NCBI GenBank assembly: GCA_964587045.1
Contig: CAZPJY010000002.1
Coordinates: 62,001 to 91,777 of the forward strand
Source of the DNA: an uncultured Methanosarcinales archaeon
Lineage (GTDB): Archaea; Nanobdellota; Nanobdellia; Woesearchaeales; CAZPJY01
Length of the DNA stretch: 29,777 nucleotides
Direction: 5' to 3'
Shown in pieces: positions 1 through 29,777 of the stretch. Every line of letters begins with the position of its first letter. Positions within the stretch are counted from its first letter, which is position 1. The position numbers and the translations under genes were made by a program. Below the pieces are notes generated by a model. That model worked only from the letters and a program-made list of their open reading frames with translations, did no database searches and was not told where the DNA came from.

Positions 1-2
1 GA

Positions 3-1631
3 AGGGTGTTCGCTCCTTGGGACGAGAGGAAGGTGGGGATGGCAAGCCAACTCGTGCTGAAATCCATAAGCATGGCGACAGGGGTGTCCATACCCAGGCT
101 TGAGTCCTCTTGGAAAGAGAGCGGAGACCTGGGGGAAGTGGTGGCCCATCTGGCCTCGAAGGGAAGGCAGTCGACACTTTTCTCCAGGCACCTGACTGTC
201 AGGAAGGTGTTCGACAACCTCCGCAACGCATCGGGGCTCTCAGGCAAGGGCACCGTCTCAAAGAAGGTCCAGTTGGTCACAGAGCTGCTCACCTCAGCCA
301 CTCCGGCAGAGGCCAAGTACGTGGTCAGGACCGTGCTCGAGGACCTAAGGGTGGGGATAGGTGAAGGGATAATCAGGGATGCCATAGCATGGGCCGCCCT
401 GTTCGGTGACAGGATGTCCTTTGAGGGAGGCAGGCTGCTGTTCGATTCGGAGGAGGCCAAAGCATCTGCCGGATCTGAGCTCGCACAGGCATCTGAGCTG
501 GTGCAGGAAGCCTACGACCGCACCAATGACATGGTGGAGGTAGCAAGGATTGCCCTCAAGAAGGGTAAGCAGGGTCTCAGGGAGGTGTCCATCAGGGTGG
601 GCAAGCCAGTTAAGGTTATGCTTTACCCCAAGGCTTCGAGCGTCGAGGATGCCTTCAACACGGTAGGGCGGCCCGCTGCAATCGAATTCAAGTATGACGG
701 GTTCAGGATACAGGTCCATAAGGAGGGGGAGAAGATACGGCTTTTTACCAGAAGGCTAGAGGAGGTAACTGAGCAGTTCCCGGATGTCGTGTCTGCTGTG
801 AAGAGCAACATATCAGCCAAGACATGCATACTCGATGGCGAGGCGGTCGGCTTCGACCCCAAGTCTGGCAAGTACCTGCCGTTCCAAAGCATTAGCCAAA
901 GGATCAGACGCAAGTACGACATCGCCAGCATGGCCAAGCGATTCCCGGTTGAATATGTCGTGTTCGACCTTATCCACATTGATGGCAAGGATATCACAAG
1001 GATTCAGTTCAAGGATCGTCGCAAGAAGATTCTCAAGATTCTAAATCCTGTGCACCAAGCGATAGTGCCAGCCAAGCAGCTGATCACGGGAGATGATGAG
1101 GAGGCCGGCAGGTTCTACCAAGAGGCACTTGACGCGCAAGAGGAAGGCGTGATGTTCAAATCCCTCAGTTCTGCATACAAGCCTGGGGCGCGAGTAGGGT
1201 ATGGCATCAAACTCAAGCCGGTCATGGAGAGCCTGGACCTTGTGATTATCGGAGCAGAGTGGGGTGAGGGCAAGCGGGCGAATTGGCTGACCAGCTTCAC
1301 CCTGGCCTGCAGGAATGAAGATGGCTCCTTCCTTGAGATAGGCAAGGTCGGCACAGGACTAAAGGAGAAGGATGAGGAGGGCCTCTCCTTCAATCAGGTC
1401 ACAGAGCTGCTTAGGCCCTACATCCATAAGGAGAAGGGAAGGGAAGTGGCAATCAATCCTGCTGTCGTGCTCGAGATCAACTATGAGGAGATCCAGAAGA
1501 GTCCGACCTATGCTTCAGGGTACGCTTTGAGATTCCCGAGGGTTGTCCGCCTGAGGGATGATAAGGGTCCTGACGACGCCTCCTCCATCAAGCAGGTGGA
1601 GGAGCTGTACGAAGGGCAGAGGGCTTCTTGA
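3..1631 (+). CDS. lig: ATP-dependent DNA ligase, archaeal type (5' truncated by window edge)
   Basis: Motif I EFKYDG (adenylated Lys), LDGE, FDLI, EGVMFK, KLKP, LDLVIIG and C-terminal ALRFPR. The frame is open to the window start. Confidence 0.97.
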   Translation, partial: RVFAPWDERKVGMASQLVLKSISMATGVSIPRLESSWKESGDLGEVVAHLASKGRQSTLFSRHLTVRKVFDNLRNASGLSGKGTVSKKVQLVTELLTSATPAEAKYVVRTVLEDLRVGIGEGIIRDAIAWAALFGDRMSFEGGRLLFDSEEAKASAGSELAQASELVQEAYDRTNDMVEVARIALKKGKQGLREVSIRVGKPVKVMLYPKASSVEDAFNTVGRPAAIEFKYDGFRIQVHKEGEKIRLFTRRLEEVTEQFPDVVSAVKSNISAKTCILDGEAVGFDPKSGKYLPFQSISQRIRRKYDIASMAKRFPVEYVVFDLIHIDGKDITRIQFKDRRKKILKILNPVHQAIVPAKQLITGDDEEAGRFYQEALDAQEEGVMFKSLSSAYKPGARVGYGIKLKPVMESLDLVIIGAEWGEGKRANWLTSFTLACRNEDGSFLEIGKVGTGLKEKDEEGLSFNQVTELLRPYIHKEKGREVAINPAVVLEINYEEIQKSPTYASGYALRFPRVVRLRDDKGPDDASSIKQVEELYEGQRAS

Positions 1632-1680
1632 ATCTGGAAACAGCCAGCAGATGATGCTGACTAAGCTGGTGTATTAAAAA

Positions 1681-1695
1681 TGGAACACTGTTCCA
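1681..1695. promoter_or_regulatory. Perfect 7-1-7 inverted repeat TGGAACA-C-TGTTCCA, putative operator of the downstream HTH gene
   Basis: Palindrome read directly, ~40 bp upstream of the ATG at 1737. Function inferred. Confidence 0.45.
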
Positions 1696-1736
1696 AAATC
1701 GAAACGAATAAATATTACCATTATTTTTAATAGATA

Positions 1737-2276
1737 ATGGAGAACCTGGCAATCCTTGCTGAACTCTTCGATTCGAAGATGCTGGGCGTCCTCAAAGAGC
1801 TTTTCTCGGACAGGGAGCAACAATGGGGCGTCCGTGAGCTGGCGCGGGCCGCTAAAGTTCCCCCTGCAACCACCCACCGCATACTGAAGCGCCTCATGGA
1901 GCTGGATATAGTCCATTCCCAAGGCATAAAGAGCATTAAGCTCTATTCTCTTGCGAAGAATGAGAAGGTGACCTTCCTGGAGAGTTTCATAAAACAGGAC
2001 CGCCGCGTCCTGGATGTCTTCGTTTCTGATATAAGCCAGATACAGGGCGCTGAGCAGGTCATCCTCATAGGCAAGCCCACCAAGAACAAGGCATCGATTA
2101 TCCTCATAGGCGACATAATTGCGCCTGAGGCAGTCAAGCAGATCATCTTTAGCATCAGAGAAGAGTTCCAATATACGATTAACCACTTTACACTAACGAA
2201 GGAGCAGTACCAGCAGATGCTCAACATGGGGCTATATCCAGGCGAAAAGAAGGTTTTATGGTCGAGAAATGCCTAA
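1737..2276 (+). CDS. Winged-HTH protein fused to a degenerate minimal-nucleotidyltransferase-like domain
   Basis: N-terminal wHTH (GVRELARAAKVPPATTHRILKRL...KLYSL). C-terminal VILIG...ASIILIGD...INHFTLTKEQY follows the MNT fold pattern but lacks GS and DxD. Confidence 0.75.
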   Translation: MENLAILAELFDSKMLGVLKELFSDREQQWGVRELARAAKVPPATTHRILKRLMELDIVHSQGIKSIKLYSLAKNEKVTFLESFIKQDRRVLDVFVSDISQIQGAEQVILIGKPTKNKASIILIGDIIAPEAVKQIIFSIREEFQYTINHFTLTKEQYQQMLNMGLYPGEKKVLWSRNA

Positions 2277-2341
2277 TCTGGCATAGTGCCCTATTACTAT
2301 TGATTTATCTACATAATTTGTGTAATATACATTTTAGTATA

Positions 2342-2356
2342 GAAAAGTTTATATAG
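2342..2356 (+). promoter_or_regulatory. BRE + TATA box (GAAAAG TTTATATA) upstream of ftsZ
   Basis: Consensus archaeal promoter ~280 bp upstream of the ftsZ ATG. The ftsZ start has its own purine-rich RBS-like element (AGGGGGA). Confidence 0.6.
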
Positions 2357-2634
2357 GTGCGGCTTCTTAAATAGAAATTGAACATTCCGATTTTTTTGGC
2401 GGGAAATCGGTTAGTTTTGTTCGGTTCTGAGCAAACCAAGGCGGAATAAGGCTCTTTGGCAGTGAAAGCCATAAGTTTTTGGTCTTTTCCACCAAAAGGC
2501 GTTGTAAAGTTTGGCGTTTTCTAAAGAGAGGATAGTTGAGACTGGAATATAAACATTATGGTCATTTAACATATACACTGCAATGTGTATTCCAGGGTGG
2601 TTAAAAGAATAGAGAAAAGATAGGGGGACAAAAA

Positions 2635-3711
2635 ATGGACTTCATCGTGGACAAAGCAATACAGAACACCGACGACAGCAGGTATGAAGGAATAGAAGTA
2701 GGCAACGCCAACATCAAGGTTATCGGTGCTGGCGGCGCAGGAAACAACATGGTAAACTGGCTCTATAAGAAGGGAGTCAAGGGTGCCGAGATTATTGCAT
2801 GCAATACTGATCAGCAGCATCTCAACATTACCGAGGCGGACAGGAAGTTCTTGCTGGGAAGAGAGGTCACCAAGGGACTGGGATGCGGCGGTTACCCTGA
2901 GAAAGGGGCTGAGTCGGCAAAAGAGGCTTTGCAGGAGATCAAGGATGTCTGCAAAGGCGCAGACATGGTCTTCGTCTGCGGTGGAATGGGAGGTGGCACT
3001 GGGACAGGCTCAGCGCCGATCATCGCAGAGGTGGCTAGGCAGGCAGGCTCGATTGTCATCGGGACGGTCACAATGCCATTTGCCATCGAGCGGGCCAGGG
3101 TCGACAAGGCCGAATTCGGCCTACAGCAGTTGAGGCAGGTTTCCGATACAGTGATTGTCATCGACAACAACAGACTGGTCCAGATAGCGGGAAATCTTCC
3201 CATACAACAGGCCTTTGCCGTGGCCAATGAGCTGATCAGCACTATGATTAAGGGAATTGTAGAGACGATCGCAATCCCAAGTCTTGTGAACCTTGACTTT
3301 GCGGATGTAAAAGCGATTATGAGTAACGGTGGAGTTGCAGCGATAGGTGTTGGGGCATCGGATACGAACAACAGAGTCGACGAGGCAGTGAAAGGAGCGT
3401 TATCAAATCCGCTGCTCGATATCAGCTACGAGGGCGCGACAGGCGCACTCATCCAGGTTGTAGGGGGACCCGACCTTACTCTGGAAGAAATCAACAAGGT
3501 CGGTGAGCTCGTCACCCAGTCCATGGACGACGATGCAAATTGCATCTGGGGCGCGCGGGTTTCAGAGGACATGAAGGGCAAGCTGACGGTGATGACCATC
3601 ATCACCGGCGTGAGATCGCCTTGGATCCTTGGCAAGGTGGACCGCAAAGAGCAGGTCAAGCAGCAGCAGGCTCTGATGAACGACGAGCTGGGAATCGAGA
3701 TTGTGGAGTAG
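2635..3711 (+). CDS. ftsZ: Cell division protein FtsZ (probably FtsZ2-type paralog)
   Basis: VIGAGGAGNN, NTD, tubulin signature GGGTGTG, NLDFADV T7 loop, IWGAR, acidic C-terminal tail ELGIEIVE. Confidence 0.98.
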   Translation: MDFIVDKAIQNTDDSRYEGIEVGNANIKVIGAGGAGNNMVNWLYKKGVKGAEIIACNTDQQHLNITEADRKFLLGREVTKGLGCGGYPEKGAESAKEALQEIKDVCKGADMVFVCGGMGGGTGTGSAPIIAEVARQAGSIVIGTVTMPFAIERARVDKAEFGLQQLRQVSDTVIVIDNNRLVQIAGNLPIQQAFAVANELISTMIKGIVETIAIPSLVNLDFADVKAIMSNGGVAAIGVGASDTNNRVDEAVKGALSNPLLDISYEGATGALIQVVGGPDLTLEEINKVGELVTQSMDDDANCIWGARVSEDMKGKLTVMTIITGVRSPWILGKVDRKEQVKQQQALMNDELGIEIVE

Positions 3712-3720
3712 GCTCCACAA

Positions 3721-3734
3721 TTTTTTCCCTTTTT
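3721..3734 (+). terminator. Oligo-T archaeal terminator after ftsZ
   Basis: TTTTTTCCCTTTTT starting 10 bp after the stop codon. Confidence 0.55.
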
Positions 3735-3737
3735 CCC

Positions 3738-3880
3738 CTGTCTGGTGCTAAAGCACCAGGCAGTGCACATCACGATCACACACAAAGTGTGGTATTCTTG
3801 CCTTCATTTTGTGAAATCACCCCCGACGATTGAACCCAATGAAGGCGAACCCTTTTGGTCCTCCGAGCGATCGGAGGGCT
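3738..3880 (+). ncRNA. Candidate structured RNA or MITE-like element (four consecutive hairpins)
   Basis: Stems 3738-3763 (11 bp), 3775-3793 (7 bp), 3798-3848 (11 bp) and 3857-3880 (10 bp, GCGA tetraloop). Each contains G-U pairs that work only on the + strand. Confidence 0.4.
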
Positions 3881-4392
3881 CATTTTCTTTTTTTGGTTTC
3901 CTTAAGCAGAGCTAGCGCTTTCCAGTAGTGCTTTGGAAGAGTCAGTTTATCCAGACTTGATATGTCATACCCTTGCCTGTGCAGGCCGTAGAGCCCGCCT
4001 ATCCTGGCTAGGAGTTCTTTGTATTTCTCGGCGCAGGACCAGAACGTGCCGGAAGTCCTGAGCCTCATCCCATATCCTGCGCCTTGGAGCCTCTGCTCCA
4101 AAATCCTCTCCTGTCCGATAATATGGAGAGCGTGGGTCTCCTCGTGAGCCTGGGTCACGATGTCCCTGAGAGGGCTGTGGTGCTCATAGAATATGATAAT
4201 CCTGGTGAAATCAGGGTCGATGAAGGTGTAGCCTGCTGAATCATTCTCTGTTGGGACGGGGCGAAGCAGGCCGAACTCCCGAAAAATCAGGCCAAGGTGC
4301 TCTGACATGTCGTCAACGAACCCGTCATCACGCACTGAATACCGGTGATGCCAGGTCTCAATCCCTAACATGGGAAGTATTATCCTGCTCAT
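3880..4392 (-). CDS. Putative zincin metallopeptidase (ImmA/IrrE-like HExxH protein)
   Basis: IIIFY...TQAHEETHAL motif with a downstream ELLA segment. Start overlaps the stop of the upstream DHH gene (ATGA). Confidence 0.55.
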   Translation of the reverse strand: MSRIILPMLGIETWHHRYSVRDDGFVDDMSEHLGLIFREFGLLRPVPTENDSAGYTFIDPDFTRIIIFYEHHSPLRDIVTQAHEETHALHIIGQERILEQRLQGAGYGMRLRTSGTFWSCAEKYKELLARIGGLYGLHRQGYDISSLDKLTLPKHYWKALALLKETKKRK

Positions 4393-5435
4393 TTTTCGAG
4401 CCTGCCAAGCAATAAAGAAAAGACCCTTTCGGCCTCCACAGCATCAGATTCCTGCACCACGTCGAAGCTTGCGACTCCGATACCAGAATGCCCTCCTCCG
4501 TTTGCGGTGTTGTCCTTCATGAACTGTCCCAGGTTGACTGTATTGTGGTTTTCGATGAAGGTATTTTTCTTAGCCACGATTGAAATGGAGTACTTGATAT
4601 GTCTGCTGTATGACCTGCGGAGGTAGAACCCCACCATCACCTCAGTATCAGGGAACTGGCGGAACGCACTGTACTTGGAGAACATGCCCGGAAGACGCTT
4701 CTTCCGCTGGTCTATCCGCTCGATGATGACCGGTCCATGTCGCACCCTGAGCTTCTTGGCTGCTTCCTCATAGGCTATCTGCTGGTTCTTCACCCATCTT
4801 GCGCGATCCACGACATCAGGATGCTCTGTGAGACCTTTCCAGTCACATGTCCTTCCAATGCCCCTCACCAAACTTGGCAGATAGGAGCGCTTAATCTCGG
4901 TTTTCCGTTCCACTTCCTTTACTCCCAGTCTCCTCAAACGCTTCTTGGTTCCGTCTAGGGAGAGATCGAGCCGGATGCCGGGTATGGACAGGTCGTCGTA
5001 CTCATCTATGGACCTGTAGTTGGCAGAATCGACCCGGTCTGTTATCTCCACCAGGTCGCCGTAGAGCTCCTGCAGCTTTGGATATAGTCCCGCGTAGTGC
5101 CTGAAGATCAGTCCGGCGCAAGAGGGGGCTTTGGGGTCGTATAGCTTGTATTTGGCTGATCCGTTTGGATGCTCATTGTCTTCGTGGTGGTCGGCCCAGA
5201 ACAGGATTCTCCTTCCGGGCTGGGGCAGGTCCAAGACTGTGTCGTTCCTGCTGAGGTTCTCCCTGTTGATCGAGTTCTTCTTCCAGTAGCAGATGTTGTC
5301 GGGCTCGTCTATGTCCCAGTAGTCTGTTATTCGGACCTCATCGTACCTTCTGTGCCACTCCGATTCCATGAGATTGAGCATGAGAGCTCCTGAGACGATT
5401 CCGTCAAGGTCTGAGTGGGTGTAGAGGCTGCCCAT
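4389..5435 (-). CDS. DHH-family phosphoesterase (DHH/DHHA1)
   Basis: HSDLDG, VLDLP, WADHH, SCAGL and C-terminal GGGH motifs. Confidence 0.88.
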   Translation of the reverse strand: MGSLYTHSDLDGIVSGALMLNLMESEWHRRYDEVRITDYWDIDEPDNICYWKKNSINRENLSRNDTVLDLPQPGRRILFWADHHEDNEHPNGSAKYKLYDPKAPSCAGLIFRHYAGLYPKLQELYGDLVEITDRVDSANYRSIDEYDDLSIPGIRLDLSLDGTKKRLRRLGVKEVERKTEIKRSYLPSLVRGIGRTCDWKGLTEHPDVVDRARWVKNQQIAYEEAAKKLRVRHGPVIIERIDQRKKRLPGMFSKYSAFRQFPDTEVMVGFYLRRSYSRHIKYSISIVAKKNTFIENHNTVNLGQFMKDNTANGGGHSGIGVASFDVVQESDAVEAERVFSLLLGRLEK

Positions 5436-5534
5436 GCCGGTTGGGTGGGTCAGTCGATTATTTAAGCCTATTCTTTTTAACTACTAATTGATAGTTACAT
5501 ATTTTATTTATATGAGCTGGCAATCCAAAGGCGC

Positions 5535-6299
5535 ATGGCACTGTACCTCATCGGGCTAGGACTGAATGACATCAAGGATATCAGCGTCAAGGGCATGGAG
5601 ACAGCCAGGAACTGCGACCGGATCTATTTCGAGAACTACACCGGGATATTTACCAACACACCCAAGGAGATAGGGCAATTCCTGGGAAAAGAGATAATTC
5701 CAGCAGACCGTACAATGGTTGAGCAGAAAGCTGAAGAGACCCTGCTCGCTGACGCAAAAGGCGGCGATACTGCCCTGCTGGTCATCGGCGATCCGCTCTC
5801 GGCGACCACGCATCAGGACCTCGTGGACAGGGCAAGGGAGCTCGGCATCAGTGTCGAGGTCATCCACAACGCCTCGATTTTCTCCGCAGTTGGGTTTACA
5901 GGCCTGCAGGTCTACAAGTTCGGAAAGACCACATCCATCCCATTCCCGCAAGGGGACTGGGAGCCCGAGACTCCGTACGATGTTCTGAAGGATAATAAGG
6001 CACTAGGCTACCACACCCTGTTCCTACTGGATGTCAGGGCTGAGGAGCACAGGTTCATGACCATACCAGAAGCTATAAAGGTCTTGGAGGACCTCGAGGC
6101 CAGGCGTCAGGAAGGCCTTTTTACCAAGGACACCTTCTGCGTTGGCTGCGCAAGGCTCGGGTCTGAAGAGCCCATAATCATCGCCGGCAATGCCGCAGAC
6201 CTGGCCAAGAAGGATTTCGGCATGCAGCCACACTGCCTGATTGTCCCGGGCGAGCTCCACTTTAAGGAGGAGGAAGCGTTAGCTCATTTCAAGATTTAG
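5535..6299 (+). CDS. dph5: Diphthine synthase
   Basis: LYLIGLGL, ENYT, GDPLSATTH, HNASI, GLQVYKFGKTTS, HTLFLLD, PHCLIVPGELHFKE. Confidence 0.96.
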   Translation: MALYLIGLGLNDIKDISVKGMETARNCDRIYFENYTGIFTNTPKEIGQFLGKEIIPADRTMVEQKAEETLLADAKGGDTALLVIGDPLSATTHQDLVDRARELGISVEVIHNASIFSAVGFTGLQVYKFGKTTSIPFPQGDWEPETPYDVLKDNKALGYHTLFLLDVRAEEHRFMTIPEAIKVLEDLEARRQEGLFTKDTFCVGCARLGSEEPIIIAGNAADLAKKDFGMQPHCLIVPGELHFKEEEALAHFKI

Positions 6300-6642
6300 G
6301 CACTACTAATCCTCTTCTCAATTTCTTATTAGTATATACCTTTAGAGGGGACAATACAACGAACACAAGGAACAACAGAAAAATCGAGAAAAAGAGGGGC
6401 TTTTGTCTCCCTTGCGGGATTGTTAGAGTGTATCCTGTCAAGCCCCCAGCCTTGAATGGAGGCTGGACATACTGAAAAGAGACATAATCCGTGTCTTTGA
6501 AGGCGAGAATGATAGAATCTTTATACTTGGAATACAAATCAGCATCGCATTGGCAGATTGTCTTCGAATCAGCATTGACAATCTGGATGCTTAGTAGTAT
6601 AAAGATAACCATGTACCAAAGCAAATTACCGCAATTCTCCAT
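6289..6642 (-). CDS. Small membrane-anchored hypothetical protein
   Basis: N-terminal signal-like hydrophobic stretch, C-terminal hydrophobic helix and basic tail. Overlaps the stop of the upstream surface protein gene. Confidence 0.55.
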   Translation of the reverse strand: MENCGNLLWYMVIFILLSIQIVNADSKTICQCDADLYSKYKDSIILAFKDTDYVSFQYVQPPFKAGGLTGYTLTIPQGRQKPLFFSIFLLFLVFVVLSPLKVYTNKKLRRGLVVPKS

Positions 6643-8872
6643 AGAAGATCACCATGTTCGATGCGCCCTTATAACTGGCTAATCTTTTTGGAACGCGTAT
6701 CTCATAATCATAGGTACCATATGATCCCACCCAATTATCATGAATCTTGGTTACGAGAATGATATCTTCCCTATCCAGGTCATCATAGGTGTTGTCCAAG
6801 CTGTCGCTCGAATCCCACAACAAACCTGATTTAAACGGACTGAATGTGGTGGAGTTACATATTGGGATGCCGGAAATATTTTCACCGAATATTGAGAACC
6901 AATCCTCATCAATTATATCTCCAAATTTTGTGAACATTGCATTTACCGAATCGTTGAATCCGTTCATACTGAGAGCTGAGTCTATCTCATTGAAATCCTC
7001 TATTGAGGGAGCAGTATCAGTCTTTTGACCGACTGGTACAAGTGAGTCCCAGCTTATGTTCGAATCTTTGTCTGCAATATAGATATTACCTCTCAGTGTA
7101 TCTTGCCATCTCATTAAGGACAGCTTGTCCTTATCATAAATACCGATCTCACCAGATATGTTTCCATAATACACCTGCCAGGATGAGATCCAGACTGATT
7201 TGCTGATGTAGTTGTTGCTTTCAATCCATTCCTGGATAGAGCCATTCTCCTCAATAGGCGGATCTACCTCAACAAGGATTGTCGAGAGACCCATGCCTGC
7301 AATCCAGGTTACATTCAGATTCTGATATGTGCCAGCTGCCAATGTAACAGTCAAATTTCTTAAACTTGTTTGGGTGGTTGTCTCCCAGAAACGGACCAAG
7401 ACCTCAGATGCATCAGCGTCCCCAATATTGGTAATATTTGCATATACGGCAACACTATCATTCTCGACAGGATTTGAATTGTTCAACCTGATATCATATA
7501 CTAGCATATCAGGGTATCGCCCTTCGATGTTGAAACCTGAATAGTCATAACTACCAGAGGATTTACTCGTATCATTAACCTTGAAAAAGACTGGGTACTG
7601 GGCTGAGTCATTCGTGTCAATACTGATGACATAGTTGAACAGGGCCGCCTCTCCACTCTTTATCTGGCCGCCTAGTGATAGATTCCACTCAATTTTCCCA
7701 TTTGAAAAGTTGCCTCCTGTGTAGTTGAGTGAATCTGCATCTGTATACCAGATTTCCTGAGAGGGATTCACACTCCAGTTAATATCAATACCTTCATGAT
7801 AGATGGAGTCGTTGACATCAATATTCCAAGAGATGCCGGTATTCAAAATATTGAACTCAATTCGGTATCTTCTCCCACTCTTTAGGTCAAATGTTGTATT
7901 GATTCCGAACTCGGTGACGTTAGAACGGTCATATATGCCTAAACCTGTTATATCATATATGGTAATATTTGTTAGGTTTGGCAGTGTATTCCCAGCTCCC
8001 CCTCCAAACGCGTCGAACGAGGTCACATTGAACCAAAAATGTGATGAGTTCTCCTGGAGATTATATTCTCCTGAATCTCTTATATCCCAATTGTTACATG
8101 AGATATTTATATAATCCCACGCTGTGCAGTGAAGAATGCTCTCGGGGAAATGGTTCATTTTTGGAAGTTTAACTTCAGCGTTGCTAAAACTAATCTCAGA
8201 GTCATTGATGTAAAATACCGACGAGATATCTTGGATTGCTGAAGGCTTGGAACCAGTATAATTCTCAATCAGTTGGTAACGCAGTGAGGAAGTATTCTGG
8301 AAGCTAAGATTTAATATCAAAACTGAGATGCTTCCATTAGAGGTCTGAGCATCAATTAACAAATTATAAAAATTATCTCCAAGGATTGAATAATTGCAAT
8401 ATGAAAAGTTGTTTAATGGTTCACTATCATCTTGAGCCATAATGGTCAGGTGGGTATCTTGCATAGTACCAGCAATATTTTCTGTTAATATCTTAGTATT
8501 TTGGTGGACTACAGCTGTTCCATTGACCGTATTATTTTCGCCCTGTTCATTGTTGCATCGCATCTCATAATTATAAGATCTTGTCTCAGAAAAAGTCCTC
8601 TCATACCAGAATAAACCAGCTGAATCGTTAATTGTCATATTGAAATAGTCCAGACGGTCAAATGATATCATGCACACCAAGTGGGTTATATTACTATGAT
8701 TTGATAGCCTGAGGTAGAATATGAGATTATCCCCAATAAATGAGGTAAGGTTGTCTGATGTGTCCCAGGTTTCAAAATTAGGGCCAAGAGCCACGCTGAT
8801 AGTACACATCGGTGATAGGAGGATGACTACCAGCGTGGCTAAACATTTGTATATTATACGTGAGGATAACAC
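6626..8872 (-). CDS. Secreted cell-surface glycoprotein with CARDB (Ig-like) domain
   Basis: Signal peptide, more than 30 N-x-S/T sequons, CARDB pattern (PDMLV...ANITNIG...VRF...VDP...E.NN), C-terminal WQVYYGN...YDYEIRVP...FYGELR domain resembling archaeal surface proteins. Confidence 0.8.
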   Translation of the reverse strand: MLSSRIIYKCLATLVVILLSPMCTISVALGPNFETWDTSDNLTSFIGDNLIFYLRLSNHSNITHLVCMISFDRLDYFNMTINDSAGLFWYERTFSETRSYNYEMRCNNEQGENNTVNGTAVVHQNTKILTENIAGTMQDTHLTIMAQDDSEPLNNFSYCNYSILGDNFYNLLIDAQTSNGSISVLILNLSFQNTSSLRYQLIENYTGSKPSAIQDISSVFYINDSEISFSNAEVKLPKMNHFPESILHCTAWDYINISCNNWDIRDSGEYNLQENSSHFWFNVTSFDAFGGGAGNTLPNLTNITIYDITGLGIYDRSNVTEFGINTTFDLKSGRRYRIEFNILNTGISWNIDVNDSIYHEGIDINWSVNPSQEIWYTDADSLNYTGGNFSNGKIEWNLSLGGQIKSGEAALFNYVISIDTNDSAQYPVFFKVNDTSKSSGSYDYSGFNIEGRYPDMLVYDIRLNNSNPVENDSVAVYANITNIGDADASEVLVRFWETTTQTSLRNLTVTLAAGTYQNLNVTWIAGMGLSTILVEVDPPIEENGSIQEWIESNNYISKSVWISSWQVYYGNISGEIGIYDKDKLSLMRWQDTLRGNIYIADKDSNISWDSLVPVGQKTDTAPSIEDFNEIDSALSMNGFNDSVNAMFTKFGDIIDEDWFSIFGENISGIPICNSTTFSPFKSGLLWDSSDSLDNTYDDLDREDIILVTKIHDNWVGSYGTYDYEIRVPKRLASYKGASNMVIFYGELR

Positions 8873-8951
8873 ATTCGCCTTGAGATATTTATAGAAAACT
8901 GATTTTTATTTGAGACGCATGATACTGGATAAATTTCTCTGGTATTTTATC

Positions 8952-9254
8952 CTAATAGTTATCTACGACATACACAAATATTGCCTTATCCTCGGAATCG
9001 ATGCGTTGGCAATTCACTTTGGTATTGAACTTTAGGTTTCTTCTCAAAAGTTTTGGAATCAGGAAATATTTTGTTGCTTCATTTTTGCCTCTGAGTGATA
9101 TTCTTGCTGGGACCTCCGCTACAGCATCGGAAAAGAGATGAATCTCGTTGAGATGTCCTTTGAGATTAAGAAATTCGCTGTTGTTGAGCAAAGTCTCCAC
9201 TACTACCTTTCGCTCATCTTGAGAATACCTTTTTGTGCTTAAAATTTTTCCCAT
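8952..9254 (-). CDS. Small conserved archaeal protein with AbrB-like swapped-hairpin C-terminal half
   Basis: RGKNEATKYFLIPKLLR...IFVYVVD resembles an AbrB/MazE hairpin. ATG at 9254 (MGKILS) is preferred over the AT-rich upstream ATG at 9344. Confidence 0.65.
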   Translation of the reverse strand: MGKILSTKRYSQDERKVVVETLLNNSEFLNLKGHLNEIHLFSDAVAEVPARISLRGKNEATKYFLIPKLLRRNLKFNTKVNCQRIDSEDKAIFVYVVDNY

Positions 9255-9421
9255 CTTTTTTTCCCTCGATATTTTCGGATGAAGATGCAAAAAATCTTCG
9301 ATTTTATCCAGAATGATTTTTAAGAATATATATTTTATCTGCATAATATAAGTATGTATGTATATTTTTCGAAATATATTTATATATCTTTTGCTTGATG
9401 TGAGTGATAATGAGATATTCG

Positions 9422-10333
9422 ATGAAAAGGAAGGTGGTTTTACATGGTCCTTCTACCTTGACCGTGTCATTACCCTCAGACTGGGTAAAAATTAATAGGA
9501 TTAAACGCGGGGATGATGTTATCGTCCAGGAGAAGGATAAGTCTCTGCTAATTTCCCCAACAAGCTTCCTGCCAAAGGGTTTGAGTGCGACGTTTTCTGT
9601 TGGCAACAACAGGCGTATAGGGCGATCTATGATAACAAGTTTCTACAGGAGTGGATATGATGAGGTAAGAATTGAATATAACCAAATTGAATTTATTGAG
9701 GATATACAACAAATCCTCTTCGAGGAAATATTTGGGTTTGAGATTGTCTCGCATACAAAAACAGAATGCGTCCTCAAAGATCTTTCTGGAGAGGGTATCC
9801 AAGCCTTCCACATTGTTCTAAGAAGGGTATGGTTCCTCCTGCTTGACCTGGCAACGGATTTGTTCAATGGTATAAAAAATAGGGACTCAAACCTATTGAA
9901 TACCATGTCTGTAAGGGAAAAGAGCATTAACCGTCTTACTAACTACTGTATTAGAACCATGATTAAACAGGGAGAGCATGATTATCATAAGTTGATGGTA
10001 TACTACCGTTTTGTTAGAAGTCTCGAAGAACTGGCAGATTGTTATAAGGATTTCTCACTGTACATTCTGAAACAAGCGGAAATCAAACCCTCACGTGTAA
10101 TATTGAGGTTGCTTAAGGGGACCAATGAACAACTAACGCTATTTCATAGCATCTTTTACAAGTATTATCCGGATGATGCAGAAAGGCTGAATAGGGAGAC
10201 CCAGTTGTTATACCAGCGGATGGTTCCCCTATTCAATTCTGGAATTGATGCTTACCAATTGCATTTCCTATTCACAATATGCAAGGGAATCAGGAACCTT
10301 ATATCGACCATTGTGGAACTACAGATTAAATGA
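9422..10333 (+). CDS. AbrB-domain PhoU-like phosphate uptake regulator (archaeal type)
   Basis: MKRKVVLHGPSTLTVSLPSDWV (AbrB N-terminus), YRSGYDE, GFEIV, followed by PhoU-like helical repeats (LEELAD). ATG at 9422. The ORF track extends it to 9404. Confidence 0.85.
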   Translation: MKRKVVLHGPSTLTVSLPSDWVKINRIKRGDDVIVQEKDKSLLISPTSFLPKGLSATFSVGNNRRIGRSMITSFYRSGYDEVRIEYNQIEFIEDIQQILFEEIFGFEIVSHTKTECVLKDLSGEGIQAFHIVLRRVWFLLLDLATDLFNGIKNRDSNLLNTMSVREKSINRLTNYCIRTMIKQGEHDYHKLMVYYRFVRSLEELADCYKDFSLYILKQAEIKPSRVILRLLKGTNEQLTLFHSIFYKYYPDDAERLNRETQLLYQRMVPLFNSGIDAYQLHFLFTICKGIRNLISTIVELQIK

Positions 10334-12286
10334 ACCCTGCAGGTTGTGGAATACAAGCGACAGGTAATCTATGTTGTTATCTTGCCTTGTTTTCTTGATA
10401 ATATCTAACCACCAGTTTAGAGATAGAAAATGGTATTGGATTTCACGATTTGTCAAGATGCTCTTATTGGTCTTTTCCTTGTCTTTCCATGCGTCGAGGT
10501 GATGGATCCAATTTATGTTTCTGTAAACAGCCTTCTCTTCATAAAAGTTCATCATTTCATTATACCTGAATTTTCCGACAAGAGTAATGATTGCTCTAGG
10601 ATTTACGCCCTTTAAGGCATTCACCGCATCCAATTCCTGGTTTTTCTCGAGTGCAAGGTATGCTAAAGGGATAAATCCTCTCTTTTCTAAAGGGATTCTC
10701 CACGCGTACGATTCTGAGAGTTCCAGTAATTCGTTCTGCTCGAAAATTAAATCTCCCAATCTCTCGAAATCAAAATGTATGAATGTATCCCGATCATTCA
10801 CTATCTCATTGAGATGTCCGAAGTAAGCCTCTTTGTTATTTAGAGCCGCAGAGAACACGGCCTCAACAGCGTCCTCAAGTTTCTCATGGTATTCGCTCGG
10901 TGATATAACCAAATTTCTCATCTGGTTCTTCGATTCCTGTATCCTTTCTAATCCATCGTTAAGGAGTTGGCTCCCTATCCTATTCTTTAGACTCCTTACA
11001 ATATATTCAACATCCACGTTGATATTACGAGGATGCCTGTCAACCTGCCTAATCAACTTCCCATTATAGCACCTTGAGGTCAGTTGTTCAATGGAAGCTG
11101 AGAGAAGGTCAGTGTCATATTTTATATTATACTTCGATAATATCTCTTCAACACGAGTATATGCCTTTGAGTAGTATTCCTGAGGTTTCGCTTGAAAATC
11201 ATAATAAGTATTGATAAGCTCGATTCTATCCTTTAGTCCACGAATTATTAGTGTATCTAAGAGAATATTCATCTCCGGTTGGATGGCAGCGAACCTCTTA
11301 TCATCCGTTATATTATGCAACTTTAACAGAAAATTGAAGAATTGAAGACCGGTAAATTCTTCAACTAATAATTTATCCTCTATTTTTATAACTTCGGATT
11401 TCCGGAGTGGAATCGAATTATAGGCTGAATATGCGATGTCGGCTTTCTCTTTTTCTTTAAACTTCTTTACCCAAAATACCCGCTTGAGCTTTTGCATCTG
11501 CTTCTTGTAATTTGCCGAATAAAGCTTCTCGGTAGATGCCCCTTCATACTCGAAGAGATAAGCGTTCTCCCTGAATTTATATACGCTCTGGTAAAACAGG
11601 TCAATATCTTCTTGGTTGTTAATAATTCTCCTTATGAAAGGGTTAAATCTCTGGATGTTATCTGTTATGCTGAAAAGAACATCCAGGTGCTGTGACGCGA
11701 TTTGGATTTGTTCATCCTCATAGCATAGCATTGTCAACATGAATAAGTCCTGAAGTGTGTTCGGACCCGATATTTGTATGGCGGCTTTTACTTTGTTTTT
11801 AAAAGAAAACAGCGTTGAGACGCCTTCATTTGTCCGATAGGGTTCAAGTTTGACGTCGAAGAACTGATCACCAATCCTATGGTGCCTCATCCATACTCCA
11901 TTCCCGAGGTTCAGCTGATGTGTAATATACTCTTTATTGTCTTTAAGTCCCAACGCTTTCAACGGGTCTTTAGAAAAGGTTTCCTGATCTAACTTAATAC
12001 CTAGCTCATCTTTGATATTGTTATACGATTCGAAGAAGGTTACATCCCCGAAATGCATTATTCCTCCCTTGGTAACGAACAGATTGCCCAAACCCCGGAT
12101 CTCATCTAATTTCTGGCGAAGATTACGATTCTCTTTTATGAGGGCCTCATTTGCGATGACTAGTTCTCGTTTCTCATCCTCCAATCGGGTTACTTCCCGG
12201 TTTCTAGGTTTGTGATTATTTATCCAATGTGCTAGATTTTTTCTCAAATTTTCCATTCTTTTCTTTCTTTTGGATATTTCTTGCAT
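10319..12286 (-). CDS. Hypothetical protein with N-terminal coiled coil and a cryptic protein-kinase-like (phosphotransferase) domain
   Basis: 655-aa ORF with FWVKKF, LLVEEF, DRHPRNI and HFDFE in kinase order. Confidence 0.6.
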   Translation of the reverse strand: MQEISKRKKRMENLRKNLAHWINNHKPRNREVTRLEDEKRELVIANEALIKENRNLRQKLDEIRGLGNLFVTKGGIMHFGDVTFFESYNNIKDELGIKLDQETFSKDPLKALGLKDNKEYITHQLNLGNGVWMRHHRIGDQFFDVKLEPYRTNEGVSTLFSFKNKVKAAIQISGPNTLQDLFMLTMLCYEDEQIQIASQHLDVLFSITDNIQRFNPFIRRIINNQEDIDLFYQSVYKFRENAYLFEYEGASTEKLYSANYKKQMQKLKRVFWVKKFKEKEKADIAYSAYNSIPLRKSEVIKIEDKLLVEEFTGLQFFNFLLKLHNITDDKRFAAIQPEMNILLDTLIIRGLKDRIELINTYYDFQAKPQEYYSKAYTRVEEILSKYNIKYDTDLLSASIEQLTSRCYNGKLIRQVDRHPRNINVDVEYIVRSLKNRIGSQLLNDGLERIQESKNQMRNLVISPSEYHEKLEDAVEAVFSAALNNKEAYFGHLNEIVNDRDTFIHFDFERLGDLIFEQNELLELSESYAWRIPLEKRGFIPLAYLALEKNQELDAVNALKGVNPRAIITLVGKFRYNEMMNFYEEKAVYRNINWIHHLDAWKDKEKTNKSILTNREIQYHFLSLNWWLDIIKKTRQDNNIDYLSLVFHNLQGSFNL

Positions 12287-12389
12287 TTTTTTATCCTAAT
12301 ATCCTCGTGAAAGTATTAAGTGTCAATATGATTTCATCAATTGGGGAAGTCTGGCTAGAACTTTCTCTAGATATTAAGGGGGTGAAAAA

Positions 12390-12566
12390 ATGAAGAAAGT
12401 AATAGTGGTAACTATGATAGTGGTTGCCTTGTTGGTGGGAGCCTTTGCTATTGGTGTAATAAGCTCGGACAGCGCTGAAGATGTTACATATGATATGTTT
12501 TTGAACAAAGAGTTTGTCACTCCAGTTCTCGCAATGGATCCTCCGGTCCCACCTTGCTGCACTTAA
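12390..12566 (+). CDS. Small secreted peptide precursor, 58 aa (MKKVIVVTMIVVALLVGAFAIGVISSDSAEDVTYDMFLNKEFVTPVLAMDPPVPPCCT), not in the ORF track
   Basis: Translated by hand. Strong archaeal RBS GGGGGTGA just upstream, classic MKK + hydrophobic signal peptide, fills the gap between two minus-strand genes. Confidence 0.8.
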   Translation: MKKVIVVTMIVVALLVGAFAIGVISSDSAEDVTYDMFLNKEFVTPVLAMDPPVPPCCT

Positions 12567-12573
12567 TATATTT

Positions 12574-14967
12574 TTAATTTCCATTTTTTTCCAACTGAGT
12601 GATATATGAAATACCTTGAAGTAGTGCATAATCAGCTAGAACATAAGTGCAACTTCTCAAAGTCTGATGATTGCTAAGGGGTATTTTTTTTATAAAATAT
12701 GGCTGGAAATCAATTCCGTCTTTTTTATCGACAATGTAATTATTTTCCATTAGAGAAATTAATGTTGCCTTGGCAAGGTTGAGATATTCATTGTGACCTG
12801 TCGCTTGAAAGAGCCTTCCAAAAGCCCAAAATGCAACGGCTGCTGCGCCGGGATCCATAATTCCCTCCTTCATATCCATAAAAGGTATCTTTGAGCTTGG
12901 TAGATGTGAGATGTAATAAGCCGTTGCCTGCTCTGCTCGATCCAGGTACCATGGCTTGTCTTGATTCATTGCATTTTCATAACCGGATAAAAGACCCAGT
13001 ACTGCAAGCATCTGCCCTCGTGCAAATCTTCCTTCCTGACCGTGCTGGGACTTTATGTAGCCTTTATTAAAGTCATAAATCTGCCTAATCAAGCCTTTTT
13101 CCTCCCCATCTGATTCGAAGAGCTTTTGGGAAAGTGTTCTATAATGGTTTTGGAGAATGGAGTACAACTCTTCTTTCCTGATGGGATTATCAGTCTTTTT
13201 ATATTCCCACCATAGTGGTTCGGTCAGATTCCAGAAATTGGCTGATGTAATCCTCTTATCGTCTATTTCATTACGAATGTCATCATAGGTTCTCTCGATT
13301 AAAACCCCTGGAGATTTATACAATGTTCTGATGAGGTCATCATTGATATCTGAAATTAACTCAAATGCGTTTTCATCATGAAGCATATCGAAGGCTGGAT
13401 GATATGCAAAATAGAATCTCGTAAGCTCTACTGTGACCTGTTTATCCCTAATGATACCATTTTTCCATCTTGTCGCCCAACGCATCCAGTCTGATCTTGA
13501 TTCTTGGGACGGTGCTTGCTCATAACCTTTCCAGACCATTCCCGCAAAGATGCCGTCGGTCCACTGCTTACCATGACCTTTGTATGCACTGACATTTGTT
13601 GTGACCCAAGGGTACTGGATTGGCTCGATTTTCTCCTCAAAAGAGAGCCAAGTTTTTAATCTGTCATATAGCGAATGCTCAAAATTGTGCAATGATAGGA
13701 TAAATCCTGTGTCATTGGGATAATCTTGCTTGTATGTTTGAATGAGCCTGTCACTATTCTTAATTACCTTATCTTTTTCCAAGTAAATTTGCTCGAAAGA
13801 AGGAGGTGGTGCTGTGTATTCTTGAACCAATATTCCGCCTCCGACAGCTACGCAAAGTGATACTAATGGTATGAGAATGGCCTTTCGAAGCCTCCTTTTC
13901 TTCAGAGTTTTCTCCCGATCCATACGTGCTTCCATGTCCCTGCTGATTTTTATTTTAACCCGTTTGTTCTCTAAGTAGGAAGAAAGGTCATTGATTGCCT
14001 CATTTGCGTTATGATACCTCATCTGGGGATTAATGTCTAGTAACTTTAAATTCGTCATTTCGAGCGTTGAGAGATCCTTGAGGTAAGGATTCAACTTTGA
14101 AGGTCGGGGGAAAGCTGACATTTCAATTATGTTGGAGATCTCAACTTCAAGCCTTTCATCAGAAGTGTATCTTATTATTGATTCAAGGTCTTTGAATTTG
14201 TCCGGATCCCTCCATTGATACTTTGCTATTAGGCTATGTAAAATTGGATGTTCTCCAGTGAGAAGTTCATAGAACATAATTCCGGATTGGTATAATTCTG
14301 CTGATATCTCCTCCTCAAGGGTGAGGTTCGTTTTGCCCATAATTATCTCAGGAGCAGTGTAAATGTGTTTCCCAACCAGTATCCGGCCTTCCTTTGCGGT
14401 CAGAGTCCTTAAGAAATCTCTGCTCTCTTTAACCAGGTCAAAATCGATAATTTTAATCGATTTATCCTTCGTGATGATTATATTCGAGGATGTCATATCC
14501 CTATGCACATACCCATTTTCATGGAGACTGCGTATGCCTTTCAGTATCTCAAGCATTATATTAGCGCTCTCAAGAACGGATTTCTCAAAGAATTCTTTAG
14601 TGATTTCAATTCCAGCAACTCTTTTCCCGACATGATTGAATGAAGGTCTCTTTTTTATCCAGGTCTCAAGGGATTCGCCCTCAACCAACTCCGAAATCTG
14701 ATAATAGAACCTGTCCCTCTCATTGAACTCATAAAGGGTGGCGAGGCGAGAGTCCATCTTTGTTGATTTGAATGCCTTCGGCAGCCCGGCAATAATTCTT
14801 TTATTCCTTGAAGATTCAAGGCTTTTCGGTATGATTTTTAGGGCCACCTCCCTACCCGGCACGGTTCGGTCCTCGGCCCGGAAAACCGCTCCGTACCCTC
14901 CTTTACCCAATAGCTCGATGAGCAGATACTTATCTATAGTCTCCCCGACGAAATCACCATAACCCAT
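12574..14967 (-). CDS. Transmembrane Ser/Thr protein kinase with extracellular GH88-like (alpha/alpha)6 barrel domain
   Basis: GKGGYGAV, VALK, HRDMTSSN, DFD, YTAPE, then KKRRLRK + one TM helix, then WTDGIFAGMVW, FARGQ, DPGAAAVA, ADYALLQG resembling unsaturated glucuronyl hydrolase motifs. Confidence 0.85.
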   Translation of the reverse strand: MGYGDFVGETIDKYLLIELLGKGGYGAVFRAEDRTVPGREVALKIIPKSLESSRNKRIIAGLPKAFKSTKMDSRLATLYEFNERDRFYYQISELVEGESLETWIKKRPSFNHVGKRVAGIEITKEFFEKSVLESANIMLEILKGIRSLHENGYVHRDMTSSNIIITKDKSIKIIDFDLVKESRDFLRTLTAKEGRILVGKHIYTAPEIIMGKTNLTLEEEISAELYQSGIMFYELLTGEHPILHSLIAKYQWRDPDKFKDLESIIRYTSDERLEVEISNIIEMSAFPRPSKLNPYLKDLSTLEMTNLKLLDINPQMRYHNANEAINDLSSYLENKRVKIKISRDMEARMDREKTLKKRRLRKAILIPLVSLCVAVGGGILVQEYTAPPPSFEQIYLEKDKVIKNSDRLIQTYKQDYPNDTGFILSLHNFEHSLYDRLKTWLSFEEKIEPIQYPWVTTNVSAYKGHGKQWTDGIFAGMVWKGYEQAPSQESRSDWMRWATRWKNGIIRDKQVTVELTRFYFAYHPAFDMLHDENAFELISDINDDLIRTLYKSPGVLIERTYDDIRNEIDDKRITSANFWNLTEPLWWEYKKTDNPIRKEELYSILQNHYRTLSQKLFESDGEEKGLIRQIYDFNKGYIKSQHGQEGRFARGQMLAVLGLLSGYENAMNQDKPWYLDRAEQATAYYISHLPSSKIPFMDMKEGIMDPGAAAVAFWAFGRLFQATGHNEYLNLAKATLISLMENNYIVDKKDGIDFQPYFIKKIPLSNHQTLRSCTYVLADYALLQGISYITQLEKNGN

Positions 14968-15093
14968 ATATCAGATATTTTTTCCACTCTATTTTTATAC
15001 TTTCCCCTTTCGGCTGCAGCTGTTTCTTTAGGTGATTGCCAGCAAGTATTTTTAAAAAGATTAATAAACACTTTTCAATTAGCCCAAGCTGAC

Positions 15094-15166
15094 AGCCCCG
15101 TGGTGTAGCGGTCAATCATCCAGCCCTTTGGAGGCTGGGACCTCGGTTCGAATCCGAGCGGGGCTA
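15094..15166 (+). tRNA. tRNA-Gln (anticodon TTG), intronless, CCA not encoded
   Basis: Acceptor AGCCCCG/CGGGGCT + discriminator A, anticodon arm CAGCC-CTTTGGA-GGCTG, T-arm CTCGG-TTCGAAT-CCGAG. The A1-U72 pair is typical of archaeal tRNA-Gln. Confidence 0.97.
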
Positions 15167-15324
15167 TTTGGTATTTCTGCAACATGTTTGGGACTTATAT
15201 TTTAATGGGTGTTAAATCTCCCGAACGATAATAAGAGTGCAACGTGGTACGGAACGAAGTGGAGCAAGTTCGTTCAAGAGAGATAAATCTTCCGTTCTAA
15301 AAGTTTGGATTCGAAGAAAAATAC

Positions 15325-16065
15325 TCACACTACCGATGTTAGGAACAGTATGAGGAGAATCCCAAGGCCCATCGCGAGTACTGTCTTGTTCGAGTCGTAC
15401 GATCTCGTCTCAGGAAGGAGATTCGCTGCTCCTAGGAAGATGAACTCCCCGACGAACACCCCAAGTATGAGAATCAGGGCCTTTTCCGGCAGGCTGAAGA
15501 AGTAGATGATGGCTACGCCGAGCAAGGGCGCGAGGGCGTCCAGGACCAAAAGGAGGACCGCGTACTTCCTCTTCTGCTTGCCTTTCAGCATCAGGGTGAC
15601 CGTGTTGATTCCGTCGGTGAAATCGTGCAGGATGACAGCAAGTGCGACGAGAAGTCCCACCGAGGCGTTGAGCTGGAAAGCGGTCCCGATGGCTACCCCG
15701 TCGAGGAAGCTGTGGACAACGAGGCTCCCCGCTCCGATAGGGCCCATCACGTGGTTGTGCGTCTCGCACACTTCCCCGACGCAGTGTGTCACGAAATACC
15801 TGTCAATCAGGTTGTAGAGGAAGAACGAGAGGACGACTGCGATGAAGAGGTATCGGACCTCAAACCCTATTGAATTCGAGAGTTTGATGGCCTCAGGGAG
15901 AATGTCAAGGAAGGCGACGGCAATGAGGCTCCCCGCAGCGAACGAGAAGAAGTACGGGAGGCTTTTTTGGAAACGCAGGATGACTACCCCTCCAAGTAAT
16001 GTCGAGAGGAAAGTGCCGAGCGCAAGCGCCAGTATGAGCAATTCCATGAGCAGTGCGAATGCCAT
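15325..16065 (-). CDS. ZIP-family divalent metal transporter
   Basis: FAAG...LDILPEA, His/Cys loop, HSFLDG, HDFTDG, LLPE, multiple TM helices. The true start may be the ATG at 16047. Confidence 0.92.
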   Translation of the reverse strand: MAFALLMELLILALALGTFLSTLLGGVVILRFQKSLPYFFSFAAGSLIAVAFLDILPEAIKLSNSIGFEVRYLFIAVVLSFFLYNLIDRYFVTHCVGEVCETHNHVMGPIGAGSLVVHSFLDGVAIGTAFQLNASVGLLVALAVILHDFTDGINTVTLMLKGKQKRKYAVLLLVLDALAPLLGVAIIYFFSLPEKALILILGVFVGEFIFLGAANLLPETRSYDSNKTVLAMGLGILLILFLTSVV

Positions 16066-16155
16066 GCAGTTTATAAAGATTTAGTCCGATACACGCTGCT
16101 TGGCAAACTCGAGGCCTTATGGCTCGCATCTGGAGCCCCAACTTTTAAATATACC

Positions 16156-16818
16156 ATGATTCGCCTCTCCACCATGGATGCGCCCAAAGGCTCCAGTAGG
16201 AGAAGGTATCTCTATGCGGCACTCTTCTTTCTATTAATGGCTCTCATAATAGTGGTGAGGGACCTGGTGTTCTATGACGCATACAATATCATATGGTTCT
16301 GCGATCTCGTCCTTTTCCTGTTCGCTGTCGCGTTCTTCATGCGCAACATCCAGATGGTCAAAGGCCTGATAAACATCGGCCTTATCGCCCAGTTCATCTT
16401 TATTTCCGAGATAGTCATGTACGTATTCTTCGGCGTCTCCCTGAGCAGCATGCCATCTACCCTCCTCAGAACCAATCCTATAAATATTGTGCTCTCCATC
16501 ATGATACATCTCAGCTCAACCAACCTTGCGCTCCTTCTGACCTATCAGAGGAAGACGAGGAGGGTCTCGCTTCTGTACTCGTTCCTAGCTCTCCTACTCC
16601 TCTTCGTTCTTAGCCTAGCGTTTACTCCAGCGACAGATAACATCAATTACGTGTTCTCATCTGCCTTCCTCTTCGGTCTTGCCATTCCTTTCTACACCAT
16701 CCTTTGGCCATTACTCGCGTTCGCAATCGTGGTCATGCCCACCTACTGGTTCCAGAAAAAGCTGTATCTCATCTCGAAAAGTCACCAGGCCCTCCGCCCT
16801 TCCCGAAGCGACCGGTAG
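16156..16818 (+). CDS. Polytopic membrane protein of unknown function
   Basis: About six hydrophobic helices with WFCD, IH and NINY motifs. Confidence 0.75.
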   Translation: MIRLSTMDAPKGSSRRRYLYAALFFLLMALIIVVRDLVFYDAYNIIWFCDLVLFLFAVAFFMRNIQMVKGLINIGLIAQFIFISEIVMYVFFGVSLSSMPSTLLRTNPINIVLSIMIHLSSTNLALLLTYQRKTRRVSLLYSFLALLLLFVLSLAFTPATDNINYVFSSAFLFGLAIPFYTILWPLLAFAIVVMPTYWFQKKLYLISKSHQALRPSRSDR

Positions 16819-17984
16819 CGCACCACGCCTGTCACAAAGCCGATAACCGACACCACGGTGAATGCTGGGTAGTACACTAAGGAGAAGGGGATGAGGTACA
16901 AGACCTTGAGCACTTGATTGGCCTTCTTTATCATGGGAAACACGTAGGGTGTCGAGAATACGCTGAAGTAGAGGTTGCTGAGCAGGTTCTTGAGCAGGAT
17001 GGCGCCGTAGTAGAATCCGGTGAGCTCGAAATTCTTGAGCCTGGTCGCCCCTTCGGTGATTAGGTGGAAGGTCTCGATGATGTTGTCGATGAAGAAGGCT
17101 TCCTTCATGACAGAGATAACATACAGGACGCTCAGGACGGTGAACAGCAGTATGAAGATGATGTGTAGGGGACTCTTGAGCCAGATTTTTATGTACCGGA
17201 TGAGGCACTGCGCCCCGCCCGATGTCCACCTGATCTTCTGCTTGTACCATGATTTGGCAGTCTCTGGCACATAAGTCTTGATGGGCACGAAGCTTTGCCT
17301 GACCTTGTAGCCGGCTTCGTTCAGCTTCAGCGCGAGGTCCATGTCCTCAACTATTGCGTTGAGGGAGAAGCGCTTAACCTGCTCAAAGGCTTTCTTCTTG
17401 ACTGCAAGGCATCCCCCCCACAACGATAATGTCGATTTGATATTGTAAGCCCCTTGTAGGAGAGAGAGCATGTTGTATTCCAGCTCTTGCATCACGGCAA
17501 GTAACCCGGTGTTCCTCGCGTTGTACGGGCAGCTCACTGCCTTGACTTCCTTTTCCTGGAGCCTGGCGAAGACGTCGTAGAGTGCTTTCCTATTCAGTAT
17601 CACGTCTGCGTCGACGATGAAGAGTATGTCGTGCTTCGCACGCTTTGACACGCTGTTGAGCGTTTTCGCCTTCCCGAGGTTCTCCTTGTTTTCCAAGAGT
17701 CGGAAACCATATTTCTTATTCAGCTTCCGAAGGATTGACAGGGAGTTATCCGTGCTCTTGTCGTCTACCACGATCAGTTCGAAGAGGTCGCGATCATATG
17801 AGCGGTAAATGCTCTTTATCGTGTTCTCCACGGTGCTCCCGTCATTGAAGCATGGGATGAGGAACGAGACATGGGGCTTCTTCGTAAGCTCCCTTTTTTT
17901 CCTATAGTCGATACCTCCGAGAGACAGCAGCAATATAAGGAGGAGGGTCAATGCACCGAACGAGATGTAGGTCAGGTTTATCAT
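16782..17984 (-). CDS. GT2 processive glycosyltransferase (PgaC/IcaA-like)
   Basis: VDDKSTD, GKA, VDAD, VEDMD, QKIRW (QxxRW), with N- and C-terminal TM helices. Confidence 0.92.
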   Translation of the reverse strand: MINLTYISFGALTLLLILLLSLGGIDYRKKRELTKKPHVSFLIPCFNDGSTVENTIKSIYRSYDRDLFELIVVDDKSTDNSLSILRKLNKKYGFRLLENKENLGKAKTLNSVSKRAKHDILFIVDADVILNRKALYDVFARLQEKEVKAVSCPYNARNTGLLAVMQELEYNMLSLLQGAYNIKSTLSLWGGCLAVKKKAFEQVKRFSLNAIVEDMDLALKLNEAGYKVRQSFVPIKTYVPETAKSWYKQKIRWTSGGAQCLIRYIKIWLKSPLHIIFILLFTVLSVLYVISVMKEAFFIDNIIETFHLITEGATRLKNFELTGFYYGAILLKNLLSNLYFSVFSTPYVFPMIKKANQVLKVLYLIPFSLVYYPAFTVVSVIGFVTGVVRYRSLREGRRAW

Positions 17985-18162
17985 TTCAACACCAGTTAAA
18001 GCTCCCGTTTTGACTGGATGAGCTTTCGATTATTTAAAATGGTGCTATCCAAGAGGGGAAGGTGAAGTAAATGTCTGCCTTTGCTATAGAAACTTCTTAT
18101 CTGCTGTTTTTTCCTTAAAGATTTATTTTAAATAGGCTTTTCAACACCTGTATCCCGGTGAT

Positions 18163-18621
18163 ATGATGAGAAACCTGATTTTACTCGCGTTGCTGCTTGT
18201 GACGATTACAGCTTGCGCACCGACCCAGCAGACAACATCAGATGCCATGGTTGGCCAAGACAATATGATGGAAAAGACCAACACCCCTGGCGATACCATG
18301 ATGGGAGATGAGATGGTGGGCACGGACTCGGGAGTGAAGGAGTTTGATCTGGAAGGTTACAACTACAGGTTCGAAATGGACGGTGTAGAAGCTCCTGAGT
18401 TGGGGGTCAAGCAGGGTGACAGGGTAAGGATAGTGCTGACAAGCGCGGACGGCTTCCATGATTGGGTCATCGACGAGTTCAATGCTGCCACTGATAGGGT
18501 TAGTACAGGCCAGACCGCGTCAGTCGAGTTCGTCGCAGACAAGAAAGGTACATTCGAGTACTATTGCAGCGTCGGAAACCACCGGGCCAATGGCATGTAC
18601 GGAACGTTTGTAGTGGAGTAG
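18163..18621 (+). CDS. Cupredoxin (blue copper) domain lipoprotein
   Basis: Lipobox-like ITAC, Met-rich linker, GFHDW and YYCSVGNHRANGM (H...C-x4-H-x4-M type-1 Cu ligands). Confidence 0.88.
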   Translation: MMRNLILLALLLVTITACAPTQQTTSDAMVGQDNMMEKTNTPGDTMMGDEMVGTDSGVKEFDLEGYNYRFEMDGVEAPELGVKQGDRVRIVLTSADGFHDWVIDEFNAATDRVSTGQTASVEFVADKKGTFEYYCSVGNHRANGMYGTFVVE

Positions 18622-18625
18622 TCAG

Positions 18626-19339
18626 CTATTCCAAGAGCTTTGCGCGGCTGAACTCCTGCTGCAGGTTGCCCTCGAGCATGTGCCTGTTGTGGCGGCATAG
18701 GTATTCGAGCCAGCTGGCCCTGTCATGGGCTGGGTCGTACGCCATGCCTTTTGCCATGAGGTTCCGTTCATACACCTCGTGCAGGAGCACAAGGAGCCTC
18801 TCATCCTCAGTCAGGTCGTCGTCCAGCCATATCTCATTCTTTGGGACGAACTCATAGACCAGGTCATGCCCTCCCTGGGTGAAGTCATTGTAGAAGATGC
18901 TTCGAACAAGGGAGCCCCTGACCACCCATATCCGCAGGGGACACTTGTCAAATGGGAGCGGGGCCTTATGCACGTAGTTGGCGACGACGTGCTTGTCAGG
19001 CTTACCTCCGATCAGGCTCCTGACCATCTGGGACTTGCGCCTCTCGTTCTGCTCGACCTTATTGGCCTTTTCGAGGGCTTCTTCATAGCTCATGCCTTCG
19101 GCCATGAAACGGTGCTCGTTTAGAAGGTGGGTGATGAAGTAATCCTCCTCAGGCGATCCGTTCTGCTGGTCGATCCAGAACTCATTTTTTGGGATGAACG
19201 GAAAACGGTAGTGCTGCCCGAAATTCGTAAACTCCTTATCTATGTGTGTCCTGATGTAATCGCCGTCAACGACCCAGACCGTGATGTCGGCTATGCGCTG
19301 GAGCCAGCGCAGGTAGGGTTTGTCCCGTTGTATCGCCAC
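18626..19339 (-). CDS. Hypothetical protein made of two tandem homologous domains, the second with HExxE
   Basis: WVVDG..IR...FT..G.H..F.FIPKNEFWID is repeated as WVVRG..VR...FT.GGH..Y.FVPKNEIWLD. HEVYE and a distal AH in repeat 2. Confidence 0.8.
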   Translation of the reverse strand: MAIQRDKPYLRWLQRIADITVWVVDGDYIRTHIDKEFTNFGQHYRFPFIPKNEFWIDQQNGSPEEDYFITHLLNEHRFMAEGMSYEEALEKANKVEQNERRKSQMVRSLIGGKPDKHVVANYVHKAPLPFDKCPLRIWVVRGSLVRSIFYNDFTQGGHDLVYEFVPKNEIWLDDDLTEDERLLVLLHEVYERNLMAKGMAYDPAHDRASWLEYLCRHNRHMLEGNLQQEFSRAKLLE

Positions 19340-19387
19340 TGCTACTCAGGCCACCTTATGTGACAGGACATTTTTAAAACTTGTGAT

Positions 19388-20299
19388 TCACCTGCTCACA
19401 AGCTGCACCTGCTCCAGGGCTGGCCGGATTGTAGCGCTCGCGCCTGCGTTGAACCCGATGTAATCCTTTTCTATCCCGTCGCTGAATATGACGCCGTTCT
19501 CCGACATGTAGGACGTGACCAGCAAGGGCGTTTCAGGCTCGATGATGCCTCTGACCATGGAGCAGCCGGTCATCTTCGATGGCCACGGCTCGCGCACGAA
19601 GTATTCGAGCATCTTCTCGCTCCTGCCGAAGCGCGGGTTCGGGCATTCCTCCCCCACCATGCCGTATGCGCCTGCCAGTATTGAGGCCATCCAGGCTGTT
19701 GAGCCGGTGCCTGTCGAGACGATGATTCCGCTGGAGGAATGCCTCTCCCTCTCACCCTCAAGCTCGATTTGGTAATGCGCGCTGACGTGGGTCCTTTTGC
19801 CTATGAAGAGGTCATTCAATGCCAGCATCCTCTGCCCGTCGTCCAGCACCGCCTCGGCCATGGTCAACGCCTCTATCTCTGCAGCCCTGTCAGATACCCT
19901 ACCTATCACCTTCTGCAGCTGCTTGGGCTTACAGGTCGTGAAGACGTCCTCGAACCTGGACGGGTTGCTGTTGACGCATATGACTGGCTGTTGGCCTATG
20001 TACTTGGCCACGTTTACGAGCAGCCCGGGATCTCCTACCACGACCAGGATGTCATGCTGGCTGAACTGGTGGGTCGCGACGAGCGGCCTGCTGACGTTCT
20101 GCCTCTTGTAATCGCCTGGCAGCCTGGAAAGCACTTCCTTGAGGGTTGCGTGGTATTCCTGATGCCTGTCAAGGAAGTCTGAGAAGTCCTTGCCCCGGCT
20201 CTCTAGGTGGAAGCGGACCTGGGAGACAGTCGCGTGCTGGAGCAGCAGCTCCTCAAGTTCTGTCCTTTTGGTCACGACGACCAGGTTGTCGAGCTCCAA
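19388..20299 (-). CDS. ATP-NAD kinase-like protein (SPFH-associated subfamily)
   Basis: VVGDPGLLVNVAKY, ALNDLFIG, SSSGIIVSTGTGSTAW, VREPWPS, FSDG. RBS GAGGTGA overlaps the SPFH stop. Confidence 0.88.
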   Translation of the reverse strand: MELDNLVVVTKRTELEELLLQHATVSQVRFHLESRGKDFSDFLDRHQEYHATLKEVLSRLPGDYKRQNVSRPLVATHQFSQHDILVVVGDPGLLVNVAKYIGQQPVICVNSNPSRFEDVFTTCKPKQLQKVIGRVSDRAAEIEALTMAEAVLDDGQRMLALNDLFIGKRTHVSAHYQIELEGERERHSSSGIIVSTGTGSTAWMASILAGAYGMVGEECPNPRFGRSEKMLEYFVREPWPSKMTGCSMVRGIIEPETPLLVTSYMSENGVIFSDGIEKDYIGFNAGASATIRPALEQVQLVSR

Positions 20300-20305
20300 A
20301 GCAAC

Positions 20306-21172
20306 TCACCTCTTGGGGATTGAGGCCAGCAGCTCTGGGGTGATGGTCAGCGTCTCGATTTTTTGGGCGTTGCTCCCTAGAGTCAGAAGGGCGTAAGCCT
20401 TTAGCTGGTCGGCATCCCATCCCTTGAAGATATCGACTTCCATCTGTCTGACCTTGGCTTTCGAAGCGCCTTCGGCCTCGATGTTCTTGGCCTCGAGCTG
20501 AATTAGTTCCTCGCGCTTCTTCTCGAGGAAGATCCTGTTGTTAAGCTCGTTCTCCTTGATAGCTTTCTCCTGCTCGACACCGTCGGCCCTCCTCTCGTAT
20601 TGGGCCTTCTGCTGTTTCGTGAGCAGCTCCTCGCGGTAGGTCGCACCCAGCGCTGTGGCGATATCAGGCTCGGGCGTGATCTGGTTTACGTAGAGGTTGG
20701 CCACCTTAAGCCCCAGGTAGGTTACTGTCGGCGAGTCCAGCACCTCCCTTGAGACCTGCTGGGTCAGCACCTCGCTGCTCACAAGAATCGTCTCGAGGTC
20801 TGCCTTCTGCACGTATTTCCTCGCCGCCCCCCGGATGGCGTTTACCAGCGGCTCTGATATGTCTTTATATCCTGCTGTGGAAAACATCTTGGTCCTTGGG
20901 TCTATTGCGCAATTGAAGTTCTCCAGGACCTTCTCTGGGTCTTCGACGTGGTAGAGAAAGCTCCCCTGGATGGTTATCTCCTGGTTGTCCTTGGTCGTTT
21001 CCTTGAAGCTGTACTGCTTCTCTATGGTGCTCGTGTCGACTATCTCGACCGTTGTCCTGAATGGGGTGATGATTTTCGATATCCCCTTGCCCGATTTCCT
21101 GACCTTGCCGCCTGAAGTGATGCGGCAGAACTCTGTGGGCTCGCCTTTGAAGTAAACCCATGGCAGTCTCAT
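20306..21172 (-). CDS. SPFH/band 7 domain protein
   Basis: FKETTKDNQEITIQG...PE...I..ALG...RE.L...A.YERR..VEQE..IKENELN coiled coil. ATG at 21172 is preceded by GGAGG (the ORF track uses TTG at 21187). Confidence 0.9.
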   Translation of the reverse strand: MRLPWVYFKGEPTEFCRITSGGKVRKSGKGISKIITPFRTTVEIVDTSTIEKQYSFKETTKDNQEITIQGSFLYHVEDPEKVLENFNCAIDPRTKMFSTAGYKDISEPLVNAIRGAARKYVQKADLETILVSSEVLTQQVSREVLDSPTVTYLGLKVANLYVNQITPEPDIATALGATYREELLTKQQKAQYERRADGVEQEKAIKENELNNRIFLEKKREELIQLEAKNIEAEGASKAKVRQMEVDIFKGWDADQLKAYALLTLGSNAQKIETLTITPELLASIPKR

Positions 21173-21202
21173 TTTCTCATCCTCCAAGATGAAAAGACCA
21201 TC

Positions 21203-21223
21203 TTAGTGTTTTAGTTACACTAA
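21203..21223. promoter_or_regulatory. NrtR-type operator 1: TTAGTGT-TTTAGTT-ACACTAA
   Basis: Perfect 7-7-7 21-bp inverted repeat with GT-N7-AC core, between the TATA box and the start of the SPFH gene. Confidence 0.7.
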
Positions 21224-21257
21224 TAAATATTTATATTTTGCGAAAGCATTTATAAGG

Positions 21258-21278
21258 TAATTGTTGAAAATACACTAA
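21258..21278. promoter_or_regulatory. NrtR-type operator 2: TAATTGT-TGAAAAT-ACACTAA
   Basis: Same GT-N7-AC core and identical right arm, immediately downstream of a + strand BRE/TATA (GAAAGCA TTTATAA, 21242-21255). Confidence 0.6.
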
Positions 21279-21351
21279 TATGTATCTCCATTTATAAGTA
21301 ATTTGTGGTAAATCAGCTTATTGACCTCCAAAGAACTAGCCCACCAACTCT

Positions 21352-21903
21352 TCACGTGAGAAGGGACATGGCCCATCCGGTCCGCTCAATCAGCCATCCA
21401 AGAAGTAGCACACCATCAAGGTATGCTAATGATATGAGAGATGCAGCCAAGACCAAGACCACCAGGCCGAAATCCCAGTATGAATGGCCGGTTTGCTCAT
21501 ATAGATCCCTGGTGGAATGTCCGAACATGTCGATGACAGACCTATTTGTTTTAGCGTGCATCACGAGCTCGTACACCAAGCCGACCACACCGAGCGCATA
21601 GAGCAATACGAGTCCTGTGATTTTCTCCCTGTACTGGGTGTAATGGTATGCCACGAACCCGCCGTTGATGATGTACAAAATGAACAACTTTGGTATCCAA
21701 TACTTCTTTTCCTTTGACATCTTATGGACCGGCTTATACCAAAAGGCGTAGACGACGTAATAAATGACAATCATCCCAGCGAAGATTCCGAGGGAGACTG
21801 CTATTGACAGCCAGACATTTCTTGTGAATGAGTATACCGCGAGGCCTAGGTATAGGCAAACAAGAATAAATGTGGTGATGATGGCATTTACTATCTTCAT
21901 CAT
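21352..21903 (-). CDS. Integral membrane hypothetical protein
   Basis: Five or six hydrophobic helices, AT-rich promoter-like region upstream. Confidence 0.75.
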   Translation of the reverse strand: MMKIVNAIITTFILVCLYLGLAVYSFTRNVWLSIAVSLGIFAGMIVIYYVVYAFWYKPVHKMSKEKKYWIPKLFILYIINGGFVAYHYTQYREKITGLVLLYALGVVGLVYELVMHAKTNRSVIDMFGHSTRDLYEQTGHSYWDFGLVVLVLAASLISLAYLDGVLLLGWLIERTGWAMSLLT

Positions 21904-21960
21904 CAGATTTTATTCTTGTTAGAATAAATAACTTTCTGAAGAAAAGGAAAAGATGAGGAA

Positions 21961-22038
21961 TTACTTCCTCTTTCTCAAAGTAATCAAGCCCGCTGCTCCG
22001 AGAAGAGCTAGCCCAGCACCGATGGCCGTGAACTCCGG
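21961..22038 (-). pseudogene. Orphan PEF-CTERM sorting-signal remnant (PEFTAIGAGLALLGAAGLITLRKRK*)
   Basis: Hand translation gives PEF + TM helix + basic tail + TAA, followed by a pyrimidine-rich terminator. No ATG/GTG/TTG in frame before the upstream TGA at 22096-22098. Confidence 0.75.
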
Positions 22039-22180
22039 TCTCCTTCCAAAATAAGCTTTACGACAGGATTCCCGGCGGAAAGAGCCTCCACATAATCAAG
22101 GGCGCTGACCACTCATTCAGGCTTCCCAACCACCTTGAGGAGATAAGGAAAGTAATAAATAGGTGGCTTCTCTCACAGGT

Positions 22181-23119
22181 ATGAAGATGGAACTGGTTAC
22201 TGTCAAGGATTGGATGAGCAGGGATCTCATATCGATACCCCAGGACGAAACCATCCTCGAAGCCGCCAACCTCATGCAACAGCACAGGATAGGGGCCTTG
22301 GTGGTATTCAACAAGAAGAAGGATTCCTTCCTCTCCAAGCGGAAAATGGTAGGAATCATCACAGACACAGACATAATCACCAAGGTGATGGCCAAGGGAC
22401 TGAACCCTGCCGTTACCCTGGTCAAGGACCACATGTCTACCAAGCTCATCACCGGGACGCCTGAGGACACCATATCAGACATAGGCTCCAAGATGATCGA
22501 CCACAGCATAAAAAGGGTTATTATCACCATGCACGGCTCGCCCATGGCTGTCATCAGCCTGACTGACCTCGTGGACTGGCTCGCCCAGGAGAGGGGACGT
22601 ACCAGGGAAATTATCTCAGAGAACGTCGCGGAGATATTCACCAAGATTTACGGTGCCGAGGTTGGGGAGAAGCTGCTGAACCAGTACTCGAAGGTTAGCT
22701 CGTGGATGACTCCCAAGATAATTTCTGTTTCGGATACAGCTATGGTGATCGACGCTGCCAAGAGCCTCGCAGCTCACAGGATAAGCGCCATCCCGGTTGC
22801 TGAAGGGGAGAAGCTGGTGGGCATGGTCACGCTGACTGATCTCGTCAGGAGGGTTGTGACCCAGCAGCTGGACTTCTCGACCACACCAATAAGGAGCGCC
22901 ATGACCAGTCCGATTATCACTGCGGATGTCAACTCATCCCTCCCTGAGATACTTAACATCCTTTCACGCAACAAGATCAAGCATATTCCCATCGTCGAGA
23001 AGGGACGTGCGGTGGGTATCGTATCCCACCATGATACCATAAAGGTCATACTCAAGACTGGCATGCTAAACTTCTTCAGCCAGCTCTCCAAGGATTACAG
23101 CTCAGGAATGATGCAATGA
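22181..23119 (+). CDS. CBS domain protein (two Bateman modules)
   Basis: Four CBS repeats (VKDWMS...GIITDTDI, VKDHMS...VISLTDL, VSSWMT...GMVTLTDL, IRSAMT...GIVSHHD). ATG at 22181 or 22187. The ORF track starts at GTG 22163. Confidence 0.92.
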   Translation: MKMELVTVKDWMSRDLISIPQDETILEAANLMQQHRIGALVVFNKKKDSFLSKRKMVGIITDTDIITKVMAKGLNPAVTLVKDHMSTKLITGTPEDTISDIGSKMIDHSIKRVIITMHGSPMAVISLTDLVDWLAQERGRTREIISENVAEIFTKIYGAEVGEKLLNQYSKVSSWMTPKIISVSDTAMVIDAAKSLAAHRISAIPVAEGEKLVGMVTLTDLVRRVVTQQLDFSTTPIRSAMTSPIITADVNSSLPEILNILSRNKIKHIPIVEKGRAVGIVSHHDTIKVILKTGMLNFFSQLSKDYSSGMMQ

Positions 23120-23943
23120 ACATCGCTTTATCGCTCAACGACAACAAGCTGCTCAAGCTGCTTGGCTTTGGGACCCTTATGACAGCAGCCTTTCTGAGCC
23201 TGAGCAATCCCTTCCCAAAGAGGGTCTACAACACACAGTCGCACATACCAACACATGCGGGGAGCGCAACCGAACTGATAGCAGAGTCGGCATACGTGTC
23301 CCATCCTCTAAGCGTCAGCCTGGAAGGGTTGGTGGAGGATGTTCCCTACAAGGCCTTCTCATCCTTGGGTATCCAGACTGAGTGTATAAAATACGACTGC
23401 GAAGGGAGCTGGCATTCCAAGGTCGTCAGAGGAGTTGATGCGGACAAGGCCCTTGAAAAGCAGATAAAACGGGCGAAAGCGGCAGGTTACAAGTCCATCG
23501 AGCTGGTAGGTGCTGATGGAATCATCGCAAGAGGACCAATCGATTCCCAACTCCTCTTCTCTCTTGCCAAAGAGAACAAGGTGAGCAGGCACGACAGCTA
23601 CTATGAGGGCTTCATCCTCGGCGACAAGTCCGAGTGGCTTGACCGCCTGGAGAAGATCAGGTTCTCGAACAAGACAGATTATGGTCTCTCTTCTGTTGGT
23701 GCCGACTACACTTACGGCCAACCCAAGCCATTGGAAGAGGTTGTGAAGACCCCCATCAACCTGGCAGACCTGACAGACAAGCCCGTTCTGCTGACAGCGC
23801 CTGACGGTTACAGGGTGACCATCGATGTGCCCCAGCTTTCCAAGGCCAACCTGGTGAAGGTAGGCGATTCCTGGAGAATCGATGGAGACCTGGGTGAATC
23901 TTATATGATAAGGGACATAGTCGAAATAGCCTTTGCTAAATAA
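23116..23943 (+). CDS. Hypothetical membrane-anchored or exported protein
   Basis: 275-aa ORF with host-like codon usage, coupled to the CBS gene by ATGA-type overlap, N-terminal hydrophobic helix. Confidence 0.7.
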   Translation: MNIALSLNDNKLLKLLGFGTLMTAAFLSLSNPFPKRVYNTQSHIPTHAGSATELIAESAYVSHPLSVSLEGLVEDVPYKAFSSLGIQTECIKYDCEGSWHSKVVRGVDADKALEKQIKRAKAAGYKSIELVGADGIIARGPIDSQLLFSLAKENKVSRHDSYYEGFILGDKSEWLDRLEKIRFSNKTDYGLSSVGADYTYGQPKPLEEVVKTPINLADLTDKPVLLTAPDGYRVTIDVPQLSKANLVKVGDSWRIDGDLGESYMIRDIVEIAFAK

Positions 23944-24658
23944 AGAGCCTCTGGTAGTTCATGAAGATGCTGTTCTCCGTGTCCTCAAAGGTCATACCTT
24001 TAATCTCTGCTATCTTTCTGACACCCTTGGATATGTTGGCAGGCTCGTTCCTCTCCCCTCTGACCGGTCCTAAGAGGGGGGCGTCGGTCTCGGTCAGGAG
24101 CTGCGTTATCGGGGCTCTTGCCACAATCCTCTGGAAATGCTCATCATAATAAATGCTTGTCGGGATGGAGAGGTACCATCCGGCGTCCAGGATGCGCTTT
24201 AACAGCTTCTGGGAGCCTCCGAAGCAGTGCATCACCACCTTGTTGGCTTTGGAATCCTCGAGCATGCCTATCACGTCTGCTTCTGCCTTCCTGGAATGGA
24301 CGATCAGGGGCTTGTCCAGCTCCTTTGCCAGTGAGATGGCCATTGAGAAGATCTCCTTTTGCCGCTCGCGGTCGCTGTCAGAGCTGTAGTCCAGCCCCAC
24401 CTCGCCTATCGCGAAGGGTCTTTGGCTCCTGATGAACTCCAACTCTGCTTCGACGTCGCAATTCAGCGCGTCCAGGGGGAATAGGCCCAAAGCGGGCTTG
24501 ACTGAAGGAAAGCGCCTCGAGATGCCAAGCACCTTCCTGTTGGAAGCCGGGTTGATGCCGTTGGCTATGATGACTGAGACTCTTGACCTGGCAATCACCT
24601 CTGGGAGGTCTGAGTCGAACCTCTCATCATCCAGGTGGCAGTGCACGTCGATCAGCAT
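23936..24658 (-). CDS. tatD: TatD-family deoxyribonuclease
   Basis: MLIDVHCHL, GEVGLDY, VHSRKAE, MHCF, TETDAP, NEP. ATG at 24658 avoids overlap with oapC. Confidence 0.95.
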   Translation of the reverse strand: MLIDVHCHLDDERFDSDLPEVIARSRVSVIIANGINPASNRKVLGISRRFPSVKPALGLFPLDALNCDVEAELEFIRSQRPFAIGEVGLDYSSDSDRERQKEIFSMAISLAKELDKPLIVHSRKAEADVIGMLEDSKANKVVMHCFGGSQKLLKRILDAGWYLSIPTSIYYDEHFQRIVARAPITQLLTETDAPLLGPVRGERNEPANISKGVRKIAEIKGMTFEDTENSIFMNYQRLFI

Positions 24659-24683
24659 GTTTTGGAGTAGAGAAAGCGAGTAT

Positions 24684-25061
24684 TTAATTCTTCTTGATAT
24701 TCTTGAAGGTCTCCACCAGGTCAATGATATACTTGCCTTCTGAGACCCTGATGATGAGCGGCTCCTTCTTGAACAGGTTCACCAAGTCCAGCTCGTACTT
24801 GCCGGGCTTGAGTATGCGAACCGCCTCGAACTCCAGGACTATCGACTTGTCCCTGTCTATTTGGTTGCCGATGATGTCGTAGACGTCCTCCTCAATCTCC
24901 TTCTTCTCCTTCTTGGTGAGCTTGGAGACCTCCTCCTGGACCTCTTTGAGCCTCTCTGGCTTGATGAAGAAGAAGAGCTTACCGCCGCAGCTACATCCCT
25001 TCAGAATCTCCTGCGCCCCGTCATCATAGAGCTTGTTGCATCTGACACATTGGTGCGGCAT
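24684..25061 (-). CDS. oapC: Origin-associated protein C (DUF2072 Zn-ribbon)
   Basis: MPHQCVRC...ILKGCSCGGKLFFF, VRILKPGKYELDL, GKYIIDL. Third gene of the conserved triplet. Confidence 0.9.
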   Translation of the reverse strand: MPHQCVRCNKLYDDGAQEILKGCSCGGKLFFFIKPERLKEVQEEVSKLTKKEKKEIEEDVYDIIGNQIDRDKSIVLEFEAVRILKPGKYELDLVNLFKKEPLIIRVSEGKYIIDLVETFKNIKKN

Positions 25062-25077
25062 TCGTACACCCCAAAAA

Positions 25078-25467
25078 CTAGCGCTTCCGTCTCCTCTTCG
25101 TCATGTCATCGATGAAGAGCTGGACCTTGTTGGGATCGCTCTTGATCTCCTTGACGAGGGTGGAAGGGCCTATGATCGTGAATCCCCGCCTGTCCCCCAG
25201 CAGGAACTTGAGCAGTCCTCCCTTGATCTTCTCCCAAAGCGCACTGCTTCCGCTCTGCGGGTTGAAGACCCAGGGCTCTATACCCTTGAACTTGTTGTTG
25301 ATCTCCTCCATGGTCTTCTTGATGAGCTCTGTCTCCTCTGTTTTGGTGAGGCGGCCTTCGAGGAGGACGATTTTGTTCTCCTTGACGATGTCGATTATCT
25401 TCCTTATCCTCTTCTGCGAGGGCAGCTTCTCAATCTCGAAGTATGGCAGGAACTGGAGAGTTATCAT
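25078..25467 (-). CDS. oapB: Origin-associated protein B (DUF2073)
   Basis: RIRKIIDIVKENKIVLLEGRLT..EE..LI..TM.EI...FKGIE, GFTIIGP. Confidence 0.9.
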   Translation of the reverse strand: MITLQFLPYFEIEKLPSQKRIRKIIDIVKENKIVLLEGRLTKTEETELIKKTMEEINNKFKGIEPWVFNPQSGSSALWEKIKGGLLKFLLGDRRGFTIIGPSTLVKEIKSDPNKVQLFIDDMTKRRRKR

Positions 25468-26102
25468 TTTGCGATCTTGAACAGTGCTTCATAAAACTTG
25501 TCGATGTCCGTTCCGTACTTGGCCGATATGCCCACGACGTCATACTGCGGGAACGCGGCCTTGATCTTCTTGATGTCGGACTTCTTCAGGTCCACCTTGT
25601 TTGCGACCAGGAGCACGGGTATGTCCCTGGCCTGAAGGTTGCCTATGATGGTTATGTTGACTTGGGAGTACGGATCCTTGGTCGAGTCGAGCACGACTAT
25701 CACCACATCCATGTCGTCCAGCCACTTGATGGCGTCGATTACGCCCTTGGTGGCCTCCTTCGCCCGGTCTTTGGCCTGCTTCTCCTTCATGCCGGCCTTA
25801 ATGAAGTCCTCGTAGTCGATCTTCGTCGCAATGCCTGGTGTGTCGACCAGGTTGAAGGAGAGCTCCTTGTTGCCGCTCTTGATGTTGATCTGCTCCTTTA
25901 TCTGGATCTCCCTGGTCTCGTGCGCGATGCTCGAGGTAGAACCCATGACATCTTCCTCTCCGAGCCAGTCCTTGCAGATTTTGTTGGCGAGAGTGGTCTT
26001 TCCGCCGTTCGGCGGGCCGTAGAGGCCCATCTTGATGTGTCTGCTCTTCTTGAATAGGTTCTTGAAGAACTTCTGGATAAACCTGTTGAACAGCCCTTTC
26101 AT
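25464..26102 (-). CDS. oapA: Origin-associated protein A, Era-like GTPase
   Basis: G1 GPPNGGKT, HETRE, G3 DTPG, RAKEATKG, DPYSQVN, G4 NKVD, ISA. ATG at 26102 (ORF track 26120). Confidence 0.92.
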   Translation of the reverse strand: MKGLFNRFIQKFFKNLFKKSRHIKMGLYGPPNGGKTTLANKICKDWLGEEDVMGSTSSIAHETREIQIKEQINIKSGNKELSFNLVDTPGIATKIDYEDFIKAGMKEKQAKDRAKEATKGVIDAIKWLDDMDVVIVVLDSTKDPYSQVNITIIGNLQARDIPVLLVANKVDLKKSDIKKIKAAFPQYDVVGISAKYGTDIDKFYEALFKIAK

Positions 26103-26128
26103 AGGTTTTTCAAAGAACAAAGCAGTAT

Positions 26129-27085
26129 TTAAATCTTTGGATTAGGCAGCTTCCTGAATTTTGCCACGAAGAAGCCCTCAGTGTCATTATCCTGGGGCCA
26201 GAGGCGTAGGGCTTTTTTCACCTCTGGCCTGTAGTGGACCCCTTCGAACCCGGTTATTGGCTCCGACCTCTTCAGCTGTAGACCTATTGGCTGGATCTCA
26301 GCATCCAGCTGCTCGCTGAGGAGGTGATTTACCACGCCCTCATCCTCTTCCGGCTCGAGCGTGCAGGTCGAGTAGACCAGCGTGCCGCCTGGCTTGAGCA
26401 TGCCCCACGCGGTGCTTACCAGGCTCTTTTGGATCCTGGCCAGGCGCCGCACCATGCCGGGGTTCCACATGAGCAGGGTCTTGAGTGACTTTCTGATGGT
26501 GCCGGTGCCGGTGCACGGAGCGTCGACGAGAATCCTGTCGAACTCCAGGCCGCGCATCCTCTGCCCTTCCATCATAGTGATGACCGCGCTTCGCAACCCC
26601 ACCCTCTGGAGGTTCAGTCCGAGAGGGCGGAGCCTGGCGGCCTTGATATCATTTGCGACCAGCACTCCCTGGTCCTGCATGTACTGCCCTATCTGGCTTG
26701 CCTTCGACCCTGGGCTTGCGCACATGTCGAGCACGACTTCACCTGGCTTGGGCTCCAGGACCAAGGGAGGGATCATGCTCACAGCCTCCTGCACATAGAT
26801 GTAGCCCAGCTGATGCTCTACCAGGTTGCCTACATCCCTCCGCTCGCTCTCCAGCCACATTCCTTCAGGGCACCAGGGAATCTGTTCCAGCTTCCAGTTT
26901 CCTGAGAGCCGATCCTTGACAGCATCGACAGATGATTTCAAGGTGTTTACCCGGATTGACCTCCTGAGGAATGAGAGGGAATAGTCCATGAACTCGTCGT
27001 ACCTGTCGCCGAGAAGGGATCGGTAGCGCTCCTCGAATGCAGGTTTGACCTTCAGCTTTTCCCTGTCGGGTATCGGTTCTGGCAT
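26129..27085 (-). CDS. RsmB/NOP2/NSUN-family RNA m5C methyltransferase
   Basis: IRVNTLK, YVQE..SM.PP, LDMCASPGSK, DAPCTG, YSTCT (both catalytic Cys), GFFVAK. Confidence 0.95.
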   Translation of the reverse strand: MPEPIPDREKLKVKPAFEERYRSLLGDRYDEFMDYSLSFLRRSIRVNTLKSSVDAVKDRLSGNWKLEQIPWCPEGMWLESERRDVGNLVEHQLGYIYVQEAVSMIPPLVLEPKPGEVVLDMCASPGSKASQIGQYMQDQGVLVANDIKAARLRPLGLNLQRVGLRSAVITMMEGQRMRGLEFDRILVDAPCTGTGTIRKSLKTLLMWNPGMVRRLARIQKSLVSTAWGMLKPGGTLVYSTCTLEPEEDEGVVNHLLSEQLDAEIQPIGLQLKRSEPITGFEGVHYRPEVKKALRLWPQDNDTEGFFVAKFRKLPNPKI

Positions 27086-27121
27086 GATGTCGGAGAAAGA
27101 AGCAAGATATAAATAAGTTGC

Positions 27122-28759
27122 CTAAAGTCCCTTGACCATGTACGGGCCGCTCCTCCTGTAGCCCAGGCGGCGGTAGTAGTCCCGCACGCCCACCCCTGAT
27201 ATCACAAGGATAGACTTCCTTTTCTGTGACTTGGCGATGTTTTCTGCTTTGGACAGAAGCCTCTTGCCGTACCCCCTGTGCTGCACCGGGCCGGTCTTGC
27301 CCAGGGCGGCTGCCTCGCCGTACACGTGCAGTTCCCTGACAATCGCCCTGCCTCCCAGCCTCAGCCTGCAGAAGCCCAGCAGCCTGTCCTCCTCATCGTC
27401 CAATGATATAAAGTACTCGGTGCCTCCTGCGGCCTCGTACTCCATGACGTTGAGCTTCTGCCTGCCTTTGGGCTTGTCCCCCCTTATCTCCCTGCACCTT
27501 ATGCACTCGCACTTGCTTCCTCGCTTGCTAAGCTCCTCTGCGACGTACTGCCTGAGGTTGGTCCTGCTCACCCCGCCTGAAGTCCACTTGGTGGGTATGT
27601 CCCTCTGCACCCTCATGACCCTGACGTATCTGGGTATGAACTCCTTGATGTCTGCTATTAACTTTACAGCTGCGGCTGTTGTGAGAGGACTGTATCTGCC
27701 TTCCTCCTGCCTCCTGTGCAGGGGCGTTCCGGGTATCACCATGCAAGGGTATATCTTTAACATGTCAGGGCGGAAGTCGGGATTGGAGAAGAGCTGCTTG
27801 AAGTTCTCCACCTCCTCTTTTCTAGTGACGCCGGGAAGCCCGAGCATCATATGGAAGTTGAGCTTGAACCCAAGCTCCCTTAGTATCCTGGCAGAACGGA
27901 CCGAATCCTGAACCGTGTGGCCCCTGTCGATTTCAGCCAGAGCGCGGTCGCTGGTGCTCTGGACTCCAAGCTCAACTCTTGTGCATCCTAGCTCAAGCAG
28001 CTTTTTGCCCTCCTTTTCCATGCCGTAGTCTGGCCTGGTCTCTACTGTCAGGCCGACGCACCTTATCTGGCTGCGCTCGTTCTTCCCTTGTTCATACTGA
28101 AGGCCCCTACCACCCTTCGATTTCAGCCTCGCAGTCCGCCTCTGGATCCTCCTGGTCCTCTCCTCGTCTCCAAGCTCTGCCGGGAGCTCGAAGAACCTTC
28201 TGAAGCTTTCTGACTCGAGCCTGCCGTGTCTGAAGAAGTGTGAGGAGAAGTCGTTTAGTGCCTGGAAGACCGAGGTGATGAAGGATTCCTGATAGCTTTC
28301 GGGCAGGGCAGGGAAAGTGCCACCCATTATTATTATCTCCACCTTTTGGGGCTGGTGGCCCAGGATGATGTACTGCTCAAGCCTGTTGAAGATCTGGAGG
28401 TAAGGGTCGTACCTGTTGCGGGCTGCTCTCATGCTGGCGGGCTCGTGGCCTGTGTAGGACTGGGGGACGTCGCCGAAATGGCTGCCCGGGCCTCCAGGGC
28501 ACATGGCGCAAGTGCCGTGCGGGCATGAGGCGGGCTCTGTCATGATGGCAATCGGCGCAACGCCCGATGCAGACCTCATGGGTTTGGAAAGCAGCAGCGG
28601 CCGCACTGAGTCGTCGCTGGACTCGAGCAGTATCTCATAGTCTGGAGGCATGCGCTTGATGCCATACTTCTTGCACAGCCTCATCTTGAGCTTGGAGAGC
28701 TCGTTTTTCGAGGGCTCGCTTTCTTTGAGTTCCTTTAGCAGTTCTTGAATCAGAGCCAT
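27122..28759 (-). CDS. elp3: tRNA U34 carboxymethyltransferase Elp3 (radical SAM + GNAT)
   Basis: CPHGTCAMCPGG, PQSYTG.EP, MGGTF, ETRPD, ELGVQS, KIYPC, RVQRDIP, CIRCRE, RELHVYG, QHRGYG, SGVGVR.YY. Confidence 0.97.
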   Translation of the reverse strand: MALIQELLKELKESEPSKNELSKLKMRLCKKYGIKRMPPDYEILLESSDDSVRPLLLSKPMRSASGVAPIAIMTEPASCPHGTCAMCPGGPGSHFGDVPQSYTGHEPASMRAARNRYDPYLQIFNRLEQYIILGHQPQKVEIIIMGGTFPALPESYQESFITSVFQALNDFSSHFFRHGRLESESFRRFFELPAELGDEERTRRIQRRTARLKSKGGRGLQYEQGKNERSQIRCVGLTVETRPDYGMEKEGKKLLELGCTRVELGVQSTSDRALAEIDRGHTVQDSVRSARILRELGFKLNFHMMLGLPGVTRKEEVENFKQLFSNPDFRPDMLKIYPCMVIPGTPLHRRQEEGRYSPLTTAAAVKLIADIKEFIPRYVRVMRVQRDIPTKWTSGGVSRTNLRQYVAEELSKRGSKCECIRCREIRGDKPKGRQKLNVMEYEAAGGTEYFISLDDEEDRLLGFCRLRLGGRAIVRELHVYGEAAALGKTGPVQHRGYGKRLLSKAENIAKSQKRKSILVISGVGVRDYYRRLGYRRSGPYMVKGL

Positions 28760-28840
28760 GGTCTTGGGAAAACCGGGTCAGTATAAAAGGTTGTATGTAG
28801 AAAAGTTTTAAATAAAGAAAAGTTCATTTCATGCTTTGTA

Positions 28841-29437
28841 TTGGAAGAATCATTAGATACCATCATAGTCGAGGAAGGAAAGGGTCCTGGCCTTATAATA
28901 AAGAGTCTGACCTGGGCAAGCGGCGGACTTGAGAGCCTATGCACAAAGACCTTGAGAAGCAATGATGAGGATTCTGTGCTTTATCGCTCTGCGAAGGCGA
29001 CATTGAGGGTGCTGCCTAAGACTATTAATAAAATTTACATTTCTTTCTTGGGAGGCGCTCCAGGGTGTGAGATTGAGAGGATGTCTGCCAGGCTGAAGGA
29101 GAAATATCAAGTTGACATCCCCGCATCAACATTCGTGAAGTACTCGGCTGTCAATAGCTTCCTGCAAAACTCATTAGGTGCTGTTGGCCTCCTCACCATC
29201 ATTGGGATAAGCGGGCCTGTGGGCACAATTGGATGGGCATACCTGGGGTACAAGCTCATCGAGGCGCCTGTGAGATACAGTTTGGCCCACAACAACATCG
29301 CGAATCTCGGAGCGATGCAGATTGAGGCGATGTATATGGTGTACAGGTTGGTCAGGGATGACCGAGAAGAGATCACGCAGGCTGAACTGCAGCCATTTCG
29401 CATAAGTAACCCGGGATGGATTCGGTTACCTTACTAG
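28841..29437 (+). CDS. Hypothetical membrane protein
   Basis: 198-aa ORF with a Gly-rich hydrophobic hairpin, downstream of a divergent AT-rich promoter region. Start codon uncertain. Confidence 0.6.
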   Translation: MEESLDTIIVEEGKGPGLIIKSLTWASGGLESLCTKTLRSNDEDSVLYRSAKATLRVLPKTINKIYISFLGGAPGCEIERMSARLKEKYQVDIPASTFVKYSAVNSFLQNSLGAVGLLTIIGISGPVGTIGWAYLGYKLIEAPVRYSLAHNNIANLGAMQIEAMYMVYRLVRDDREEITQAELQPFRISNPGWIRLPY

Positions 29438-29777
29438 CTATTGGTCGTGCCGCGTTTCTGATGATGAATGATTTCGGCACCAGGTATTCGCCCCTCATCT
29501 CCTTTCCGATCTTCCCGTTTTTTTCCTCAGTGACATACTCCCTCATGACCGCGATTACTCTCTCTTCTGGGTCGAGGTATTCGTCGCGGGATATGCTTAC
29601 CTGCTGGTCGTCATGCAGCTTGTAGAAGAACAGTTCTCTCTTGATCCCGTCCGGACCGAACTCAGCTATCTTTCCAGTCCCTGTGCCGTCGTAGACAGTC
29701 TGGTATTTGCAGAAGCAGTGGCCTTCTCCGACGACTGCCGTGCTTGCTCCTGAGATCTCCCTGGTACCGATGTCCTT
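29373..29777 (-). CDS. Hypothetical protein, C-terminal part (runs off window end), not in the ORF track
   Basis: Hand translation of an uninterrupted frame KDIGTREISG...GHCFCKYQ...LVPKSFIIRN...VQPA*, with host-like codon usage. Confidence 0.65.
   Translation of the reverse strand, partial: KDIGTREISGASTAVVGEGHCFCKYQTVYDGTGTGKIAEFGPDGIKRELFFYKLHDDQQVSISRDEYLDPEERVIAVMREYVTEEKNGKIGKEMRGEYLVPKSFIIRNAARPIASKVTESIPGYLCEMAAVQPA

Follow-up and report, generated by a model that had tools for sequence, protein, structure and literature searches.

A gene for a small, probably secreted peptide paired with a receptor-like kinase: a candidate signal–receptor module in small-genome archaea

In a 29,777-nt stretch of archaeal DNA (the window), a 58-aa peptide precursor gene lies tail-to-tail with the gene of a receptor-like protein kinase. 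The pair recurs in divergent relatives, members of the precursor family share a C-terminal tail motif, and the domain fused to the kinase is a GH88-like barrel that has lost catalytic residues. Because the pairing is repeated in distant relatives with different peptides, the peptide is likely that kinase's signal and the two likely form a lineage-specific signal–receptor pair. Our preferred reading, which we consider probable, is that the ORF encodes the precursor of a ligand for the neighbouring receptor-like kinase. A sequence-only reading of this DNA had recognized the tripartite layout of the precursor, which stands, and had overlooked the adjoining kinase–barrel gene, likely the clue to the peptide's job. 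Throughout, G-numbers denote genomes (G000 is the window's) and L-numbers loci.

A peptide precursor gene in a low-GC island

The sequence-only reading had reported an unlisted 58-aa ORF with a ribosome-binding site (RBS), a signal-like start, an acidic pro-region and a Pro-rich tail, and we read the DNA as it described (Table 1). The predicted protein opens with MKK, continues with hydrophobic residues 4-24 (best 15-residue Kyte–Doolittle mean, 3.08) and ends in PVLAMDPPVPPCCT before the stop codon. The 4-nt spacing of GGGGGTGA is the commonest GGTGA spacing in this genome's long ORFs (15 of the 60, among 762, that carry GGTGA), and G-rich sites resembling GGGGGTGA lie 5′ of most homologous precursors; beyond the RBS, no common motif was seen by eye in the regions 5′ of the precursors. 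T-rich tracts also lie 3′ of most homologous precursors.

The ORF is almost certainly a real gene. The alternative, a frame that arose by chance or a decayed gene without a product, is very improbable: it would fit the lack of a sequence homologue, a tail that departs from the family motif and the weak codon-usage score (−0.99, as low in 3 of 113 coding windows and that high in 5 of 31 non-coding windows, a measure that leaves coding and non-coding frames unseparated), yet when the 287-nt intergenic stretch was shuffled 20,000 times, ORFs of 50 aa or more arose in 1,971 cases, 43 of them with an RBS as well, 6 with a signal-like start and none with both. The ORF moreover stands at exactly the family position; its RBS, start, hydrophobic region and Ala site are all intact, as is the partner kinase it faces. 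A contig of a public salt-marsh DNA run equals 12386-12536 with zero differences, the last nine codons and the stop lying outside its coverage. Two minus-strand ORFs present in the window, 12291-12629 and 12374-12562, are probably shadows, given the conserved sense-strand gene in relatives.

Table 1 Features of the peptide–kinase module in the window
Feature	Position	Strand	Remarks
Small conserved protein	8952..9344	-	Divergent from regulator; probable start near 9254
Regulator, AbrB/MazE-type DNA-binding plus PhoU-like domain	9404..10333	+	Present in 11 of 13 loci
Orphan, 655 aa	10319..12286	-	Divergent from peptide gene; distant homologues in 4 other loci
Ribosome-binding site GGGGGTGA	12378..12385	+	4 nt 5′ of ATG
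Peptide precursor gene, 58 aa	12390..12566	+	Predicted signal ~residues 1-24, acidic pro-region, Pro-rich tail
Predicted mature tail MDPPVPPCCT	12534..12563	+	After V-L-A, the putative cleavage site
T-rich tract between convergent genes	12567..12592	+	Likely terminator
Receptor-like kinase, 797 aa	12574..14967	-	Stop 7 nt from peptide stop, tail-to-tail
tRNA-Gln	15094..15166	+	Edge of low-GC island holding module

The gene sits in an island of GC 0.39, as against mostly 0.50-0.57 for whole contigs, in a 1.6-Mb genome; relatives' genomes measure 0.4-2.7 Mb. The tRNA is not a general neighbour, with one tRNA among 13 loci scanned. The AbrB/PhoU-type regulator is likely the output of the module, and six further paralogues of it lie elsewhere in the window's genome. 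The orphan is present in 5 of the 13 loci; a possible kinase-like (APH) fold, suggested by the likeness of its G005 counterpart to APH-like kinases (TM up to 0.55; features 0.94, on a low shared count), is a lead only. The small conserved protein is 52% identical to its counterpart in G473, and counterparts were recognized by eye in G256, G252, G168, G265, G473 and G500. PADLOC matches were generic kinase-domain matches.

Other genes of these regions deserve mention. A large secreted CARDB-domain protein lies beside the module in the window (6626-8872, −) and in G005 (L047:1-3732, +), with C-terminal ends similar by eye; it was not seen at other loci. Elsewhere in the window's genome (C15, ~35200-38500; L022, L025), two tandem genes encoding kinase, membrane helix and unknown outer domain converge on another AbrB/PhoU-type regulator, with no small partner ORF; regulators of this kind may serve as outputs for kinases in general within the lineage. 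The window also carries a GTPase, OapB and OapC (Pfam) at 24684-26120 (−), which are origin-associated genes, so a replication origin may be near.

The peptide–kinase pair recurs in divergent relatives

A word-index search with the peptide gave one candidate, the peptide itself, and phmmer against 1.84 billion representatives added two long repeat proteins that we judged spurious. In 100 related genomes the peptide found weak hydrophobic matches only (best E 0.009), none of 599 candidates from genome contigs held up, and the sole metagenome locus that matched proved to begin a peptidase-like protein of 442 aa that is unrelated. No precursor paralogue was found in the window's genome. In that genome, two pairs of small pilin-like ORFs of 80-93 aa (C1, ~72500-76700) have Cys-rich C-termini and, by eye, a class III signal-like start. 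Pairwise, the match between the window peptide and one relative is limited to the signal region, which counts against the ligand–receptor reading. Single-sequence searches with the barrel or the orphan returned this genome only, though G005, described below, was in the set; this first look was therefore insensitive, and the counts given here are lower bounds.

A kinase-domain search of 401 genomes of the order had as its best outside match a full-length homologue in G005 (24% identity, E 1e-30). Convergent on that kinase, 31 nt apart, lies a 75-aa ORF with an RBS, a signal-like start, V-S-A and a Pro-rich two-Cys tail, and the gene order is that of the window: peptide, distant orphan homologue (E 2e-5) and regulator (33%). 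Barrel profiles matched in 9 of 401, 12 of 400, 3 of 7 and 10 of 301 genomes (overlapping samples), amounting to 20 distinct genomes, 7 of which were dropped before counting: G137, with a stand-alone GH88; G325, G092, G410, G518 and G489, with weak matches and no kinase; and the unpublished G111. The 13 loci kept, the window included, span ten families and two orders of the same archaeal class; they are kin rather than independent trials, and counts over them are descriptive. A kinase domain is visible in 11, the loci of G363 and G399 being cut by contig ends. No barrel relative was found in viral contigs (0 of 129).

We scored a locus as paired when a convergent ORF of 40-140 aa with a hydrophobic start had its stop within −30 to +60 nt. 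Outside the window, 11 loci include their 3′ end, and the rule held at 10 of these (G005, G256, G252, G168, G363, G329, G265, G399, G473 and G500); the loci of G329, G265, G399, G473 and G500 were read after the pairing prediction had been made. The same rule picked out 17 of 607 long ORFs of the window's genome, the window pair included, and none of 11 kinases without a barrel (none of 7 after removal of the controls from unpublished genomes, namely G182 twice, G370 and G111; nothing else claimed here depends on unpublished genomes). Under an earlier, stricter rule (ATG only, −15 nt) the genome figure was 9 of 569; the rule was relaxed to admit G500, with controls treated alike.

The remaining locus, in G016, has a kinase–barrel without a convergent ORF, which speaks against the ligand–receptor reading. 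This protein (L087:6014-10614) is 1101 aa long with an extra C-terminal domain, and its gene lies, in the same orientation, 3′ of one that by eye is nucleotide-cyclase-like; ~4.6 kb downstream is the gene of a secreted protein, rich in Gly and Pro, that has a PEF-like anchor. The kinase of G292 runs to the edge of its contig, and the precursor stands at the end of another contig, beside an orphan and a regulator; it is the best match (E 2.8e-4) of a profile built from six other precursors.

The kinase is fused to a GH88-like barrel

The 797-aa protein comprises a Hanks-type kinase (aa 16-271; Pfam Pkinase), a basic stretch, one membrane helix (~aa 364-380) and a C-terminal GH88-like (alpha/alpha)6 barrel (~aa 395-797). 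This receptor-type Hanks layout of kinase, single helix and outer domain is shared by 9 of the 10 others with a visible kinase domain. Basic residues stand ahead of the helix in the kinase–barrels, an arrangement that would keep the kinase inside and turn the barrel outwards, to the side on which an exported peptide would arrive; five members have an RRxF motif, which we take to be like Tat signals. The G256 kinase is without a membrane helix, a point against the ligand–receptor reading, and the helix of G473 is weakly hydrophobic. In G256 (L057:6681-8606) the helix is missing through an apparent in-frame loss of ~30 residues, at a locus whose partner has an Ig-like domain.

The window kinase has a Gly-rich loop, ALK, HRDxxxxN, DFD in place of DFG, and APE. 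Also against the ligand–receptor reading, the kinases of G252, G168, G473 and G500 are without the activation segment and part of the C-lobe. These four kinases (at L058, L059, L103 and L104) keep the catalytic Asp and DFG/DWG and make up a miniature or pseudo-kinase subgroup; the orphan gene is absent at their loci. The G168 kinase–barrel is frameshifted in the barrel, a further point against the ligand–receptor reading. At another locus (G243, L038:622-1365), a lytic-transglycosylase-like gene (by eye) and the gene of a membrane kinase whose outer domain is a helical repeat point away from each other.

The window barrel matches unsaturated glucuronyl hydrolases in sequence (3wiw, E 1e-4) and in language-model features (0.95), and is 15-18% identical to GH88 unsaturated glucuronyl hydrolases (UGLs; PDB 3wiw, 1vd5, 2fv0). 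Its model (pLDDT 76) has 3wiw as best Foldseek match (E 3e-10, TM 0.62), with unsaturated glucuronyl hydrolases leading. The functional residues of UGL named in PMC4528949 are Asp149, His193, Asp88 and Trp42. Of these the window barrel keeps Trp42; Asp149 is replaced by Ala, and Asp88 aligns to Glu or Leu. When 11 barrels were aligned with the stand-alone GH88 of G137 (G265 and G399, too distant, were left out), His193 was missing in all 11 and Asp149 was kept, by eye, in about 3. The UGL-type (alpha/alpha)6 barrel is present, and the full catalytic set of Asp88, Asp149 and His193 occurs in none of the aligned barrels. Because catalytic residues are lost, the barrel is likely a binding domain and not a hydrolase.

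The barrels are 12-21% identical to the window's, a low value that is expected if receptors diverge with their ligands, and their pocket residues vary widely. Two further points weigh against the ligand–receptor reading: the barrels of G265 and G399 belong to the family only weakly (best pairwise scores, 13.5 and 11 bits), and most of the barrel tree lacks resolution and so does not show co-variation with the tails. The tree joins the two CC-ending loci, G000 and G265 (96/95; 84/92 minus three long rows); both are long branches, and we did not count this grouping. It also places the G137 GH88 with the G500 barrel (80/90). That stand-alone enzyme (L060) carries the catalytic motifs and is encoded within a run of genes for polysaccharide degradation, on a contig of 4.4 kb; it may be a bacterial contaminant or stand close to the donor family.

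The GH88-like fold, the sugar-pocket Trp42 kept in the window, Asp149 kept by eye in about 3 of 11 barrels and the lack of a partner peptide in G016 would all suit a barrel that senses sugar, namely an unsaturated uronate derived from host or biofilm polysaccharide. The small gene would then be a co-inherited output under the control of kinase and regulator, for instance a gene for an antimicrobial peptide or a secreted effector. We regard this as improbable: pocket residues that differ so widely are unlike those of sensors for one sugar, no polysaccharide-use, immunity or export genes were seen in the loci read, and the tail-to-tail linkage persists across two orders.

Class III and IV lanthipeptide synthetases also place a kinase before an (alpha/alpha)6 barrel, and the sequence-only reading had proposed a pheromone or RiPP-like precursor. 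Of the two, the pheromone idea gains from the recurring kinase–barrel pairing and the tail motif, whereas the RiPP idea loses ground, since the loci read are without a modifying enzyme or dedicated transporter (or dedicated protease). That the ORF is a RiPP precursor, with the kinase–barrel as an enzyme resembling a synthetase (kinase plus LanC-like cyclase), is highly unlikely. The domain order, the Cys in the tails and weak scores of the kinase part on the LanL and LanKC models are what it has in its favour, yet these scores fall far below the cut-offs (49 bits versus 650 for LanL, 44 versus 575 for LanKC) and come from the kinase part only. An N-terminal lyase is also missing, the kinase beginning at residue 16; in most members a membrane helix parts the two domains; GH88 enzymes are what the barrel matches best; most loops are without Ser/Thr; and the precursors have export signals in place of RiPP leaders.

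Precursors share a variable Pro-rich tail

The sequence-only reading had suggested looking in related archaea for a conserved C-terminal motif behind a variable middle, and this is what we found once homologues were sought by position rather than by sequence. There are twelve precursors (58-137 aa). They are not N-terminal fragments of longer proteins, the case that the same reading had named as its undoing: 11 of the 12 have a stop codon, and the twelfth runs for 98 aa to a contig end. Six of them, from four families, end in C-x3-P-G-x-P-[DN]-x-C: CAHPPGWPDPC (G005), CHHEPGYPNDC (G168), CEHPPGTPDPC (G363), CDFSPGEPDPC (G292), CNPPPGEPNPC (G329) and CEIPPGYPNPC (G500). G473 and G256 have a ten-residue loop between Cys, and the G252 tail is Pro-rich with no Cys. 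The vicinal CC noted in the sequence-only reading does not characterize the family: it ends 2 of 12 precursors (the window and G265), whereas two Cys 9-10 apart occur in 8 and no Cys in 2. Between the Cys, 5 of the 8 two-Cys loops hold no Ser/Thr; the window tail has one terminal Thr.

By its sequence, MDPPVPPCCT is a short, deviant member of this variable Pro-rich tail family: it is Pro-rich with terminal Cys, and the family's first Cys and PG are absent, which tells against the ligand–receptor reading. The tails had no Pfam or NCBIfam family match (the G500 precursor was outside the scan). A DNA pattern drawn from the six motif tails matched, among 171 genomes, the module peptide of G500 only. 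In viral contigs there were 18 motif loci, of which 17 translated to the motif and looked like chance frames in GC-rich DNA. Ahead of the tail, the middles differ in length and are mostly unalignable, though by eye G363, G292 and G500 have a longer type in common. Just before the tail, 5 of 12 precursors (G000, G005, G252, G168 and G473) have an Ala and then D, E or M, which in the window is VLA-MD.

Two partners depart from this pattern and count against the ligand–receptor reading. That of G399 ends in a hydrophobic anchor rather than a free tail (PEF plus hydrophobic plus basic, which we take to be PEF-CTERM; no NCBIfam match was found), and that of G256 has an Ig-like domain (Pfam Glucodextran_B, E 2e-4) before a two-Cys tail. 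Both fit better with a small protein that is a dedicated kinase partner kept on its own cell, by an uncleaved membrane anchor or surface sorting, and not a released signal. Acting as an inhibitor or co-receptor, such a tethered partner could plug or tune the barrel and come off in response to a cue from outside; alternatively, it could be a surface tag read by contact. The gene pairing fits it equally well, G363, G292 and G500 have long beta-rich middles with no Ala site before the tail, and no dedicated protease was seen in the loci read. We hold this explanation to be unlikely, if worth serious attention: a second signal-peptidase-like Ala site stands right before a tail of 10-35 residues in 5 of 12 precursors, the middles vary in length and are mostly unconserved, as pro-regions do and are, and, judging by gene orientation, the small gene has a divergent or separate promoter position of its own and is not co-transcribed with the kinase.

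Discussion

If the 58-aa ORF does encode a ligand for the neighbouring kinase, the precursor would be exported by Sec and its signal cleaved, and a second cut after V-L-A would free MDPPVPPCCT, oxidized to a disulfide; in most relatives, this bond would form a Pro-rich loop of 9-10 residues. The peptide would enter the pocket of the outward-facing barrel, and the inner kinase domain would change its activity and act on the AbrB/PhoU-type regulator, perhaps via the orphan. With tails that differ between lineages, each lineage would have a channel of its own in which to sense self, kin or density. We see about even chances for the wider proposal that small-genome symbiotic archaea have a peptide-hormone system of their own, with a secreted Pro-rich peptide, mostly disulfide-closed, a single-pass Ser/Thr receptor kinase whose sensor is a dead glycoside hydrolase, and one dialect per lineage. 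If true, it would provide a genetically defined archaeal cell-to-cell signal and a case of a glycoside-hydrolase fold reused as a peptide receptor. The candidate signal and candidate receptor are both named by genes, in 12 natural pairs with different tails, so the question of binding can be tested without culturing the organisms.

Gram-positive bacteria use peptide quorum-sensing cassettes such as ComC/ComD, AgrD/AgrC and nisin/NisK. Like these, the module sets a small variable precursor, with a C-terminal ligand, beside a membrane receptor kinase and a regulator, and the precursor–receptor gene linkage of ComCDE/agr systems is seen at 10 of 11 testable loci and in the window, if the kinase is indeed the receptor. 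Unlike them, it has a Hanks-type Ser/Thr kinase, a GH88-derived barrel as sensor, convergent genes and an archaeal host, with no histidine kinase, response regulator, dedicated ABC exporter or AgrB; no histidine kinase or receiver domain was found among the 31 window proteins scanned. No TPR family match was found among the window proteins scanned either, and in place of the cytoplasmic TPR receptor of RRNPP (Rap/Phr-type) systems, the protein encoded next to the peptide combines a membrane helix with a GH88-like barrel. Unsaturated glucuronyl hydrolases of GH88 share the fold of the outer domain and, in the window copy, Trp42; they differ in that the module's barrel is fused to a kinase, has Ala for Asp149 in the window and lacks His193 in 11 of 11.

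The bacterial receptor kinases PrkC/PknB/StkP and PknD, as portrayed in passages of a review (PMC6213207), likewise have the kinase inside, a single membrane helix and the sensor outside. The PASTA repeats of the former are absent here (NF033483 scored 109 bits against a cut-off of 450, from the kinase part only), and the module's sensor is not a propeller as in the PknD type. For bacterial receptor-type Hanks kinases those passages give peptidoglycan as the ligand, and in the review no word beginning with 'peptide' occurs (PMC6213207). By their defining features, the module's parts fall outside the ComCDE/agr, RRNPP, lanthipeptide, PASTA-kinase and GH88 families.

Among archaea, passages of a 2026 paper on Haloferax volcanii DFS and QarABC quorum sensing describe a secreted signal with a kinase-based response, as proposed here; unlike the module's, that signal is chemically undefined ('yet-to-be-defined'), the pathway is a two-component histidine kinase one, and no peptide gene is involved (PMC13464002). 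A survey of CPR/DPANN quorum-sensing genes worked from homologues of known systems (PMC7567580) and so could not see this module. We found no description of the module in the literature searched, including of GH88 with a protein kinase in Woesearchaeota, though supplementary tables of DPANN genome surveys could list the kinase fusion. The logic of peptide and receptor is known; a peptide, receptor-like kinase and regulator module of small-genome archaea is apparently undescribed.

The CLE/CLV1 type of plant signalling combines a signal peptide, a variable pro-region and a short conserved Pro-rich C-terminal ligand with a single-pass Ser/Thr kinase. The likeness to these plant peptides and their receptor kinases (PMC6749341) is an analogy only: the module has no LRR ectodomain and no sequence relation to the plant system, is prokaryotic, and keeps the genes of ligand and receptor adjacent. 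If the peptide-hormone reading is true, the module would be a prokaryotic counterpart of plant peptide–receptor-kinase signalling.

Follow-up and report, generated by a model that had tools for sequence, protein, structure and literature searches.

A kinase with a degenerate GH88-type barrel, a small predicted exported peptide and an AbrB–PhoU regulator form a candidate signalling cassette in Woesearchaeota-type archaea

The window, a 29,777-nt stretch of contig CAZPJY010000002.1 from an uncultured archaeon, contains a low-GC island (genes at 6289–14967; GC 35–43%, GC3 0.40–0.47) set in a genome of 53.4% GC with flanking genes of GC3 0.70–0.75. A tRNA-Gln(TTG) gene (15094..15166, plus strand) marks its edge, and no att repeat longer than 11 bp was found at the island. 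The island encodes a 797-amino acid (aa) receptor-type kinase (12574..14967, minus strand), in which a Hanks kinase is followed by a basic cluster and hydrophobic span, a helical hairpin and a GH88-derived barrel. Tail to tail with it, its stop 7 bp from the kinase stop, lies a 58-aa open reading frame (ORF) for a predicted exported pro-peptide (12390..12566, plus strand), a key neighbour absent from the first-pass annotation. Further genes encode a 655-aa protein (10319..12286, minus strand), an AbrB/MazE–PhoU regulator that is a predicted transcription factor (9404..10333, plus strand), a small conserved protein with no assigned family, divergent from the regulator (8952..9344, minus strand), and a CARDB surface protein (6626..8872, minus strand).

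The kinase domain (approximately residues 14–335; 13963..14928, minus strand) matched Pfam Pkinase above the cut-off (PF00069, E = 3e-30) and retains the Hanks-type core residues K44, D157, N162 and D175 together with APE. All the motifs quoted in the first-pass annotation were located in the ORF, both in the kinase (GKGGYG at residue 21, VALK at 41, HRDMTSSN at 155, DFD at 175 and APE at 205) and beyond it (KKRRLRK at 356, YPWVTT at 452, WTDGIF at 469, VELTRF at 513, ITSANFWNL at 573, FARGQM at 648, DPGAAAVA at 705 and ADYALLQG at 778). The two variants that it had singled out as atypical were confirmed: T159 of HRDMTSSN occupies the position of the catalytic-loop Lys, and DFD places D177 at the Gly site of DFG. 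In addition, G61 stands for the αC Glu and E224 for the subdomain IX Asp. The αC Glu, catalytic-loop Lys and DFG Gly are nearly invariant among relatives and absent from the window kinase, the activity of which may, judging from its sequence, be low or absent. DFD is common to the window kinase and that of G474, a relative with identical gene order. In most relatives the kinase is shortened, lacking the glycine loop and the activation segment. PADLOC returned generic kinase matches only.

One hydrophobic segment was detected in the 797-aa protein, at residues 363–381 (13825..13881, minus strand; KD 2.5) after KKRRLRK, in agreement with the single transmembrane helix placed earlier between kinase and barrel. 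The predicted orientation is N-in, C-out, with residues 390–797 (12577..13800, minus strand) as the predicted ectodomain, comprising a two-helix hairpin and an (α/α)6 GH88-like barrel. Sequons are not enriched in the family barrels (94 observed versus 102.8 expected), and the outside location gains no support from them. Relatives of the short-kinase subtype mostly have weakly hydrophobic anchors (KD 0.8–1.5), and in relative G594 the span is absent, with peptide and regulator retained. An RRxFL motif before the span in many relatives was considered as an internal Tat signal and rejected, because TatC was found in none of the ten relatives tested (71–96% complete); TatC is present in G000, but the kinase of that genome lacks RRxFL.

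The C-terminal domain gave no Pfam match. A phmmer search of the protein against the Protein Data Bank recovered the heparin-specific GH88 enzyme 3wiw (E = 9.7e-5) and Bacillus unsaturated glucuronyl hydrolase (UGL; E = 0.012–0.015), and ESM Atlas features assign GH88 at 0.94. As proposed in the first-pass annotation, the domain modelled as a GH88 (α/α)6 barrel: the AlphaFold model (pLDDT 83.6) matched 3wiw with Z 39.5 (rmsd 2.5 Å), Bacillus GL1 UGL (1vd5) with Z 38.6 and GH105 with Z 31.5, Foldseek being concordant, and GH88 ranked first by a wide margin over the other barrels among the families listed. The alignment behind the model included GH88 proteins; the phmmer match is independent of that alignment. 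A viral fold search returned distant barrels only.

Loss of both catalytic Asp residues had also been proposed, and for Asp149 this holds, its counterpart being Ala576 in every alignment. At the site of Asp88, which in GH88 belongs to the HDxGF motif, there is likewise no Asp, but the counterpart varies with register (Leu515 in the family alignment, Glu514 or Thr516 in pairwise HMMER alignments, Thr512 in one MAFFT run) and the acid Glu514 thus lies within one residue of the site. Elsewhere in the window pocket, W134, W219 and W225 are replaced by Y561, F648 and L654; W469, R650, D705 and D779 are kept, and R517 is family-specific. Across the family, Asp88 is kept in 4 of 39 barrels, compared with 154 of 160 ordinary GH88 proteins, and Asp149 in 25 of 39; only 2 of the 39 barrels have both acids in alignment, and P0001 lacks Asp149. 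Trp134, Gln211, Trp219 and Trp225, which we take to be sugar-pocket residues of GH88, have nearly vanished: the sugar-stacking tryptophans are kept in 0/39 versus 140/160 (W134), 1/39 versus 159/160 (W219) and 0/39 versus 158/160 (W225), and Gln211 in 2/39 versus 152/160. The same applies to the pocket residue His193 (PMC4528949), kept in 1/39 versus 136/160. Retained are R221 (35/39), two structural Asp residues (37/39) and W42. A new Arg just past the Asp88 site characterizes the family (34/39 versus 6/160), as do Arg or Lys at position 225 (28/39 versus 1/160) and a family Cys in 87% of its barrels. Relative to the GH88 unsaturated glucuronyl hydrolases, therefore, the fold, W42, R221 and the DSSA and GDY motifs are shared; Asp88, His193, Trp134, Trp219, Trp225 and Gln211 are lost family-wide, with Asp149 also lost in the window protein; and a helical hairpin and a kinase are added. 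The comparisons support a GH88-derived, catalytically degenerate barrel joined to a Hanks-type kinase through one hydrophobic span.

No description of this architecture was found in the literature. It recurs outside this genome, defining a small, rare, Woesearchaeota-type family present in approximately 11 of 401 genomes of the order, the members of which public pipelines label simply 'Glycosyl hydrolase family 88'. Word-based searches with P0001 returned no barrel relative; the relatives were recovered by exhaustive HMMER search. P0010, P0017 and P0052 were counted in the family, not as ordinary GH88, on the basis of the tree and inspection. Two matches were left out: that in G498, which is an ordinary secreted GH88 carrying an additional domain, and that in G157, which is unrelated. 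In G631 and G535 the kinase is followed by a different C terminus. The family barrels nest inside GH88, where 34 of 36 family rows group (SH-aLRT 91) together with two family fragments; the G016 and G474 barrels fall elsewhere on long branches, and one origin is not proven by the tree.

The 58-aa ORF encodes a hydrophobic N terminus, a linker, VLA and a Pro/Cys tail (MDPPVPPCCT), is preceded by a GGGGGTG ribosome site and is called as a gene by a public source. A convergent small ORF adjoins the kinase in 23 of 24 loci, ending −26 to +60 bp from the kinase stop; the G016 locus has no adjacent peptide gene and lies together with HD-GYP and cyclase-like genes. Export was judged by hydropathy only, a hydrophobic N terminus being present in 22 small ORFs of the 24 loci. 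The tail C-x3-4-P-x-x-P-x-x-C occurs in 19 of 24 loci, 18 matching the Cys-loop pattern and L176 having a longer tail, with Ser or Thr between the Cys residues in only 3 of 19 cores. The Cys-loop motif was found in none of 114 control genes (97 ordinary GH88, 17 other Woesearchaeota kinases) and a peptide match was absent from the other 179 of 181 class genomes; G626 carries the same peptide at a contig edge. The window peptide lacks the family Cys spacing, and the four off-pattern peptides accompany four barrels that rank among the most divergent (G000, G590, G014 and G474). Linkers vary freely in length and sequence among precursors, whereas the C-terminal core is conserved, and conserved as protein: across 18 genes, identical residues are encoded by different codons 464 times and by identical codons 383 times. 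In many precursors a V-x-A site immediately precedes the core; several have an extra 50–80 aa and no such site. Peptide cores co-varied with barrels (r = 0.52) more than with regulators (r = 0.23), with a partial r of 0.51 (p = 0.023), in a Mantel test that is small (n = 13) and drawn from related loci, so that the core–barrel result is overstated. Contigs from three DNA runs match scattered pieces of the cassette, including most of the peptide gene, with no differences; none spans the cassette.

The AbrB–PhoU regulator is a constant neighbour, lying within approximately 3 kb of the kinase in 19 of 24 loci and in three different gene orders. Upstream of the window peptide gene, TTATCC-N9-CG followed by a TATA-like box (12291..12319, plus strand) forms a promoter element that is a candidate regulator site. 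Of 22 peptide genes, 13 are preceded by the TTATCC motif (mean 0.14 and maximum 3 after shuffling) and 9 lack it. No wider regulon was found in five relatives, because other matches were no commoner there than those of a reversed-pattern control. A further copy lies 60 bp upstream of the window CARDB gene (8905–8932), which encodes a sequon-rich protein (39 sequons versus 13.6 expected) with a homologue directly upstream of the kinase in G005, and this gene is a possible regulated output.

In the first-pass annotation the barrel had been read as a non-catalytic sensor of glycans or peptides, possibly of host surface glycans. The peptide alternative fits better; host-glycan recognition is not the leading idea, because the stacking tryptophans are lost family-wide and the peptide gene is paired with the kinase in 23 of 24 loci. 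On sequence grounds, we think it reasonably likely that the kinase with its dead GH88-type barrel is the receptor for the peptide encoded tail to tail with it, and that the signal would pass to the AbrB–PhoU regulator. With similar confidence we prefer a peptide-pheromone circuit, with a dead glycosidase as peptide receptor, over a host-glycan sensor. The pro-peptide would be exported and trimmed, in many members after V-x-A, leaving a Pro-rich tail; for most relatives this tail would form a closed Cys–Cys loop. This tail would dock in the barrel pocket, where Arg has replaced Asp88 and the tryptophans, and pocket occupancy would change the state of the cytoplasmic kinase. In this genome the kinase may relay through its APH-like 655-aa neighbour. 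The regulator would act on TTATCC promoters, among them that of the peptide itself, which would give feedback of the quorum-sensing type. In this genome it would perhaps also act on the CARDB gene. The full description, a DPANN peptide quorum-sensing or kin-recognition circuit with an autoinduced, disulfide-looped pheromone, a single-pass Ser/Thr kinase bearing a converted glycosidase barrel, lineage-specific peptide–barrel pairs and AbrB–PhoU output, has in our estimate a slightly better than even chance of being correct.

Several known systems resemble parts of such a circuit. In ComCDE and agr, a small exported precursor with a conserved core is encoded beside the receptor gene, with a regulator nearby. 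The present cassette shares with these and with Rap–Phr/RRNPP systems the small exported precursor, the conserved C-terminal core, the position beside a receptor gene, the nearby regulator and an apparent receptor–peptide co-divergence. It differs in its receptor, where a Ser/Thr-type kinase bearing a domain derived from a glycosidase takes the place of a histidine kinase or a cytoplasmic TPR protein, and in its AbrB–PhoU output, archaeal host and predicted disulfide loop. Neither histidine kinase nor response regulator appeared in a Pfam scan of 30 window ORFs, and no cassette protein had a TPR match. Plant receptor-like kinases (CLV3–CLV1 type; the GH18-ectodomain tobacco CHRK1, which has lost its catalytic Glu) likewise combine a single-pass Ser/Thr kinase with a secreted peptide ligand or a glycosidase-fold ectodomain. 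One plant study counts 91 GH18–kinase sequences (PMC5485988). Here, by contrast, the kinase is N-terminal, the ectodomain is unrelated, the ligand gene is adjacent and convergent, and the regulator is prokaryotic. PknB/PrkC/StkP share the kinase–TM–ectodomain order and gave the kinase part its best NCBIfam match (E = 3e-31; 109 bits, with a cut-off of 450), but Pfam, NCBIfam and structure comparison found no PASTA repeats in the 797-aa protein, and most relatives have the shortened kinase.

The pairing and co-variation would be explained equally well if the small protein stayed membrane-anchored and its Cys/Pro tail plugged the barrel as an accessory subunit, the input being displacement, proteolysis or disulfide state (envelope, redox or host contact) rather than cell density. 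An A-x-A cleavage site is not obvious in some precursors, some linkers are long and beta-rich or Ig-like, and long precursors without V-x-A would fit a tethered stalk as well as a pheromone. We nevertheless consider this unlikely: many members have V-x-A right before the core, and the peptide gene, which does not share the orientation of the kinase gene, is served by a conserved promoter of its own. The freely varying linker and conserved core are, moreover, as in Phr pro-peptides, described in PMC11343458 as small exported precursors with a conserved C-terminal core encoded beside the receptor gene.

Somewhat less probable still is that the barrel binds an external anionic glycan, such as an unsaturated uronate disaccharide or a host surface sugar, the peptide being only a regulated output. 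In its favour, the barrels retain R221, W42 and often D149, their pocket is more basic, and sensors of Bacteroides are known to take unsaturated disaccharides as signals (PMC9067506). Against this stand the losses of the three sugar-contact tryptophans, H193 and Q211; no other GH88 gene was found in this genome, and neither lyase nor sugar-uptake genes adjoined the loci read. It would also leave unexplained the closer match of peptide cores to barrels than to regulators.

LanKC and LanL, which have an N-terminal lyase domain, fuse a kinase to a cyclase barrel beside the gene of a precursor with a Ser/Thr-rich core. By analogy with these class III/IV lanthipeptide enzymes, the barrel might still be an enzyme modifying the small ORF product, or a residual glycosidase or hydratase: a kinase and an (α/α)6 barrel adjoin a small Cys-containing precursor, NCBIfam gave weak LanL/LanKC matches on the kinase part only and a LanM match on P0004 (residues 511–603, E = 0.002), and D149 and the family Cys are frequent. 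We regard this as very improbable, given that the kinase begins near residue 14 and leaves no lyase domain, a hydrophobic span intervenes, the barrel ranks first with GH88 among the families listed, precursors begin with export-type hydrophobic segments, cores mostly lack Ser/Thr and the two acids rarely align together. Marginally less probable again is that the window copy is a decaying, horizontally acquired relic, its kinase no longer signalling, of a family that does signal, as the low-GC island at a tRNA, long barrel branch, four kinase-motif substitutions and off-pattern peptide might suggest, since its genes are all intact, promoter motif, ribosome site and four core catalytic residues remain, and G474 shares DFD and the gene order.

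Signalling through an exported peptide and a membrane kinase has precedents elsewhere; the cassette parts fit no known family tested, and no description of a kinase–barrel–peptide cassette was found in the literature. A survey of CPR and DPANN quorum-sensing genes, which sought homologues of known systems, reports in the part available no native DPANN peptide–receptor pair (PMC7567580). The cassette, a single small unit, brings together candidates for the ligand, the receptor, the regulator and the promoter. If correct, the pheromone reading would constitute a new kind of archaeal cell-to-cell signalling that senses a self-made peptide through a reused glycosidase fold, would suggest that host-dependent nano-archaea count or recognize kin, and would parallel plant peptide–receptor-kinase signalling with unrelated parts. 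It would also correct 'GH88' annotations (for example, AJF63146.1) that inflate the sugar-degrading potential of these genomes. Synthetic 10–12-mers and expressed barrels would make the whole cassette testable with no culture of the organism.

The 655-aa neighbour has no family match and is weakly APH/choline-kinase-like. Its homologues adjoin the kinase gene in G005, G659, G690 and G474, and the peptide and regulator genes in G626. A low-confidence homologue model (pLDDT 50) gave, among its long matches, Z 8.4 to 3csv (174 residues aligned), 7.8 to 6yxs (228) and 7.0 to 6hwj (173), all in the background range; Foldseek with this model returned nothing at E ≤ 0.001 and profile comparisons of the family gave no match. 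The small gene divergent from the regulator (130 aa) was rejected as a cassette-specific part, as it occurs in 34 of 151 genomes; in many other genomes its homologues lie directly upstream of KaiC-like ATPase genes, the neighbours being judged by eye from sequence starts.

P0001, a 797-amino acid (aa) protein encoded at 12574–14967 on the minus strand, carries a kinase domain recognized by Pfam and a single predicted membrane span (hydrophobic residues 363–381, preceded by KKRRLRK). Its C-terminal domain, which had no Pfam match, matched GH88 structures by sequence and by language-model features. The AlphaFold model of this predicted barrel (pLDDT 83.6) matched 3wiw with a Z of 39.5 (r.m.s.d. 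2.5 Å, 348 residues) and the unsaturated glucuronyl hydrolase of Bacillus GL1 (UGL, 1vd5) with a Z of 38.6, and Foldseek concurred; because GH88 rows were present in the folding alignment, the sequence match is the independent part of this evidence. These results bear out the kinase, single span and GH88-like barrel of the first-pass annotation; the feature holds up and extends beyond its initial description. The functional residues of UGL include Asp149, His193, Asp88, Phe46 and Trp42 (PMC4528949). UGL residue numbers were counted from its sequence alignment with P0001. Asp149 corresponds to Ala576 and, in the family register, Asp88 to Leu515; the catalytic Asp loss claimed earlier thus stands at the first site, but at the second it is qualified by the adjacent Glu514. 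The kinase retains K44, D157, N162 and D175 but departs from the conserved residues of its relatives at G61, T159, D177 and E224, which makes its activity uncertain; T159 and D177 confirm the atypical motifs that had been remarked on.

An exhaustive search with the P0001 barrel returned 70 proteins, 10 of them kinase–span–barrel fusions of 635–661 aa, and further family members were drawn from genomes and metagenomes. Among the matches listed for 401 genomes of the order, 10 were family barrels (G498 dropped; 46 weaker matches lay besides those listed), and a G474 member found separately through a neighbour gene brings this to about 11 of 401. In the phylum sample 7 of 401 genomes matched, all from the same class. 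A scan of species genomes, which can miss members since it used one short pattern, gave four fusions, all archaeal, and a kinase in 0 of 41 bacterial matches. One subtype has a kinase activation segment (G000, the source genome, and G005, G016, G594, G659, G626, G014 and G474); the larger subtype is without glycine loop and activation segment and retains the catalytic Lys, Asp, Asn and Asp. A tree placed 34 of the 36 rows from the family in one cluster inside GH88 (SH-aLRT 91), with G016 and G474 elsewhere on long branches; the barrels are likely to have a single origin. The gene in G498 (L181:2117–4378) encodes a conventional secreted GH88 whose motifs are intact and which has another glycosidase-like domain fused to it; its 4.4-kb contig belongs to an archaeal bin and is possibly misbinned. 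The kinase–barrel gene of G521 (L176:8150–10140) and the partner gene of G659 (L179:4448–5868) are each split in two frames, and an RHS-repeat-type protein, judged from sequence, is encoded near the G119 cassette (L017:4247–6703).

We compared the pockets of 39 family barrels with those of 160 ordinary GH88 proteins. Rare in the family were Asp88 (4/39 versus 154/160), His87 (1/39 versus 151/160), Trp134 (0/39 versus 140/160), His193 (1/39 versus 136/160), Gln211 (2/39 versus 152/160), Trp219 (1/39 versus 159/160) and Trp225 (0/39 versus 158/160); Asp149 (25/39 versus 159/160), Trp42 (27/39 versus 160/160) and Arg221 (35/39 versus 160/160) were kept more often. Trp134, Gln211, Trp219, Arg221 and Trp225 also have roles in UGL. 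Arg follows the Asp88 site in 34 of 39 family barrels versus 6 of 160, and Arg or Lys replaces Trp225 in 28 of 39 versus 1 of 160. The family pocket is remodelled rather than merely eroded, and the new Arg residues probably face it.

The gap past the P0001 stop holds, on the opposite strand, a 58-aa open reading frame (ORF) with a ribosome site and a hydrophobic N terminus, a predicted export signal, that ends in VLA-MDPPVPPCCT. Across 24 distinct loci with sequence downstream of the kinase, a convergent small ORF ends −26 to +60 bp from the kinase stop in 23; 22 small ORFs have a hydrophobic start and 18 peptides the pattern C-x2-4-P-x1-2-P-x2-3-C (typical core, CxxxPGYPNPC), which L176 also has with a longer tail. 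G626 holds an additional cassette, divided between contigs. For control genes with at least 300 bp of downstream sequence, a hydrophobic convergent ORF accompanied 5 of 97 ordinary GH88 genes and 0 of 17 other kinases, and the Cys/Pro motif 0 of 97 and 0 of 17; the 17 possibly include unpublished genomes (G478, G583 and G533), and no cited family member is unpublished. Public pipelines annotate the small ORFs as hypothetical genes, no Pfam family covers them, and among 181 genomes of the class a profile of the core hit just two, both from its training set. The cores differ mainly at synonymous positions. Core similarity rose with the identity of the barrels (r = 0.51, n = 18, with two incomplete rows set aside), and in 13 three-gene loci it correlated at 0.52 with the barrel and 0.23 with the regulator (partial r 0.51, p = 0.023, which is overstated because the loci are related to each other). 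Four peptides, that of the window among them, depart from the pattern, and each is paired with a divergent barrel. Most short-kinase members (for example, L021, L023 and L073) have a Tat-like RRxFL motif ahead of the anchor, yet a search of 10 carrier genomes found no TatC. The G594 precursor includes an Ig-like domain.

Of the 24 loci, 19 have an AbrB/MazE–PhoU regulator gene no more than about 3 kb away; in three of the other five the available sequence runs out about 410 bp or less from the kinase stop, about 1 kb at L068 showed no regulator match, and 19 kb of G016 showed none. In G594 the two genes form a single operon, with the regulator immediately ahead of the kinase. Of 22 peptide genes, 13 are preceded by a TTATCC-N9-CG-TATA element (shuffled mean, 0.14), and TTATCC often recurs at a 20-bp spacing. 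A stricter pattern had three non-coding matches in G000, at the peptide gene, a CARDB gene of the cassette island and one unrelated site, and elsewhere in five relatives other promoter-pattern matches were at control level. Between kinase and regulator the window has a 655-aa gene whose product resembles APH weakly at best. A profile of it hit 7 of 401 genomes: five from the training set, G626 as a newly found cassette carrier, and one with a weak match.

The cassette falls outside GH88 hydrolases, PASTA kinases, ComCDE/agr, RRNPP and lanthipeptide synthetases, and would most likely work like a peptide-pheromone system. The simplest account, and in our judgement a fairly probable one, is that the converted barrel recognises an autoinducing peptide: the precursor would be processed, the peptide would bind the barrel and switch the kinase, and the kinase would control the AbrB–PhoU regulator, with feedback onto the peptide system. 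Counting against it are the lack of sequon enrichment in family barrels, weak anchors in many relatives, the missing span of G594, the G016 kinase without adjacent peptide gene and long linkers in some precursors. That the small protein is instead a tethered plug of the barrel is unlikely. A barrel sensing sugar, as the first-pass annotation had entertained, is quite unlikely, although unsaturated disaccharides do act as signals in Bacteroides (PMC9067506). By alignment, just two of the 39 family barrels, both divergent rows, have the pair of catalytic acids, and an active enzyme or lanthipeptide-like modifier is very improbable; a relic, the cassette copy having decayed, is the least likely of all. 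A literature search, with subscription journals mostly outside its coverage, found no described kinase–GH88 fusion or archaeal peptide–receptor-kinase pair; 'GH88' was absent from 12 DPANN papers, and such proteins could appear in the tables of PMC7567580 or of DPANN protein-family papers.

The source genome is 1.6 Mb, the window (G000:C2:62001–91777) carries Dph5, OapB/OapC, FtsZ and Elp3 genes (Pfam scan), and the closest type of gene in named records is from 'Candidatus Woesearchaeota' and from archaeon GW2011_AR20, which makes a DPANN organism of Woesearchaeota type the probable host. The cassette sits in a low-GC island (GC3 0.40–0.47 versus 0.70–0.75 in flanking genes) that ends at a tRNA-Gln, suggesting horizontal acquisition; no att repeat was found at the island. 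Four of seven full-length AbrB–PhoU paralogues in G000 lie at most two genes from a kinase-like gene (two of these by motif only). At G000:C15:35173–39357, two further kinase–span–ectodomain genes stand in tandem, tail to tail with a paralogue, and no identity was found for their C-terminal domains; kinase-like genes with APH-type motifs, by eye, adjoin two more paralogues (C45:2167–5111 and C5:15947–19790), and such regulators may be general kinase outputs in this lineage. G016 encodes a 1,104-aa kinase–barrel variant (L018:8017–13614) whose operon also includes genes for an HD-GYP protein and a cyclase-like product, and the span-free G594 fusion (L177:8278–11516) is co-oriented with its regulator. 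In the window, an SPFH/Band 7 gene precedes a 303-aa gene (no Pfam match; NAD-kinase-like by eye) at 19388–21187, and OapC, OapB and GTPase genes at 24684–26120 form the archaeal origin-associated cluster. Of 151 genomes from the order, 34 encode the small protein found at 8952–9344; unpublished genomes enter both order denominators (401 and 151) and these 34 (G492 and G484). Its relatives (L217–L236) are often directly upstream of a KaiC-like ATPase gene, with V4R-like and radical-SAM-like genes close by, labels taken from sequence starts.
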